From: Occultella glacieicola
Lineage (GTDB): Bacteria; Actinomycetota; Actinomycetes; Actinomycetales; Beutenbergiaceae
Direction of reading: 5' to 3'
Assembly: GCF_004353825.1 (NCBI RefSeq)
Contig: NZ_SMNA01000001.1
Span: 62,001-126,000 of the forward strand
Length of the DNA: 64,000 bases
Shown: piece after piece, positions 1 through 64,000 of the stretch
Numbering within the stretch: the stretch's first letter is position 1
Layout: each line of letters starts with the position of its first letter
Position numbers and translations under genes: made by a program
Notes under the pieces: generated by a model
Told to the model about the DNA's origin: nothing
What the model saw: the letters and a program-made list of their open reading frames with translations, nothing else
The model's database searches: none

Positions 1-280
1 GGACCGGGTGCGGATCATGGTCAACGGCACCGAGCACTTCCGGGCCTGGCTCGACGGCGAGTACCTGTTCGGCGCCCCGGGCACCCAGGCCATGTTCCCC
101 GCGCCGCACAGCAGCCAGATCGGCCACGCCGTCGACCTCGACCTCCCGCCCGGTGAGCACACGCTCAGCCTCGCCCTGAGGCGCCCGCCGGCCTCCCGCC
201 CGGTCGCCGAGTGGGTGGTGGGCGTGGCCGAGCTGCCCTCGTGCCTCTGGATCCCGAACGCCCTCCGAAGGACACCATGA
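1..280 (+). CDS. 3' end of an upstream CDS (5'-truncated); function not determinable, beta-rich C-terminal domain
   Basis: Open frame with GC-rich codon usage ending at TGA 278-280, which overlaps the next ATG (ATGA). Confidence 0.6.
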   Translation, partial: DRVRIMVNGTEHFRAWLDGEYLFGAPGTQAMFPAPHSSQIGHAVDLDLPPGEHTLSLALRRPPASRPVAEWVVGVAELPSCLWIPNALRRTP

Positions 281-1539
281 TCAGCATCGGCATCAGCGGC
301 GCGGGCCTGTTCGCGGAGTCGTTCATCCCCCTGTTCGCGAAGCATCCGCTCGTGGAGCGGGTGGTCCTGGCCGACCTCATCCCCGACCGGCTCGCCGAGG
401 TGGCCGCCCGGCACGGGATCACCGAGACGGCGGCCTCCCACGCGCAGCTGTGCGCGAGCGACGTGGACGCCGTCGCCATCTTCGCCCAGAGGCACCTGCA
501 CGGACCGCTCACCATCGAAGCACTCGAGGCCGGCAAGCACGTCTACTGCGCGGTGCCGATCGCGTCGAGCCCGGCGGACGTCGAGCAGATCGTCGCCACG
601 GTCGAACGAACCGGGCTCGTGTACGCCAGCGGTGAGACGTCCTACTACTACCCGCACACGATCTACTGCCGGGACCGGTACGCAGCCGGGGACTTCGGCG
701 CGTTCGTCTACGGCGAGGGCAACTACCTCCACGACATGACGCACGGCTTCTACACGGCGTTCCAGCACAGCGGCGGTGAGCACTGGCGCCGCGTGGCCGG
801 CTTCCCGCCGATGTACTACCCGACGCACTCGACCGGTGCCGTGCTCGGCGTGACCGGTGCCCGGGTGACCCAGGTCAGCTGCCTGGGCTACACCGACACC
901 GAGGACGACGGCGTGTTCGGCACGGGTCGCAACGAGTGGGACAACCCGTTCTCGAACCAGACCGCGCTGATGCGCACCGACGACGGCGGGATGATGCGGA
1001 TCAACGAGTTCCGCCGGTCGGGCTGGCGCGGCCGGCACGGCAGCAACCCGCTCACCATCCACGGCACGCTCGCCTCGTACGAGGAGAACGCCGGTAGCCA
1101 GCTGTGGGTCGACCGTCAGGACGGGCCCACCGACGTGTCGGAGATCCTCGCCTGCGCCGCGCACACCCGGGACACCGAGACCGCCGGCGCCGGGGCCGCC
1201 GATCGTGCCGACCTGCACGAGGTGCTCCGGGAGGACTTCAACAGCCGCTACGCCTCCGTGCACCCCACCGCCCGACTGCCGCGGGTCTACGCCGGGCTGC
1301 GCAACGGTCACCTCGGGTCGCACCACTTCCTCGCCGACGACTTCGTGCGTGCCGTGCGTACCCGCTCCGTGCCACCGGTCAACGTGTGGGAGGCGGCGAA
1401 GTTCTGCCTGCCGGGCCTGCTCGCGCACGCCTCCAGCCTGGCCGGAGGGACCCAACTCGAGGTACCGGATCTCGGCGGGCCACCGCCGGACCGACCGCGT
1501 CTCGACCTCGACATCCCGGTGGAGGAGCTCATCGACTGA
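277..1539 (+). CDS. Gfo/Idh/MocA family oxidoreductase
   Basis: N-terminal Rossmann GISGAGLFA; 'H...ALEAGKHVYCAVP' family motif; YPTH catalytic region; ATG at 277 coupled to the upstream stop. Confidence 0.85.
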   Translation: MISIGISGAGLFAESFIPLFAKHPLVERVVLADLIPDRLAEVAARHGITETAASHAQLCASDVDAVAIFAQRHLHGPLTIEALEAGKHVYCAVPIASSPADVEQIVATVERTGLVYASGETSYYYPHTIYCRDRYAAGDFGAFVYGEGNYLHDMTHGFYTAFQHSGGEHWRRVAGFPPMYYPTHSTGAVLGVTGARVTQVSCLGYTDTEDDGVFGTGRNEWDNPFSNQTALMRTDDGGMMRINEFRRSGWRGRHGSNPLTIHGTLASYEENAGSQLWVDRQDGPTDVSEILACAAHTRDTETAGAGAADRADLHEVLREDFNSRYASVHPTARLPRVYAGLRNGHLGSHHFLADDFVRAVRTRSVPPVNVWEAAKFCLPGLLAHASSLAGGTQLEVPDLGGPPPDRPRLDLDIPVEELID

Positions 1540-1686
1540 TCCCGTTCCACCGGCCCCGCCGACCCCGGTGGGGCGGATCGTCGCTGCCAGAACTGCATGT
1601 TGGACCGGTCCCGCGCCTCGTGGGGCCGCGCCACCCGGGGCCCGCCGCGGGCGCCCGGGCGCACGGAACCAATGGAGGGAATGCAG

Positions 1687-4281
1687 ATGCACGCTCACAC
1701 CCAGCCCGACCCCCAGTCCCGGGCCGCACAGAACCCCGACCTGACCCGCGCGGGAGTGTCCCGGCGCGCGGTCCTCCTCGGCACCGCCGGGCTCACGGGT
1801 GCCCTGGCCCTCGGCGCCGCCAGCACCTCCCGCGCCTGGGCCACGTCGGAGGGGACCGTACTGCCGCTCGTCGACCCGCTCGGTGCGCCGCCGGATCGCA
1901 CCGCGTTCGAGGACTCCGAACAGGTTCTCGCCGGCTACCTGACGGTGGTCGCCCCGATGGCGAACAGCATCCGGGACCTGGATCCGAACTACGGCTGGAT
2001 GGAGGACGGCTGGTGGCGTTCCCCCGAGCAGCCGTACAACGCCAGGGAGATGGAACAGGTCGCCACCCTGACCTGGTTCCTGACCCACGAGCGCTCCTGG
2101 AACCCGTACTTCGGCGACGCCCGGCTGCGCGACCGCCTGGAGGCGGCCCTCACCTACTACCTCGGCATCCAACTGCCGAGCGGGGCCTGGTCGGAGTACG
2201 CCTACGACGTCCCGCACCTGGCCCCCACCGGATTCGGTTCCGTCGCGCTGTCCCTGACCCACACCTATCTCTCCGAGGCCGGCGAACTCCCCGGGATGCT
2301 GCCACGGATCGAGGCGGCCCTGCGTGCCGCAGCCCTCTGGCTGACCGACCGGTCGAAGCCGCACTGGGCCCGGCCGATCCCCTACACGAACCAGGTCGTC
2401 GCCGGCCTCGTCGGTGTGGCCAACGCTGCCGAGGCTCTCGCCGACCCCTCGATCGCGGCCGCCGCGGACGAGTGCTGGACCGAGTTGCTCGAGCACAGCA
2501 TCACGCCCGCCGGCCACTCCATGGAGCCGGCCGGCTACGACAACGGCTACTCGTTCACCGTCGCCCTCCCGGACATCGCCGACGCGGCCCAGACCGGCGT
2601 GCCGCAGGCGGTCGAGATGGCGCGCTCGATGATGGGGTTCATCGGTCGGTCCGCCGTGTGGGAGCCGGACCGGGCCGGGTGGGTGCACTGGGCGGCGATC
2701 TGCGTTCGGAACTCGGCGTTCGCGAGTTCGGTGCAGCCGAGTGAGGTCGTCGACCGGTCGGCGCTCGGACGAGCCCTGCTCGGCGAACTGCCGGAGATCG
2801 GCGCCTTCCACCCGACGGACGTGGAGATCCTCGCCGCCCGCGAGGCGTGGGCCGCGGATCCCTCCCCGGTGGCCGCGCTGGCGAAGAAGGGCACGTCGCC
2901 GCGGACCTGGATGCATGGCAGCCGGGCCCCCCTCGGCCTCACGGTCACCGAGCGTGAAGCCGCGATCGAGGCGCTGCCGTACCACGCCCGCGACCGGTTC
3001 ACCGAGGTGCGCCGGGCGGGCAGCTTCGCGCTCGACTACCTGTTCGTCCGCCGCCCCTCCTACTATCTGACCGCCGCGCTCGGACACCGGGACGGACACG
3101 ACGGGCCGTATCGGCGACTCCGGATGGGGCCAGGCCTGCTCTGGCACCCCACCATGGGCACGCTGGCAGTCGTCCTCAACAACTACACCGACGACGGCTG
3201 GGGCCACTTCCCCGACGCGTCGGAGATCGCCGTCGTGGAGGTGGACCCGACCTACTACAGCGCCCCCGGGCGCGGAGGCACCGAACTCCCGGCAGCCGAG
3301 GTGGACGCCGTGACCGGCGACTTCAGTGTCGCCTACGTCGACGCCGCGATCGGGACCGACACCGACCTGAGCTTCCATGACCATGCGTTCACCCAGCGGA
3401 TCCGGACCCCCGAGCCGGGCCGGGCGCTGGTGCCCCTGCTCGTGCAGCCCGGGGACGTCCTGACGTTCTCGGACGGCACGGTCGCGGGCTCCGGCGACGT
3501 CCGGGACCTGTCCGGGGTCACCGGTCTGACCCTGGCCCGCAACGGCACCACGTTCGAGATCGGGTTCGGCGGCGCGCGCGACGTGCGGTTCGCCGCGACG
3601 GACCGCGCCGCGCTGGGCGGGACCCGCCGTCAACACCAGCTCTGGATCCCCCACGACGGCGCCCTGGACATCGCGTACACGTTCGCGACCCCCGCGGAGG
3701 TCGCCACCAGGCCGCCCGGCGCCGCCGTGCTGTCCACCGACAGCGGGCGCAGCGGTGTCACCGACGGGACGTTCACGGTCACGCTGAACCTGTGGTGGGG
3801 CATTAACGCGACCGTGTTCCGGCTGTATGAGAACGGCGCCCTCGTCGCGACCCGCTCGCTGCAGCCGGCCTCGCCGGGTGCCCAGACGGTGCAGGTCCCC
3901 CTGACCGGCCGGGTCGACGGCGACTACGAGTACACCGGCAGGCTGAGCAACGCGGCCGGGACGGTTCCGACCGGCTCGGCGACCGTCCGGGTGCGCGATG
4001 CGAAGCCGGCGGTCCCGGTGCTGTCCCACGACAACCACGTCGGCCGCTCCGACTACACGGTGACGTCCGACCTGTGGTGGGGGACGAACGCGACCGCGTA
4101 CCGGCTCTACGAGGACGGGGTGCTCGTCGACAGCCAGGCGCTGACCGCAGCCACCCCGGCCGCGCAGCAGGCCTCAACCGCGATCGTGGGACGACCGGCA
4201 GGTGAGTACCGCTATCACGCGGAGTTCGCGAACGCGGCGGGAACCTCCTCCTCGGACCCGATCACCGTCCGGGTCCGGTGA
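1687..4281 (+). CDS. Tat-exported multidomain protein: uncharacterised N-terminal catalytic-like region plus two C-terminal Ig-like (LWWGxNAT) repeats
   Basis: GGAGG RBS at about 1674; twin-arginine signal SRRAVLLG...AWA; duplicated module 'LWWG(I/T)NAT.(F/Y)RLYE.G.LV' at the C-terminus. Start may be 1681. Confidence 0.75.
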   Translation: MHAHTQPDPQSRAAQNPDLTRAGVSRRAVLLGTAGLTGALALGAASTSRAWATSEGTVLPLVDPLGAPPDRTAFEDSEQVLAGYLTVVAPMANSIRDLDPNYGWMEDGWWRSPEQPYNAREMEQVATLTWFLTHERSWNPYFGDARLRDRLEAALTYYLGIQLPSGAWSEYAYDVPHLAPTGFGSVALSLTHTYLSEAGELPGMLPRIEAALRAAALWLTDRSKPHWARPIPYTNQVVAGLVGVANAAEALADPSIAAAADECWTELLEHSITPAGHSMEPAGYDNGYSFTVALPDIADAAQTGVPQAVEMARSMMGFIGRSAVWEPDRAGWVHWAAICVRNSAFASSVQPSEVVDRSALGRALLGELPEIGAFHPTDVEILAAREAWAADPSPVAALAKKGTSPRTWMHGSRAPLGLTVTEREAAIEALPYHARDRFTEVRRAGSFALDYLFVRRPSYYLTAALGHRDGHDGPYRRLRMGPGLLWHPTMGTLAVVLNNYTDDGWGHFPDASEIAVVEVDPTYYSAPGRGGTELPAAEVDAVTGDFSVAYVDAAIGTDTDLSFHDHAFTQRIRTPEPGRALVPLLVQPGDVLTFSDGTVAGSGDVRDLSGVTGLTLARNGTTFEIGFGGARDVRFAATDRAALGGTRRQHQLWIPHDGALDIAYTFATPAEVATRPPGAAVLSTDSGRSGVTDGTFTVTLNLWWGINATVFRLYENGALVATRSLQPASPGAQTVQVPLTGRVDGDYEYTGRLSNAAGTVPTGSATVRVRDAKPAVPVLSHDNHVGRSDYTVTSDLWWGTNATAYRLYEDGVLVDSQALTAATPAAQQASTAIVGRPAGEYRYHAEFANAAGTSSSDPITVRVR

Positions 4282-4286
4282 CGACG

Positions 4287-4320
4287 ATACCGGTCCTGCC
4301 CGCCCGGGCGGGGCCGGTGT
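4287..4320. terminator. Hairpin between convergent genes, probably a bidirectional terminator
   Basis: ACCGGTCCTGCCCG / CGGGCGGGGCCGGT imperfect inverted repeat between stops at 4281 and 4333. Confidence 0.55.
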
Positions 4321-4332
4321 CCGCCACCGCCC

Positions 4333-5112
4333 TCACGCGCGGCGCAGGACGATCAGAGGCGTGACGTAATGCTCCCGGACCGTGCCGCCGAGGACCCGGA
4401 CGGCGTCGCCCGCGGCGGCGACCTCGGCCTCGCTCCAGTCGCTGAAGGTCGCGAACAGACCGCGCACCTGCGCCTCGTCGAGATCGATCCGCCACCGCAT
4501 CCGCTCGACCGACTCGACCACGAACAGGCCGCCGGCCGTCAGCATCTCGGCGAGTTCCGTCGTCCCGGCCCGGTGGCGGACGTCCGGGACGGACGCCCGG
4601 TCGGCCACGATCCCGGCGACCCGCACCCGAAAAGGGGTGAGCGCCGCCGTCGGGTCCCCGAACTCGTTCCGCCAGACGAGGAAGCGGCCCTGCGGGACCA
4701 GCGCCGCCCGCACCCGCGGGAGCACCAGACCCAGATCCATCCAGTGGATCGACGTGGCGGCCACGGCGAGGTCGTAGCCGGTCGGCGTCAGCTCGACGTC
4801 CTCGGCGCGGGCGACCCGGACGTCGGCAGCGGGGAACCGCTCGGTCAGGCGTCGCGCGAGCCGTGCACCGGGCTCCACGGCGGTCACGCTCAGGCCGGCG
4901 GCCAACAGCGGTCCGGTCGCCTGCCCGGTGCCGGCTCCGAGATCCACGGCACGCAGACCGGGGCGCAGCACCCCGAGCGCCCGCAGCCGGGACCAGAGGG
5001 CGTCCGGGTACGGCGGGCGGGCCGTCTCGTAGCCGAGGGGGTCGGCGTCGAAGTGCCGTGGGTCCGGCACCCTGGCGGCCGGTCCCACCGGGTCGGCGGG
5101 CGTGGCCGTCAT
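4333..5112 (-). CDS. Class I SAM-dependent methyltransferase
   Basis: 'YETARPPYP', motif I VDLGAGTGQAT, 'AATSIHW'; ATG 5112 overlaps the upstream stop (ATGA). Confidence 0.85.
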   Translation of the reverse strand: MTATPADPVGPAARVPDPRHFDADPLGYETARPPYPDALWSRLRALGVLRPGLRAVDLGAGTGQATGPLLAAGLSVTAVEPGARLARRLTERFPAADVRVARAEDVELTPTGYDLAVAATSIHWMDLGLVLPRVRAALVPQGRFLVWRNEFGDPTAALTPFRVRVAGIVADRASVPDVRHRAGTTELAEMLTAGGLFVVESVERMRWRIDLDEAQVRGLFATFSDWSEAEVAAAGDAVRVLGGTVREHYVTPLIVLRRA

Positions 5113-5765
5113 CCGAGCACCAGCGGGAGCCTCGTGGCCAGAGCACCCATTTCCGCCCTCTCGACCTGGGTGGGCTCGCGGCGTCCGGTCCCGACAAGGA
5201 GGGCGTCGGCGTCGGCGAGGGACTTCGGGAACGCCGCCCCCGCGATCTCCTCCAGCACCCCGCGGGCGGCGTGGAGGCCGGCCGCCGGCGGCCCGGAGTG
5301 CCCAGGCAGGTGCGCCACCAGATCGAGGTGGTGCAGCGTCCACTCCAGCACATACGCACCGAGGTAGTCGCGCGCCGCCAGCACCTGCCCACGCGTGCCC
5401 ACACGCAGGTCCGGGCGGGCGATCGCGGCGGCCCGCCCGGCGGCGGAGCCGACGTCGTCCAGATGGTGCCGGAGCAGCCAGGGCTCCTCGTAGGCGGCGG
5501 CGAGCCGAACGGTGAGCGCATCGAGCGGGTCGTCCCCCGTCGGTGGCGTCGCGCCGACCTCCCAGTAGGTCGCCGCGGTGCGGGTCGGTTCCTTCCCGGT
5601 CGGGGTGGCGAGCGTGATCAGGACATCCTGGGCGTCGATGACCAGATGGCACACGAGGTCCCGGACGAGCCAGCCACGACAGCCGGACGGCCGTTCGAGG
5701 TCCCCGTCGGCGAGTTCCGTCACGGCACCGAGCAGCGCCGACCAGGAAGGCCCGAAGAGGTCCAT
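5109..5765 (-). CDS. Maleylpyruvate isomerase N-terminal (MDMPI/DinB-like) domain protein
   Basis: 'PSGCRGWLVRDLVCHL' and 'EWTLHHLDL' metal-binding motifs; TAGGCT -10 seven nt before the ATG. Confidence 0.8.
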   Translation of the reverse strand: MDLFGPSWSALLGAVTELADGDLERPSGCRGWLVRDLVCHLVIDAQDVLITLATPTGKEPTRTAATYWEVGATPPTGDDPLDALTVRLAAAYEEPWLLRHHLDDVGSAAGRAAAIARPDLRVGTRGQVLAARDYLGAYVLEWTLHHLDLVAHLPGHSGPPAAGLHAARGVLEEIAGAAFPKSLADADALLVGTGRREPTQVERAEMGALATRLPLVLG

Positions 5766-5775
5766 GGCGGCCAGC

Positions 5776-6615
5776 CTACGTTCCGCCCTCGGCGGCGATC
5801 GCCGCGGCCTCGGCGCGGGCCGCGCCGGGGTCCAGGTAGTCGCCGCCTCGCACCTGGGATTCCGGGAGACCGCCCGTTGGAGTCCGTAGCCGATAGGCGA
5901 GCGGCCGGGCGTTCGGCAGGTTGAGAGCGGCAAGTTCGGCCCCGTCCAGCCGATCGAGGACGGCGCACACGGCGCGCAGCGAGTTCCCGTGCGCGACCAG
6001 GAGCACCCGGCGACCGGCGGCGACGTGCCCGCCGAGGATCTCCCGGACCCACGGACGGACCCTGGCCACGACGTCCGCGAGGGACTCGGTGGCGGTCAGG
6101 GCCTCGGGTGGCAGGACATCGAACGGCGACAGGGTGCGCCACAGCGCGAGGGTGCCCGGTGCGAGCGGCGGCGGGCGGCCCTCGAGGGAGCGCCTCCAGT
6201 GGATGAACCGCTCGTGGCCGAACCGCTCCGCGATCTCGCTCTTGCGGAACCCGGACAGGGCGCCGTAGTTGCGTTCGTTGAGGCGCCAGTCCCGGGCCAC
6301 CGGGACCGACGAGGGCCAGGCGGTCCGCATGAGCTCGGCGGTGCGCCATCCGCGCACGAGTTCGGAGGTGCAGATCACGTCCGGGATCCACCCGGTGCCG
6401 GCCAGCCGCTGACCGGCGAGCACACACTCCTGTTCGCCGGCGGGCGTGAGTCCCACGTCGATGACGCCGGTGAACAGGTGCCGCGCGTTCGCCACGGACT
6501 CGCCGTGCCGCACGAGCATGACGTTGGCCGTCGCGTGGGGGCCTGGCCCGGTCCCGAGGGTCTCGGACCGGGTGTGTGGGTCGGTCGTCGCATCGGGACC
6601 CAAGACGTGGCTCAT
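5776..6615 (-). CDS. gpmA: 2,3-bisphosphoglycerate-dependent phosphoglycerate mutase-like protein (histidine phosphatase family)
   Basis: RHGES, LNERNYGALSG, WRRS and AHGNSLR motifs. Confidence 0.7.
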   Translation of the reverse strand: MSHVLGPDATTDPHTRSETLGTGPGPHATANVMLVRHGESVANARHLFTGVIDVGLTPAGEQECVLAGQRLAGTGWIPDVICTSELVRGWRTAELMRTAWPSSVPVARDWRLNERNYGALSGFRKSEIAERFGHERFIHWRRSLEGRPPPLAPGTLALWRTLSPFDVLPPEALTATESLADVVARVRPWVREILGGHVAAGRRVLLVAHGNSLRAVCAVLDRLDGAELAALNLPNARPLAYRLRTPTGGLPESQVRGGDYLDPGAARAEAAAIAAEGGT

Positions 6616-6705
6616 CGCCCTTCAGCCTACGGCGCCGCCCGGCCCGCGGGTCCGCGCGGAGCACCCGGGGCGTGACATCCGGCCAGAAGAGAGGATGCTG
6701 GGGGT

Positions 6706-6921
6706 ATGGCCACCCCCCGATCGCTCGCGTCCAGCCCGTTCAACAACCTGCGGGTGCCGCAGCCGCCGCCGGCGGTGTTCGTGGTGGGACAGCGGGTCAC
6801 GCATGACCGTCACGGCCTCGGCCGGGTCGTCGGACTGGAGGGCGAGGTCGCCGTCCTGGTGGACTTCGGCGACCGCGTGGTCCGGGTGGCCGCGGGGTCG
6901 GCTCGGCTGCACGCGCTCTGA
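6706..6921 (+). CDS. Small (71 aa) Tudor/SH3-like protein resembling the PcrA/UvrD C-terminal or CarD N-terminal domain
   Basis: 'FVVGQRVTHDRHGLGRVVGLEGEVAVLVDFG' pattern. Confidence 0.65.
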   Translation: MATPRSLASSPFNNLRVPQPPPAVFVVGQRVTHDRHGLGRVVGLEGEVAVLVDFGDRVVRVAAGSARLHAL

Positions 6922-6981
6922 AGCGCGCGACCCCGCGTCCGGCGCGGCCTCGCCCGCCCCGGGTTCAGACCGCCTCCGGGC

Positions 6982-8664
6982 TCACCACTCCCGATGGTCG
7001 GGGATCAGCGTGCCCGGGTTGAGGTTGCGGCCCGGGTCCGCCGCCCGGAGCAGGCCTACCATCAGGTCCGTGCCCGCCTCGGAGATGTCCCCCTCGAGCC
7101 ACGGCGCGTGGTCGGTGCCGACGCCGTGGTGGTGCGAGAGCGTCCCCCCGGCGTCGATGAACGACTGCTGGATTGCGGTCTTCACGACGTCGTACTGGCC
7201 GAGGAAGTCCGCGTCCGGGTTCGGGGGGAACGCGAACGTGAAGTAGAGGCAGGCGCCGGAATGGTAGGAGTGCGACAGGTGACACATGATGAACCCCGGC
7301 ACGCCGAGCTCGGTGAACTTCGCCCGAGCCGCCCGCACCGTCGTGGTGTAGACCTGACCGAGCTTCGACCACGGGGCCGCGGTCTCGGACACGTCGCCGA
7401 TCGCGCCGCGGTCGAGGAGGAAGTCGCGGATGTAGGGGGTGTCGAACTTCTTCTGGTCGTACATGGCGCCGGGACCGCGGCCGAGCCGGATGCCGCCGTG
7501 CTTGCCGATGACCTTGCCCACGATGGACTTCTCGGTGCGGACCTTGCCGGCGCCGCCCTCGTATCCGATGTAGGAGATGCAGACCTTCTCGAGGTCCCAA
7601 CCGCGCCGGCGCAGGACCTCGAACAGGCCCTCGCCGACCTTGCCGGAGATGCCTTTCGACGCCTTGCGGGTCGCGAGTGAGAACGCGGTCTCGTTCGCGT
7701 CGGAGACCCGGGTGATCGTGGGTGCCGCGTCGGAGGTGGAGATCTCCGCCATGGCCGCGAGGCCGGCGGCCCAGTTCGGGAACAGGTAGGCGATGACGTC
7801 GCGGTTCTCGGGGACCCGGTGCACGTTCACCCAGGCCTCGGTGATGACCCCGAGGCGGCCCTCGCTGCCGATGATCATCTCGCGCACGCTCGGTCCGGTG
7901 GATGTCGACGGCAGCGGCCGCAGTTCCACCACCTTTCCGGGCAGGACCACCCGTAGGCCCCGGGTGATGTCGGCGATGTCGCCGTACTTGTCGGACTGCA
8001 TGCCCGAGGACCGGGTCGCGATCCAGCCGCCGAGGGTGGAGTGCTTGAACGAGTCCGGCTGGTGTCCCATCGTCCAGCCCCGGGTGGTGAGCTGCTCCTC
8101 GATGTCCGGGCCGAGTCCGCCCGCCTGGATCCGGGCGAGCCCGGAGCTCTCGTCGATCTCGAGCACCCGGTTCATGCGGCCGAGGTCCAGGGAGATGATC
8201 GTGCGTTCCTCCCGTGGCTGGGGGGTCAGGCTGCCCGAGATGTTCGAGCCACCGCCGAACGGGATGAGCACGGCGTCCGCGGCGACGGTCGCGTCGACCA
8301 CGGCGCGCACCTCGTCCTCGTTCGCCGGGTAGACCACCGCGTCCGGCACCCGGGGCAGGTCCCCGGCCCGCACCCGAACCAGGTCGCGCATGCCCTTGCC
8401 GTAGGTGTGCACCACGCGCAGCATGTCGTCGGTGCTGACCTGGTGGTCGCCGACGGCGGCCCGCAACCGGGCGCCGAGGTCGTCACCGAGACGGCTGGCC
8501 GGGACGGCGATCTCGTCGAACGTCGGCGGCTCGCCGCCGGGCTGGGTCAGGTCGATGCCGACCTTGTCCAGGACGAAGCCGGCGAACGCCGGCTTGTCCT
8601 CGTGGTGGAAGGCGATGCCCTCCACGCCCCAGCCCCACCATTTCTGGTGTTCGACGTCGGTCAT
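6982..8664 (-). CDS. FAD-linked oxidase (VAO/PCMH family), alkyl-dihydroxyacetonephosphate synthase-like
   Basis: KWWGWG, PFGGGSN, GHQPDSFKHSTLGGWIATRSSG, GSEGRLGVITE, PYIRDFLLD, GACLYFTFAF and SHHHGVG; ATG 8664 overlaps the upstream stop. Confidence 0.85.
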   Translation of the reverse strand: MTDVEHQKWWGWGVEGIAFHHEDKPAFAGFVLDKVGIDLTQPGGEPPTFDEIAVPASRLGDDLGARLRAAVGDHQVSTDDMLRVVHTYGKGMRDLVRVRAGDLPRVPDAVVYPANEDEVRAVVDATVAADAVLIPFGGGSNISGSLTPQPREERTIISLDLGRMNRVLEIDESSGLARIQAGGLGPDIEEQLTTRGWTMGHQPDSFKHSTLGGWIATRSSGMQSDKYGDIADITRGLRVVLPGKVVELRPLPSTSTGPSVREMIIGSEGRLGVITEAWVNVHRVPENRDVIAYLFPNWAAGLAAMAEISTSDAAPTITRVSDANETAFSLATRKASKGISGKVGEGLFEVLRRRGWDLEKVCISYIGYEGGAGKVRTEKSIVGKVIGKHGGIRLGRGPGAMYDQKKFDTPYIRDFLLDRGAIGDVSETAAPWSKLGQVYTTTVRAARAKFTELGVPGFIMCHLSHSYHSGACLYFTFAFPPNPDADFLGQYDVVKTAIQQSFIDAGGTLSHHHGVGTDHAPWLEGDISEAGTDLMVGLLRAADPGRNLNPGTLIPDHREW

Positions 8665-9413
8665 GAAACATCCTCCTGTGCCTGGCCGAGGTCGCTCTCG
8701 GGCCGGTTGTTGGCTCGATCGTCGTCGGTGACGAGGACGTACGAGGTCTGCATCGTGTGCATGGCACGCACGCGTGCGGTCAGGCGCGCGTTCAGGTCCG
8801 GCAGGCTCTCGCCGGCCCGCGCCCGCACGGGTTTGCCGACGATCACCTTGACCGGCATCCGGCCGGGCTTCGGCCACGCCGCGCCCACCGGCATCGCGTC
8901 GAACGCGCCGACCAGGGCCACCGGGATCAGCGGCACGTGCAGCGAGCGCGCGAGCGCGGCGGCGCCGGGCTTGAACGAGGCCATCTCCCCGGTCCGGGAC
9001 CGGGTGCCCTCCGGGAAGATCAGGAGCGGAACGCCCTGGCGGAGCAGGGACACCGACAGCCCGGCGCCCTTGCCGCGGTTGCTGCCTCGCTCGACGGGGT
9101 AGGAGTTGAAGAAGAACGAGGTGAGGGTGCTGCGCCACTTCTGCCGGTAGAAGTAGTCGGCGGCGGTCGCCGTGGCCAGGTTCTTCGTGACCCGGTACGG
9201 CAGCGCCGTGATGCACAGGGGCGCGTCGAGGTGACTGGAGTGGTTGGCCACGAGGATGAACGGTCCGTCGATCCCGGCCAGGTGCCGCTCGCCCTCGACC
9301 GTCACCCGGGTGTTCGCGAAGATCACCGGTCGAAGGATCAGCCGCTGAGCCACGTAGCGAAACCAGCGGTGCCACGCGCGGTGATACCGAGCGGTTCTGC
9401 GCTGTGCGCTCAT
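8661..9413 (-). CDS. PlsC-type lysophospholipid/glycerolipid acyltransferase
   Basis: NHSSHLD (HxxxxD) and IFPEGTRS motifs; ATGA overlaps at both ends. Confidence 0.9.
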   Translation of the reverse strand: MSAQRRTARYHRAWHRWFRYVAQRLILRPVIFANTRVTVEGERHLAGIDGPFILVANHSSHLDAPLCITALPYRVTKNLATATAADYFYRQKWRSTLTSFFFNSYPVERGSNRGKGAGLSVSLLRQGVPLLIFPEGTRSRTGEMASFKPGAAALARSLHVPLIPVALVGAFDAMPVGAAWPKPGRMPVKVIVGKPVRARAGESLPDLNARLTARVRAMHTMQTSYVLVTDDDRANNRPESDLGQAQEDVS

Positions 9414-10207
9414 CGGCGTCCCTTCTTGATCAGGGCGGTGGCCCTGTTCACCAACGGTCGCGGCGCGTGTCGGGCACCCCAGGCGAGGAGCTTGAACCGC
9501 CGCGACGGGATCGACCTGGTCCGGCCCCGGTCCACATCGGCGAGGCAGTCGGCCACGAGTCGGTCCGCATCGAGCCACAGTACCGAGGGGATCGAGTTCG
9601 TGCGGATCGCGGCGCGCTCGTGGAACTCGGTGCGCACCCATCCCGGCAGCAGGGTCATCACCGTGACGCCGGTGCCGGCCAGTTCGATGCCGAGCCCCTC
9701 CGAGTAGGAGTTCACCCACGCCTTGATCGCCGAGTAGGAGCCCATCGGGATCAGGCCGGCCACCGAGGCGACGTTGATGATGAGGCCACTGCCCCGCTGC
9801 GTCATCGCCCGACCGGCGGCGCCGCCGAGCACGAGCACACCGCCCACCATGAGGTCGATCGCCTGCAGGTGGGGGCTGGGGTCCTCGCTGATCAGCGGCG
9901 TGTGCACGCCGTGGCCGGCGTTGTTGACGAGCACGGTCACCGGCACGTCCGTCCGGGTCAGCCGCGCCACGGCGAGGTCGACGCCGTCGGGCTCGGCGAG
10001 GTCCGCCGTCAGGGTCTCGACCGTGATCCCGAACTCGTGCCGCAGGTCCGCCGCGGTGGAGTCCAGCCGCTGGGCGTCGCGGGCCACGAGGACCAGGTCG
10101 AGCCCTCGGCCCGCGAGGCCCTTGGCGAACGCCAGGCCGATGCCGGACGTGCCACCGGTGACCATCGCGGTGCCGGTCAGCGGTGAGTTCTCGGCGGCGG
10201 ACGTCAT
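9410..10207 (-). CDS. Classical SDR family oxidoreductase
   Basis: TGGTSGIG, NNAG, YSAIK (YxxxK), PGWVRTEF. Confidence 0.9.
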   Translation of the reverse strand: MTSAAENSPLTGTAMVTGGTSGIGLAFAKGLAGRGLDLVLVARDAQRLDSTAADLRHEFGITVETLTADLAEPDGVDLAVARLTRTDVPVTVLVNNAGHGVHTPLISEDPSPHLQAIDLMVGGVLVLGGAAGRAMTQRGSGLIINVASVAGLIPMGSYSAIKAWVNSYSEGLGIELAGTGVTVMTLLPGWVRTEFHERAAIRTNSIPSVLWLDADRLVADCLADVDRGRTRSIPSRRFKLLAWGARHAPRPLVNRATALIKKGRR

Positions 10208-12471
10208 CGTCGGCCCGATCCGGTGAGGCTGCGCAGAACCGGGGAGAACCGCCCCTCGGCGGTCGTCGTCCAGCTGTGCACCGGCCAGCGCTTCTCCTTG
10301 GCGTACCGGTACAGGGAGGAGTCGGGGTTGACCACGTTCGGGTGGCCGACCACCTCCAGCCAGGGACGGTCGGAGTAGGTGTCGCCGTAGGCGTAGGAGC
10401 CGGCGAGGTCGACGCCGGAGTCCCGGGCGTACCGGGTCAGCCAGGTGGCGCGGGCCTCGTCCACGAGCGGGGAGGTGGCCAGGTGCCCGGTCCAGCGGCC
10501 GTCGGAGTCCTTCTCCATCTCGCCGGCCACGATCACGTCGAACATGTCCGAGAGCGGCTCCACGAACACGTCGATCTGCCCGGTGACCAGGACGGTTCGG
10601 TGCCCTGCGGCGCGGTGTTCCGCGATCCGCTCGGTCGCTTCGGCGAGCACCCTGGCCCGCAGCGACGGGGTCACCTTCCGCGCGATGATGTCGCGCAGCG
10701 CGGCCTCATTGACCCCCTCGTACCGGCGCATGAAACTGCGGATGAAGTCGCCGCGGTCACGCCACTCGGCCTGCAGGTAGGTCCCGGAGTTGGCGACCAT
10801 GCCGCCGAGCTCACGCAGTGCCTGGCCCGAACCCTTCGCGGCGAGCTCGACCCACACGTAGTGCTCGATCAGGCTGGCCGCGGCCACGGTGCCGTGCAGG
10901 TCGAACACGGCGAGCACGTCGGTGCGCTGCGGGAGGGCACGCTTGGTGGCGCCACCGGAGGAACCACGCCGGCTACGGGACCGCATCAGGCCGGGGACCT
11001 TCGGGACGTGCACCTCCATCATGTAGTAGTCCCAGTCGATCGCCGTGACGTCGAAACCGTGGGACTCGCGCCGCTCCGGCGGCACGGTCTCGTGCAGCGC
11101 ACGGGTGTTCGCGTCGTCGAAGACGACCTCGGTCTGGGTGTACGGCTTGTAGAGGTCCGTGAACTTGCGCAGGGTGCCGAGGTCGCGCTTCGCCTTGAAG
11201 ACGGCGGAGATCCAGCCGCGGGTGCGGTCGTTCGCGGGCAGCCGGCCGACGGCCCGGTCGGCCAGGTCGACGGCGAGTTCCCGGCGGCGCAGGCTGCGCT
11301 CGACTGCGGGTCCGTTCGGGAACGTCCAGTTCGGCACCTGCACGGTGCTGCCCTCGTCGTCCAGGAGCGGGTGGGCGCTGAAGTACTCCCGGATCATCGA
11401 GACCATCCGCCCGAACCGCAGCGGGTTCCGGATGCCGGAGGCCACCTGGTAGTAGCGGGGCTCGCCGACGGCCGAGGGCGCGGCGGCCGCGGCGAGGATG
11501 GCGTTGACGACGTGGTCGACCGGGATCACGTCCAGGATCGTGTCCGCGAGCGCGGGGAACTCGGGCAGCATGCCGCGCCCGTAGGCCGCGATCAGGGGGT
11601 CGGCGACCTTGAACCCGTCGATCCAACCCGGGTAGGGGTGGCTGAGCGAGCTCTCGATGATCGTGGGCCGGACCACGGAGAGCCGGTGCTCGGCCCCCCA
11701 CAGCTCCTCGGCGACCCGTTCCCCGAGCGCCTTGGTGAAGGTGTAGACGTCCGGCCAGCCGAGGGACTGGGCGCGCGTGCGCCCGGCGTCCTGGAGCCGC
11801 TCGGTGACCCAGGCCTCGCGGGCCTCCTCGGCCGCCTGGGCGACGGCCTGGGCGCCCGCGCGGCGGTGCACGGACCGGGCCTTCTCGAGGAGCTTGCCGA
11901 GGACCTCCGGCCGTCGGGACGCGGCCTCGACCTCCGCCCGGGCGGCCAGGGCCCGGGTCATCTCCTCGGTGCGGTCCACCCCGTGGTCGAGGGATCGCTC
12001 CTCGGCGACCCCCTTGCGCAGCCCGGCGACGTAACAGGTGGAGACGTGCACCACGTGCGGGTCGGAGCCGGACTCCAGCAGCGCCGTGTACAGGGACACC
12101 GGGCCGCCGACGTTGTCACGGAACGCGTCGTCGATCGGCATGTCGAAGGACACGCTCGATGCGGAGTGGATGACGACGTCGATGTCGCCCGGCAGCGCCG
12201 GCACGTCGCCGAGGTCACCGGCCAGGACGGTGACCCGACCCGCGGCGGTCGCGACGCCGTCGTCCCCCACGCGCTCGCGCCACGCGGAGAACACGGGCTT
12301 CCTCAGCAACTTGTCCACGCGCATCTGCGCGGTCAGGGCGCCGCGCGGCCGGACCAGCAGGCTGATCCGGGTGGTGGGGTAGGTCGAGAGCAGCTTCTCC
12401 AGGACGGCCTGGCCGACGAAGCCGGTGGCGCCCGTGATGAGCACGTGGGCGTTGTTCAAAGGGTCGGACAC
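10204..12471 (-). CDS. Fatty acyl-CoA reductase (extended SDR / male-sterility type) fused to a HAD-IB hydrolase domain
   Basis: N-terminus: TGATGFVGQAVLEKLL, HVSTCYVAG, YTFTKALGE, RPTIIES, PYPGWIDG, DVIPVDHVVNAIL. C-terminus: VFDLHGT, LVTG, YAYGDTYSD. GTG start preceded by TACAGT-N7. Confidence 0.85.
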   Translation of the reverse strand: MSDPLNNAHVLITGATGFVGQAVLEKLLSTYPTTRISLLVRPRGALTAQMRVDKLLRKPVFSAWRERVGDDGVATAAGRVTVLAGDLGDVPALPGDIDVVIHSASSVSFDMPIDDAFRDNVGGPVSLYTALLESGSDPHVVHVSTCYVAGLRKGVAEERSLDHGVDRTEEMTRALAARAEVEAASRRPEVLGKLLEKARSVHRRAGAQAVAQAAEEAREAWVTERLQDAGRTRAQSLGWPDVYTFTKALGERVAEELWGAEHRLSVVRPTIIESSLSHPYPGWIDGFKVADPLIAAYGRGMLPEFPALADTILDVIPVDHVVNAILAAAAAPSAVGEPRYYQVASGIRNPLRFGRMVSMIREYFSAHPLLDDEGSTVQVPNWTFPNGPAVERSLRRRELAVDLADRAVGRLPANDRTRGWISAVFKAKRDLGTLRKFTDLYKPYTQTEVVFDDANTRALHETVPPERRESHGFDVTAIDWDYYMMEVHVPKVPGLMRSRSRRGSSGGATKRALPQRTDVLAVFDLHGTVAAASLIEHYVWVELAAKGSGQALRELGGMVANSGTYLQAEWRDRGDFIRSFMRRYEGVNEAALRDIIARKVTPSLRARVLAEATERIAEHRAAGHRTVLVTGQIDVFVEPLSDMFDVIVAGEMEKDSDGRWTGHLATSPLVDEARATWLTRYARDSGVDLAGSYAYGDTYSDRPWLEVVGHPNVVNPDSSLYRYAKEKRWPVHSWTTTAEGRFSPVLRSLTGSGRR

Positions 12472-12478
12472 CCCGGTT

Positions 12479-12484
12479 ACTGTA
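12479..12484 (-). promoter_or_regulatory. Putative sigma-A -10 element (TACAGT) for a leaderless transcript starting at the FAR-HAD gene
   Basis: TACAGT-AACCGGG-GTG on the minus strand; no Shine-Dalgarno sequence. Confidence 0.5.
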
Positions 12485-12491
12485 CGCGGGG

Positions 12492-13295
12492 TCACCGGTG
12501 CCGTGCTCCCCGGGACGCGAAGCGTCCGAGGGCCTGCCGGATCGGGTGTGCGCCGGCCAGCCCCGGCAGTGCGGCGACCTGGCTGTCCGCGGCGTCGATG
12601 TCGGCGCGCACGGACGGGTCCGCGAACAGGTACCGCAGGACCGGTTGGACGTAGCCGGGGGCGCCGTAGCGGGAGCCGGGCCACCGCCAGGTCCGCACGG
12701 CGCGCCGCCCGAGACGGCCCGCGGCGGGGGAGGCGGCGAGCCGGTCGGAGGCCTCGTCGACGTAGAACTCCACGTGCCGGTCCTTGATCGCCACGATCGG
12801 GTCGATCACCGCGCCCAGGCGTGGCTCCAGCTGCCCGGCCCGCGCGTAGCTCGCGCGGGCCACCAGGCTGTCCAGGAGCCCGACGGCCATGTGTCCCGCC
12901 ACGATGTCGCTGCCGAGCAGGTTCGTGCGGATCGCGTCCGCGGTCGGGCTCACCCGGTCGTCCCAACTGCGACGCAACTCGCCCAGCTTCGTGCTGTGGG
13001 CCACCTCGGTGTGGTTGTTCTCGTCGAGCACGGCCTCGAGGGCGTCGGCGATCCAGTACTCCTCATAGGCCCAGGTGGTCAGGAAGGCGGTGACCCGGGA
13101 CTCGGCGTGCGTGGGGGTGACGAGCAGATCCCGCATCAGCCGCAGGGTGCCGCGTTCGACCTGTTGCAGGTGCCGCAGCGTGAGCAGGGTGTTCGTGCCG
13201 AGTCCCTGCAGGGCGGCCAGGTCGAGGTCCTTGCGGCGCAGCGACCGGGGGGTGCGGGTGTAGGAGCGCACGTCGAAGCCGGCGGAGTCGGACAT
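12492..13295 (-). CDS. Ferritin-like superfamily protein, degenerate paralog of 13364-14158
   Basis: Collinear with its neighbour (FDV..Y, DLDL, RDLLVT, FLTTWAYEE, GHMAVG, RHVEFY), but several metal ligands are substituted. Alternative start 13304. Confidence 0.75.
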   Translation of the reverse strand: MSDSAGFDVRSYTRTPRSLRRKDLDLAALQGLGTNTLLTLRHLQQVERGTLRLMRDLLVTPTHAESRVTAFLTTWAYEEYWIADALEAVLDENNHTEVAHSTKLGELRRSWDDRVSPTADAIRTNLLGSDIVAGHMAVGLLDSLVARASYARAGQLEPRLGAVIDPIVAIKDRHVEFYVDEASDRLAASPAAGRLGRRAVRTWRWPGSRYGAPGYVQPVLRYLFADPSVRADIDAADSQVAALPGLAGAHPIRQALGRFASRGARHR

Positions 13296-13363
13296 GAACG
13301 GCATCCGGGCGCCGGCAGCACCCACCGGGCGACCGGGGCCGCCGGACCCGCGGGACGGCCCGC

Positions 13364-14158
13364 TCACGCCGCCACGCCGCGGGCGTCGAGGGCGTCGGCG
13401 AAGATGGTCAGGCCCTCCATGCCGGGCAGTCGGCCGATGTGACGGTCGATCGCGTTGATCTCCTTGCGACCCTCCGCGCCTCCGAACAGGTGACCCATCA
13501 CGTGGGTCACCTCGTCGTCGGTCATGATCCCCGAACCCACCGGTGCCCACGCGTTCTTCAGGGCGAACCGGGCGAGCTTCTGCGCCTTCGGGTTGCCGGC
13601 GAGCCGGGCCTTCGCCTGGGTCGCGTAGAACGCCACGTGCCGGGACTCCTGGGCGGCGATCCGCCGGAGCAGCTCGGCCAGGGACGGGTGCCCCTCGAGC
13701 ACACCGAGACGCTTGTAGGCGGCCGCCGCGGACCACTCGTTGGCGGCCCCCCAGAGCATGTGCACGGCCACGAAGTCCTTGCCGACGATGTTGCTGAGCA
13801 GGGACTGCTTCACCGGCGCGAGCCGGTCCCGCCAGCCGAGCTTGACCCGGCGGTCCTTGAGCTGGTCGTAGTTCACGGTCACCCCGTGCAGGGAGAGCAC
13901 GTGCGCGAGTGCCTCCCCGTGCCAGAACTCCTCGCGGTTCCACATGGTCATGAAGGCGTTCACCTCGCCCTCCCCGTGGGAGCGGGTGACCAGCATGTCC
14001 CGCAGGTAGCACACGGTGTGGTACTCGACGTCGCACATGTACCGCAACGTCCGGATCGACTCCGGCGGCAGCGGGTTCTCGCGGAAGTTGTCGAGGTCGA
14101 GGTCCTCCCAGTTGACCCGCACGGAGTCCTGGGTGAACTTGTCGATATCAAAAGCCAT
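13364..14158 (-). CDS. Ferritin-like diiron protein (acyl-ACP desaturase-like fold)
   Basis: Diiron ligand pattern E...ExxH...E...ExxH: DVE, WNREEFWH, ANE, IAAQESRHVAFY. Confidence 0.8.
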   Translation of the reverse strand: MAFDIDKFTQDSVRVNWEDLDLDNFRENPLPPESIRTLRYMCDVEYHTVCYLRDMLVTRSHGEGEVNAFMTMWNREEFWHGEALAHVLSLHGVTVNYDQLKDRRVKLGWRDRLAPVKQSLLSNIVGKDFVAVHMLWGAANEWSAAAAYKRLGVLEGHPSLAELLRRIAAQESRHVAFYATQAKARLAGNPKAQKLARFALKNAWAPVGSGIMTDDEVTHVMGHLFGGAEGRKEINAIDRHIGRLPGMEGLTIFADALDARGVAA

Positions 14159-14228
14159 CAGGGTGTGCCCTTCACTCCCGGTGCTGCACGTGACGGTCAG
14201 CCAGGCGCCGTAGGCCCGGGGCGGGTGA

Positions 14229-14249
14229 ACGCTACACGGACTGTAGCGT
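14229..14249. promoter_or_regulatory. Palindromic operator ACGCTACA-N5-TGTAGCGT, likely a TetR site
   Basis: Perfect 8-bp inverted repeat just downstream of a minus-strand TAGGCT -10 (14261-14266), between tetR and the ferritin-like gene. Confidence 0.65.
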
Positions 14250-14292
14250 CTTGCGGTCCGAGCCTACGACCTCGACGGGAGTTCGTGCCACA

Positions 14293-14862
14293 TCAGTCTT
14301 CGGATGGGTCCGACGTCGCCTGCAGGGAGATCCGGAGGGTGGCCACGACGGAGTCCGTCCAGCCCGCCGGGAACGTTCCGGAGTGGGCGAACCGAGCCGC
14401 GACGGCGCCGAGGAGCAGGTCGACGGCGACCTCGATGTCCGCGTCCGGGCGGACCTGCCCGGTGGCGACCCCGTCACGCAGCCGCGCGACCGCGAGCGCG
14501 ATCCGCGGCCGCAGCAGTTTGTCCCGGATGAGTTCCACCTGGTTCTGGTCCTCGCTCTGCACCAGGCCGAGGAACACGCCCGAGCCCGGGCCACCCTCCA
14601 GGGTCGCGATCAGGGACTCCACGGCGGCGCGCATGTCCCTCCAGACGTCATCGCCGGGTTCGAGCACGCGGGAGGCCATGTGGTCGCCGAGCGCTGCGGC
14701 GAGCACCGCGTCGCGGTCCTTGTGACGCCGGTAGATGGTGGTCCTGGCCACGCCGGACTCGGCCGCGACCGCCTCGACGGTCACGGCCAGGGGACCGTGG
14801 GTCCGCAGCAGGTTCATCGCCGCCGCGTAGATGCGACGGTCGACCTCCTCGCGGCGCGACAT
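14293..14862 (-). CDS. TetR/AcrR family transcriptional regulator
   Basis: HTH 'VTVEAVAAESGVARTTIYRRH'. Confidence 0.9.
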   Translation of the reverse strand: MSRREEVDRRIYAAAMNLLRTHGPLAVTVEAVAAESGVARTTIYRRHKDRDAVLAAALGDHMASRVLEPGDDVWRDMRAAVESLIATLEGGPGSGVFLGLVQSEDQNQVELIRDKLLRPRIALAVARLRDGVATGQVRPDADIEVAVDLLLGAVAARFAHSGTFPAGWTDSVVATLRISLQATSDPSED

Positions 14863-14867
14863 CCGGG

Positions 14868-15134
14868 TCAGGCGTCGAGGTCGCTGGCGAGCAGTTCGGC
14901 CAGTTCGTCGAGGACGCGTTCGGCGCGGGGCCCGTCCGCATGCAGCGTGACCTTGTCCCCGTACTTCGCACCGATGGTCATCACCCCGAGGATGCTCGCG
15001 GCATCCTGGGGGACCGACCCGTTCTTGGAGATCCGCACCGAGATGCCGGAATCCTCGGCCGCCCGCGTGAAGATCGCCGCCGGGCGGGCATGCAGTCCCA
15101 CCGGCGAACCAATCGTCGCCGTGCGCTCAGCCAT
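14868..15134 (-). CDS. ptsH: HPr family phosphocarrier protein
   Basis: GLHARPA (His15) and DAASILGVM (Ser46) motifs; 88 aa. Confidence 0.9.
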   Translation of the reverse strand: MAERTATIGSPVGLHARPAAIFTRAAEDSGISVRISKNGSVPQDAASILGVMTIGAKYGDKVTLHADGPRAERVLDELAELLASDLDA

Positions 15135-15173
15135 CGTCGGATCCTTCGTGGGTGTGGGGCTTGGACCCCTAAT

Positions 15174-16190
15174 CTACCCGTTCGCCGACGTCCATTCGAG
15201 CAGTGCCGGGGCCGCCCACGCGTTCACGATCCGGTCCGGCGTGAGCCCCGCCGCGGCGGCCCGCGCGCACCCGTGGTCGAGCAGGTCGAGCTGGCCGGGG
15301 GCGTGCGCGTCGGAGTCGATCGCGAACAGGCACTCCATCTCGACGGCGAGGTGGAGCAGCCGGGTGGGTGGGTCCCGTCGTTCGGGGCGTGAGTTGATCT
15401 CCACGGCGACCCCGAACCGGCGGCAGGCCTCGAAGACGAGCTCGGCGTCGAACTCCGACTCCGGCCGGGTGCCCCGCGCGCCCAGGACCCGGCGCCCGGT
15501 GCAGTGCCCGAGCACGTCGACGCGCGGGTTCGCGATCGCGGTGACCATCCGCCGGGTCATCTGCTCGGCCGGCATCCGCAGGGCGGAGTGGACGCTCGCG
15601 ACCACGATGTCGAGGGAGTCGAGGAGGTCCGCCTCGCCGTCGAGCGTGCCGTCCTCGAGGATGTCCACCTCCACCCCGGTGAGGATGCGGAACGGGGCCA
15701 GCTCGGCGTTCAGCGCGGCCACCTGCTCGATCTGCGCGCGCAGGCGCTCCGGGGAGAGCCCGCGCGCCACGGTCAGCCGCGGCGAGTGGTCGGTCAGGGC
15801 CAGGTAGGAGTGGCCGAGGTCGATCGCGACGGCGGCCATCTCGGTGATCGGGCTCCCACCGTCGGAGGCGTCGGAGTGGGTGTGCAGGTCGCCGCGAAGC
15901 CAGCCGCGCACCTGCTCGGCACCGTCGACGAGGGGCCCGGCGGCACGCTCCAGGTCCGCCAGGTACTGCGGCACCTCACCGCGTGCGGCCGCCATCGCGA
16001 CACCGGCCGTGCGGGGGCCGACGTCGGGCAGGTCCGTCAGCGTGCCGGCGGCGAGGTGGTCGGCGAGCTCGTCGGGGTCGAGGCCGCGCAGGCGGCGCGC
16101 CGCCCGGCGGAACGCCTGGATCCGGTGGGTGTCCGCGAGGTCGCGCTCGAGGAGGAACGCCACCCGTTCCAGCGCATCGATCGGATCCAC
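15174..16190 (-). CDS. PHP domain protein with a PolX-like N-terminal helix-hairpin-helix region
   Basis: 'AFRRAA', 'LPDVGPRTA' HhH; PHP motifs DLHTHS, LTDHS, GVEVDI, SVHS, LGHCTGR, EINS, IDSDAH. Confidence 0.85.
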   Translation of the reverse strand: MDPIDALERVAFLLERDLADTHRIQAFRRAARRLRGLDPDELADHLAAGTLTDLPDVGPRTAGVAMAAARGEVPQYLADLERAAGPLVDGAEQVRGWLRGDLHTHSDASDGGSPITEMAAVAIDLGHSYLALTDHSPRLTVARGLSPERLRAQIEQVAALNAELAPFRILTGVEVDILEDGTLDGEADLLDSLDIVVASVHSALRMPAEQMTRRMVTAIANPRVDVLGHCTGRRVLGARGTRPESEFDAELVFEACRRFGVAVEINSRPERRDPPTRLLHLAVEMECLFAIDSDAHAPGQLDLLDHGCARAAAAGLTPDRIVNAWAAPALLEWTSANG

Positions 16191-16231
16191 GGCTCGACGC
16201 TACCCGGCGGCACCGGTCGCGTCGATGCCGG

Positions 16232-17206
16232 TCATCGCCCGGCGCCCGCCCAGGGCCGTCCGAGACGTAGCCACCGGGCGGCTCCCGCGATCGCCGCGGC
16301 CGGGCCGAGCCGGGCCGGGTGGAGCTCGATGCCCGCCAGGGGTGGGATGAGTTCCCGGCGGAGTTCGGCCTCCATCGGTCCCCACCAGAGGTCTCCGGCG
16401 CCGGCCGCACCGCCCCCGACCACCACGACGTCCGGGTCGAGCATGGTCACGATGCCCGCGATGCCGCGGCCGAGCGCGCGGCCGGTCTCGGACAACGCCC
16501 GCACTGCCGTCTCCTCGCCACCGGCCGCGCGCCGCGCCACGTCCCGGTTGTCGGCGCTCGCGGGGTCGCCGCCCAGGGCGAGGTAGCGGCGGTGGATCGC
16601 CGGCCCGGCGGCGATCGCCTCCAGGTGGCCGTCGCGACCGCAGGTGCACCGGAGCCCGACGGCGTCCGCGGAGGGCAGGTGGCCGAGCTCACCGGCGCTG
16701 TGGTGGGCGCCGCGCCACGGCAGCCCGCGGGCGACGAGGCCCGCGCCGATCCCGGTGCCCGCGGCGACCATGAGGACCACGTCCGCGCCGGCCCCGGCGC
16801 CGATCCAGGCCTCGCCCACGGCGTGCGCGTCCACGTCGTTGAGCACGCCGACGGGTGCCTCGGGCGCCAGCACGTCCGCGAGCCGGGCGCGCAGTCCCCC
16901 GGCGACGTCGGTTCCGGCCCAGTCGCTCATCGCGTCGGTCGCCGAGATGATCCTGCCGCTGTGCGCCTCCACCACCCCGGCACTGGCGACGCCCAGACCG
17001 ACCAGACCTGCGCCGTCGCCGGCCGGTGCCGCACCGGCATCGGCGGCGACCCGCCGGACCAGCCCGGCCACGGCCTCGAGCACGGCGCCCGGGCCGGCCT
17101 TCGCCGGGGTGGCGACCTCATGCAGACCGCGCACCGCGCCGTCGGCGCCGACGAGCGCGGCGGCCGTCTTGGTGCCGCCGAGGTCCACGCCGATCACGGT
17201 GTTCAT
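16232..17206 (-). CDS. ROK family sugar kinase
   Basis: GVDLGGTK, NDVDAHAVGE, GTGIGAG and GELGH...CTCGRDGHLE. Confidence 0.88.
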   Translation of the reverse strand: MNTVIGVDLGGTKTAAALVGADGAVRGLHEVATPAKAGPGAVLEAVAGLVRRVAADAGAAPAGDGAGLVGLGVASAGVVEAHSGRIISATDAMSDWAGTDVAGGLRARLADVLAPEAPVGVLNDVDAHAVGEAWIGAGAGADVVLMVAAGTGIGAGLVARGLPWRGAHHSAGELGHLPSADAVGLRCTCGRDGHLEAIAAGPAIHRRYLALGGDPASADNRDVARRAAGGEETAVRALSETGRALGRGIAGIVTMLDPDVVVVGGGAAGAGDLWWGPMEAELRRELIPPLAGIELHPARLGPAAAIAGAARWLRLGRPWAGAGR

Positions 17207-17319
17207 CTGGGGCTGCTCCGTCCGGGTCCGGGAATCCGGCCCAATTCCACCACGGCGCACGGCGTCCGCGGTGCCGCCGGCTCAGCCCGCGAGCGCGCAA
17301 CGCTGGGTGGGTTCGCGAA

Positions 17320-17369
17320 CCGGCCGGCGAAAGTGCTGAAGCGGCGACCACTTCGTCACTCTCGGCCGG
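17320..17369. repeat. REP-like palindromic element
   Basis: Arms CGAAAGTGCTGAAGCGG / CCACTTCGTCACTCTCG; the reverse complement of the right arm matches the repeats at 48634 and 48707. Confidence 0.55.
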
Positions 17370-17428
17370 CTCCGGGTGCCGCGGCAGCGGGCGGAGGTGC
17401 GCCCGGCCGCGTCAACTAGATTGGCTCC

Positions 17429-17986
17429 ATGCCCGAGACCACGCGCACACCGGCCCTCGAAGTCCTCCCCTGGAACCGGTTCGGCGAGGCCACGCGCGAA
17501 CTGGCGCGCGACGTGGTCGCGAGCGGCTGGATGCCGGACCTCGTGATCGGGATCGCACGCGGCGGCCTGGTGCCGGCCGGTGCCATCGCGTACGCGCTCG
17601 GGGTGAAGGCGATGGGCACGATGAACGTCGAGTTCTACACGGACGTCGCCGAGACGCTGCCCGACCCGGTGGTGCTGCCCCCGCTGCTGGACACCACCGT
17701 GCTCGCGGACGCCAAGGTCCTCGTGGTCGACGACGTCGCGGACTCCGGGCGCACCCTGCAGGTGGTCATGGACCTGCTGCAGCGTGGGCTGCCGATCGAC
17801 CTCGACGGCGACGGTCGGATCGAGGCCGGTGAGCACCTGCCGGTCGAGGCCCGCAGCGCCGTGCTCTACACGAAGCCGCGGTCGGTGATCGAACCGGACT
17901 ACACCTGGCGCCGGACCGACCGTTGGATCTCGTTCCCGTGGTCCGCGCAGCCGCCGGTCACCGGCGCCACCGGCGAGAACGGCTGA
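17429..17986 (+). CDS. Type I phosphoribosyltransferase (purine PRT-like)
   Basis: IGIARGGLVPA, PRPP-binding VLVVDDVADSGRT, C-terminal WISFPW. Confidence 0.88.
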   Translation: MPETTRTPALEVLPWNRFGEATRELARDVVASGWMPDLVIGIARGGLVPAGAIAYALGVKAMGTMNVEFYTDVAETLPDPVVLPPLLDTTVLADAKVLVVDDVADSGRTLQVVMDLLQRGLPIDLDGDGRIEAGEHLPVEARSAVLYTKPRSVIEPDYTWRRTDRWISFPWSAQPPVTGATGENG

Positions 17987-17994
17987 ACGACCCG

Positions 17995-18894
17995 GTGCCC
18001 GACATTCCCCGGGCCGAGGTCGAGGTCACGACGGACCTTGCCCGGCGGCTCCTGACCGACCAGTTCCCCGAACTGGCGACCACGTTGCTGCGCACGGTCG
18101 CGAACGGCTGGGACAACGTGATGATCCGCGCGGGTGAGCACTTCGTGATTCGCCTGCCCCGGCGACAGGCGGCGGCCGACCTCGTCCGCCACGAGCAACT
18201 GGCACTGCCGACGATCCGCGACCTGGTCCGGGTCACGGTGCCGACGCCGCGGCTCTCCGGTGAACCGACCGACTACTACCCGTGGCACTGGTCGGTGCTG
18301 CGCTGGCTGCCCGGGCACCCGGCCACCGGCCAGGCCGTGGCGGCGCGCCGGTACTGGGCCGGCGTGCTCGGCGACTTCCTCGCCGACCTGCACGTGCCCG
18401 CACCGGACTGGGCGCCGCTCAACCCGGTGCGGGGCGTGCCCCTGGCCACGCGGGAGGCGGCGGTCACCCGGCGGCTGCGCTCCGGGCACGTTCCCCGCGG
18501 CGAGGAGCTGCTGGCGCTGTGGCGCCGGCTCCTGCCGGCCCCGGTGCACACCGGACCGCCCGTGTGGGTGCACGGCGACCTGCACCCGCTGAACCTGCTC
18601 GTCGACCGCGGTCGGCTGAGTGCCGTCGTCGACTTCGGCGACGTCACCGCCGGTGACCCGGCCACCGATCTGGCGACGGCGTGGCTCACCTTCGACGCGC
18701 CCGGTCGGGCCGAGTTCGTGGTGCGGTACGCGCAGCGCACCGGTGTCGGCGACGCTGTCTGGGCGCGGGCCCGCGGCTGGGCGCTGGTCCTCGCCTCGGC
18801 GATCGCGGAGGCCTCCGACGACCACCCCGAGCTCGCCTCGATCGGTGCGCACGGGATCGCCGAGCTCCTCGACGCCCCGGACGCCCATCTCTAG
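17995..18894 (+). CDS. Aminoglycoside phosphotransferase (APH/choline kinase) family protein
   Basis: GWDN, RLPRR, HGDLHPLN, VDFGD and GDPATDLA motifs. Confidence 0.85.
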   Translation: MPDIPRAEVEVTTDLARRLLTDQFPELATTLLRTVANGWDNVMIRAGEHFVIRLPRRQAAADLVRHEQLALPTIRDLVRVTVPTPRLSGEPTDYYPWHWSVLRWLPGHPATGQAVAARRYWAGVLGDFLADLHVPAPDWAPLNPVRGVPLATREAAVTRRLRSGHVPRGEELLALWRRLLPAPVHTGPPVWVHGDLHPLNLLVDRGRLSAVVDFGDVTAGDPATDLATAWLTFDAPGRAEFVVRYAQRTGVGDAVWARARGWALVLASAIAEASDDHPELASIGAHGIAELLDAPDAHL

Positions 18895-19107
18895 GGCGCC
18901 GAATCGGAGGTCGCCCACACGTTCCGGGCGCTGACCTTCGCTGTTATGGGTGGCCGTGGGAGTGGTGACGCCACGACACTGCCGCTCGTCACGGGTGTTC
19001 GTCGCGATGGGGTCCACCGGTGGCGCACCCTCGTGACCGGCCGGGCCGGGTCACCGGTACCTGACCCACACCGTGCTGACCCGAGCACGAGCGGCTAGCC
19101 TCGTCGG

Positions 19108-19533
19108 GTGTTCTGGAGGAAGAAGCGCCGCGACTCCGCGCCGAGTGTCGACGAGTACCTGCGCGACGTGAACGGACCCCCGACCGCGGTGACGGGCGCA
19201 CCCGGCCAGGCTCCGCCGTCGGAGTTCGGCCCGCCGGTGCCACCCGCCGCCTCGGTGCCTGCGGGCGGGTTCAGCCTGGTGGTGGTGGACGTCTTCCGCA
19301 TCACCGGCCGCGGCACGGTCGTGACCGGCGTCCTCGCCGACGGCGTGGCCCGGGTCGGGCAACAGGTCGCGATCGTCCGCGACGGCGCGCACGTCGCCTC
19401 GAGTGAGCTCGGCGGGATCGAGGCGTTCCGGCGGGTACGCGAGGAAGCGGCCCCGGGCGAGAACGTCGGACTGCTCCTGCGGGGGCTGTCCAAGGATCGG
19501 GTCAAGCGCGGTGACATCGTGGCCGGACGCTGA
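19108..19533 (+). CDS. Stand-alone EF-Tu domain II-like beta-barrel protein
   Basis: 'DVFRITGRGTVVTG...GIEAFRR...AAPGENVGLLLRG...VKRGDIV' with no GTPase domain; TAGCCT-N6-GTG. Confidence 0.75.
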   Translation: MFWRKKRRDSAPSVDEYLRDVNGPPTAVTGAPGQAPPSEFGPPVPPAASVPAGGFSLVVVDVFRITGRGTVVTGVLADGVARVGQQVAIVRDGAHVASSELGGIEAFRRVREEAAPGENVGLLLRGLSKDRVKRGDIVAGR

Positions 19534-19544
19534 GCGAGAGTCGT

Positions 19545-20297
19545 TCAGCGTCGGACCGACAGCGGCTGGCGGCCGAGCCAGTCCCCGAACGACGACCCGC
19601 CGAGCAGGGCGCCGGGCCCTGGCAGATCGGCGACGGTGGCGAACGCGCGGGCCCGGCCGAGCCCGGGCATCCGAAGGAACCGGTGCGCCCGTCCGTCGTG
19701 GGCGAGCACGGCGTCCGCGAGCTGATCCGTGGTCAGCATCTCCGGGCCGGCGAGGTCCGGCGCATGCACGCAACCGTCCGGGCGCTCGCCGACGGCGTGG
19801 GACACCAGTTCGCTCGCGACCCAGGCGGGGTCGACGGGCCGGGCCGGCTCGCGGGAGACGCCGCGGCGCGCGCCGACCATGGCCCGGGCGAGGAACGCCG
19901 CCGAGGGGTGGAACCGGGTGGACCGGACGATGGTGGCGGGCAGGTCGCTGTCCTCGATCATGGTCTCGACCGCCCGTTTCGTGCGGGCGTACGGCGCCTT
20001 GCTGGCCGCACACCCCACGAGCGAGACGTACACGAGGTGCGCCGGCACGATCATCGTCGCGATCGCGGCGAGCAACTGGACGGTGCCGTCCACGTCGACC
20101 AGCCGGGAGCGCCGCGGATTCGCGGCCGCGTGGACCACGGCGTCGGCACCGGCCAGGACGGCACCGAGCCCCTCCCCGGTGGACAGGTCCACGCCCCAAC
20201 GACGGCTCGCGGGCACCACCTGATGGCCGAGTTCGCGGGCCCGGTGGACGACCTGGGTTCCGAGCACCCCCGAACCCCCCGTGACGACGATCCGCAT
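19545..20297 (-). CDS. Atypical SDR / NAD(P)H-binding protein
   Basis: VTGGSGVLG, YARTK, RSTRFH, GPE motifs. Confidence 0.8.
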   Translation of the reverse strand: MRIVVTGGSGVLGTQVVHRARELGHQVVPASRRWGVDLSTGEGLGAVLAGADAVVHAAANPRRSRLVDVDGTVQLLAAIATMIVPAHLVYVSLVGCAASKAPYARTKRAVETMIEDSDLPATIVRSTRFHPSAAFLARAMVGARRGVSREPARPVDPAWVASELVSHAVGERPDGCVHAPDLAGPEMLTTDQLADAVLAHDGRAHRFLRMPGLGRARAFATVADLPGPGALLGGSSFGDWLGRQPLSVRR

Positions 20298-20388
20298 TGC
20301 TGCCCTCCCTGGTCGCCTCCCACCATCATGGGCTCGTCAGGGGCTGCCCGCCACCGCACACGCGGCAGGGCGAGGTCACAGTCCGATG

Positions 20389-21930
20389 TCAGATCCGGGT
20401 GCCTCGCGCCCGGGCCTGGACCTTGCGCTGCCAGCGGTCGGCGTTGCGCCCGAGCGGGGTCCCGATGAACTCGCCGAGGGTGACGCCGGCCGCGAGCGCG
20501 AGACCGATCGACAGCGCCGCGATCAGCCGCACCCCGCCGGCGATGACGTCACCGGAGTCGACGAACTCGAACATGGCGGCGTAGATCGCGAGCCCGGGTA
20601 GCAACGGGGTGATGCCGCACACGGCGATCACCATCGAGGGCGTCCGCATGCCGCGCTGCACCAGGGCGGACAGCAGGCCGACCACGAGCGCCGCGCCGAA
20701 GGAGCTGCCGGCGGGGCCCATGCCGAGGGCGAGGAACCCCGCGTAGGACGCCGACGCGAGCGCGCCGACGCCCATCACGACCGGCACCGTCCGCATCCGC
20801 GTGTACGACGCGACCGCCCAGGAGCCCGCGATCACCGCGCCGCACCCGATCTGCAGGGGCAGCGCGGTCGCGAAGCCGGTCAGGTCGTTGATGCTCAGGG
20901 GCACCCCGAAGCGCCGGCCCACGTCCAGGACGAAGCCGATGCCGACCACGATCCCCACCGTGTACAGGACCACCTCATAGGAACGCGCCGCCGAGGTGAG
21001 CGGGAACCCGGAGATCGCGTCCTGGGCGGCGCCCACGAGGGAGAGGCCGGCCAGCAGCACGACGATGCCGGACGCCACCACCAGGGAGGGCGGCAGGAAC
21101 TCGTCCGAGATGTCGAGGTAGGGCTTGATCCACAGGAGCAGCAACGCCACCATCGTGGCGATCCCCGCCCCGAGCGCCTGCTGGAACAGGTACGGGAGAC
21201 CGTGGTTGCGCAGGAAGCGCAGCGACCGGTCGATGACCATCGTGGTCACGGCCGCGACCGCGGCCACCGGCAGGCCACCGCCCAGCAGCACGGCCACCCC
21301 CGCCGCCATCGTGCCGAGGGCACCGGTGACCACCCACCGTCGGTACGGGTGCGGCGCGGTGAGGATCCGGTTCATCCGCTCGTGCGCGGCCTCGACCGAC
21401 AGGTTGCCGGCGTCCGCGGAGTCCACCAGGTGGGTCACCTCGGTGAGACGGCTGTAGTCCGAGGTGCGCACGTTGATCACCCGGACCTTCGTGACCGGGT
21501 CGTCGTCGCGGTCGATCGAGGCGGTGATGGAGATGAACGTGATGTCCACCTGGCAGTTCGTCACACCGTACGCCGCGGCCAACCGGAGCATCACCGCCGT
21601 CGTGTCCGCGACCGGCGCGCCAGTGGCGACCATCACCTCACCGGTGCGCAGCACCAGATCGAGCACCGACCTCTCGACCTCCGCGGCCAGGCCGGAATCC
21701 TTGCGGACCGCCGCGAACGCGGTGGTGGGCGGGCCGTCGCCGGCCATGACCCACCGGGCCCGCTCGCGCAGCCGTCGCTGCGGCGCGCTCGACAGGGTGG
21801 GGGTGCGCGCCGACCGACGCACCGGCCCCGACCCGGGCCCGGTCTGCGGTGGGATGGGCCCGGTCACCGGCTCGCCGAGCGTCCCGGTGGGCGTCGCGTG
21901 CGGGTCGTGCGATGAGGTCTGATCGGCCAC
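20389..21930 (-). CDS. Threonine/serine exporter (ThrE) family membrane protein
   Basis: 'DYSRLTEV', 'ASGIVVLLAGLSLVGAAQDAISGF', 'PLLPGLAIY'; about ten TM segments; TACCGT-N7-GTG start. Confidence 0.85.
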   Translation of the reverse strand: MADQTSSHDPHATPTGTLGEPVTGPIPPQTGPGSGPVRRSARTPTLSSAPQRRLRERARWVMAGDGPPTTAFAAVRKDSGLAAEVERSVLDLVLRTGEVMVATGAPVADTTAVMLRLAAAYGVTNCQVDITFISITASIDRDDDPVTKVRVINVRTSDYSRLTEVTHLVDSADAGNLSVEAAHERMNRILTAPHPYRRWVVTGALGTMAAGVAVLLGGGLPVAAVAAVTTMVIDRSLRFLRNHGLPYLFQQALGAGIATMVALLLLWIKPYLDISDEFLPPSLVVASGIVVLLAGLSLVGAAQDAISGFPLTSAARSYEVVLYTVGIVVGIGFVLDVGRRFGVPLSINDLTGFATALPLQIGCGAVIAGSWAVASYTRMRTVPVVMGVGALASASYAGFLALGMGPAGSSFGAALVVGLLSALVQRGMRTPSMVIAVCGITPLLPGLAIYAAMFEFVDSGDVIAGGVRLIAALSIGLALAAGVTLGEFIGTPLGRNADRWQRKVQARARGTRI

Positions 21931-22035
21931 GTGGTCGACGGTACGCGATGGGGACTCCTCCCCGGCGGGAGGCTCGACAGATCCGGCCGCTGCTGGTTGC
22001 CTGTCCGAGTTGGTGCCGACGACGAAGGAGTCCAC

Positions 22036-22479
22036 GTGAGTGACCCGACAGGTTCCGTACCGCCCGGGGACTGGCGCCCCGGCGACCCACCGCCCGGTGC
22101 CGGCTCGCCCTACGCCCCGGCCGCGTCCCCGTACGCTCCGGCGTCCCTCGGCGGCCCGGCGTCCACCACGTCCAACCCGGCGGGGCGGACCGCCCTCGGG
22201 CTCGGGATCGTCGCGCTGGTGTGCTGGGTCGGCTTCGACGTCGCGGAGAACATCGCCTTCACCACCGGCTCCTACAGCCGGACCGTGTTCCAGCTCTTGC
22301 GCGCGGGCGGCTGGGTCAGCCTGATCCTCGCTCTGGCCGCGCTGGGCACCGGGATCTACGCACTGCGCCGGACCGGCCCCCGGGGTGCGGCGGGCGTCGG
22401 TGCCGGGATCGGGCTGACCCTCGTGGTGCTGTGGCTGTTCTCGCGGCTGATCACCTCGCTGGCGCTGTCCTTGTGGTGA
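22036..22479 (+). CDS. Hypothetical membrane protein (Pro-rich N-terminus, 3 TM), paralog 1
   Basis: AAGGAG RBS before the GTG; hydrophobic segments; similar to the next gene. Confidence 0.7.
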   Translation: MSDPTGSVPPGDWRPGDPPPGAGSPYAPAASPYAPASLGGPASTTSNPAGRTALGLGIVALVCWVGFDVAENIAFTTGSYSRTVFQLLRAGGWVSLILALAALGTGIYALRRTGPRGAAGVGAGIGLTLVVLWLFSRLITSLALSLW

Positions 22480-22564
22480 GCCTGACCCGCGTTCCCCGCA
22501 TGACACGCCGCGGCCGACCGCGTCGTCCGATCCGTCGGCCCCTCCACGACGAAGGAAACCGCAC

Positions 22565-22981
22565 ATGAGCACGAACCCGCCCGTCCCTCCGCCGCCCGGG
22601 AACTGGCGCCCCGGCGACTACCCGGCCGCGGGGTCGCCGTACGCCCCGGACTCGATCCTGAACCCGGCCTCGACGACGAACCCGCCGGGCCGGATCTCGC
22701 TGATCCTCGGGGTGGTGGCCGTCGTCCTCTCAGTCGTCGGGACGATCGTCCAGGCGGTCCTGATCCGTCAGGGCTGGAGCCCGGGCACCGTCGGCCTCGG
22801 AGGTGGTGTCCCGAGCCTCGTGGGCGGGGCAGCCGCCATCGGCGCCGTGGTCACCGGGATCATCGGCCTGCGCAACCCCGGCCCCAAGGGAGCGGCCGGC
22901 GCCGGCACGGGGATCGGCGCGAGCTACCTGGTCGGCACCCTGTCGACGACGCTGGTCTGGGGCCTCGGCAGCTTCTTCTGA
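22565..22981 (+). CDS. Hypothetical membrane protein (Pro-rich N-terminus, 3 TM), paralog 2
   Basis: AAGGA RBS; shares WRPGD, GSPYAP, NP.GR, TGI..LR..GP.GAAG.G.GIG with paralog 1. Confidence 0.7.
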   Translation: MSTNPPVPPPPGNWRPGDYPAAGSPYAPDSILNPASTTNPPGRISLILGVVAVVLSVVGTIVQAVLIRQGWSPGTVGLGGGVPSLVGGAAAIGAVVTGIIGLRNPGPKGAAGAGTGIGASYLVGTLSTTLVWGLGSFF

Positions 22982-22994
22982 GCGGCGCCCCGGC

Positions 22995-23960
22995 TCAGTG
23001 GTGGCGTGCGAACCGGTACATCTCGGCCCGTTGGTGGGCCTGACCGCCCTCGTGCCCGCTGTAGGCCCAGACGACCATCTCCTTGTCCTGCGCCCCGTAG
23101 TGGTTGTAGGCCGCGAAGACGGTCGACGGCGGACAGGTCGCGTCCATGAGCCCGACCGAGAACAGCGCGGGCGAGTTCGCGCGCGCGGCCAGGTTGACGC
23201 CGTCGAAGTAGCTCAGCGTGTGGAACACCTGCTCGACGTCGGTCCGGTGGGTCTGCAGGTAGGAGGTGATCTCCGAGTACGGCGAGGCGTCGGTGATCTC
23301 GGTGGCGCGGCGGATGTGGCACAGGAACGGCACGTTGATCATGACCCCGGCCAGCCCGGGCTGGAGCCCTGCGACGGCGAGCGCGACGCCGCCGCCCTGG
23401 CTGCCGCCGGCCACGAAGACCCGGTGCGGGTCGACGCGGGGATGGGCGCGCATGACGTCCACCGCGCGCACGGCGTCGGTGTAGAGCCGGCGGTAGTAAT
23501 AGGTGGCCGGGTCGTTGATGCCACGGGTCAGGAACCCGCCCACCTGCGGGGAGCCGACCGGGTCGGGGTCCGCCGTGGCGCCGACCAGCCCGGACTTGCT
23601 GCCCTGGCCGCGCACGTCCATGACCAGGTTGGCGTAGCCGGCGGCGCTCCAGGCGAGCCAGTCGTGGGGCAGGCTCCGTCCGCCGTTGTAGCCGATGTGG
23701 TCGATGACGCACGGCAGCGGGCCGTCGGTGTGGCGCGGGATCAACAGCCAGCCCTTGACCGGTTGGCCCGCATATCCGCTGAAGGTGACGTCGAAGACGT
23801 CCACGGTGACCAGGTCGGAGTCGAGGCGCACGAAGGCCGGCTCGGTCGCAGCGTCCCGGGCCTGCGTCAGGGTCGCGTCCCAGAACGAGTCGAAGTCGCC
23901 GGGTTCCGTGCGGTCGGGCCGGTAGTCACGGAGGCGGTCCAGCGGCATGTCGACGAGCAC
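22995..23960 (-). CDS. Acetyl xylan esterase / cephalosporin-C deacetylase (CE7)
   Basis: PGDFDSFW, DVRGQG, GGSQGGG nucleophile, D..CPPSTVFAAYN, GHEGG. Confidence 0.9.
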   Translation of the reverse strand: MLVDMPLDRLRDYRPDRTEPGDFDSFWDATLTQARDAATEPAFVRLDSDLVTVDVFDVTFSGYAGQPVKGWLLIPRHTDGPLPCVIDHIGYNGGRSLPHDWLAWSAAGYANLVMDVRGQGSKSGLVGATADPDPVGSPQVGGFLTRGINDPATYYYRRLYTDAVRAVDVMRAHPRVDPHRVFVAGGSQGGGVALAVAGLQPGLAGVMINVPFLCHIRRATEITDASPYSEITSYLQTHRTDVEQVFHTLSYFDGVNLAARANSPALFSVGLMDATCPPSTVFAAYNHYGAQDKEMVVWAYSGHEGGQAHQRAEMYRFARHH

Positions 23961-24053
23961 AGGGTCTCCTTCGTGGGGTGGTGAAGAGAGGATGTCAGGC
24001 CGGCACGCGACGGGTGGGGCAACCCTTCGGCCGCCCCACCCGTCGCGCTCGTC

Positions 24054-27000
24054 CTACGGGTCGAGCCTGGTGCTCGGGAACAGGGCCGGGTTCTTGCCCG
24101 TCCCGATCCCGGAGCCCCATTCCAGCCAGCCGCGGCGAATGGCACCGTCGTTCTCGTTGACGAGGAACGACAGGGCCAGCAGCCGGTCGGCCGGGTCGAA
24201 CGGCGCCAGTTCGCTCCACGGCATCGCCATCTCGTAGACCGTGGTCTGGGTGGCCTCGTCCCGGGCGACCGCGAGGTCGACGGCGTCGACCGGCCCGTTG
24301 GGCAGGATCCCGCCGCCCCCGTTCCACCGGAACACCTGCGGGCCCTGCGCGGTGAGCGCCAGACCGTACTCGTAGTAGCCGGTGAGGTTCTCCCCGGGGG
24401 CGCCGGCGACGGCGCCGAACTGGATGCTGTCACCGGTCCAGATGGTGTCGTTCAGACCCGGCTGGGCGTGCACGTTGTCGGTGATCGCCGCCGTCAGGTA
24501 GAGGTTCTCCTCGTCCCAGGTCCACCAGACGTCGCCGCCGAGATCCGCGGCGCCGCCCCAGTCGGGGATCTGCCGAACCTGCCCGTCCGCGTCCAGATCG
24601 ATCGGGGTGATCCCGCTCAGGTCGTCGGGGACGCCGTCGACGGTGATCGCCTGCTGGTGCAGCGCGGTCACCGCAGCGGGGTCCACCAGGACCAGTGACC
24701 CGCTCTCGGTGAGCGCGTCCGCGTCCGGCATGGCCAGGTTCACCGACCACGGGTGGGTGCCCGGCGAGGTGAGCCCGGTGGTCGGGATGTCGATCGTGAC
24801 GGTCTGCCCGGCGGGCAGGGTCCCGATCGTCTCCGTGCCACTGCCGGCACCGAGCTGCCAGGCGAGGTCCCCCACCGGCTGGTCGGTGGCGACCTCGTTC
24901 GTGACCGACACCGTCAGCACGTCCGCGTCCTCACGCAGCGTGTGTGCGGCGCTCACGGTGACCGGCGTGGAGAGCACGTCGATCTCGGCGGTCAGCCGGG
25001 CGACCGGCGATCCGTTGTTCGTGACCAGGGCCACCAGGCCGCGCGTGCCGAGCAGGCCGGTGTCCCGGATGCTGATCGGGATCTGTACCGTGGCCTGCCC
25101 CGAGGCGACCTGGACCGGGACGGTGCGCTCGTTCACGGTGACGGCCAGGTTCATTCGCGGGCCGCCGACCTTGTCCACGTCCAGGGTCAGCTGGATGGTG
25201 TCGCCGGCGAGGGTCGGGCCGGCCGCGGTCAGGCTGAACCGGCCGCCGTCGGTCACGTCGGAGGCGTCCGCCGAGCCGATCACGTACACGGGGTCCCCGG
25301 TGAGCGTCAGTTCCACACTGTGCAGGTAGGGCGTGAGGGTGCGTGCCCGGCCGGACATCTCGACGACGGTGACCGGCACCCTGGTCTCGATGGTGACGGT
25401 TCGCGGTCCCGTCGTGGACCACAGGGCCAGCAGGTTGTCCCCGCCGGCCGTGGCGAACTGGTACGCGGTGGCCCCGTCGGCGACCTCCTCGGCGCCTTCG
25501 AACGTCGCACCCGTGAGCAACCTGCTCATCGTCGCGTGCGCGGCGTAGGACGGCTTCGGCGTGAGTGCGCCGAGCGGGTCGGCGGCGTTGCGGAGCAGCC
25601 CGAAGTTGCTCTCGTGGTCGGCCGGGTCGAGGCCATCGTTGTTGAAGTCGTACCAGAAGTTCCGCTCGACCCCCTGGGACAGCCCGATGACGCCCGCACG
25701 TGCGGCGTAGGCCGCCTGGGTGTGTTCGTCGACGCTGCCGGTCCGGCTGGACCAGCCCCACTCCGAGACCCAGATCGGCTTGCTCTCGCCGTTGTTGTAC
25801 TCGCGGACCAGAGCGTCCACGGCCTCGAGGTTCGCGACGGCCGCCTCCGGCGGGTCGCCCGGGTAGTGGACGGACACGACGTCCATGTAGTCGAGTGCCC
25901 CGAGGGCGAACAGGGTCTCCAGCCAGCCGAGGTCGGGCCAGCTCGTGGCCGGCCCGACGACCAGCGTGTCCGGATGCGCCGCCTTCACGGCCTCGTACGT
26001 CGCCTGCAGCAGCGGGAAGTAGTACTCCGGGAGGGAGTTCGCCGGCCCGTCGCCGCGGTCGCCGAAGCCGGCGTTGAACTCGTTGTAGACCTCGACGGCG
26101 GGGGCCGGGTTGCCGAGGTCGACGTACCCGTCGAGCAGCGCGACGCAGTAGTCGGCGAACGCCGCCCGTCCGGCGTCCGTGTACGGGGTGGCGTCGTTGT
26201 CGTACAGCGGGTTCGTGTAGGCGCAGATCGGCATCGGTGCCAGGCCCGCGTCCCGGGCCTCGATGGTCTGTTCCTGCCACGCCGTCGGGTAGGTGTAGAC
26301 ACCCGCGGTGCGCTCCATGGCCGTCCAGGTGAGCGAGGGCCGGTAGTAGGAGTCACCGGCCAGCGCGGCCAGCGGGGCGCTGCCGGGCGGCAACTGGCGG
26401 TGCGAGACCGCCGCGGCGAACGGGGAGTTCGCGGCATCGGGCTGTGGAGCGACGACGGCGAGGGTCGTCTCTGCCGGCAGGGACGCCTGGCCGCTGATCG
26501 TCGCCGTCGCCCGGAGCCGGTAGTAGCCCTCGGGCAGGGTGCCGACCTGGATCGTCCCGGCGCCGTCGGTGTTCGTGGCGACACCCTGGGTGACGTGGTT
26601 GTTGTTGACGTCGTAGACGCGGTAGTCGACCCGGGCGTCCGGGGCCGCGGTGAAGTCGACCTTGGGCGGGGTGCCGGTGACGAAGATGTTGCCTGGCGTC
26701 CGCAGGCTCAGGGCCGGGGCGTCGACGAGCCGTTCGACGGTCACGCTACGGAACGCGATCGCCGACGTGCCGGTGCCGATCCGCAGGTCCGCGCCGTTCT
26801 CACGGTTCGACAGGCGTGCGTCGGTGACCGTGAACTCCTCGGTCCGCCACGTGTTGCTTCCGGTGAGGGCGACCGCGGGCAGTGCGCGCCACGGGTTGGT
26901 CGCCGCGTCGTAGGTCAGGTCCCAGGACCCACCGGAGATCGCCGCGTCGTAGTACTCCACCGTGATCCGGACGGTGTTGGTGCCGCCGTGGATCAGGGCG

Positions 27001-27290
27001 TCGTCGATGTCGTTGTAGATGTAGGTGTTGCCGATCGAGGGGTTGGTCTGCAAGGCGGGCAGTCCACCGACCTCGAGCCAGGTGCCTCGGCCCGCATCGC
27101 CGGTCCGGACGGTGATCCCCTCGTTGACCGGCGGATCGTCGAACGTGACCGACGCGGTGACGACGGCATCATCGGCGGCAGCGGGCACGGCGGGGGCGAC
27201 CAGGACGGCGGCGCCCACGGCGGTGGCGGCCGCGACGGCCAGCGGGCGCCTCACCCCTCGCATCACGCCGGGTGGTCTGGACGGTTTCAT
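24054..27290 (-). CDS. Secreted clan GH-A glycoside hydrolase with accessory beta-domains and a C-terminal CBM9-like domain
   Basis: Signal peptide ending PAAA; VYNEFN acid/base and IWVSEWGW nucleophile motifs; C-terminal 'WDEENLYL...GDSIQF...YEMAMPW...VNENDG'. Confidence 0.75.
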   Translation of the reverse strand: MKPSRPPGVMRGVRRPLAVAAATAVGAAVLVAPAVPAAADDAVVTASVTFDDPPVNEGITVRTGDAGRGTWLEVGGLPALQTNPSIGNTYIYNDIDDALIHGGTNTVRITVEYYDAAISGGSWDLTYDAATNPWRALPAVALTGSNTWRTEEFTVTDARLSNRENGADLRIGTGTSAIAFRSVTVERLVDAPALSLRTPGNIFVTGTPPKVDFTAAPDARVDYRVYDVNNNHVTQGVATNTDGAGTIQVGTLPEGYYRLRATATISGQASLPAETTLAVVAPQPDAANSPFAAAVSHRQLPPGSAPLAALAGDSYYRPSLTWTAMERTAGVYTYPTAWQEQTIEARDAGLAPMPICAYTNPLYDNDATPYTDAGRAAFADYCVALLDGYVDLGNPAPAVEVYNEFNAGFGDRGDGPANSLPEYYFPLLQATYEAVKAAHPDTLVVGPATSWPDLGWLETLFALGALDYMDVVSVHYPGDPPEAAVANLEAVDALVREYNNGESKPIWVSEWGWSSRTGSVDEHTQAAYAARAGVIGLSQGVERNFWYDFNNDGLDPADHESNFGLLRNAADPLGALTPKPSYAAHATMSRLLTGATFEGAEEVADGATAYQFATAGGDNLLALWSTTGPRTVTIETRVPVTVVEMSGRARTLTPYLHSVELTLTGDPVYVIGSADASDVTDGGRFSLTAAGPTLAGDTIQLTLDVDKVGGPRMNLAVTVNERTVPVQVASGQATVQIPISIRDTGLLGTRGLVALVTNNGSPVARLTAEIDVLSTPVTVSAAHTLREDADVLTVSVTNEVATDQPVGDLAWQLGAGSGTETIGTLPAGQTVTIDIPTTGLTSPGTHPWSVNLAMPDADALTESGSLVLVDPAAVTALHQQAITVDGVPDDLSGITPIDLDADGQVRQIPDWGGAADLGGDVWWTWDEENLYLTAAITDNVHAQPGLNDTIWTGDSIQFGAVAGAPGENLTGYYEYGLALTAQGPQVFRWNGGGGILPNGPVDAVDLAVARDEATQTTVYEMAMPWSELAPFDPADRLLALSFLVNENDGAIRRGWLEWGSGIGTGKNPALFPSTRLDP

Positions 27291-27424
27291 GGGGTTGCTC
27301 CTTCGCGAACCTTCGGCTGTCAGGCGGCACCGGCAGGTGCCGGGCCGTGGCCGTGCCGCGACGGTGCCCGAACTGCCGGTGACGCGTGCAACCGAGGGAC
27401 AACGCGGATCGGACGGCGACGCCC

Positions 27425-27453
27425 ATCCTGCCCATGACCGATTAACGTGTCAA
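27425..27453 (-). promoter_or_regulatory. Promoter TTGACA-N17-CAGGAT for the GH gene, with operator TTGACACGTTAA over the -35
   Basis: Read directly on the minus strand; 10/12 match to the palindrome at 28678. Confidence 0.6.
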
Positions 27454-27462
27454 TAGACTCCG

Positions 27463-28623
27463 TCAGATCGGGCCGGGCGCCTGCGAGCGGACCACCCGTA
27501 GGTGGCCGGTCGAGGAGTCCCGGACCCGGACGCCGACCGGCAGCACGACATGCTCCACGTCCCCGGCGTCCGGCTCGGCGATGCGGCGCGCAAGGATCGT
27601 CATCGCCTGGCGCCCCATCTCCTCCGACGGCAGGATCGCCGAGACGAGCGTAAGCGGCGGCAGGTCCAGCGGTCCGCCGTCATCCATCCCGGCCAACTCG
27701 ATCTCGTCCGGGATCTCCACCCCGAGCGCGGCCAGGTCGTGCACCGCACTGGCGAGCACGTACCCGTTCGCGCACATGATCGCCGTCGGTGGTTCCGGCA
27801 GGGCCAGCAGTTCGCGGACCGTCTCGATCCGGGAGCCGGAGGGCGAGCCGAGGTAGGGACGCAGGACCGAGAACTCACGGCGTTGCCGGATCCCGTGCTG
27901 TTGCAACGCCTGCAGGTGCCCGGCGAGACGATCCCGAACGCTCGTCGAGTCGGTCTCCTCCCACAGGACCGCGATCCGCGTGTGGCCGGCGGCGATCAGG
28001 TGCTCGGTGAGCTGGAAACCGACGGCGAAGTTGTCCGCCACGACCGCGTCGGCGACGACGTCCTGGCGGTATCGGTCGACCATCACCATCGGGACGCCCC
28101 GGCGGCGCATCCCCTCCAGTGCCGGTAGCGGCGCTCGACCCTCCACGGGATAGAGCACCACACCGGCGGCACCGCCGCGTGCCGCCCGCAGCAGCGCCCG
28201 CTCCTCGAGATCGGGATCGCCCTTGGTGTCCGAGAGGAACATCCGATAGCCGAGCTCCGCGCAGACCGACTCGACACCGCGGATCAGGCGAGCGGCATGC
28301 GGGCTCCGGTCGTGCAGCAGCGACAGCACACACATGATCGAGGCGTCCGCGCCGTCCGCGCCGTCCTTGGTCGGCCGGGCCGTCCTCGGACCCTCGGCGA
28401 CGAACGTCCCCTTGCCGCGTCGGCGCACGAGCAGTCCGTCGACGACGAGATCGTTCAGTGCCTTGACGGCGGTCGTGTTGCTGACGCCGAACCGCTCGCG
28501 GAGCTCTCGCTGGGTGATGAACGGTTCACCGGGCGTGTACTCGCCGGCCGCGATGGCGCGGAGCAGTTCGGACTTCACGTTCTGATACAGCGGGACCCGC
28601 GGATCCCCATTCCGTTCACTCAC
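27463..28623 (-). CDS. GntR-HTH plus LacI-type sugar-binding domain regulator (AraR-like)
   Basis: PLYQ..K, 'ELRERFGVSNTTAVKAL', RRRGKGTFV; C-terminal MVDR, V.ADN, HL...GH.RI. Confidence 0.88.
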   Translation of the reverse strand: MSERNGDPRVPLYQNVKSELLRAIAAGEYTPGEPFITQRELRERFGVSNTTAVKALNDLVVDGLLVRRRGKGTFVAEGPRTARPTKDGADGADASIMCVLSLLHDRSPHAARLIRGVESVCAELGYRMFLSDTKGDPDLEERALLRAARGGAAGVVLYPVEGRAPLPALEGMRRRGVPMVMVDRYRQDVVADAVVADNFAVGFQLTEHLIAAGHTRIAVLWEETDSTSVRDRLAGHLQALQQHGIRQRREFSVLRPYLGSPSGSRIETVRELLALPEPPTAIMCANGYVLASAVHDLAALGVEIPDEIELAGMDDGGPLDLPPLTLVSAILPSEEMGRQAMTILARRIAEPDAGDVEHVVLPVGVRVRDSSTGHLRVVRSQAPGPI

Positions 28624-28677
28624 CTGCCACCTCCCGCTGGACGGCCGTGCGACGACCTGATCTCACCCTGGCACCCA

Positions 28678-28707
28678 TTGACATGTCAAAAGGGCTAAAG
28701 TTAGTGT
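28678..28707 (+). promoter_or_regulatory. Promoter TTGACA-N18-TAGTGT with perfect palindrome TTGACATGTCAA (28678-28689)
   Basis: Read directly in the divergent gntR/dgoD intergenic region. Confidence 0.65.
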
Positions 28708-28812
28708 AAACGAGCCCGTGGATCCGGGTGCCTCGAACGAGGCGGACCACCTCGCCAGCGTCGGCGCCACCAGCCGCGCCGCCCTCACCATGCACTCAAG
28801 GAGCCCGAAAGC

Positions 28813-29949
28813 ATGCGGATCGTGGACATCGAGACGTTCCAGGTCCCACCCCGCTGGCTGTTCGTTCGGTTGGCCACCGACGAGGGCGTGGTCGGGTGGG
28901 GCGAGCCGATCGTCGAGGGTCGCGCCGAGGCCGTGCAGGCAGGCGTCGACATCCTCGCCGAGTACCTGATCGGCAAGGACCCGCTGCGGATCGCCGACCA
29001 CTGGCAGGTGATGTCCAAGTCCGGCTTCTACCGCGGTGGCCCGGTGCTGTCCTCGGCGGTGGCCGGCCTCGACCAGGCGTTGTGGGACATCGCCGGCAAG
29101 GCCCGCGGCGTGCCCGTGCACGAACTGCTCGGTGGCCCGGTCAGGGACCGGGTGCGGGTCTACACCGCGGCTCACGGTGACACCCCCGCCGACGTGGCCG
29201 ACCATGCGGCCCGGCTCGTCGCCGACGGGTTCACCGCCGTGAAGGTCACCCCGACCGGCAGGCTGGGCTTCCTTGACGACCGCGCCGCCATCCGCGGCAT
29301 GCACGAACTCCTCGACCCGCTCCGGGACGCGCTCGGGGATGCCGACCTCGCCATGGACCTGCACGGCCGGTTCTCCCTGCCGATGGCCCGGCGGGTGCTG
29401 CCGCTGCTCGCCGAGTACCTCCCGTTGTTCATCGAGGAACCGGTGCTACCCGAGTACACGGTTCACCTCGGCCGACTCACGGCCGCCACCAGCGCGCCGA
29501 TCGCGACCGGGGAGCGGCTGTACTCGGTCGGGGAGTTCCGTCTGGCGTTGGACGCCGGCATCTCGGTCGCCCAGCCGGACCTGTCGCACGCGGGTGGGAT
29601 CAGCGAGACGATGCGGATCGCGGCCCTGGCCTCCGCCTACGACGTCGCGCTCGCACCGCACTGCCCGCTCGGCCCGATCGCGCTCGCGTCGTGCCTGCAG
29701 ATCGGCTTCACGGTGCCGAACTACCTGATCCAGGAACTGCCGTTCAGCACTTACGACGACGCCGGCGACGCCCCGTACCTCACCGACCCCGGGCCGTTGA
29801 GGATCAACTCCGGCCACATCGAACGACTCACCGGCCCGGGCCTGGGCATCGACATCGACGAGGCCGCGGTCCGCGCGGCCGCGGCCCAGCCGCACCGGTG
29901 GCGACCACCGCTGTGGCGACACGACGACGGCTCCTTCGCGGAGTGGTGA
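28813..29949 (+). CDS. dgoD: Galactonate dehydratase-like enolase-superfamily enzyme
   Basis: PPRWLF, GWGEP, FYRGGP, DLHGR, FIEEP, TGERL, APHCPLGP, C-terminal WRHDDGSFAEW. Confidence 0.8.
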   Translation: MRIVDIETFQVPPRWLFVRLATDEGVVGWGEPIVEGRAEAVQAGVDILAEYLIGKDPLRIADHWQVMSKSGFYRGGPVLSSAVAGLDQALWDIAGKARGVPVHELLGGPVRDRVRVYTAAHGDTPADVADHAARLVADGFTAVKVTPTGRLGFLDDRAAIRGMHELLDPLRDALGDADLAMDLHGRFSLPMARRVLPLLAEYLPLFIEEPVLPEYTVHLGRLTAATSAPIATGERLYSVGEFRLALDAGISVAQPDLSHAGGISETMRIAALASAYDVALAPHCPLGPIALASCLQIGFTVPNYLIQELPFSTYDDAGDAPYLTDPGPLRINSGHIERLTGPGLGIDIDEAAVRAAAAQPHRWRPPLWRHDDGSFAEW

Positions 29950-29953
29950 CGGC

Positions 29954-31558
29954 GTGGTCGACGCACGAGAGCTCGACACCGACATCCTCGTCGTCGGCGG
30001 CGGCATCGGCGGGGTCGCCGCCGCGCTGACCGGCGCCCGCCTGCGCCGACGGGTCGTCCTGACCGAGCCGACCGACTGGCTGGGTGGCCAGCTCACCAGC
30101 CAGGCCGTGCCACCGGACGAGAACCGCTGGATCGACACCGAGCACACGGCCGCCGGATACACGCGCCTACGGGAGGCCATCCGCGGCTACTACCGGCGTG
30201 GCTACCCCCTGACTCCGGAGGCGGCTGCGAACCCGACCCTCAATCCCGGGCTCGGTTTCGTGAGCCGGCTCTGCCATGAACCGCGCGCGGCGCTCGCGGC
30301 GATCGATGAGCTGCTGGCCCCGTGGCGCTCCTCCGGCCGGCTCACGGTCCTGACCGAGCACGAACCGATCGCGGCCGAGACGACCGGCGACCGCATCGAC
30401 GCCGTCACGCTGCGCGGACCTGCAGGCGACGTCACGATCACCGCCTCCTACGTGCTGGATGCCAGCGAACTCGGTGATGTGCTCGCGCTGGCCGGGGTCG
30501 AGCACGTCATCGGGGCCGAGGGCCAGGACACCACCGGAGAGCTCCACGCGCCCGCGAGCGCCGACCCGCTCGATCAGCAGGCGATCTCGTGGTGCTTCGC
30601 CGTGGACTACCACCCGGGCGAGGACCACACGATCTCCCGACCGGCCGGCTACGACCACTGGCGCTCGGCCGTGCCGGAGTTCTGGCCCGGCCCGCAGTTG
30701 TCCTGGACCGACGTCGATCCGATCACGCTCGAACAGCGCAGCCGCCCGATCTTCCTCGGCGAGCCGGACAGCGCCCGGGAGCCGGACCTGTGGCACTACC
30801 GCCGGATCCTCGCGCGCCGCCAGTTCACGCCGGGCGCCTTCGACAGCGACATCAGCCTCGTGAACTGGCCGCAGGTCGACTACTGGGACGGGCCTCTGCT
30901 CGGCGTCGACGAGACGGCACGGGCAGCAGCCCTCGCCGGCGCACGCGACCTATCCCTGTCCTTCCTGTACTGGATGCAGACCGAGGCACCACGGCACGAC
31001 GGGGACGGGCAGGGCTATTCGGGCCTGCGCCTGCGCGGGGACGTCCTCGGCACCCTCGACGGGCTCGCCAAGGCTCCCTACATCCGGGAGTCACGCCGCA
31101 TCCGGGCCGAGTTCACGATCCTCGAGCAGCACGTCGGAGTCGATGCCCGCCGACCTGGCGCCGGCAGCGAGGTCTTCCCCGACAGCGTCGGCATCGGCCA
31201 CTACCGCATCGACCTGCACCCGAGCACGGCCGGCCGCACCTACGTGGACATCGAGTCCTACCCGTTCCAGATCCCCCTCGGTGCACTCATCCCGATACGC
31301 GTCGACAACCTGCTCGCGGCGGGCAAGACGCTCGGTGCCACCCACATCACCAACGGCTGCTACCGACTGCACCCTGTCGAGTGGTCCGTCGGTGAGGCGG
31401 CCGGCGCCCTGGCGGCCTTCTGCCTCGAGCGCGACGTCCCGCCCAGCAAGGTCCGGGCCGATGGCACCCACGTCGGCGACTACCAGAGGCTGCTCGCCGA
31501 CACGCTCGGCGTCACGCTCGCCTGGCCGGACGAGATCCGCACCTACCGCGCTACCTGA
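29954..31558 (+). CDS. FAD-dependent oxidoreductase (PF12831-like)
   Basis: GGGIGGVAAA, WLGGQLTSQAV, DASELGD, PYIRESRR, FQIPLGALIP, YRLHPVEW. Confidence 0.85.
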   Translation: MVDARELDTDILVVGGGIGGVAAALTGARLRRRVVLTEPTDWLGGQLTSQAVPPDENRWIDTEHTAAGYTRLREAIRGYYRRGYPLTPEAAANPTLNPGLGFVSRLCHEPRAALAAIDELLAPWRSSGRLTVLTEHEPIAAETTGDRIDAVTLRGPAGDVTITASYVLDASELGDVLALAGVEHVIGAEGQDTTGELHAPASADPLDQQAISWCFAVDYHPGEDHTISRPAGYDHWRSAVPEFWPGPQLSWTDVDPITLEQRSRPIFLGEPDSAREPDLWHYRRILARRQFTPGAFDSDISLVNWPQVDYWDGPLLGVDETARAAALAGARDLSLSFLYWMQTEAPRHDGDGQGYSGLRLRGDVLGTLDGLAKAPYIRESRRIRAEFTILEQHVGVDARRPGAGSEVFPDSVGIGHYRIDLHPSTAGRTYVDIESYPFQIPLGALIPIRVDNLLAAGKTLGATHITNGCYRLHPVEWSVGEAAGALAAFCLERDVPPSKVRADGTHVGDYQRLLADTLGVTLAWPDEIRTYRAT

Positions 31559-31682
31559 GCGACCGGACGCGTCGGTCGGCGAGCACCGCGGACGTGGGCA
31601 GACCGCGATCCCGGAGTCGTCCTGAGACGACGGCGCCCTCTCCGTGCGCCGTCCCACACTCTGGGAGGATTTGGGCAACCCA

Positions 31683-31711
31683 TTGCATTCATAGCCATGC
31701 GGGCCTAATTT
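31683..31711 (+). promoter_or_regulatory. Putative promoter TTGCAT-N17-TAATTT for the pectate lyase gene
   Basis: AT-rich patch with canonical spacing about 100 nt upstream of ATG 31809. Confidence 0.5.
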
Positions 31712-31808
31712 TCTATGCACCGAGATCGAGAGGCGACGGGGCGCCCGACCGGTGCGCCGTCTCCAGCCAGAGCACAGTCACCGCGCGATGCCGCGCACAG
31801 GAGGCCGC

Positions 31809-34187
31809 ATGTCCGCACGATCCGAGCACGTCGACCATGCCCGAGACGGTCTAGACCGCCGTCACTTCGTCCTCGGCGGGGCCGTGCTCACGGGCACGGC
31901 GCTCGCCGGCCTGCACGCGCTCCGTCCGGCGGCGGCCGCACCACCGTCCGGACCACGGCCGGCGATGCCGCCGCAGCCGGATGCGGTCGTGGGCAACACG
32001 GTGCCGGCCTTTCCCGGCTGCGAGGGAGCCGGCAAGTTCACCACCGGCGGTCGCGGCCACGAGGTCGTCGAGGTCACCTCGCTCGACGACTCCGGGCCGG
32101 GAACTCTGCGCGAGGCGCTCGAGGCCGGCGACCGCACCATCGTGTTCGGCGTCGGTGGAACGATCTCGCTGGAGTCCGGTCTCACCGTGACCGGTGGCAA
32201 CACCACGATCGCCGGCCAGACCGCGCCCGGCGGCGGCATCGCCATCATCGGCAACGAGTTCAAGATCGATGCCGACAACGTGATCGTGCGCTACCTCCGT
32301 GTCCGCGCCGGCGACGGCGCCAACCCGGGCGGCATCGACACCTTCAACGGACGCGGGCGGCGCAACATCGTCGTCGACCACTGTTCGGTCGGCTGGGGTA
32401 TCGACGAGTGCCTGTCGCTTTACGGCAACTACGACGTCACCGTGAGCAACTGCATCATCCACGAGGGCCTGGCGATGTCCACCCACCTCAAGGGGTTGCA
32501 CGGGTACGGCGGGCTCTGGGGCGGTGAGAACATCACCTATCACAACAACCTGCTCGTCCATCAGGGTGGCCGCAACCCGCGCTTCAGCTTCACCGAGGAC
32601 ATGGAGATGCGCGTCGACCACCGCAACAACGTCGTGTACAACCACGGCTTCAGCTCGCTCTACGGGGCCGAGTGGTGTGAGGGGATCAACGTCGTCGGGA
32701 ACTACTACAAGCCCGGTCCGGACACCTTGGGCAGCATCGAACGCCACATCATCGAGCCCTACCGCGGCGGCAGTTGGTACGTGGCGGGCAATGCGGTCGA
32801 AGGTCACCCCGACGTCACCGAGGACAACACCCTCGGCATCTCCTACCAGGTGGTCGGGCAGGCGGCGGATCCGTCGCTGACCCCCCAGGTCGGCGGAATC
32901 GTCAACGTGCCGGGTGGCGGCATCAACCTGCTCGACGCACCCGCGACGATCTCCTACCCCCTGACGGAGACGCTCTCGGCCGAGGATGCCTACGAGGCCG
33001 TGCTGGCCGGCGTCGGTGCGAGTCTGCCCTTCTACGACTCCGTCGACGCGCGGCTCCTCCACGAGGTCCGCACCGGCACCGGGCGGCTGATCAACTCCCA
33101 GAACGAGGTCGGCGGCTACCCGGTGCTCGACGGCGGCGACCCGCCCCTCGACAGCGACCAGGACGGCATCCCGGACGACTGGGAGAACGCGCAGGGTCTC
33201 GATCCCGACGACCCGGCCGACGGCGCCGCGATCGGCAGTGATGGCTACAGCAACCTCGAGCGGTACCTCAACTCGATCACCAGCGAGATCGACGGCTACC
33301 CGTCGGTCGCCGTGACCAGCCCCGAGCCCAACCTGGTCACCTCGGCCGGGCGCGCCACCCAGTCGCTCCGGGTGTTCGCCGAGGCGACCACCGTCGAGGG
33401 CGCGACGATCACCGCGGTGGAGTTCTACTCGAACGGGGAGAAGATCGGTGAAGCCACCCGGGCGCCCTACCGGGTCACCTGGGACGCCCCGGTCGGGACC
33501 TGGTACCTCTCGGCACGGGTGATCGACAGCCGCGGCGTCAAGGTCCACTCGACCGCCGTACCGATCCACGTCAACCAGACCTCGGGGACCGGCGACTGGA
33601 CCTCGGGCGACGTCGGAGCGGTGCCGCTGGTCGGCTCGGCGTACCGCGACCCCACCTCCGGCGACATCACGATCACGGGCTCCGGCAAGGTACGCGGCCG
33701 GACCGACGCGTTCCAGTTCCTGTACCAGGAGCTCCGGGCCAGACCCGATGACACGGTCGAGATCATGGGCCGGATCGACTCGGTGAGCCGTCCGTGGGAC
33801 GGCATCTTCGCCGGCTTCATGTTCCGGGAGACCCTGGACGAGGACTCACGCTACTTCGCCGGCGGTCTCCAGGTCGCTCGTGACGGGCTCAAGGGGCACG
33901 TCACCCGGATCCAGTCGCACGGGCCCGGTCCCAGCATCGGCTCCTACCCCTACGAGGAGGACGAGGTGCTCGACGTCGAGCCGCAGTGGATCCGGCTGGT
34001 CAAGCGCGGCCTCGAGTTCGAGGCCTTCCTGAGCCCGGACTCCCTCCAGTGGACCCGGATCGGGTACGAACGGATCCCGATGCGGAACCGGATCTTCGTC
34101 GGCATGGTGATCGACGCCAACCAGCAGGACAACGCGATCGCCAACTACGCCACCGGGACGTTCCACAACGTGCGGGTCAGCAGCTAG
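31809..34187 (+). CDS. Tat-secreted pectate lyase (PL1) with Ig-like and C-terminal beta-sandwich domains
   Basis: DRRHFVLG Tat signal; AFPGCEGAGKFTTGGRG, TIAGQTAPG, VDHCS.GWGIDE, RNPRF; Ca-binding DSDQDGIPDDWE. Confidence 0.85.
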   Translation: MSARSEHVDHARDGLDRRHFVLGGAVLTGTALAGLHALRPAAAAPPSGPRPAMPPQPDAVVGNTVPAFPGCEGAGKFTTGGRGHEVVEVTSLDDSGPGTLREALEAGDRTIVFGVGGTISLESGLTVTGGNTTIAGQTAPGGGIAIIGNEFKIDADNVIVRYLRVRAGDGANPGGIDTFNGRGRRNIVVDHCSVGWGIDECLSLYGNYDVTVSNCIIHEGLAMSTHLKGLHGYGGLWGGENITYHNNLLVHQGGRNPRFSFTEDMEMRVDHRNNVVYNHGFSSLYGAEWCEGINVVGNYYKPGPDTLGSIERHIIEPYRGGSWYVAGNAVEGHPDVTEDNTLGISYQVVGQAADPSLTPQVGGIVNVPGGGINLLDAPATISYPLTETLSAEDAYEAVLAGVGASLPFYDSVDARLLHEVRTGTGRLINSQNEVGGYPVLDGGDPPLDSDQDGIPDDWENAQGLDPDDPADGAAIGSDGYSNLERYLNSITSEIDGYPSVAVTSPEPNLVTSAGRATQSLRVFAEATTVEGATITAVEFYSNGEKIGEATRAPYRVTWDAPVGTWYLSARVIDSRGVKVHSTAVPIHVNQTSGTGDWTSGDVGAVPLVGSAYRDPTSGDITITGSGKVRGRTDAFQFLYQELRARPDDTVEIMGRIDSVSRPWDGIFAGFMFRETLDEDSRYFAGGLQVARDGLKGHVTRIQSHGPGPSIGSYPYEEDEVLDVEPQWIRLVKRGLEFEAFLSPDSLQWTRIGYERIPMRNRIFVGMVIDANQQDNAIANYATGTFHNVRVSS

Positions 34188-34202
34188 CACTCGACGCGAG
34201 CG

Positions 34203-34240
34203 GCGCCGTTCTCGTGGGAAGGCACCCACGAGGACGGCGC
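34203..34240 (+). terminator. Terminator-like hairpin after the pectate lyase
   Basis: GCGCCGTTCTCGTGGG-N6-CCCACGAGGACGGCGC, a 16-bp stem with one G-U pair. Confidence 0.65.
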
Positions 34241-34503
34241 GTCGTCGGAGTCGCTCGACCACCGTGATGCTCGTGCTGAGCCTCGTGGCGCCCATCCGGG
34301 GCTGGACCAGGCGACACGTGAGGGCGCGTTGCCCAGGACCCCGGACGGTAGGTCCCTGGGTTGGTTCGCGCCGGAGTTCGGACGGTAGGGGAGACTGCAG
34401 GGGATCAGGGTGTCGGTGAGGTGGCGATCGCCTCCCCTGGGTCCTACGCAAGGACCCGGCTCGGCGACGTCGGCCCGACTGCCTGGTTGCCGAGGTCGAC
34501 CCG

Positions 34504-35667
34504 TCAGGCCGGCGGGTTCCAGCCCATGACGGCGTCGGCGCCCCGTGAGATCGCGCTCGTGGGAGTCCTTCGGAACAGCGCGTTGCGAACGCCCTGGAAC
34601 CGCGGACCGAGGTGGGAGCCGACCCGGGCCGTGACGAGCGCGGTGCGGGAGATCGCACGGCAGCGTGGCCGCCGCTGCGAGTCGTAGTCCGCGAGGGCCG
34701 CGGCCAACGGACGCCCCGCTACGACCGGGGCACCGACCAGCCTGGCGACGCTGATGCCGTCCTCCAGAGCGGTGGCAGCGCCCTGCCCGACGGTCGGGAG
34801 GCCACCGTGGGCGGCGTCTCCGGTGGCGGCGACCCGGCCGATGACGTAGCGGGGCATACCTCCTGGCAGGTGCAGGACGTCGTGACGCATCACCGCCCCC
34901 GGGTCCGTCTGCTCGATCATGTCGACGACCTCGGGCGCCCAGTCGGCGAACCGGTCCCGGGCCGCCGCATGCTCGTCCGGCAGCCGGACCCCCTCGGGCA
35001 TCTTCACGTACCCGTACCAGTAGGTCTGATCCGGTCCGACCGGCATCGCCCCGAACTCCGCGTGCGGCCCCCAGTACTGACGCAGCACGGCCGGCCGCAG
35101 CGCCAGCGGTGTCACAGCCCGCCAGCTGGAGTAGCCCGAGTAGACCGCTCGCGCGGACGGCGTCAGCGCGGTGCGCACGGCGCTCCGGACGCCGTCGGCG
35201 GCCACCACGAGATCTGCCGCATGCTGGGCGCCCGTCGTGAGCACCACGGCCTGCTCGCCGTCGGGTGATCCGGGGCGTGCGCCGGTGACCGTGATGCCTG
35301 TGACGAGGTCGACGCCCAGGTCGCGGACGCGCTGCAGCAGTGCCGAGTGCAGCCTGGCGCGGTGCACGCCTCGCATCGCGACGGCGTCGACGTCGTCCGC
35401 GATCGGACGAATCGGGCGACCGTGCAGGTCATATACGCCGCCCGCACGCGTCGGCACCCCGAGCGCCTCGATCGCGGAATCGTCGAACCCGAGTCCACGC
35501 AGCGCGGCGACGCCGTTGCGCGCGAGCGCGACGCCGGCGCCGACCTCGCCGAGCTCGGTGGCCTGCTCGAGCACGGTGACCTGCCAGCCCGCCTGCGCCA
35601 GGCCCAGGGCCGAGGCCAGGCCTGCGATGCCGCCTCCGGCCACCACTGCTGTCGATTCCATCGTCAC
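34504..35667 (-). CDS. FAD-dependent monooxygenase (aromatic hydroxylase family)
   Basis: GGGIAGL, ADGVRSAVR, GDAAH...GQGAATALEDG. Start is 35667 (GTG) or 35661 (ATG). Confidence 0.88.
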   Translation of the reverse strand: MTMESTAVVAGGGIAGLASALGLAQAGWQVTVLEQATELGEVGAGVALARNGVAALRGLGFDDSAIEALGVPTRAGGVYDLHGRPIRPIADDVDAVAMRGVHRARLHSALLQRVRDLGVDLVTGITVTGARPGSPDGEQAVVLTTGAQHAADLVVAADGVRSAVRTALTPSARAVYSGYSSWRAVTPLALRPAVLRQYWGPHAEFGAMPVGPDQTYWYGYVKMPEGVRLPDEHAAARDRFADWAPEVVDMIEQTDPGAVMRHDVLHLPGGMPRYVIGRVAATGDAAHGGLPTVGQGAATALEDGISVARLVGAPVVAGRPLAAALADYDSQRRPRCRAISRTALVTARVGSHLGPRFQGVRNALFRRTPTSAISRGADAVMGWNPPA

Positions 35668-35684
35668 TCCCGTCGAGCCCTATT

Positions 35685-35702
35685 CCACAACGTTTGTTGT
35701 GG
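35685..35702. promoter_or_regulatory. Palindromic operator CCACAAC-N4-GTTGTGG between the divergent monooxygenase and tetR
   Basis: Perfect 7-bp inverted repeat in a 59-nt divergent intergenic region. Confidence 0.6.
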
Positions 35703-35726
35703 CACACATGTTGTCATACTGGGCGA

Positions 35727-36329
35727 ATGCCCCGCACCAACCCCCAACGACGCGACGCCCTCGCCGACGCCGCCATTGCGATCACGGCGCTCGCCGGTGT
35801 CGGAGGGGTCACGCACCGCGCCGTCGATCGCGCGGCCCAGGTGCCGATCGGCACCACCGCGAACTACTTTCCCAGCCGTGACGAGCTGCTCAGCGCTGCA
35901 GCTCGCCGCGTCGCCGACGTCCACCTCGCCGAGTCGGCGGCCGCGACCGCCGCGGGCGCTGCGGGCGCTGCGAAGCAGGGCGGTGACGTGTCCGGCCACC
36001 TGACCGAACTGCTGACGGTCTCGCTCGTCGAGGCGGCCACCACGCAGCGGGCCCGCTACCTCGCGATCTATGAGTTGCAACTGGAGGCCCAACGGCGACC
36101 AGCGCTGGCCGCCGCGCTCGCCAGGCTGTCCGAGGCCGCCGAGGCGCAGACCCAGGCGATGCACCTGGCCCTCCGGGACGCCGGCGCCCCGCCCGGCGCG
36201 GTGCCGCTGCTGATCACGCTGTACGGTGGCGCACTGTTCATGCTGGTGACCGGGCCCGGCCCCGTCGACACCGCCGCGGTCCGACGCCTGGTCGAGGCGA
36301 TGGTCGCCGGCGCACGCAGCACCGGCTGA
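35727..36329 (+). CDS. TetR family transcriptional regulator
   Basis: 'GVTHRAVDRAAQVPIGTTANYFPSRDELL'; CATACT-N6-ATG. Confidence 0.88.
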   Translation: MPRTNPQRRDALADAAIAITALAGVGGVTHRAVDRAAQVPIGTTANYFPSRDELLSAAARRVADVHLAESAAATAAGAAGAAKQGGDVSGHLTELLTVSLVEAATTQRARYLAIYELQLEAQRRPALAAALARLSEAAEAQTQAMHLALRDAGAPPGAVPLLITLYGGALFMLVTGPGPVDTAAVRRLVEAMVAGARSTG

Positions 36330-36587
36330 CCGGAGCCGCAGACCGCCACCTGTGGCGCCGGTAGGAGTTGCGCCCGGCGGCGGCAGCGACTCGAGCACGG
36401 CTTGCGTGAGATGAGCACCCCTCGCCCGATCCGCACCGACGGAAGGCTTCCACCGGCGCATGCTCGCCGGAGACCGCGATAGTCGATCACCTAGGAGACC
36501 GGCCACTTCGGCAGGGCTGTCGTGGAGGCACGGGCCGTCGTCGTCGAGCGCACGCACCGCGCGTCCATAGGCGCATGGAGACAGAAC

Positions 36588-36632
36588 GAGACCGGCGGGA
36601 CCCCTACGTTTCGTTGGGATCCCGCCGGTCTC
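36588..36632 (-). terminator. Hairpin downstream of tRNA-Leu
   Basis: GAGACCGGCGGGA ... TCCCGCCGGTCTC, perfect 13-bp arms. Confidence 0.65.
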
Positions 36633-36635
36633 TGC

Positions 36636-36722
36636 TGGTGCGCGAGGGGGGAGTTGAACCCCCACGCCCTTTCGGGCACACGGACCTGAACCGTGCGCGT
36701 CTGCCTATTCCGCCACTCGCGC
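36636..36722 (-). tRNA. tRNA-Leu (CAG)
   Basis: GCGCGAG/CTCGCGC acceptor stem, CACGG-TT-CAG-GT-CCGTG anticodon arm, long variable arm, GGTTCAAC T-loop, encoded CCA. Confidence 0.96.
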
Positions 36723-36977
36723 GCGCCGCTACTCTCGGTGGCACGCCACCTCGATCAGCGTTCCGTAGATTATCACGATGCCCGGGTGTCTCCGGCCACC
36801 CGGAACCCCCCGCGCGGGCACGCCTTACCCCGTCAGGTCCCCATGACGTTTACGATCTGGGGTAACAGTGGGCGTTCGCCCGCATCCACGCTGCGCCCGA
36901 GGACGGTGCACGGTGGGTGTGGGTGAGCAACCACACAGTGGGCCGCCGGCCCACCGACAACTGGGAGGAGGTGCGCC

Positions 36978-37679
36978 ATGGGAGTGCTGGACCGTTTCGA
37001 GAAGGGTGTGGAACGGGTCGTCAACAACGCGTTCGCGAAGGCGTTCCGGTCCGAGCTGAAGCCGGTGGAGATCGCCAGCGCCATCCGCCGGGACATGGAC
37101 GACCGCACCGCCGCACTGTCCCGCGGCCGCACCGTGGTCCCGAACACGTTCGTGGTGGAGCTCTCGCCGAAGGACTACGAGCAGGTTCTGGACTGGGGCG
37201 AGGAGGCGATGGCGGACGAGATGATCGCCGCGGCCACCGACCACGCGAAGAGCCAGAACTACGTGTTCGTCGGTCCGGTGGAGGTCGAGTTCGACCAGTC
37301 CGAGGACCTCGAGCCGGGCCGCTTCAAGGTCCGCTCCAGTTCCCGGCGGGGCGCCGTCGCACCGGCCACGTCCACGGCGACCGCACGGCACCCGATCGTG
37401 GACATCGACGGCCAGCGCTACCTGCTGACCGGCCCGGTGACCGTGATCGGCCGCGGCTCCGAGGCGGACATCATCGTGGACGACTCCGGGGTGTCCCGGC
37501 GCCACCTGGAGATCCGGATCACCCCGGACGGCGTGATCGCGACCGACCTCGGCTCCACGAACGGCACGTTCGTCGAGGGCCACCAGGTGGCCGCCGCCAC
37601 CCTGGTGGACGGCAACACGCTCACGATCGGCCGCACCCGCATCCTGTTCTGGACCGGCGCCGACGGCGACGGCCGCTGA
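36978..37679 (+). CDS. fhaA: FhaA (DUF3662 plus FHA domain)
   Basis: FAKAFRSELKPVEI; FHA motifs IGRG, SRRH, DLGSTNGT; first gene of the pknB operon. Confidence 0.9.
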   Translation: MGVLDRFEKGVERVVNNAFAKAFRSELKPVEIASAIRRDMDDRTAALSRGRTVVPNTFVVELSPKDYEQVLDWGEEAMADEMIAAATDHAKSQNYVFVGPVEVEFDQSEDLEPGRFKVRSSSRRGAVAPATSTATARHPIVDIDGQRYLLTGPVTVIGRGSEADIIVDDSGVSRRHLEIRITPDGVIATDLGSTNGTFVEGHQVAAATLVDGNTLTIGRTRILFWTGADGDGR

Positions 37680-37688
37680 GGCCCCCTG

Positions 37689-38177
37689 GTGAGCGAACTG
37701 ATCGTCACCCTGTTGCGGGTGGGCTACCTCGTGGTGCTCTGGCTGCTGGTCCTCTCCGCGGTGTCGGTCCTGCGGCGGGACATCTTCGGCACCCGGGTGA
37801 TCGCGCGTGGCTCGGTCCTGACCGGCTCGCGCCGGTCCGGGCCCGACGGCGGAGCGAACCAACGCGGTGCGCGCACCTCTCGTGGGGCACCGACAAGCAT
37901 CCGCGTGACCGCGGGGCCGTTGCGGGGCACCACGCTCAAGTTGGGCCAATCGTCGGTCCTGATCGGCCGGGCGCCGTCGGCCACCCTCGTCCTCGACGAC
38001 GACTACGCCTCGAACCGGCACGCCCGGATCTTCCCCGAGGACGGTCAGTGGTTCGTCGAGGACCTCGAGTCCCGCAACGGCACGTACCTCGGTGCGCACC
38101 GCGTCAACGGCCCGACCCCGGTCACGATCGGCACGCCGATCCGGATCGGCCAGACCGTCATCGAACTGCACCGGTAG
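37689..38177 (+). CDS. fhaB: FhaB/FipA FHA-domain membrane protein
   Basis: N-terminal TM; IGR, SNRHARI, DLESRNGT. Confidence 0.88.
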   Translation: MSELIVTLLRVGYLVVLWLLVLSAVSVLRRDIFGTRVIARGSVLTGSRRSGPDGGANQRGARTSRGAPTSIRVTAGPLRGTTLKLGQSSVLIGRAPSATLVLDDDYASNRHARIFPEDGQWFVEDLESRNGTYLGAHRVNGPTPVTIGTPIRIGQTVIELHR

Positions 38178-38182
38178 GCCAC

Positions 38183-39466
38183 GTGACCCTGACCCTCAAG
38201 TACGTCGCCCGCTCCGACGTGGGCCTGGTCCGCTCCGTGAACCAGGACTCCGGGTACGCCGGCCCGCACCTGCTGGTGCTCGCCGACGGCATGGGCGGGC
38301 CGGCCGGGGGTGACATCGCCTCCTCCGTCGCGGTGGCACACCTCGCTCCGCTCGACGGGGAGGCCCACGGCGGCGACGACCTGGTCGACCAGCTCCGCCG
38401 GGCCGTCGGCGCCGCGCACACCGACCTCGTCGAGTACTCCGACGCCAAGCCCGAGCTCGCCGGGCTCGGCACCACCGTGATCGCGCTGCTGCGCTCGGGA
38501 CGCAAGCTCGGCATGGTGCACGTCGGAGACTCCCGCGCGTACCTGCTCCGCGACGGCGAGCTCATCCAGATCACCGCCGACCACACGTTCGTGCAGCACC
38601 TCGTGGACCTCGGCCAGCTCAGCCCGGAGGAGGCCGAGCACCACCCGCACCGGTCGGTGCTGCTGCGGGTCCTCGGTGACGACGCCGCCGACGTGGAACT
38701 CGACGAGTCCGTACGTGAGGCCCGCGCCGGCGATCGCTGGCTGCTCTGCTCGGACGGCCTGTCCTCCTACGTCTCGGCCGAGACGATCACCGAGACCGTC
38801 ACCGCGCTGACCGACCTCGGCGAGTGCGCCGACGCCCTGATCGACCTGGCCCTGCGCGCCGGCGGGCAGGACAACATCACCATCGTGCTCGCGGACGTCG
38901 TCGAGACGGACGAACTACCCGAGACCACGCCGATGATCGTGGGAGCGGCCGCCGTCGACCGCTCGAAGCCGACCCGGGGCGGCGACAGCGCCGCCGCCCG
39001 GGCCGCCGCGCTCACCCGCACCACGGGCCGGCCGGCCCGGGTCGGCGAGCGCCCGGACTCCCCGGCGGACGCCGAGCGGTACCTCGACGACGATGACGAC
39101 GACGGACGGGCGGCCGAGGAGGCCGCGCTCGCCCTCGAACCCCCGCGCCGACGTGCGCTGCGGCTGGGGATCGGGATCCTGGTCTCGCTGGCGCTGATCG
39201 CGGGTGCCCTGACCCTCGGCTACCGGTGGACCCAGACCCAGTACTTCGTGGCGCCGGACGGCGACCACGTCGCGATCTACCAGGGCATCCCGCAGTCCCT
39301 GGGACCGTTGGACCTGTCCCACCTGCACGAGACCACGACGATCGCGCTCGAGGACCTGCCCGCCTTCGCCAGGACCCACGTCGAGGACGTGATCGCGGCG
39401 ACCTCCCTGGCCGACGCCCAGGCGGTCGTCGAGGACCTGCGGTCCCAGTCGACCGGGGAACCCTGA
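38183..39466 (+). CDS. pstP: PP2C-family Ser/Thr phosphatase PstP
   Basis: NQDS, LADGMGG, HVGDSRAY, LCSDGL, GGQDNIT; C-terminal TM. Confidence 0.92.
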   Translation: MTLTLKYVARSDVGLVRSVNQDSGYAGPHLLVLADGMGGPAGGDIASSVAVAHLAPLDGEAHGGDDLVDQLRRAVGAAHTDLVEYSDAKPELAGLGTTVIALLRSGRKLGMVHVGDSRAYLLRDGELIQITADHTFVQHLVDLGQLSPEEAEHHPHRSVLLRVLGDDAADVELDESVREARAGDRWLLCSDGLSSYVSAETITETVTALTDLGECADALIDLALRAGGQDNITIVLADVVETDELPETTPMIVGAAAVDRSKPTRGGDSAAARAAALTRTTGRPARVGERPDSPADAERYLDDDDDDGRAAEEAALALEPPRRRALRLGIGILVSLALIAGALTLGYRWTQTQYFVAPDGDHVAIYQGIPQSLGPLDLSHLHETTTIALEDLPAFARTHVEDVIAATSLADAQAVVEDLRSQSTGEP

Positions 39467-40944
39467 TGGCCACCGTCGCCCCGAGCAGGGTCCGCACCGG
39501 GCGCGGCGTGGAGATCGGCCTGCTGCTCCTCGCCCTGACCCTGGGCATCGGCGCCTACGCCCTGGTCGGCCTCGCCACCGGCGACGCCCTGCCGCCCGGC
39601 TTCGGAGGCTACGCGGCCACCCTGGCCGGGATCGCCGTCGGGCTCCACCTGATCCTGCGCTGGCGCGCACCCTACGCCGACCCGCTCATCCTGCCGATCG
39701 TGATGGCCCTGAACGGCATCGGGCTGGCGATGATCCATCGGATCGACCTGCGCCTGGACGCCCGCGGCCTGACCGCGGGCTTCGGCGACCGCCAAGAGCT
39801 CTGGACGATCATCGGCGCCGCCTGCGCCGCCGTCGTCCTCATCCTTCTCCGCGATCACCGCACGCTGCGCCGCTACACCTACACCGCGATGGTCATCGGC
39901 CTGGTGCTGCTGGTCCTGCCGATGCTCCCGGGCCTCGGTGTGAACATCAACGGGGCCCAGGTCTGGGTCCGCGTCGGGCCGTTCTCGGTGCAGCCGGCCG
40001 AGTTCGCGAAGATCGCGCTGGCCGTGTTCTTCGCCGGGTACCTGGTCACCCACCGGGACGTGCTCACGCTCGCCGGGCCGAAGATCCTCGGACTCCAGCT
40101 GCCCCGGCTGCGCGACTTCGGCCCGATCGTGCTCGCCTGGGCGGTCAGCATCCTGGTGCTGGTGCGCCAGACCGACCTCGGCAGTTCGCTGCTGTTCTTC
40201 GGGCTGTTCGTCGCGATGCTGTACGTGGCCACGGAACGGTGGAGCTGGATCCTGATCGGGTTGCTGATGTTCGCGGCCGGCGCGGTGCTCGCGGCCAACA
40301 TCTTCGGGCACGTCGGCGCGCGCGTGGACGTGTGGCTGAACGCCCTCGACCCGGAGATCTACAACCGGGATCCCGGCGGCTCGGGGCAAGTCGTCCGCGG
40401 CCTGTTCGGGATGGCCAGCGGCGGGCTGTTCGGCACCGGCTGGGGCGAGGGCTACCCGGACCTGGTGCCGTACGCGAACTCCGACTTCATCATGGCCTCG
40501 CTCGGCGAGGAGCTCGGCCTGACCGGCGTGATGGCGATCCTGATGCTATACCTGATCCTGATCGAGCGCGGCATCCGGACCGGCATCGGCCTGCGCGACG
40601 GGTTCGGCAAGCTCCTCGCCTCCGGGCTGTCGTTCGTGATCGCCCTGCAGTGCTTCGTCGTGGTCGGCGGGGTGACCAGACTGATCCCGCTCACCGGGCT
40701 GACCATGCCGTTCCTGGCCAGCGGCGGCTCCTCGCTGGTGGCCAACTGGATCGTGGTCGGCCTGCTGCTGCGGATGTCCGACGCCGCCCGCCGGCCCGCC
40801 GGCGAGGGTGGCGGCGGCGTGATCTCGACCGAGACCGCCCTCGAGGTGGTCCCGGACGAGGAGGCCCCGGCCGCCGACGACCTCGACGACACCGGTGTGA
40901 TCCCCACCGACGACCAGCACACCGAGGTGGTGGAACGCCCATGA
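39466..40944 (+). CDS. rodA: SEDS family peptidoglycan glycosyltransferase RodA/FtsW
   Basis: QPAEFAK, DLGSSL, SDFI, IPLTGLTMPFLASGGSS. Confidence 0.92.
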   Translation: MATVAPSRVRTGRGVEIGLLLLALTLGIGAYALVGLATGDALPPGFGGYAATLAGIAVGLHLILRWRAPYADPLILPIVMALNGIGLAMIHRIDLRLDARGLTAGFGDRQELWTIIGAACAAVVLILLRDHRTLRRYTYTAMVIGLVLLVLPMLPGLGVNINGAQVWVRVGPFSVQPAEFAKIALAVFFAGYLVTHRDVLTLAGPKILGLQLPRLRDFGPIVLAWAVSILVLVRQTDLGSSLLFFGLFVAMLYVATERWSWILIGLLMFAAGAVLAANIFGHVGARVDVWLNALDPEIYNRDPGGSGQVVRGLFGMASGGLFGTGWGEGYPDLVPYANSDFIMASLGEELGLTGVMAILMLYLILIERGIRTGIGLRDGFGKLLASGLSFVIALQCFVVVGGVTRLIPLTGLTMPFLASGGSSLVANWIVVGLLLRMSDAARRPAGEGGGGVISTETALEVVPDEEAPAADDLDDTGVIPTDDQHTEVVERP

Positions 40945-42401
40945 ACGCCCCCCTGCGCAAGCTCAGCATCGTGATCGTGGTGATGTTCTTCGCCCTCATG
41001 GGCGGCGCGACCTGGGTCCAGTTCTTCCAGGCGAACTCGCTCAACAACGACGCCCGCAACGTACGCACCCTGTACCGCGACTACGGTCACGACCGCGGCC
41101 CGATCGTGGTCGCCGGCAGCCCGGTCGCCTCCTCGGTGCCCGTCGACGACGCCTTCGGCTTCCAGCGCACCTACGCGAACGGGCCGCTGTACGCGCCGGT
41201 CACCGGCTACTACGGCATGTACAGCCTGAGCGGGATGGAGCAGGCCGCGAACACGGTCCTGAACGGCACCGACGACTCGCTGCTGCTGGCCCGGATCCGG
41301 GCCCTTTTCACAGGCGCCGAGCAGCAGGGCGGCACCGTGGAGCTGACCCTCGACCCGGCGGCGCAGCAGGCCGCCTGGGACGCCCTGGGCGACAACACCG
41401 GCGCCGTGGTCGCCATGGACCCGAACACCGGGGCGATCCTGGCCATGGTCTCCAAACCGACGTATGACCCGAACGTCCTCGCCGGGCACGTCTCGGAGGA
41501 GGTGACCGCGGCGTATGCCGACCTGGTCGCGGACCCGTCGAACCCGCTGTTCAACCGCACCATCGGGGGGGATCTCTACGCGCCCGGGTCCACCTTCAAG
41601 CTCATCGACGTGGCGATGGCGCTGGAGTCGGGCGAGTACACGCCGGACTCGCAGGTGCCGGCGCCCACGGAGTTCCTGCTGCCGGGCACCGAGGACACCT
41701 ACATCCAGAACCCGGGCGGCGGTCCGTGCACGAACGAGGACACGGTCACCCTCACCTACGCCCTCCAGGTCTCCTGCAACACCCCGTTCGCGGCGCTCGG
41801 GGTCGAGTTCGGGGCGGACGCGCTGACCGAGCAGACCCAGGCGTTCGGCTTCGACCGGAACCTCGAGATCCCGCTGAACGTGACGCCGTCGACGATCGGG
41901 GAGGATCTGGACCCGGCACAGACCGCGATGACGGCGATCGGCCAGTACAACACCCGGGTCACCCCCCTGCAGATGGCGATGGTCTCGGCGGCGGTCGCGA
42001 ACGACGGCGTGATCATGGAGCCGTACCTGGTGGCGGCCGAGCGCGGCCCGAACCTGCAGCTGACCTACTCGGCGTCACCGCGGGAGTGGGCCACCCCGAT
42101 GTCGGCCACCACGGCCGCGCAGATGACGGACATGATGGTCAACGTCGTCGAGAACGGGACCGGGTCCCCGGCCCGGATCAGCGGGGTCCAGGTGGCCGGC
42201 AAGACCGGCACCGCCGAGACCGGGCTGACCGACGACGTGGCCCCGGACGCGTGGTTCACGTCCTTCGCCCCCGCCGACGACCCGCAGGTCGCGGTCGCCG
42301 TGGTCGTGGAGGACGGCGGCGCCCTCGGTGACGAGGCCACCGGCGCCCAGGTGGCCGCACCGATCGCCCGTGCCGTGATCGAGGCGGTGCTCGGCGGATG
42401 A
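40941..42401 (+). CDS. pbpA: Class B penicillin-binding protein PbpA
   Basis: PGSTFK (SxxK), SCN (SxN), GKTGTA. Confidence 0.92.
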   Translation: MNAPLRKLSIVIVVMFFALMGGATWVQFFQANSLNNDARNVRTLYRDYGHDRGPIVVAGSPVASSVPVDDAFGFQRTYANGPLYAPVTGYYGMYSLSGMEQAANTVLNGTDDSLLLARIRALFTGAEQQGGTVELTLDPAAQQAAWDALGDNTGAVVAMDPNTGAILAMVSKPTYDPNVLAGHVSEEVTAAYADLVADPSNPLFNRTIGGDLYAPGSTFKLIDVAMALESGEYTPDSQVPAPTEFLLPGTEDTYIQNPGGGPCTNEDTVTLTYALQVSCNTPFAALGVEFGADALTEQTQAFGFDRNLEIPLNVTPSTIGEDLDPAQTAMTAIGQYNTRVTPLQMAMVSAAVANDGVIMEPYLVAAERGPNLQLTYSASPREWATPMSATTAAQMTDMMVNVVENGTGSPARISGVQVAGKTGTAETGLTDDVAPDAWFTSFAPADDPQVAVAVVVEDGGALGDEATGAQVAAPIARAVIEAVLGG

Positions 42402-43882
42402 TCCCCGCGGCCGGTCTGGTCCTCGGTGACCGCTACGAGTTGGAGTCCCGGATCGCCATCGGCGGCATGGGTGAGGTGTGGATCGCACTCGATCGGCACC
42501 TGCGGCGCCGGGTCGCCGCGAAGGTCCTGCGCGCGGAGTTCACCGGGGAGAAGACTTTCCTGGACCGGCTGCGCGCCGAGGCCCGGAACTCGGCGGCGCT
42601 CTCGCACCAGAACATCGCCGCCATGTACGACTACGGCGAGGGTGACGGGTCCGGGTACCTGATCATGGAGCTCGTGCACGGGGAACCGTTGGCCGAGCTG
42701 CTGGAGCGCGAGCGCCACCTCGAACCGGCCCAGCTGCTGCCGATCCTGGCCCAGACGGCGCGCGCCCTGCACACCGCGCACATGGCCGGCGTGGTGCACC
42801 GGGACGTCAAGCCGTCCAACATCCTGATCACCCCCGACGGGTACGTGAAGATCACCGACTTCGGGATCTCCCTCGGCTCCAACCAGGCACCGATGACCGC
42901 GGCCGGGATGGTCATGGGCACTGCCCAGTACCTGCCCCCCGAGCAGGCCATGGGCCGCGCCGCCACCGGAGCCGGGGACATCTACGCACTCGGCGTGGTC
43001 GCCTACGAGGCCCTGGTCGGCAAGCGCCCGTTCACCGGTGGCTCGCAGGTCGACATCGCGTTCGCGCACGTCAAGCAGCCGGTACCGGAGCTCCCGGAGA
43101 CGATCGACGCGCGGGTGCGCGACATCGTGATGGCCATGCTCGAGAAGGATCCCGAGCGGCGCCCACGCAGCGCCGCCTCGTTGGCGCGTTCGCTCGAGGA
43201 GCTCGCCGCCCAGCTCGACGTCACCATCGAGCCGGCCGCCGAGCGGCCCGCCACCCAGATCACCGAGCCCGACGGCGATCGGGCACCTCGGTCCGGTGCC
43301 CTCACCCAGGTCTGGTTCGCCGAGGAGGGCCGCACCGGCGGCCGCCATGACCATGGCGGCGACGGCGACCATCCCGGCGGTGGCCACGATGACCGTGACG
43401 GCGACAGCGGCGACGGCGACTCCCTGGACCGGGACGACGACTCCGGCGACGAGGAGAACCCCGACGGTGCGCCCAGCGCCACGGTGACCCGCCCACGCTG
43501 GCGCCCCCTGTCCGAGACGGACCCGAATGCGCCCACCACCCCCCGCGGCCCACTGCCGGCGATCTCGGGAGGCGCACCGGCCGCCGTCGACGGCCCCCTG
43601 CCCAGCCGCCGCGCGCTCCGCGCGGAACCCGCGTCGCGACCCGGCATCGGTGCGCACCGGGAGCACCCGGTGGCCATACACGCGGCCGACGGCCTGTTCG
43701 CCCGGGCCCGCGCGGGATGGTGGTGGGCGGCCGGAATCGTGGCCGTGGCGGCGGTCCTGACGGTGATCGCGTTATGGCTCGGTAGGCTATGGGACGTTGA
43801 CGCGTCCCTGGCGGTCGTGTCCCCCCTGCTTGCGGGCGCAGCGCACCGACCAGTCCCAGACGAGAGAGTGAAGGAACGCTAA
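42398..43882 (+). CDS. pknA: Ser/Thr protein kinase PknA
   Basis: GGMGEVW, HRDVKPSN, TDFG, GTAQYLPPE; TM near the C-terminus. Confidence 0.9.
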   Translation: MIPAAGLVLGDRYELESRIAIGGMGEVWIALDRHLRRRVAAKVLRAEFTGEKTFLDRLRAEARNSAALSHQNIAAMYDYGEGDGSGYLIMELVHGEPLAELLERERHLEPAQLLPILAQTARALHTAHMAGVVHRDVKPSNILITPDGYVKITDFGISLGSNQAPMTAAGMVMGTAQYLPPEQAMGRAATGAGDIYALGVVAYEALVGKRPFTGGSQVDIAFAHVKQPVPELPETIDARVRDIVMAMLEKDPERRPRSAASLARSLEELAAQLDVTIEPAAERPATQITEPDGDRAPRSGALTQVWFAEEGRTGGRHDHGGDGDHPGGGHDDRDGDSGDGDSLDRDDDSGDEENPDGAPSATVTRPRWRPLSETDPNAPTTPRGPLPAISGGAPAAVDGPLPSRRALRAEPASRPGIGAHREHPVAIHAADGLFARARAGWWWAAGIVAVAAVLTVIALWLGRLWDVDASLAVVSPLLAGAAHRPVPDERVKER

Positions 43883-45715
43883 GTGGTAGACGACGTTCCC
43901 CGAGTGCTGGCCGGACGCTACGAGATCGGCGAACTTATCGGTCGCGGCGGCATGGCCGAGGTGCACATCGGGCGTGACAACCGGCTCGGTCGCTCGGTCG
44001 CGATCAAGATGCTGCGCCCGGACCTCGCCCGCGACCCGAGCTTCCACGCCCGGTTCCGCCGCGAGGCCCAGGCCGCCGCGTCGCTCAACCACCCGGCGAT
44101 TGTCTCCGTCTATGACACCGGTGAGGACCTCAGCAGCGGGATCGACGGCGCCGAGGTGCGGATCCCGTTCATCGTGATGGAGTACGTCGAAGGTCACACC
44201 GTCCGCGACCTGCTCCGCGACGGTTCCGCGCTGCCCATCGACGAGGCGATCGAGATCACGCAGGGCGTGCTGTCCGCGCTCGAGTACTCCCACCACGCCG
44301 GCATCGTGCACCGCGACATCAAGCCCGCGAACGTGATGCTGACGCCCACCGGTGCCGTGAAGGTGATGGACTTCGGCATCGCCCGCGCGATGGCGGACTC
44401 GGCCGCGACGATGACCCAGACCCACGCCGTCGTCGGGACCGCGCAGTACCTCTCCCCGGAGCAGGCCCGCGGCGAAGTCGTCGACGCCCGCTCGGACCTG
44501 TACTCGACCGGATGTCTCCTCTTCGAGCTCCTCACCGGCCGGCCGCCGTTCATCGGTGACTCCGCCGTGGCGGTCGCCTACCAGCACGTCAGCGAGGAGC
44601 CGCCGAGGCCGAGCACGTTCGCGCCGGACGTGCCCGAGTCGCTCGACCGGATCACGATGCTCGCGCTCGCGAAGGACCGGGACGAGCGCTACTCGAGCGC
44701 CGCGCAGTTCCGGGGCGACCTCGAGGCCGCCGCCCGGCAGGAGGCGATCAGCGCCCCGCCCCTCGGCGCGGTGTCGGCCGCGGCCGCGACGGGCGCGACC
44801 CAGGTCCTCGGCGGCGCGGCCATCGCCGAGCCGACGGCGGCGGCCGAACCGGAGCCGGAGGACGAGCCGAAGAGCAACAAGACGCTGATCTGGATCCTCG
44901 CCGTCGTCGGCGTCGCAGCCCTGATCGGCATCATCCTGCTCGCCCTGAACCGGCCGGAGGAACCGGTCGAGCCGACCACGGTGATGGTCCCCGACCTGAC
45001 CTCGATGACCCAGGAGCAGGCGCGCACGGCGCTCGCCGACACGGTGGCCACCGAGGACGGCCCCGGCCTGGAACTGGTCCTCGGTGACCCGGTCACGGAC
45101 CCGGAGATCCCCGAGGGTGAGGCGGTGTCCTGGAACCCGACCACCGGCGCCGAGGTCGAGGCGGGCTCCCCGGTCACCGTGGTGTTCTCCTCCGGGCCGG
45201 GCGAGTTCGAGATCCCGGACGTGTCCGGGCTGAGCCAGGACCGGGCCCGCCAGGAACTGATCGACGCCGGTTTCAGCGGCGCGAACATCCGCACCACCAC
45301 CGAGAACAGCCCGGACTTCGGCGCCGACGAGGCGATCCGCACCGAGCCGGAGGCCGGCACCATGGCCAACCCGGAGGACGCGATCACGATCGTCCTCGCC
45401 ACCGGGAACGTGGACCTGCCGTCGCTCGTGGGTCAGGACCTCGAGGCGGCGCAGAACACCATCACCGAACTGGGCCTCAGCTCCCGGGTCACCAACCAGG
45501 AGGACCCGGGTCCGCCCGGTGTGGTCCTCAACCAGGACCGTGAGGGCTCCGTGCCGCAGGGCACCGTGGTGGAGCTGATCGTGTCGATCCCGGAGCCGAC
45601 CCAGGAGCCGACGACCGACCCGCCCACCACGGACCCCACGACCGACCCGACCACGGAACCAACCACGGAACCGACGCCGGATCCGGGCGGCGAGGAGCCG
45701 CCCGAGGGGCCGTAG
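43883..45715 (+). CDS. pknB: PASTA-domain Ser/Thr kinase PknB
   Basis: GRGGMAEV, HRDIKPAN, MDFGIARA, GTAQYLSPEQ; TM; three PASTA-like repeats; Pro/Thr tail. Confidence 0.93.
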   Translation: MVDDVPRVLAGRYEIGELIGRGGMAEVHIGRDNRLGRSVAIKMLRPDLARDPSFHARFRREAQAAASLNHPAIVSVYDTGEDLSSGIDGAEVRIPFIVMEYVEGHTVRDLLRDGSALPIDEAIEITQGVLSALEYSHHAGIVHRDIKPANVMLTPTGAVKVMDFGIARAMADSAATMTQTHAVVGTAQYLSPEQARGEVVDARSDLYSTGCLLFELLTGRPPFIGDSAVAVAYQHVSEEPPRPSTFAPDVPESLDRITMLALAKDRDERYSSAAQFRGDLEAAARQEAISAPPLGAVSAAAATGATQVLGGAAIAEPTAAAEPEPEDEPKSNKTLIWILAVVGVAALIGIILLALNRPEEPVEPTTVMVPDLTSMTQEQARTALADTVATEDGPGLELVLGDPVTDPEIPEGEAVSWNPTTGAEVEAGSPVTVVFSSGPGEFEIPDVSGLSQDRARQELIDAGFSGANIRTTTENSPDFGADEAIRTEPEAGTMANPEDAITIVLATGNVDLPSLVGQDLEAAQNTITELGLSSRVTNQEDPGPPGVVLNQDREGSVPQGTVVELIVSIPEPTQEPTTDPPTTDPTTDPTTEPTTEPTPDPGGEEPPEGP

Positions 45716-45733
45716 GGTTCGTACGCCGGGGCG

Positions 45734-46369
45734 TCAGTGCGGCGTCACGAGCGGGGCCAGCCCGGCGCTGCGGGCGACGGCCTCGCCGTCCCCGGCGAGC
45801 GCGAGCCAGTTCGCGAGCAGCCGGTGCCCACCCTCGGTGAGAACCGACTCCGGGTGGAACTGCACCCCGTGCAGCGGCAGGCTCCGGTGCTCCAGCCCCA
45901 TCACGATGCCGTTCGCCGTGTGCCCGGTGACCCGGAGCACGTCGGGCACGGTGTCCGCCTGGACGGCGAGGGAGTGGTAGCGGGTCGCGGTGAACGGTGA
46001 CGGGAGCGACGCGAAGACACCGGTGCCGTCGTGCTCCACCTCCGAGGTCTTGCCGTGCATGAGCTCCGGCGAGTGGTTGACCACCCCGCCGAAGACCTCA
46101 CCGAGGGCCTGGTGGCCGAGGCACACGCCGAGCATCGGCACCTCCTGCTCCGCACACCGCTCGATGATCGCCGTGCTCTCGCCCGCCTCCTTCGGGGTGC
46201 CCGGGCCGGGTGAGACGAGCACGCCGTCGTAGCCGGCCAACGGTTCCGCGCCGCCGAGCGACTCGTCGTCGTTGCGGACCACGGTGGTCTGCGCCCCGAG
46301 TTGCTGCAGGTAGCCGACGATCGTGTAGACGAAGCTGTCGTAGTTGTCGATGACGAGGATGCGACTCAT
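45734..46369 (-). CDS. pabA: Anthranilate/aminodeoxychorismate synthase component II (glutamine amidotransferase)
   Basis: IDNYDSF, SPGPG, GVCLGHQ, TRYHSL, QFHPES. Confidence 0.9.
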   Translation of the reverse strand: MSRILVIDNYDSFVYTIVGYLQQLGAQTTVVRNDDESLGGAEPLAGYDGVLVSPGPGTPKEAGESTAIIERCAEQEVPMLGVCLGHQALGEVFGGVVNHSPELMHGKTSEVEHDGTGVFASLPSPFTATRYHSLAVQADTVPDVLRVTGHTANGIVMGLEHRSLPLHGVQFHPESVLTEGGHRLLANWLALAGDGEAVARSAGLAPLVTPH

Positions 46370-46530
46370 CAACCCTCTCCCACGGTCTGGTCGTTGAACG
46401 GCATGTACGGGGCCACAGCGGGGAAGACCCACAGGAACAGCGCGGCCACCACAGCCCCGATGAGCACCGCGGACTGGATGACGCGGGCCCACGTCGGCCC
46501 CGGCAGGTGGGTGAAGATCCAGCCGTACAT
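46369..46530 (-). CDS. Conserved small membrane protein (53 aa)
   Basis: MYGWIFTHLPGP...LFLWVFP; conserved position between sortase and pabA; stop overlaps the pabA ATG. Confidence 0.75.
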   Translation of the reverse strand: MYGWIFTHLPGPTWARVIQSAVLIGAVVAALFLWVFPAVAPYMPFNDQTVGEG

Positions 46531-46532
46531 CG

Positions 46533-47300
46533 CTAGGACCCCTCCGGTAGCAGGGCGGCCGGCAGGCCGTCGGTGAGCGGGATCCAGTGATCCAGGTGCG
46601 CGTGCACGATATACCGCTCCCGGGTCGACCAGAGCGGGTGGCAGGTGGTCAGGGTCAGCATCTCCTCGGTGGCGACCGCCTCGGGGTCGCCGGGCACCGG
46701 GGCGATGACCTCGACCTCGCTGGGTCGGACCACCTCGCTGGTGGTGACCTCGTAGACGTACCAGGCCTGCGCGGTCCTCACGATGATCTCGTCGCCGGCC
46801 GCGAGGGTGTCGATCGAGTAGAACGGCTTGCCGTAGGTCTGGCGGTGTCCGGCCACGGAGAAGTTCCCGACCTGCCCGACCTGCGCGGTCTCCGGGTAGT
46901 GGCCCACCCGGCCCGCGTCCAGCACCGTCGGGCGGTCGACGCCCTCCGCGATCGGTTGCGCGTAGTCGGTGCCCCAGTCCGGGACGTACAGCGTCGCGAA
47001 CACCTCGGCCGCGGCCGCGGCCACTTCGACGGGGGGGGTGTCCGTGCGGGGCGTGCCGGCCACCTCGGGTACGGGCGGAAGAGACTCCTCGAGCTCGGCG
47101 ACGGCACTGGCGGCCTGCTGCTCGCCCTCGACGTCGGTCCACCACAACTGCCAGACGACGAACAGTCCGAGCAGCACCCCGGCCGTGATCAGAAGTTCGC
47201 CGACGCCCCCGAGGATCCTCGAACCCACCGGGGCGCGCCGCCGGCCCGGTGGCGGTGCGGCCTCGTCGGCCGTGGACGTCGACGGCGGGGCGCTGGTCAC
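46533..47300 (-). CDS. Class E sortase
   Basis: N-terminal TM; AGHR, LTLTTCHP and R catalytic motifs. Confidence 0.9.
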   Translation of the reverse strand: MTSAPPSTSTADEAAPPPGRRRAPVGSRILGGVGELLITAGVLLGLFVVWQLWWTDVEGEQQAASAVAELEESLPPVPEVAGTPRTDTPPVEVAAAAAEVFATLYVPDWGTDYAQPIAEGVDRPTVLDAGRVGHYPETAQVGQVGNFSVAGHRQTYGKPFYSIDTLAAGDEIIVRTAQAWYVYEVTTSEVVRPSEVEVIAPVPGDPEAVATEEMLTLTTCHPLWSTRERYIVHAHLDHWIPLTDGLPAALLPEGS

Positions 47301-48082
47301 TGCGGCCCGTTCGGGTCGGTGCTGGGCACCTCGAGGCTGATCGGGTCGCCACCTGGGACCCGGGCGTACCGGGTGCTCAGATTGCCCTCGTCACCCGGGG
47401 CCTCGATCTCGTCCTCGACGGTCATGGACCAGCCGAGCGCCACGGCATCCACGTACTGCCGGTAGATGCCGACGGCCGAGGAGTCGTCGAGGGCGGACTC
47501 CAGTTCGTCGGAGTCCCCGATGGCGGCGATCCGGTAGGGCGGGGAGTATGTGTAGCCGTCGAGGAGGAGGACGTTGCCGACGCACCGGATCGAGGTGGTC
47601 GCGGTGACCCGGTGGCCCTGCACGGTCATGGCCTCGGCGCCACCGGCCCAGAAGGCGTTGATCACGGCCTCCAGGTCCTGCTGGTGCACCACCAGGTCAT
47701 CGGGACTGAACCCCTCCGGGACGTCCTGGACGAGCGGGGAGTCCCACAGCGACACCTCCACGCCTGGCCCCGTGACGGCGAGGCGGCCGGCCGCGAGGGC
47801 CACCGAGTCGCTCGCGGCCACCTCCGGCATCGCGGCCGACTGCTCACTCAGGAGTGCGTCGACCTCGGCGCGCAGCTGCGTCACCGCGGCGTTCGTCTCC
47901 TGCAGCCGGGCCTCCTCGTCCTGTACCAGCTCCGGGAGGTTCTGCGGCTGGCGCTCGGTGTCCTGAGCGAACACTGACGCGCTCGTGGCGAACATCAGGC
48001 CAGCGAGGACCCCCACCAGGCCGACTCCGATCGACCGTCCGCGCAGGCGTGACATGCGCGGCGGGCGGTCGGGAGTCCTCAT
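47297..48082 (-). CDS. DUF881 family protein
   Basis: V.GPG, LVVHQQDL, GAEAM, CVGN, SPPY.I.AIGD. Confidence 0.9.
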   Translation of the reverse strand: MRTPDRPPRMSRLRGRSIGVGLVGVLAGLMFATSASVFAQDTERQPQNLPELVQDEEARLQETNAAVTQLRAEVDALLSEQSAAMPEVAASDSVALAAGRLAVTGPGVEVSLWDSPLVQDVPEGFSPDDLVVHQQDLEAVINAFWAGGAEAMTVQGHRVTATTSIRCVGNVLLLDGYTYSPPYRIAAIGDSDELESALDDSSAVGIYRQYVDAVALGWSMTVEDEIEAPGDEGNLSTRYARVPGGDPISLEVPSTDPNGPQ

Positions 48083-48146
48083 GTGTTCGATTGTAGGTGG
48101 CCCACCGCATTAGGATTGGCGGGAGTTCACCACCCGAGGAGTCACC

Positions 48147-48392
48147 ATGCCCGAGTCCAGGTCCCGCAAGAAGCCGGCCTACACCCCACCGCCGGCCTCG
48201 AGCGCGGTGAAGCCGAACCCCCGCTGGTGGGCGCCCACGATGGTGACCCTGCTCATCGTCGGCCTCGTGTACGTGGTGGTCACGTACCTGATGGAGTCGG
48301 CCGGCCCGATCCCGGGCATCGGTGCCTGGAACCTCGGCATCGGCTTCGCGATCATGATGATCGGGTTCGTGATGACGATGCGCTGGCGCTGA
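48147..48392 (+). CDS. crgA: Cell division protein CrgA
   Basis: MPESRSRKK, NPRWW, two TMs, WNL.IGF, MTMRWR. Confidence 0.92.
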   Translation: MPESRSRKKPAYTPPPASSAVKPNPRWWAPTMVTLLIVGLVYVVVTYLMESAGPIPGIGAWNLGIGFAIMMIGFVMTMRWR

Positions 48393-48478
48393 ACCGCGCC
48401 CCACACTCCCCTCCGAGGCCGTCCCCCCGATACCGGGTGGGACGGCCTTCGCCGTTTCCCGGCCTCGCAGATGGCCCG

Positions 48479-48599
48479 TTATCCCCAGGTGTGCACACAG
48501 CTGTGGAGAACTACAGCCGTGTCATTTCCACACCTGTGGAGTCACCTGTGGATACTTACACCGATGTAGTTCCACAGGTGTGAACAACCCTGTGGACGC
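48479..48599. promoter_or_regulatory. Cluster of about nine DnaA-box-like 9-mers
   Basis: TTATCCCCA 48479, TGTGCACAC 48490, TGTGGAGAA 48502, ATTTCCACA 48524, TGTGGAGTC 48535, TGTGGATAC 48547, AGTTCCACA 48568, TGTGAACAA 48579, TGTGGACGC 48591. Confidence 0.75.
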
Positions 48600-48633
48600 A
48601 CGTTCGACGCCCGATGCCGGCCCACCTCGCCGC

Positions 48634-48763
48634 CCGAGAGTGCCGAAGTGGCGACCACCACAGCACCCTCACCCCAGCCGAGCGGCACCCCACCACCCAC
48701 CAGCTGCCGAGAGTGCCGAAATGGCAACCACAACAGCACCCTCACCACAGCCGAGCGACATCC
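48634..48763 (+). repeat. Two imperfect direct repeats of about 57 bp, period 73
   Basis: CCGAGAGTGCCGAARTGGCRACCACMACAGCACCCTCACCMCAGCCGAGCGRCA at 48634 and 48707. Confidence 0.8.
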
Positions 48764-48790
48764 CTCCCACCCGGCACCACCGCGGGACGG

Positions 48791-48845
48791 GAGGTCACTT
48801 CGTAACGCTTCAAAGCGGCGTTGAAACCGTTGGAAGGTCGACCTC
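48791..48845. repeat. Imperfect long palindrome (REP-like element or terminator)
   Basis: GAGGTC-ACTTC-GTAACG-CTTCAA ... TTGAAA-CCGTTG-GAAG-GTCGACCTC, between convergent crgA and rhomboid genes. Confidence 0.45.
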
Positions 48846-48920
48846 GGGTCGCCGCGAGAAGGGATGGCAGGGGCGGCGGGGCGGCCCCGGGCGGGAGGCC
48901 TGGACGTCAGACGGCTGGGA

Positions 48921-49793
48921 TCAGGCGTAGACGGCCATGGTGATCCCGATCAGGATCGCCGCGACCAGGGCGACGCCGGCGATGGCGCCGCGGGTTCGTT
49001 CCTTCTTCGGCAGGTAGGCGAAGAGCGCGCCGAGAGCCGCGCCGGTGAGCAGCCCGCCGAGGTGCGCCTGCCAGGAGATCCCCGGGATCACGAACCCGAT
49101 CACCACATTGATCGCGATGACGACCAGGATCTGCCGGGCCTCTCGGCCGGTCCGGCGCAGCACCACCGCGATCGCCGCGAACAACCCGAACACGGCACCG
49201 GACGCCCCGACCGTCGGGATGTTCCAGACCTGATCGCCGGCCAGCGCGATCACCGCCACGCTGCCACCGAAGGCGCTGAGCAGATACAGCGCGATGAAGC
49301 GCCACCGGCCCAGCATCTGTTCCAGGAACGGACCGACGATCCACAGGGCGTACATGTTGAAGAGCAGGTGCACGATCCCCGCGTGCAGGAACGCGGTGGT
49401 GATCATCCGGTACGGCTCGACCTCGCCGAGCACCGGCGCGAAGATCAGCCTCATCCGCAGCGTCGGACTCACGTAGTCCGCGACGAACAGCACGACGCAG
49501 ATCGCGATGATCGTGATCGTGACGACAGGCCGGTTGTCGGGGCCCACCCGGGCACCGAGCACCGTGGTCCGCGGTCGGACCGCGCGCGCCTCCTCGCGCA
49601 CGCAGTCCACGCAGTGCACACCGACCGCTGCGGGCCGCTGGCACTCCGGGCAGGCCGGGCGCCCGCACCGCTGACACCGAACGTAGGCGACCCGTTCCGG
49701 GTGGCGCGGGCACACCGGCGGGCCGCCGCCCGCACCCGGTGGCCCGGGCTGGCCGGGCTGCCCGGGCGGCGGCGCGGGCGGGTAGGCGGTCAT
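48921..49793 (-). CDS. Rhomboid intramembrane serine protease with an N-terminal Zn-binding (B-box-like) region
   Basis: CPRHP...CQRCGRPACPEC; FLH, HLLFNM, GASGA, AHLGG. Confidence 0.92.
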   Translation of the reverse strand: MTAYPPAPPPGQPGQPGPPGAGGGPPVCPRHPERVAYVRCQRCGRPACPECQRPAAVGVHCVDCVREEARAVRPRTTVLGARVGPDNRPVVTITIIAICVVLFVADYVSPTLRMRLIFAPVLGEVEPYRMITTAFLHAGIVHLLFNMYALWIVGPFLEQMLGRWRFIALYLLSAFGGSVAVIALAGDQVWNIPTVGASGAVFGLFAAIAVVLRRTGREARQILVVIAINVVIGFVIPGISWQAHLGGLLTGAALGALFAYLPKKERTRGAIAGVALVAAILIGITMAVYA

Positions 49794-49800
49794 CGAGCGG

Positions 49801-50325
49801 TCAGTCGACGATCTCGATCGAGTTGATCACGATGTCCTCGACCGGACGGTCGTTCCGCGGGTCCGTGGAGACCGCACCGATGGCGTCGACGATGGCGGTC
49901 GAGGCCGGGTCCTTCACCTTCCCGAAGATGGTGTGCTTGCCCTGCAGCCAGGTGGTCGCCGCCGTCGTGATGAAGAACTGCGAGCCGTTGGTGCCACGGC
50001 CCATCTGGATCCCGGCGTTCGCCATGGCGAGCACGTACGGCTCGCGGAAGTGGAGTTCGGGGTGGATCTCGTCATCGAAGGCGTACCCGGGGCCACCGCG
50101 GCCGGTGCCCAGCGGGTCGCCGCCCTGGATCATGAAGTTCGGGATGACGCGGTGGAAGATCGTGCCGTTGTACAGCGGCTCGTTGCTGGACTCCCCGGTC
50201 TCCGGGTGCGTCCAGGTTCCGGCGCCGGTGGCCAGGTCGGTGAAGTTCTTCACCGTCTTCGGCGCGTGGTTGGGCAGGAGTTCGACGACGATGTCGCCGG
50301 CGGTCGTGTGCAGAATGGCGTCCAT
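49801..50325 (-). CDS. ppiA: Cyclophilin-type peptidyl-prolyl isomerase
   Basis: APKTVKNF, FHRVIPNFMIQGGDP, AMANAG, TNGSQFFIT, HTIFG. Confidence 0.95.
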   Translation of the reverse strand: MDAILHTTAGDIVVELLPNHAPKTVKNFTDLATGAGTWTHPETGESSNEPLYNGTIFHRVIPNFMIQGGDPLGTGRGGPGYAFDDEIHPELHFREPYVLAMANAGIQMGRGTNGSQFFITTAATTWLQGKHTIFGKVKDPASTAIVDAIGAVSTDPRNDRPVEDIVINSIEIVD

Positions 50326-50519
50326 GGCCCCATCCTCGCACCCTCGGCCTGCGCTGCGTTACCGGGGCGCCGGCGGCTCGGGTCGACGAGCCGTTGGGGA
50401 GCACAGCACCCAGGACATATGCGTATCGTCCCTACGGGTGGCACGATAGACGCATCAACGCAGACGATCCGCATCCGATCTTCCGTGGACACCCGCGGGA
50501 AGGGAACTAGGGGAGACAT

Positions 50520-51359
50520 ATGTCGCGCAAGGACAAGATCAACACCGAGCAGCTCCGCGAGCAGGCCGAGGAGGCCGGCAAGGCGGCGCGTCAGCTGGCC
50601 GACCAGGGCAAGGACTGGGCAACACCGAAGGTCGAGGCAGCACTCGAGTGGGCCGGTCCTCGCGTTGACAAGGCGTGGCGCACGGGCGTGACCGCTGCCG
50701 CACCGGTGGTGGCCGACTACGCCGAACGCTCCAAGGACGTCGTCGACACCGCGCACGACAAGATCGTCGACGACGTGATCCCCCGGGTGATCGCCGCGAT
50801 GGAGGAGGCCGCCAAGGCGGCGCAGAGCGGGTCGGACAACCTGCAGGTCAAGGCGAACGCCGCTCTGGACGCTGCCGCGGCAGCGGTCGCCGAGCAGGAG
50901 AAGAAGGCCAAGGGCGGTAGCAAGGTCGGCAAGACCATCGGCTGGGTCCTCGTGGCCGGCGCGGTCGCCGGGGCCGGGGTGCTGATCTGGCGCCGGACCC
51001 AGCCGGTCGACGACCCATGGGCCGAGGAGTACTGGGACGACGCCGTCGCCGCTCCCGCCGCTGGCGAGGGCGCTGCGGCGACCGTCGCCGAGAAGGCGAA
51101 GCACGTCGCCGAGGACGCCAAGGCCGCGACCGCCCAGGCCGCGGACAAGGCCAGCGAGGTGAAGGACCAGGTCGCCGAGAAGGCCGGCGAGGTGAAGGAC
51201 CAGGTCGCTGAGAAGGCCACCCGGGCCAGGAACCAGGCTGCCGACAAGGCGAACGAGGCGGCGAACTCGGCTGCGGACAAGACCGAGGAGGTCAAGGACA
51301 CGGCCAAGGACGCCGCGAAGGACGTGCAGGACAAGGCGGACGACGCCAAGAACACCTGA
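50520..51359 (+). CDS. Helical single-TM hypothetical protein with a C-terminal 11-mer (LEA-like) repeat tail; occupies the cwsA position
   Basis: GGAGA RBS; strong codon bias; TM 'IGWVLVAGAVAGAGVLIW'; divergent from ppiA. Confidence 0.75.
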   Translation: MSRKDKINTEQLREQAEEAGKAARQLADQGKDWATPKVEAALEWAGPRVDKAWRTGVTAAAPVVADYAERSKDVVDTAHDKIVDDVIPRVIAAMEEAAKAAQSGSDNLQVKANAALDAAAAAVAEQEKKAKGGSKVGKTIGWVLVAGAVAGAGVLIWRRTQPVDDPWAEEYWDDAVAAPAAGEGAAATVAEKAKHVAEDAKAATAQAADKASEVKDQVAEKAGEVKDQVAEKATRARNQAADKANEAANSAADKTEEVKDTAKDAAKDVQDKADDAKNT

Positions 51360-51376
51360 CGCCCACGCGCAGCACG

Positions 51377-51411
51377 CGAGGCCCCGCACACCCGGCGTGT
51401 GCGGGGCCTCG
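51377..51411 (+). terminator. Terminator hairpin
   Basis: CGAGGCCCCGCACAC-N5-GTGTGCGGGGCCTCG, a perfect 15-bp stem. Confidence 0.75.
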
Positions 51412-51450
51412 TGCCGTCCAGCGCCGACGCCGGCACGCGCGGGTGGAACA

Positions 51451-53292
51451 ATGGCACCCGTGTCCGACTCCACGACTGATTCCGGCGCGACCGCCGTCGC
51501 CTCCCTGCAGACCCAGCTCACCGATGCCCTCGGTGACGCCATCGCGGCGGCCTACCCCGCCCAGCGCGGTGCCGACCCGCTGATCCGCCCGAGCGACCAC
51601 GCCGACCGCCAGGCGAACGCCGCACTCGCGCTCGCGAAGAAGGTCGGCGCGAAGCCGCGCGAGGTCGCCGAGTCCGTCGCCGGACAGATCGACGTGGGGG
51701 ACGTCGTCGGGCAGGTGGAGATCTCCGGCCCCGGCTTCCTGAACCTGACCCTCACCGATGCCGCACTCTGGCGGCAGGTCGAGGCTCGGCGGTCCGACGA
51801 CCGCCTGGGGGTGCCCGCCTCCGCCGCCGGCGTGCGCACGGTGATCGACTACTCGGGCCCGAACATCGCCAAGGAGATGCACGTCGGCCATCTGCGCTCG
51901 TCGGTGATCGGTGACGCGCTGGCCCGGATCCTGACCTTCCTCGGCTCGGACGTGGTGCGCCAGAACCACCTGGGCGACTGGGGCACGCAGTTCGGCATGC
52001 TGATCCAGTACATCGACGAGCACCCGGAGCTGCCCTGGCGGCATACGGAGATCACCGCCACGGACGCCGACGGTGAGAACGCCTCGACCGTGTCCGCGCT
52101 CGACGGGCTCTACAAGGCGGCCCGTGCGGTGTTCGACGCCGACCCGGACTTCGCCGACCGGGCCCGGGCGCGGGTGGTCGCGCTGCAGGCCGGCGACGAG
52201 GCGACGCTCGCCACCTGGCGCGACATCGTGAAGGAGTCGCAGTACGCCTTCGACGAGGTGTACGCGCGCCTCGGTGTCCAGCTGACGGAGGAGGACTCGG
52301 CCGGCGAGTCCTTCTACAACGACATGCTCGACGGCGTCGCTGACGAACTCGAGGCGGCCGGCATCGCGGTCGTGAGCGACGGCGCCCTGGTGGTCCTGTC
52401 CGAGGAGGTGACCGGACCGGATGACGAACCCGTCGCGCTCATGGTGCGCAAGCGGGACGGCGGGTACGGCTACGACACCACGGACCTGGCCACGATCCGG
52501 TACCGCATCCGCGACCTCGGCGCCGATCGGATCCTGTACCTGGTGGACTCCCGTCAGGCCCTGCACTTCCGGCTCGTGTTCGAGGCCGCGCGTCGGGCCG
52601 GCTGGCTGGACCCGGAGCGTGTGCAGGCCCTGCACGTGCCGTTCGGTAGCGTCCTCGGCGCCGACGGCAAGCCCTTCAAGACCCGCTCCGGCGGCACCGT
52701 GCGGCTGATGAACCTGCTCGACGACGCGGTCGCCGCAGCCCTCACCGTGGTCCGGGAGGGTGCCGGGGCCAAGGGCACGGAGGTCGATGACGAGGCGCTC
52801 CAGCTGATCGCCGAGCAGGCCGGTATCGGTGCGGTGAAGTACGCCGACCTGTCCGGCTCCCGGGTCAAGGACTACGTCTTCGACGTCGCCCGGATGACGG
52901 CGTTCAACGGCAACACCGGCGTCTACCTGCAGTACGCGCACACCCGGATGGTCTCGATCCTGCGCCGGGCGACCGAGCGCGGGCTGAGGGTCCCGGAACA
53001 GGTGCCGGCCGCCGTCGAGACCTCGCTCGAGCCCGCCGAGCGCGACCTGATCCTGACCCTGGACACGTTCGCGGACGTGCTCGCGGAGGTGGCCGTCGAT
53101 CTCGAGCCGCACCGGCTGGCCGGCTATCTGTACGAGCTCTCGAGGGCGTTCACGGACTTCTACGAGTCGTGCCCGGTGCTCGCTTCGGAGGGCACCGTCC
53201 GGGATCGCCGACTCGCGCTCGTGGACCTGACCCGGCGCACCCTGGCCACCGGTCTCGACCTGCTCGGGATCGCCGCACCGGAACGGATGTGA
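51451..53292 (+). CDS. argS: Arginine--tRNA ligase
   Basis: GPGFLN, DYSGPNIAKEMHVGHLRS, NHLGDWGTQFG, PFKTRSG, YLQYAHTR, C-terminal PERM. Start may be GTG 51460. Confidence 0.95.
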   Translation: MAPVSDSTTDSGATAVASLQTQLTDALGDAIAAAYPAQRGADPLIRPSDHADRQANAALALAKKVGAKPREVAESVAGQIDVGDVVGQVEISGPGFLNLTLTDAALWRQVEARRSDDRLGVPASAAGVRTVIDYSGPNIAKEMHVGHLRSSVIGDALARILTFLGSDVVRQNHLGDWGTQFGMLIQYIDEHPELPWRHTEITATDADGENASTVSALDGLYKAARAVFDADPDFADRARARVVALQAGDEATLATWRDIVKESQYAFDEVYARLGVQLTEEDSAGESFYNDMLDGVADELEAAGIAVVSDGALVVLSEEVTGPDDEPVALMVRKRDGGYGYDTTDLATIRYRIRDLGADRILYLVDSRQALHFRLVFEAARRAGWLDPERVQALHVPFGSVLGADGKPFKTRSGGTVRLMNLLDDAVAAALTVVREGAGAKGTEVDDEALQLIAEQAGIGAVKYADLSGSRVKDYVFDVARMTAFNGNTGVYLQYAHTRMVSILRRATERGLRVPEQVPAAVETSLEPAERDLILTLDTFADVLAEVAVDLEPHRLAGYLYELSRAFTDFYESCPVLASEGTVRDRRLALVDLTRRTLATGLDLLGIAAPERM

Positions 53293-53357
53293 ACGCGTCC
53301 AAACGGGCCCGGCGGGGCGCCTGACGGGACCGATGCACCCGGGTAGGGTCCCCTTCC

Positions 53358-55628
53358 GTGAGCGCGCCACGGAATCATCTCCGCCTCGATGCCCGACCGG
53401 CCCGACCGGCCCGACCGGCCCGCGCCCTCGCCGAGCCCGTCCTGCCCGGCGGCGCCGGGATCACCGTGCTCGGATCGCACCTCGAGCGGGACGGCGTGCC
53501 GTGGATCCCGATCTCGGGCGAGTTCCACTTCACCCGGTCACCACGTGCCACCTGGGCCGCCGAGCTGGCCCGGCTGCGGGCCGCCGGGCTGAACACGGTG
53601 GCCACCTATCTGTTCTGGCTGCACCACGAGCCGGAACGAGACGCCGCCCCGGACTTCACCGGTGGTCGCGACATCCGGCACTTCGTCGACCTGGCCGCGC
53701 GGGCGGGGCTCGACGTGCTGGTCCGGATCGGCCCCTGGGCGCACGGTGAGGCGCGCAACGGCGGACTCCCGGACTGGGTGCAGCACGGCCCCTGGCACAT
53801 CCGGACCGACGACCCGGGCTATCTGGCCGAGGTTCGTCGCTGGTACGCCGCGATCGCGCAGCAGCTCCAGGGACTGGACGCGGCCTCCGGCGGCCCGATC
53901 GTCGGCATCCAGGTGGAGAACGAGCTCGCGGACGCGCCCGATCACCTGCTCACCCTGCGCGGGATCGCCGAGGAGGTCGGGCTGCGGGCCCCGCTGTGGA
54001 CGATGACCGCGTGGAACGGCGCCGTCCTGCCGACGCAGGGTTTCCTGCCCCTGTACGGCGGGTACTCCGAGTCGTTCTGGACCTCCGCGGCCGAGCCGTG
54101 GAGCGCAGGCTGCCGGTCCCAGTTCACCTACACGCACATGTTCGACGACACCTCGATCGGGGCGGACGTGATGCCGACGGCGCGGCCGGAGTCGACGTCC
54201 ACGCACCGGCGCTTCCCGGCACCCGATCCGTACCCGGTCGCGACCTGTGAGCTGGGTTCCGGGATGGCCACCGCATATCACCGTCGCCCGCTCGTCGACG
54301 CCGACGACGTCGCCGCGGTGGCGCTGACGAAACTAGGGTCGGGCTCGATCTGGCAGGGCTACTACATGTTCCACGGTGGCCTGAACCCGCCGGTCCGCGG
54401 ACTCCAGGAGTCGCACGCGACCGGCTACCCGAACGACCTGCCGGAGTTCGACTACGACTTCGGTGCCCCGATCGGATCCGCCGGCCAGGTGCGGCCGTCG
54501 CTGCCCCTGCTGCGCCGCCAGCACCGGTTCCTGGCCGACTTCGGGACGCGGCTGGCACCGATGGTGTCGGTACTACCGGTGCCCGACGGCGGAAGCGGGT
54601 CCGCTCGGACGCTGCGGTGGGCGGTGCGCACCGACGGCGACAGCGGGTTCCTGTTCGTCACGAACCATCAGCCGCACGAGCCTCTGCCCGCGCACCCCGG
54701 TGTCGGCTTCGAGGTCGACACCGACTCGGGCACGGTGGCGTGGCCCGCGGTCGACATCGGCACCGGGGCGTACTTCTACTGGCCGTTCAACCTCGACGAG
54801 TCCGGGATCCGGATCCGGTGGGCGACGGCGCAGCCGGTCGCCCGGGTTGGCGGTTCGGGTGGGCCGGGAGCGGTGCGGCTGGTCTTCGTCAGCACCCCGG
54901 GCGTCGAACCCCGGTTCGCCCTCGACCTGCCGCCGGGGGCGACGACCGCAGCCGACGGCGCCACACCGGTTCCGGGTCGTGGTCCCCGCGAGGTGGTGGT
55001 CCCGGTCCCGGCGGACAGCCCGCCCCTCGTGGTCGACACCGGTGAGATCACGCTGGAGATCGTGGTCCTCGAGCCCGTGGCCCTGGACGAGTTCCTGGAC
55101 GCCGAAGACCCGGTCGGGCCCGTGACGGACCCGGTGTGGGTGGGTTCGGGAAGCACGCGGGGAGCCGCCCCGGCGGACGTTACGGACTGGTCCGCGGTGC
55201 CGGTCACGGCCCTCACGGCGCCGAGCGCGCCGGCGCCGCCACGCTCGGCCGACAACGACCGGGCGTCGGCACCGCACGACGTGGACTTCACGGGGGCCGC
55301 CCGGTTCGCGATCGACGTGCCCGTCGGCGACGGGCTCCTGCGCCTCGAGTGGACCGGGGACGTGCTCCGGGCATGGGCCGGCGACGGGGGCGAGCGGCGC
55401 CTGCTCGCGGACCAGTTCTTCTCCGGGGCAGCCTGGGAGATCACCGCCGCAGACCTGCGGGAGCGAGCGTGCGTGGCCCCGACGGCTGCGCTGACCCTGA
55501 CCCTGGAGATCCTGCCGTTCCGGCCCGACGCGCCGATCTGGATCGATCCCCGGGCCCGCGCGGCCCTGGTCGCGACCGGCCATGAGGCCCGGGTCCGCTC
55601 GGCCGGCTGGCGGCCGGCGTCGTCCTGA
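53358..55628 (+). CDS. GH35 family beta-galactosidase-like protein
   Basis: SGEFHF.R, YLFWLHHE, RIGPWAHGEARNGGLPDW, QVENE, CELG.G, YYMFHGG.N, YDF.AP. Confidence 0.85.
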   Translation: MSAPRNHLRLDARPARPARPARALAEPVLPGGAGITVLGSHLERDGVPWIPISGEFHFTRSPRATWAAELARLRAAGLNTVATYLFWLHHEPERDAAPDFTGGRDIRHFVDLAARAGLDVLVRIGPWAHGEARNGGLPDWVQHGPWHIRTDDPGYLAEVRRWYAAIAQQLQGLDAASGGPIVGIQVENELADAPDHLLTLRGIAEEVGLRAPLWTMTAWNGAVLPTQGFLPLYGGYSESFWTSAAEPWSAGCRSQFTYTHMFDDTSIGADVMPTARPESTSTHRRFPAPDPYPVATCELGSGMATAYHRRPLVDADDVAAVALTKLGSGSIWQGYYMFHGGLNPPVRGLQESHATGYPNDLPEFDYDFGAPIGSAGQVRPSLPLLRRQHRFLADFGTRLAPMVSVLPVPDGGSGSARTLRWAVRTDGDSGFLFVTNHQPHEPLPAHPGVGFEVDTDSGTVAWPAVDIGTGAYFYWPFNLDESGIRIRWATAQPVARVGGSGGPGAVRLVFVSTPGVEPRFALDLPPGATTAADGATPVPGRGPREVVVPVPADSPPLVVDTGEITLEIVVLEPVALDEFLDAEDPVGPVTDPVWVGSGSTRGAAPADVTDWSAVPVTALTAPSAPAPPRSADNDRASAPHDVDFTGAARFAIDVPVGDGLLRLEWTGDVLRAWAGDGGERRLLADQFFSGAAWEITAADLRERACVAPTAALTLTLEILPFRPDAPIWIDPRARAALVATGHEARVRSAGWRPASS

Positions 55629-55849
55629 CGGGTCAGGGCCCGGGCGGGAGCCCGCGCCCGGCTGCCCGGACGGCACGCACGTCGGCCGCTGCCGGCGCCA
55701 CGCCTCGTGAGGCAGGTCTGGCGTTGCGCGCTACGGTTGTGGGCGCAGCAACGGCGGGCGAGCCCGTCCGGTGCTGGACGGCATGCCGTCGACAGTCCCG
55801 CGAGCATGGGGAGAGTGCCCTGACCACCGTTCCTGCCCCGTACGCCAGA

Positions 55850-56401
55850 TTGCACGAGGACGCGACCAGCCTGTTGGAGGGGTGGACGGCCCCCAATGCC
55901 CCGCAGGACTCCCTTCGACGGGAGTTCCTGGCGGTCCTGGCCGCCGAACCCCGGGCCATGTGGCGACACGGCACCGGAGTACACCTGACGGCCAGCTGCC
56001 TCGTCCTTGACGCCGACCGTTCCCAGGTCCTGCTCACCCTGCACGCGAAGATCGGGATCTGGCTCCCCTTCGGAGGCCATGTCGAGCCCGAGGACCGCTC
56101 GGTCCGGGGAGCGGCCGCGCGGGAGACCAGGGAGGAGTCCGGGCTGGTCGGCCTGGAGCTCGGTGACCTGGTGGACCTGGACCGGCACGCCCTGCCCGCG
56201 AGCCAGTACTCGGCCTGCGCCGAACATCTCGATCTACGGTTCGTCGCCGTGGATCCGGCGGGGCGCTCGGCGCCCGTGGTCAGCGACGAGTCCGAGGACG
56301 TCCGCTGGTGGCCGCTCGACCGGCTGCCCGCACCGATCGGCGAGGACGTCGAGCGGTTGGTCCGGGCCGGCATCGCCGGGGTGATCCCGCCCCGGCCGTA
56401 G
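55850..56401 (+). CDS. NUDIX hydrolase
   Basis: HLTAS, GGHVEPED...AAARETREESG Nudix box, HLDLRF. Start uncertain (TTG 55850 or CTG 55820). Confidence 0.8.
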   Translation: MHEDATSLLEGWTAPNAPQDSLRREFLAVLAAEPRAMWRHGTGVHLTASCLVLDADRSQVLLTLHAKIGIWLPFGGHVEPEDRSVRGAAARETREESGLVGLELGDLVDLDRHALPASQYSACAEHLDLRFVAVDPAGRSAPVVSDESEDVRWWPLDRLPAPIGEDVERLVRAGIAGVIPPRP

Positions 56402-56446
56402 CGGGTCGGTGGACACGGTGAGCATTGCCGGCGCCCGGTCGGCCGG

Positions 56447-56809
56447 TCAGTTGCTGACGGCGATCGCGCCGAGCAGCAGGACGAGTGCAAGCGCGATCGC
56501 CACGGCGCTGGCACCGCGGTGGCCGCTCCGGCGTCGGGACTGCGACGTCACGATGCCGACCAGCGCGACCACCGGGATGGATGCCATCGTCAGCAGTGTC
56601 ACTCTCGGGTCGCACCGATAGCCCTGACAGACACCCGGCGTCAGCACGGTCAGGGCGAGCATGGCGAGGTCGAAGGCCGCCAGCATCACCAGGACCGCGC
56701 CGAGCATTCCGCTGAGGGTCCGGTCCCGCTCCTGTTCCAGCGCACCGAGGCTCCGCCCGGACGGCGTCGGGTCCTGTGGTGCAGGTCGGTGCTCGGGCGG
56801 TGGTCTCAT
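56447..56809 (-). CDS. Hypothetical membrane protein (3 TM)
   Basis: GGGGAG RBS before ATG 56809; three hydrophobic stretches. Confidence 0.55.
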   Translation of the reverse strand: MRPPPEHRPAPQDPTPSGRSLGALEQERDRTLSGMLGAVLVMLAAFDLAMLALTVLTPGVCQGYRCDPRVTLLTMASIPVVALVGIVTSQSRRRSGHRGASAVAIALALVLLLGAIAVSN

Positions 56810-56945
56810 GAGCTCCCCATCCCCGGGGCACCGCCGGTCGCGGCGCGTCGGACCACCAGTCTCACGTGGTTGCGCGACCTCCGTCGGGCTCCCTGTGGAC
56901 GGCCGATCGGCGTCCACCACCGTCAGTGTCGCGAGCGGGGCATGC

Positions 56946-57236
56946 TCAGGAGGCGGCCGCTGCGGGCTCCCGCGGGAACCGCTTCTCGGAGCGCGCCTTG
57001 GCCTTCGCGGCTTCCTCCTCGCGGTTCTTCGGGGGCGCCGTGGTGACCAGGTCGGCGAGCAGGTGCTCGGTGATGTGCGTGATCTCGGCGACGGCCCGGT
57101 CGAACGCCTCGGCGTTGGCCTGGGACGGCTTGTTCATCCCGCTGATCTTGCGGACGAACTGGAGCGCGGCGTCGTGCACCTCGCCGGACGTCGCGTGCGG
57201 CTCGAAGTTGTGCAGGGGGCGAATGTTTCGACACAT
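56946..57236 (-). CDS. DUF2277 family protein
   Basis: MCRNIRPLHNFEP, AALQFVRKISG..KPS.AN.EAF signature. Confidence 0.88.
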   Translation of the reverse strand: MCRNIRPLHNFEPHATSGEVHDAALQFVRKISGMNKPSQANAEAFDRAVAEITHITEHLLADLVTTAPPKNREEEAAKAKARSEKRFPREPAAAAS

Positions 57237-57333
57237 CCCTCGAGGGTGCCACGCGGATCCGAGTCAGGTCCAGAGGCAGGTCCAGAGGCTCAGCGCGGCA
57301 TTTCCGGAAGCGGGGACCGTTGCGGTACCTGGG

Positions 57334-57406
57334 TGGAGCCAGCGGGACTCGAACCCGCAACCCCCTGCTTGCAAAGCAGGTGCGCTACCAATTGCGCCAT
57401 GGCCCC
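57334..57406 (-). tRNA. tRNA-Ala (TGC)
   Basis: GGGGCCA...TGGCTCC-A acceptor with G3:U70; CCTGC-TT-TGC-AA-GCAGG anticodon arm. Confidence 0.96.
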
Positions 57407-57433
57407 GTGTGAAGTTGTCCGGGCCGGATCGGC

Positions 57434-57553
57434 TCAGGGCAGCGGGTCGGTGACCTCGGCCCACAGATCCCGCTCGGTGCGGTCCGCGGCGAACTTCCGC
57501 CAGAGGACGTAGCCGGCGACGGCCACTGCCGCGACCGTGAGGAACTTCTTCAT
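57434..57553 (-). CDS. DLW-39 family small protein (39 aa)
   Basis: Translates to MKKFLTVAAVAVAGYVLWRKFAADRTERDLWAEVTDPLP; lies between tRNA-Ile and tRNA-Ala; absent from the ORF track. Confidence 0.85.
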   Translation of the reverse strand: MKKFLTVAAVAVAGYVLWRKFAADRTERDLWAEVTDPLP

Positions 57554-57582
57554 GACCTGCCACCTTCCAGATCCGCCGAACG

Positions 57583-57656
57583 TGGGCCTAGCTGGACTCG
57601 AACCAGCGACCTCTTCCTTATCAGGGAAGCGCTCTAACCGACTGAGCTATAGGCCC
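57583..57656 (-). tRNA. tRNA-Ile (GAT)
   Basis: GGGCCTA/TAGGCCC acceptor stem; CTTCC-CT-GAT-AA-GGAAG anticodon arm. Confidence 0.96.
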
Positions 57657-57731
57657 GGATCCCCGCAGTTCCACGCGGGGGCGCCGGAGTGAGACTACCT
57701 CAGGCGCGGGGCCAGAGCCAAAACGCGAAAC

Positions 57732-58334
57732 TCAGTCGTCGGTGAGCGTGAGGTGCAGTCCGCCCACCATTGCGGCGACAATGTTGTACACGAAGGCTCC
57801 GAGCGTGCTCAGGGCTGTGAGCAGAACCACATCGACGACCGCCACCACGGTCGCCACGGAGATCACGCGGGAGAACTCGAGGTACTCCAGGAGCGGACCG
57901 AACACGTCGCCTGCCTCGGCGTCGTTGATGATCCCCTCGATACTCGCGAACACCGCCATCTCGTTCAGCACACCCCAGACGACGGCGGTCGCGACGACGA
58001 TCCCGATCCCGACCGCGATCGAGAGCAGGAACGAGATCTTCATCGCCGACCACGGGTCGATCCGGGAGATCGCCAGGCGGACCCGGCGCGGGCCGGAGGT
58101 CGGCTGGCTCGACGTGGTCGGCCTGCCGCCGGTCCTCCCCGAGCCCGGCTGCGTTGCGCTCTTGCGCTGCGGCGGAGCCTCGGCACCTGCTTCGAGCCGC
58201 ACGGCGCCGGTCTTCGCGTCGCCGGCGGGCCGGATGCTCGGCGGCCGTTCTCCCTGGGCCTGGCCACCCAGGGTGGTCCGGGTCGAGGTGCGCACCGGTG
58301 CACCCGTGGTGTTCCCCTGGGTGTTCTCGGTCAT
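57732..58334 (-). CDS. DUF3566 domain membrane protein
   Basis: PRRVRLAISRIDPWSAMK, YNIVAAMVGG; directly downstream of gyrA. Confidence 0.9.
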   Translation of the reverse strand: MTENTQGNTTGAPVRTSTRTTLGGQAQGERPPSIRPAGDAKTGAVRLEAGAEAPPQRKSATQPGSGRTGGRPTTSSQPTSGPRRVRLAISRIDPWSAMKISFLLSIAVGIGIVVATAVVWGVLNEMAVFASIEGIINDAEAGDVFGPLLEYLEFSRVISVATVVAVVDVVLLTALSTLGAFVYNIVAAMVGGLHLTLTDD

Positions 58335-60985
58335 CAGCTGCCTTCCTGCTCGCCGTCGGCGGCGTCGGCGGCCGCGCCGCCGTGCTCACCCGAAGACGGT
58401 ACGCCATCGGGGGACTGCGCCGCTTCCTCGGGCTCGGCCGTGACGTCCGACTCGACGACCACCTCCTCGACCACGGCCTCGACATTCCGGGCGATCGCAA
58501 TGATCCGGTCGCCGTTGTCCGGCTTGGCGAACGTCACACCCTGGGTGTTTCGTCCGGTGAGGTTCACCTCCGAGACGGGAACACGCACGATCTTGCCCCG
58601 CTCCATGATCACCAGGACCTCATCCTGCGGCCCGGTGATCAGCGCGCCCACCAGATCCCCGCGGGCCTCCACGAGGTTCGCCACCTTGATGCCAAGTCCC
58701 CCACGTCCCTGGACCCGGTACTCGTCCACGCGGGTGCGCTTGCCGAAGCCGCCCTCGGTGACCACGAACAGGTCGCTGCCGGGCTGGACCACGTCCATCG
58801 AGAGCAGCGAGTCGTCGCCGCGGAACTTCATCCCGGTGACCCCGGACGTGGCGCGTCCCATCGGCCGGAGCGCGTCGTCGGTCGCAGTGAACCGGAGCGA
58901 CTGCCCCTTGCGGGAGACGAGCAGCAGGTCGTCATCGGAGTTCACGAGCCGCGCCGAGACCACCTCGTCCGGGTTGCCCTCGGCGTCGGTGCGCAGATTG
59001 ATCGCGATCACGCCGCCGGTCCGGGTGGAGTCGTACTCGCTGAGCCGGGTCTTCTTGACCAGACCGCTCCGGGTGGCGAGCACCAAGTGCTCGGCCTGTT
59101 CGTAGTCGCGGATCGCCAGGACCTGCGCGATCCGCTCGTCGGGCTGGAAGGCCAGCAGGTTCGCGACGTGCTGGCCCTTCGCGTCACGGCCCCCCTCCGG
59201 CAGCTCGTACGCCTTCGCCCGATAGACCCGGCCGAAGTTCGTGAAGAACAGGAGCCACTGGTGCGTCGTGGTCACGCCGAAGTGATCGACGATGTCGTCA
59301 CCGCGCAACTGTGCGCCGCGCACCCCCTTGCCGCCCCGGTGCTGCTGGCGGTAGTTGTCGGTGCGGGTGCGCTTGGCGTATCCACCGCGGGTGATCGTGA
59401 CGACCACGTCCTCCTCGGGGATCAGGTCCTCCATCGACATCTCGCCGTCGAACGGCAGGATCGTCGTGCGGCGCTCGTCACCGTAGCGGGCCACGATCTC
59501 GTCGAGCTCGGCGCCGACGATGTCCCGCTGCCGCGCCTCGGAGCCGATGATGTCCTTGTAGTCGGCGATCTCGGCCTCGATGGCGGCGAACTCGTCGAGG
59601 ATCTTCTGCCGCTCGAGGGCTGCGAGCCGGCGCAGCTGCATCTCCAGGATGGCATTCGCCTGGATCTCGTCGATCTCCAGCAGCTCCATCAACCCGGTGC
59701 GGGCGACCTCGACGGTGCGCGAGGCCCGGATCAGGGCGATGACCTCGTCCAGGGCGTCGAGCGCCTTGATGAGACCGCGCAGGATGTGGATGCGGTCCTC
59801 CGCGCGGCGCAGCAGCCACTCGGTCCGCCGCACGATCACGTCGATCTGGTGGTGCACCCAGTGCCGGATGAAGGCGTCCAGGCTGAGCGTGCGCGGCACC
59901 CCGTCGACCAGGGCGAGCATGTTCGCGCCGAACGTGTCCTGCAGCTGCGTGTGCTTGTACAGGTTGTTCAGCACGACCTTCGCGATCGCGTCCCGCTTGA
60001 GGACGATCACGAGTCGCTGCCCGGCGCGCCCGGAGGTCTCGTCGCGGATGTCGGCGATGCCCTGCACCCGGCCGTCCCGGACCAGATCGGCGATCTTGGC
60101 GGCGAGGTTGTCCGGGTTCACCTGGTAGGGCAGTTCGGAGACCACGAGGCAGGTACGGCCCTGGAGTTCCTCGACCTCGACCACGGCCCGCATCGTGATC
60201 GAGCCCCGACCGGTCCGGTAGGCGTCCTCGATGCCGCGGTGGCCCAGGATCTGCGCGCCGGTGGGGAAGTCCGGGCCCTTGATCCGCTGCAGCAGGGCCT
60301 CCAGGAGGTCCTCGGCGCTCGCGCCGGGGTTGTCCAGGAGCCAGCGCACGCCGTCGGCAACCTCACGCAGGTTGTGCGAAGGGATGTTCGTGGCCATCCC
60401 GACGGCGATCCCCGACGAACCGTTGACGAGCAGGTTCGGGAACCGTGCCGGCAGCACGACCGGCTCGCGGGTGCGACCGTCGTAGTTGTCACCGAAGTCG
60501 ACGGTGTTCTTCTCGATGTCGCGGACCATCTCCATGGCCAGCGGCGCCATCTTGCACTCGGTGTACCGGGGTGCCGCGGCCGGGTCGTTGCCGGGTGAGC
60601 CGAAGTTGCCCTGCCCGTTGATCAACGGGTAGCGCAGCGACCAGGGCTGGACCAGGCGCACCATCGCGTCATAGATGGCGGTGTCGCCGTGTGGGTGGAA
60701 CTGACCCATCACGTCGCCGACCACGCGTGAACACTTCGAGAACGCCGAGTCCGGCCGGTATCCACCATCGAACATCGCGTAGATGATCCGACGGTGCACC
60801 GGCTTGAGCCCGTCGCGGACTTCGGGCAGTGCCCGCCCGACGATCACGCTCATCGCGTAGTCGAGGTAGGACCTCTGCATCTCGAGCTGGAGGTCGACCT
60901 GTTCGATGCGGTCGTGGGTGACGACGGCGTCCGCGCCGGAGTCGTCGTTCGGACCGGTCGGGGGCATGGGTGGTTGCTCGCTCAC
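58334..60985 (-). CDS. gyrA: DNA gyrase subunit A
   Basis: [33 protein letters not shown], GyrA box QHRGGKG. Confidence 0.98.
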
Positions 60986-60999
60986 GTTCGTTTCCTTAC

Positions 61000-63045
61000 T
61001 CAGACGTCCAGGAAGCGCACGTCACGGGCGTTGCGCTGGATGAAGGACCGGCGCGATTCGACGTCCTCGCCCATCAGGATGGAGAAGATCTCGTCGGCTC
61101 CGGCCGCCTCGCCGATGGTCACCTGGCGCAGGGTGCGGGTGGCCGGGTCCATCGTGGTCTCCCAGAGCTCCCGATAGTCCATCTCGCCGAGACCCTTGTA
61201 CCGCTGGATCCCGCCGTCCTTCGGGAGGCGGTGGTTCTTCGCCAGGCCCTCGGCCACGAGGGCGTCGCGCTCCCGGTCCGAGTACACGTACTGGTGCGGC
61301 GAGTTCGTCCACTTCAGCCGGTACAGCGGCGGCATCGCCAGATATACGTGCCCGCGCTCGATGAGGGGGCGCATGTACCGGAACAACAGCGTCAGGAGCA
61401 GCGTGGCGATGTGCTGACCGTCGACGTCGGCGTCGGCCATCAGCACGATCTTGTGATAGCGCAGCTTCGTGATGTCGAAGTCCTCGCCGAAACCGGTGCC
61501 GAACGCCGTGATCAGCGCCTGGACCTCCATGTTCGCGAGGGCCTTGTCGATCCGCGCCTTCTCGACGTTCAGGATCTTTCCGCGGATCGGCAGGATCGCC
61601 TGGGTCTCGGGGTTTCGTCCCTGCACGGCCGAGCCGCCGGCCGAGTCCCCCTCGACGATGAAGATCTCGGAGATCGTGGCGTCGCGGCTAGAGCAGTCGC
61701 GCAGCTTGCCCGGCATACCGCCGCCCTCGAGCAGGCCCTTGCGGCGGGTGGCCTCGCGGGCCTTGCGGGCCGCCATCCGGGCCGCCGAGGCCTGGATCGA
61801 CTTCCGGATCACGTCCCGGGCCTCGGCCGGGTGGGACTCGAGCCAGCCTCCGAGCTGGTCGAACACAACCTTCTGGGTGAACGTGCGGGCCTCGGTGTTG
61901 CCGAGCTTCGTCTTCGTCTGACCCTCGAACTGCGGCTCGCCGAGCTTGATGGAGATGACGGCGGTGAGGCCCTCGCGGATGTCCTCACCGGTGAGGTTGT
62001 CGTCCTTCTCCTTGAGCAGGTTCTTCTCGCGGGCGTACCGGTTGATCAGCGTGGTCAACGCGGACCGGAAACCCTCCTCGTGCGTACCGCCTTCCGAGGT
62101 GTTGATCGTGTTCGCGTAGGTGTGCACGCTCTCGGAGTAGGCGCCGGTCCACTGCAGCGCGATCTCGAGGGAGATCTTGCGCTCGGTGTCCTCGGACTCG
62201 AAGTCGATGATCTCCGGGTGGACCATCTCGGTGCGCTTGGCTGCGTTGAGGTGCTTCACGTAGTCGACGAGGCCGCCGTCGTACCGGTAGGTGACCGACC
62301 GGGAGTGCTCATCGGCCTGTTCCACAGCGGTGTCCTCGGAAGGGCCGGCCACCTCGTCGCCGGTGTCCTCGGCGACCACCCGCTCGTCCGTCAGCGAGAT
62401 ACCCAGGCCCTTGTTCAGGAACGCGTACTGCTGGAACCGGGCCCGCAGCGTCTCGTAGTCGAACTGGGTCGTCTCGAAGATGTCGTCGTTCGGCCAGAAA
62501 GTGACGGTGGTACCGGTGTCCTCGGTGTCCTCACCCCTGGCCAGGGGGGCCATCGGGACGCCGTCGCCGTAACTCTGTCGCCACACGCTGCCCTGGCGAC
62601 GAACCTCGACGTCGAGACGTCCCGACAGTGCGTTCACCACGGAGACGCCGACGCCGTGCAGCCCACCGGAGACGGCGTAGCCACCACCGCCGAACTTCCC
62701 CCCGGCGTGCAGCACGGTCAGCACGACCTCGACGGCCGGCTTGCCCTCGGACTCCACCACGTCCACAGGGATCCCGCGACCGTTGTCACGGACCCGGAGG
62801 CCGCCGTCAGCCAGCAGGGTCACGTCGATGTGGTCGCAGTATCCGGCCAGTGCCTCGTCGACCGAGTTGTCGACCACCTCGTACACGAGGTGGTGCAGTC
62901 CCCGCTCACCGGTCGAGCCGATGTACATGCCGGGGCGCTTGCGCACCGCCTCGAGTCCCTCCAGGACCGTGATATTGCTGGCGTCGTAGCTCGTGGGCCC
63001 CGAGTTCTGTGCTTCGGTTGCCGGCTCAGTTGTGTCGTCAGCCAC
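61000..63045 (-). CDS. gyrB: DNA gyrase subunit B
   Basis: [58 protein letters not shown] upstream of GTG 63045. Confidence 0.98.
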
Positions 63046-63168
63046 GTTCTTCTGGCTCTCCTCATCGTCATCGAGGCACGCGCGCGGCACCGCTCGGTTG
63101 AGTGAGGTGCCTGCGTGCCGGCCCAGGACCACAGGCGTTTGAACCACTTGCCCCCGGACGGTCGCTCG

Positions 63169-63241
63169 ATTCTACTCCGAATCCGCGAGAACTCCGAATA
63201 TCCACAGAAGTTATCCACAGCGTGTCGTGGTCTGGGGACAA
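63169..63241 (-). promoter_or_regulatory. Putative gyrB promoter (TCGGAG-N17-TAGAAT) with adjacent DnaA boxes
   Basis: -10 at 63174-63169 and -35 at 63197-63192; boxes ATATCCACA 63198, TTATCCACA 63211 (perfect), TGGGGACAA 63233. Confidence 0.6.
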
Positions 63242-63364
63242 GGCACCCGAGGGACGCTGTGGACCGGGTCCCGTGCAGCCCGTCAGGAGGGCGGCAGGAA
63301 GGTGGTCACGAGGTCGAGCGCAGGTCGGAGTGCAGGTCGAGGGCAGGTAAGTGCAGGGACCCGA

Positions 63365-63958
63365 TCAGCCGTAGGTGTCGCGCGGCCCACGCCCCCGCAC
63401 CGAACGGGGGCCCTTCCGCCAGCTCGGGCCGCCCGGCCCGAGCACCTGGATCGACGTGACCACCCCGTCGCCGACCTCCTCGGCGAGGCGGCGCTCCAAC
63501 TGGGGCAGCAGCAGGCGGATCTGGGTGGCCCACGCAGTCGAGTCGGCCCGCACCACGAGAGCCCCCTCGTCGAACGTCTCCGGCTCGCAGTGATCGGCGA
63601 TCTGGTCGCCGACCACCTCCCGCCATCGACCGACCACGCCCCCGATCGACAGCGGTTGGTTCCACCCGAGCTGACCCCGCAGGGACTCGAGGGCGGAGCC
63701 GATCATCCGCGGATCGCGCCCCGTCCCGTGCCCCGGCGCCGGCGTCGCCACCGTCCCACGCCCGCGCCGGCCGGCCCTGCCGGCACTGCCGGTGCCACCG
63801 GGGGCCAGACCCTTGGCCCGGGCGGCGTCCCGGGCACGGGCGAGCGCACTCCTCGCCGCCGCGTCGACGTCGGGCTCCTCGGCCGCCGGGGCTGCCGAAG
63901 CCCTCGGTGACCCGTCCTCCGGAGCGGCCCGGCCGCCCTCGGGCAGGTCAGCGGACAC
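63365..63958 (-). CDS. DciA / DUF721 family protein
   Basis: RDPR, W..VVG.QIADHC.P, STAWATQ, GP..PSW.KG..SVRGRGPRDTYG; lies between recF and gyrB. Confidence 0.9.
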   Translation of the reverse strand: MSADLPEGGRAAPEDGSPRASAAPAAEEPDVDAAARSALARARDAARAKGLAPGGTGSAGRAGRRGRGTVATPAPGHGTGRDPRMIGSALESLRGQLGWNQPLSIGGVVGRWREVVGDQIADHCEPETFDEGALVVRADSTAWATQIRLLLPQLERRLAEEVGDGVVTSIQVLGPGGPSWRKGPRSVRGRGPRDTYG

Positions 63959-64000
63959 GGGTGACCGCACCGTCCATCACGTCGTACCGAGCGCCGGCCA
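63948..64000 (-). CDS. recF: RecF, C-terminal end (partial)
   Basis: Reads ...AGARYDVMDGAVTRVR-stop; matches the canonical recF-DUF721-gyrB order. Confidence 0.7.
   Translation of the reverse strand, partial: AGARYDVMDGAVTRVR

Follow-up and report, generated by a model that had tools for sequence, protein, structure and literature searches.

The locus examined here raises the question of whether a soil actinobacterium, Occultella glacieicola, encodes ether-lipid synthesis via the acyl-DHAP route, as was proposed in the first-pass annotation of a 64,000-nucleotide stretch of its genome (hereafter the window). That annotation described seven co-oriented genes with three ATGA stop/start overlaps, and both features were recovered: the seven ORFs are intact, lie on the minus strand with GC3 values of 0.91-0.95 and had their gene families confirmed with Pfam and NCBIfam, and the overlaps fall exactly at 10204-10207, 9410-9413 and 8661-8664 (Table 1). 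A fourth overlap of the form GTGA (12492-12495) leads to an open in-frame start for FAR-HAD, giving a product of 763 aa. The genes and their order stand, but the reading of all seven as one operon probably does not: because tetR sits 5 nt behind an HPr gene, and a 134-nt gap bearing a palindrome separates it from ferritin-like 1, the operon proper probably comprises six genes, with tetR excluded. A scan for T-run terminators between 6500 and 15300 returned 0 sites.

Table 1. Coordinates of the cluster genes and associated elements in the window.
Feature	Position	Strand	Length	Description
tetR	14862-14293	-	189 aa	PF00440 + PF16859
ferritin-like 1	14158-13364	-	264 aa	acyl-ACP-desaturase fold, predicted catalytic subunit
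ferritin-like 2	13304-12492	-	270 aa	paralog, metal site incomplete, predicted structural/regulatory partner
FAR-HAD	12471-10204 (alternative start 12495)	-	755 aa (763 aa)	fatty acyl-CoA reductase + HAD-IB
SDR	10207-9410	-	265 aa	classical SDR, predicted alkyl-DHAP to alkyl-glycerol-3-phosphate reductase
acyltransferase	9413-8661	-	250 aa	PlsC-type HxxxxD, predicted DHAP acyltransferase
AGPS-like flavoenzyme	8664-6982	-	560 aa	predicted ether-bond former
palindrome CGCTACA-N5-TGTAGCG	14230..14248	no strand		candidate TetR operator, operon-upstream
13-nt inverted repeat	6888..6940	no strand		3' of last gene, possible terminator (weak)

The TetR-family protein is likely to be the repressor of this operon, and a tetR homolog is present in 38 of the 51 ferritin-like loci with full flanks. 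With 0-1 mismatches allowed, the palindrome occurs only once in the 5.3-Mb genome, and its core was detected in 12 of 197 cluster loci, namely six from Occultella/Ruania that carry tetR and six from Jiangella that show one mismatch and no tetR match. The core was not found in the 68 other tetR-bearing cluster loci.

Both E-values and phylogeny place the flavoprotein with AGPS and not with the D-lactate/glycolate dehydrogenases, bearing out its earlier description as AGPS-like. This VAO/PCMH flavoprotein matches the AGPS of Dictyostelium (2uuu) with an e-value of 1.6e-113 and mammalian AGPS (4bby) with 3.1e-87, against only 7.3e-20 for D-lactate dehydrogenase and 2e-16 for the second of the D-lactate/glycolate oxidase comparators. 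Its residues R319, R413, Y474 and H511-H513 align with R419, R515, Y578 and H615-H617 of 4bby, the active-site residues of AGPS, and are invariant in 140/140 aligned homologs. In a FastTree phylogeny of 158 sequences, rooted on one GlcD-like protein, with weak deep nodes and without a biochemically tested AGPS, the enzyme forms a clade with eukaryotic AGPS-type proteins (support 0.995), apart from paralogs linked to GlpD and kinase genes. One such GlpD/DAG-kinase-linked paralog has the same catalytic residues and matches 2uuu with an e-value of 1e-102, and thus these residues do not fix the direction or substrate of the reaction. At one locus (L188) an animal-type AGPS (34% identical) lies inside the same cluster, which we read as displacement by an equivalent enzyme.

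The FAR-HAD protein contains PF07993 (E 5.5e-46), PF03015 and PF12710 (E 5.5e-30), and scores above the cut-off of TIGR01490. Its FAR domain displays the NAD_binding_4 and Sterile regions along with the TGxTGF and YxxxK motifs, and Y243/K247, together with D524, R674, D697 and D701 of the HAD domain, are invariant in 140/140 homologs. Of the HAD phosphatase motifs (I, DxD; II, T/S; III, K/R; IV, GDxxxD), the residues D524, T630, R674, D697 and D701 are retained; the second position of motif I is atypical, with H in this protein and E, Q or H, not D, among homologs. The SDR belongs to PF00106 and its Y158/K162 pair is invariant (140/140), the YxxxK motif being generic to SDRs. Its best NCBIfam model is a mycolate reductase, at 153 bits versus a cut-off of 380, and Ayr1 and DHRS7B are absent among its 39 PDB matches with E<=1e-15 and its best 25 of 209 NCBIfam models; genomic context leads us to predict that it reduces alkyl-DHAP. 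The acyltransferase contains PF01553 only and lacks the PlsB/GPAT-type architecture (~680 aa with a GPAT C-terminal region). H58 and D63 are invariant in 140/140 homologs and the NHSSHLD and FPEGTRS blocks are conserved, these motifs being common to the whole HxxxxD family. DHAP is predicted to be its acceptor on the basis of context, since 78 of 80 loci link it to AGPS. The first-pass annotation had counted four ether-lipid families here, each appearing once, and Pfam and NCBIfam confirm the gene families; what does not hold is the equation of the HxxxxD acyltransferase with GNPAT, as the protein is PlsC-like with 250 aa and its sole PDB match at E<=0.1 is PlsC (5kym, E 1.4e-13).

These families, with their intact active-site motifs, linkage and co-occurrence, are the observed basis from which we infer the substrates, direction, products and a heterodimer of the ferritin-like proteins. 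On this reading the operon, under the control of TetR, would make 1-O-alkyl glycerolipids de novo by the acyl-DHAP route. In it the FAR domain would reduce branched acyl-CoA to a fatty alcohol and the PlsC-type enzyme would transfer an acyl group onto DHAP. The AGPS flavoenzyme would exchange this acyl group for the alcohol to give 1-O-alkyl-DHAP, which the SDR would convert to 1-O-alkyl-glycerol-3-phosphate, to be acylated and fed into phospho- or glycolipid synthesis. The HAD domain might remove phosphate along the way, and the ferritin-like pair might act as an O2-dependent oxidase of lipid chains tied to the pathway, consisting of a catalytic subunit and a metal-free partner.

The earlier expectation that these genes would co-occur in other genomes was borne out. 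Across 251 genomes of the order, an AGPS ortholog was detected in 59, and FAR-HAD in 59/59 of those. FAR-HAD was found in 77 of the 251, with 18 of the 77 lacking an AGPS ortholog, and hence it is not specific to the acyl-DHAP route. Among the best 80 AGPS loci, 78 contain an acyltransferase match and 78 an SDR match (3 of each distant, at 27-32%); a full FAR-HAD is present at 45 of them and the ferritin pair at 17. The same genes are kept together in several orders and many other genomes, and therefore their clustering is not due to chance. In genomes with a split cluster the genes regroup in new pairs, as in Kineococcus rubinsiae, in which AGPS lies near an SDR, and FAR-HAD and an acyltransferase lie together elsewhere. 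Loci of Subtercola (S. vilae DB165, S. lobariae and S. boreus) contain the full gene set.

Furthermore, taxa with reported ether lipids carry genes of the cluster. Dimethylacetals are reported at 21-29% in four species of Subtercola (PMC5945732, Table 2), and glycerol-ether glycolipids are described in Arachnia (Propionibacterium) propionica (PMC11237483, citing Pasciak 2003); genomes labelled A. propionica appear in PMC13012113 among both the FAR and the AGPS entries. The grouping of the flavoenzyme with AGPS, the wide co-occurrence and these taxa all support the acyl-DHAP proposal, to which we assign a probability of about 0.85; the cluster most likely makes ether-linked membrane lipids by what would be animal-type chemistry.

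The PlsC likeness of the acyltransferase, the mycolate reductase model as nearest to the SDR, the atypical HAD motif I, the catalytic residues shared with the GlpD-linked paralog and the FAR-HAD genomes without AGPS count against this proposal. The whole cluster might instead degrade or remodel scavenged ether lipids, or produce wax esters or storage lipids, with the AGPS-like enzyme running in reverse or acting as an acyl exchanger. TetR control is common among catabolic operons, some genomes have FAR-HAD without AGPS, and in other actinobacteria AGPS-like paralogs with intact residues adjoin GlpD and a lipid kinase. The latter GlpD/AGPS-like/DAG-kinase/TetR clusters, of the Rv2249c-Rv2252 type, share with the present one an AGPS-family flavoenzyme with the same catalytic residues. 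However, that flavoenzyme is only 35-39% identical, falls in a separate clade and has other partners, whereas here the partners are an alcohol-making reductase and an acyltransferase, with no GlpD. The presence of FAR in all 59 genomes with an AGPS ortholog also speaks against this alternative, as do reports of branched-chain ether lipids in carrier taxa that have the organisms' own chain types. We hence consider degradation, remodeling or storage-lipid synthesis quite improbable, and retain ether-lipid synthesis as the preferred reading.

A literature search found no paper describing this cluster. Nevertheless, the first-pass view that the route differs from the known bacterial ones cannot be upheld, since an AGPS route in Myxococcus is already published and genetically tested: PMC9131029, PMC13012113 and bioRxiv 10.1101/2025.10.10.681575 describe the M. 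xanthus operon MXAN_1676-1675-1674, encoding AGPS, FAR-GNPAT and an epimerase-like protein, and a genetically shown contribution of MXAN_1676 to alkyl ether lipids. Like that operon, as described there, the Occultella cluster combines AGPS, FAR, an HxxxxD acyltransferase and an NAD-binding enzyme. It differs in the fusion partner of FAR (HAD in place of GNPAT), in having a stand-alone PlsC-type acyltransferase of 250 aa and a classical SDR as its reductase, in the Dictyostelium-type SDKYGDI motif of its AGPS, and in the presence of TetR and the ferritin-like pair, with no CarF found. The same four activities are predicted as in the peroxisomal pathway found in animals and in Dictyostelium (FAR1, GNPAT or FARAT, AGPS, DHRS7B, PEDS1), with an AGPS homologous to 2uuu and 4bby that keeps the catalytic residues, but the cluster is without a GNPAT-type protein and no PEDS1 was found. 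The GNPAT table of PMC13012113 has 9 Actinomycetota rows, all Acidimicrobiia. The elbA-E cluster of M. xanthus likewise brings FAR, acyltransferase and HAD (ElbB) activities together at a single ether-lipid locus; in contrast to Occultella, which has AGPS and no ACS/ACP, its multidomain ElbD carries ACS and ACP modules and AGPS is absent.

The two ferritin-like proteins had been described as a diiron pair, which holds for only one of them. Ferritin-like 1 has the full diiron ligand set (E, ExxH, E, ExxH) on a ferritin-like bundle and is predicted to bind metal, whereas ferritin-like 2 is its paralog (35% identical; profile match probability 100, E 5.5e-58) that has lost ligands: among 133 homologs, K replaces E77 in 100 and E171 in 104, and I, L or V replaces H80 in 124. 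Ferritin-like 1 scores 19.5 bits against PF03405, below the cut-off of 22.7, although some homologs carry this domain. Unlike the soluble acyl-ACP desaturases (castor delta-9, M. tuberculosis DesA1/DesA2), to which it is 15-18% identical, it is paired with a ligand-less paralog in an ether-lipid cluster that has no ACP gene. AGPS is present in 48 of the 51 full-flank ferritin-like loci, and the pair stays in the cluster through rearrangements. In one family (201 genomes) the pair occurs in 57/57 AGPS genomes, alone in 6, and neither is present in 138. A separate tally of ferritin-like 1 gives 35 carriers, of which 32 have FAR-HAD, and only 3 carriers among 174 genomes without FAR-HAD.

One tentative role for the pair is that of a soluble delta-1' desaturase converting the alkyl to the vinyl ether, with a lyso or soluble intermediate as its probable substrate. 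The desaturase fold with its full ligand set and the tight association with AGPS are consistent with this, as are the Subtercola dimethylacetals, which are abundant and saturated-chain, with only a trace of a-15:1 in one of four species (PMC5945732). Moreover, PF09989 (PlsA type) was found in 0/10 genomes including O. glacieicola (controls positive in 4/14), PF10520 (PEDS1) likewise in 0/10, with no control genome positive either, and none of Subtercola, Microbacteriaceae, Occultella, Ruania, Kineococcus, Agreia pratensis and Frigoribacterium faeni has an entry in the GTDB-wide PEDS1 table of PMC13012113. The Arachnia relative searched has no ferritin pair, which fits the alkyl-type ethers of Arachnia. 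On the other hand, K. rubinsiae B12 contains 2.9% a15:0 dimethylacetal by GC-MS (PMC7472656), yet its draft genome has no ferritin-profile match; the MIDI system misidentifies this dimethylacetal as 14:0 2-OH. Dimethylacetals can arise from free aldehydes too. The AGPS ortholog is missing from three named pair-only genomes and FAR from five pair-only genomes, yet in their ferritin-like 1 the six ligands are all conserved and the branches are short; Agromyces is an example of a pair-only taxon. Ferritin-like 1 contains no membrane segment (max KD19 of 1.06), no ferredoxin gene lies within the cluster, and membrane desaturases (PF00487), found in 4 of 5 genomes tested, are alternative candidates. 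Vinyl-ether formation by the pair would make this a complete aerobic plasmalogen pathway with a last step unrelated to PEDS1/CarF; that the cluster is such a pathway, its vinyl ether formed by a soluble diiron pair of enzyme and pseudo-enzyme, we regard as rather doubtful.

A serious possibility, if short of even odds, is that the pair desaturates (or hydroxylates) acyl-CoA or acyl-ACP ahead of the FAR and acyltransferase steps, with no relation to a vinyl ether. Subtercola, however, carries the pair yet is almost devoid of unsaturated fatty acids at 25 C (PMC5945732), the linkage to FAR-HAD is closer than one would expect of a general desaturase, and identity to known desaturases is low. Another diiron oxygenase activity on FAR products or ethers, such as deformylating aldehydes to alkanes or cleaving ethers oxidatively, appears unlikely; enzymes of this kind rank 2.7-3.4 Z units below the acyl-ACP desaturase, and there are the pair-only genomes without FAR.

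Vinyl-ether formation by the diiron pair would mean a new enzyme for a reaction that, among oxidative routes, is so far known only from PEDS1/CarF, and the pair may explain the plasmalogen-type signals of some aerobic actinobacteria, for which no enzyme is known. Should the plasmalogen reading be true, it would constitute a third plasmalogen route, account for the dimethylacetals of Subtercola and its kin, and overturn the view in current papers that plasmalogens of obligate aerobes are largely restricted to Myxococcota. The small, apparently soluble enzyme set would also be a convenient bacterial source of alkyl and alkenyl lipids. Our literature search found no genes assigned to the Subtercola dimethylacetals or the Arachnia ether glycolipids, and the cluster offers a testable genetic basis for both. 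The frequency of AGPS orthologs (59/251 in the order, 57/201 in one family) suggests that ether lipids are common in Actinomycetes, with a bearing on ether lipids as soil biomarkers and on how the AGPS route evolved.

The cluster (tetR, ferritin-1, its paralog ferritin-like 2, FAR-HAD, SDR, acyltransferase and flavoprotein) is real and conserved, and we predict that it is an ether-lipid biosynthesis operon, with a probability of roughly 0.85. On the window sequence all seven genes, in the order given by the first-pass annotation, and each of its three ATGA overlaps were borne out, and a fourth overlap, GTGA, could join ferritin-like 2 with FAR-HAD. An HPr gene precedes tetR by 5 nt, and the 134-nt gap preceding ferritin-1 contains a palindrome that is single-copy genome-wide, retained in the Occultella and Ruania loci and absent from 68 other tetR-bearing loci. 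We infer a six-gene operon controlled by the TetR repressor. Among the matches listed, Occultella aeris and O. gossypii are the nearest named relatives, with 96% identity in AGPS (alkyl-DHAP synthase) and identical gene order.

Features neighbouring the cluster in the window, and loci in other genomes (L-handles) with genes linked to it
Feature	Location	Remark
Phosphoglycerate-mutase-like gene	window 5776-6615	neighbour; adjoins the cluster in 5 of the best 80 loci
HPr + PHP-domain gene	window 14868-16190	upstream of the cluster
141-aa ORF	window 19108-19533	no Pfam match
DAG-kinase/YegS-family gene	L032:893-1960	adjoins the cluster
DAG-kinase/YegS-family gene	L045:11748-12797	adjoins the cluster
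Cluster with animal-type AGPS	L188:7700-16140	Propionibacteriaceae MAG
FAR-HAD/Lar_N locus	L032:2902-5153	
FAR-HAD/Lar_N locus	L095:7651-9836	
FAR-HAD/Lar_N locus	L134:6333-9821	
FAR-HAD/Lar_N locus	L194:11082-20004	
FAR-HAD/Lar_N locus	L406:10032-12301	
FAR-HAD/Lar_N locus	L407:5101-7486	

By sequence, the flavoprotein belongs to the AGPS family: it matched Dictyostelium AGPS with an E-value of 1.6e-113 and the mammalian enzyme with 3.1e-87, as against 7e-20 or weaker for D-lactate and glycolate oxidases, in keeping with its earlier assignment as AGPS-like rather than D-lactate/glycolate type. Counterparts of the AGPS active-site residues R419, R515, Y578 and H615-617 are present and invariant in 140/140 aligned homologs (from 211 distinct ones). 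However, an AGPS-like paralog adjoining GlpD and a lipid kinase retains the same set, so intact residues alone do not decide function. In a FastTree phylogeny (158 sequences, 548 columns), which holds no biochemically tested AGPS and is weak at its deep nodes, the flavoprotein falls in an actinobacterial clade (support 1.0) nested in a larger one (0.995) that takes in four proteins named as eukaryotic and leaves out the GlpD-linked paralogs. At five loci (L305, L306, L307, L311, L312) a lipid kinase adjoins a member of another AGPS-like family whose catalytic residues are intact; several of these loci also hold GlpD and TetR, and the family possibly serves ether-lipid salvage or breakdown. Close AGPS orthologs also occur in records labelled Mycobacterium simulans (70% identity), Janthinobacterium (83% to Kineococcus) and Acidobacteria, the last placed by the tree within actinobacteria, at L038, L323 and L340, through either transfer or mis-binning.

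Catalytic motifs are retained in FAR, SDR and acyltransferase (140 aligned of 166, 165 and 175 homologs, respectively). The acyltransferase had been placed in the HxxxxD family of GNPAT (DHAP acyltransferase); its family membership and motifs stood, but it is PlsC-sized and its architecture is not that of GNPAT. The SDR is generic by family-model and PDB matches, and in the HAD domain the nucleophile and the Mg-binding motifs are intact but the second Asp is missing. Downstream of FAR-HAD in Subtercola, Propionibacteriaceae, Actinoplanes and one MAG we noted a Lar_N (lactate-racemase-like) gene and a second acyltransferase, joined in two loci by a Zn-dependent dehydrogenase and in Actinoplanes by LarB/LarC/LarE-type cofactor genes; the Lar_N-like product may be a nickel-pincer epimerase working in lipid synthesis. 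The DAG-kinase/YegS-family neighbour in Subtercola and Plantibacter could recycle alkylglycerols.

A search for co-occurrence, proposed as a check in the first-pass annotation, found the genes together in other genomes. At the best 80 of 573 confirmed AGPS loci, several of them partial in sequence, acyltransferase and SDR each matched in 78/80 (three distant in each), full FAR-HAD in 45/80 and the ferritin pair in 17/80. The 51 ferritin-1 loci with full flanks (among the best 80 of 379), mostly divergent and rearranged in layout, carry AGPS and SDR in 48/51 each, FAR-HAD and acyltransferase in 49/51 each and tetR in 38/51. Across 251 genomes of the order, AGPS orthologs (identity at least 51%, E<1e-180; 19 other genomes have only 34-40% paralogs) occur in 59, FAR-HAD in 77, including all 59 of these, and ferritin-1 in 35, with FAR-HAD in 32 and an AGPS ortholog in 28 of the latter. 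In a sample of 201 genomes from one family (f7), 57 have both AGPS and ferritin-1, 6 have ferritin-1 without AGPS and 138 lack both, while AGPS without ferritin-1 did not occur. As the sampled genomes are kin and non-independent, these are plain counts without a statistic. A motif scan extended the full cluster to records of Agreia, Frigoribacterium, Streptomyces, Brevibacterium, Kocuria and Phytoactinopolyspora.

Variants of this arrangement were also seen. The remaining 18 FAR-HAD genomes (for example G027, G032, G035, G064) carry the fusion at 45-49% identity without an AGPS ortholog, four of them with a single distant ferritin-1, possibly for an AGPS-independent product. L188 combines the ferritin pair and FAR-HAD with two SDRs and, replacing the usual AGPS, an animal-type one related most closely, among named proteins, to those of Propionicimonas and Anaerolineae; an acyltransferase match was not found within this locus. 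Lone ferritin-1 homologs (L186, L189, L192, L237, L289, L300; 43-52%), mostly in Acidimicrobiia records, keep all six ligands, and neither the paralog nor lipid genes were found adjoining them.

In its predicted mode of action the cluster resembles the acyl-DHAP route of animals and Dictyostelium, and also MXAN_1676-1674 of M. xanthus. Since the latter is already published and genetically tested (bioRxiv 10.1101/2025.10.10.681575; PMC9131029; PMC13012113), the proposed difference from known bacterial ether routes is not supported. Unlike these systems, however, the cluster combines a FAR-HAD fusion, a short PlsC-type acyltransferase, a classical SDR, a ferritin pair and TetR. The main texts of those three papers do not mention Actinomycetota or Actinobacteria, and that of bioRxiv 10.64898/2026.06.23.733905 names them once, as a sponge symbiont group. 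A description of the cluster was not found in the literature searched, a scope outside which most subscription journals and bioRxiv supplements fall; its individual genes are already automatic matches within a published dataset. The boldest reading, a PEDS1-independent aerobic plasmalogen pathway in which the ferritin pair would make the vinyl ether, is less likely than not. Counting in its favour, PlsA-type PF09989 was found in 0/10 genomes searched, with a working positive control; PF10520 (PEDS1) was likewise found in 0/10, but there no control genome matched.

Reported lipids bear on both the ether-lipid prediction and this reading. Dimethylacetal sums are about 22, 27, 29 and 21% in S. 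vilae, S. frigoramans, S. boreus and S. lobariae (PMC5945732 Table 2), with a-15:1 a trace in only one of the four; the same source lists dimethylacetals as low in Agreia and not detected in Frondihabitans. S. vilae DB165, S. lobariae and three strains of S. boreus have loci with the full gene set. P. propionicum is reported to have glycerol-ether glycolipids, according to work cited in PMC11237483. The PMC13012113 supplementary tables (12/15 files in a first search, all 15 in a second) contain FAR-HAD and AGPS matches for A. propionica-labelled genomes, S. frigoramans, A. pratensis, F. faeni, Kineococcus and Frondihabitans; rows for PEDS1 or GNPAT are absent for all of these. K. rubinsiae B12, whose genome has AGPS, SDR, FAR-HAD and acyltransferase split over two loci, yields 2.9% a15:0 dimethylacetal, which MIDI miscalls as 14:0 2-OH (PMC7472656). 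The 10.3% 14:0 2-OH beside 9.7% a-15:0 dimethylacetal in S. lobariae (PMC5945732 Table 2) is consistent with such a miscall. Frondihabitans, with the genes present, counts against the gene-lipid link, an objection that would lapse if the major 14:0 2-OH peak of that genus were a15:0 dimethylacetal miscalled in this way. Vinyl ethers or aldehydes may hide behind older actinobacterial '14:0 2-OH' reports.
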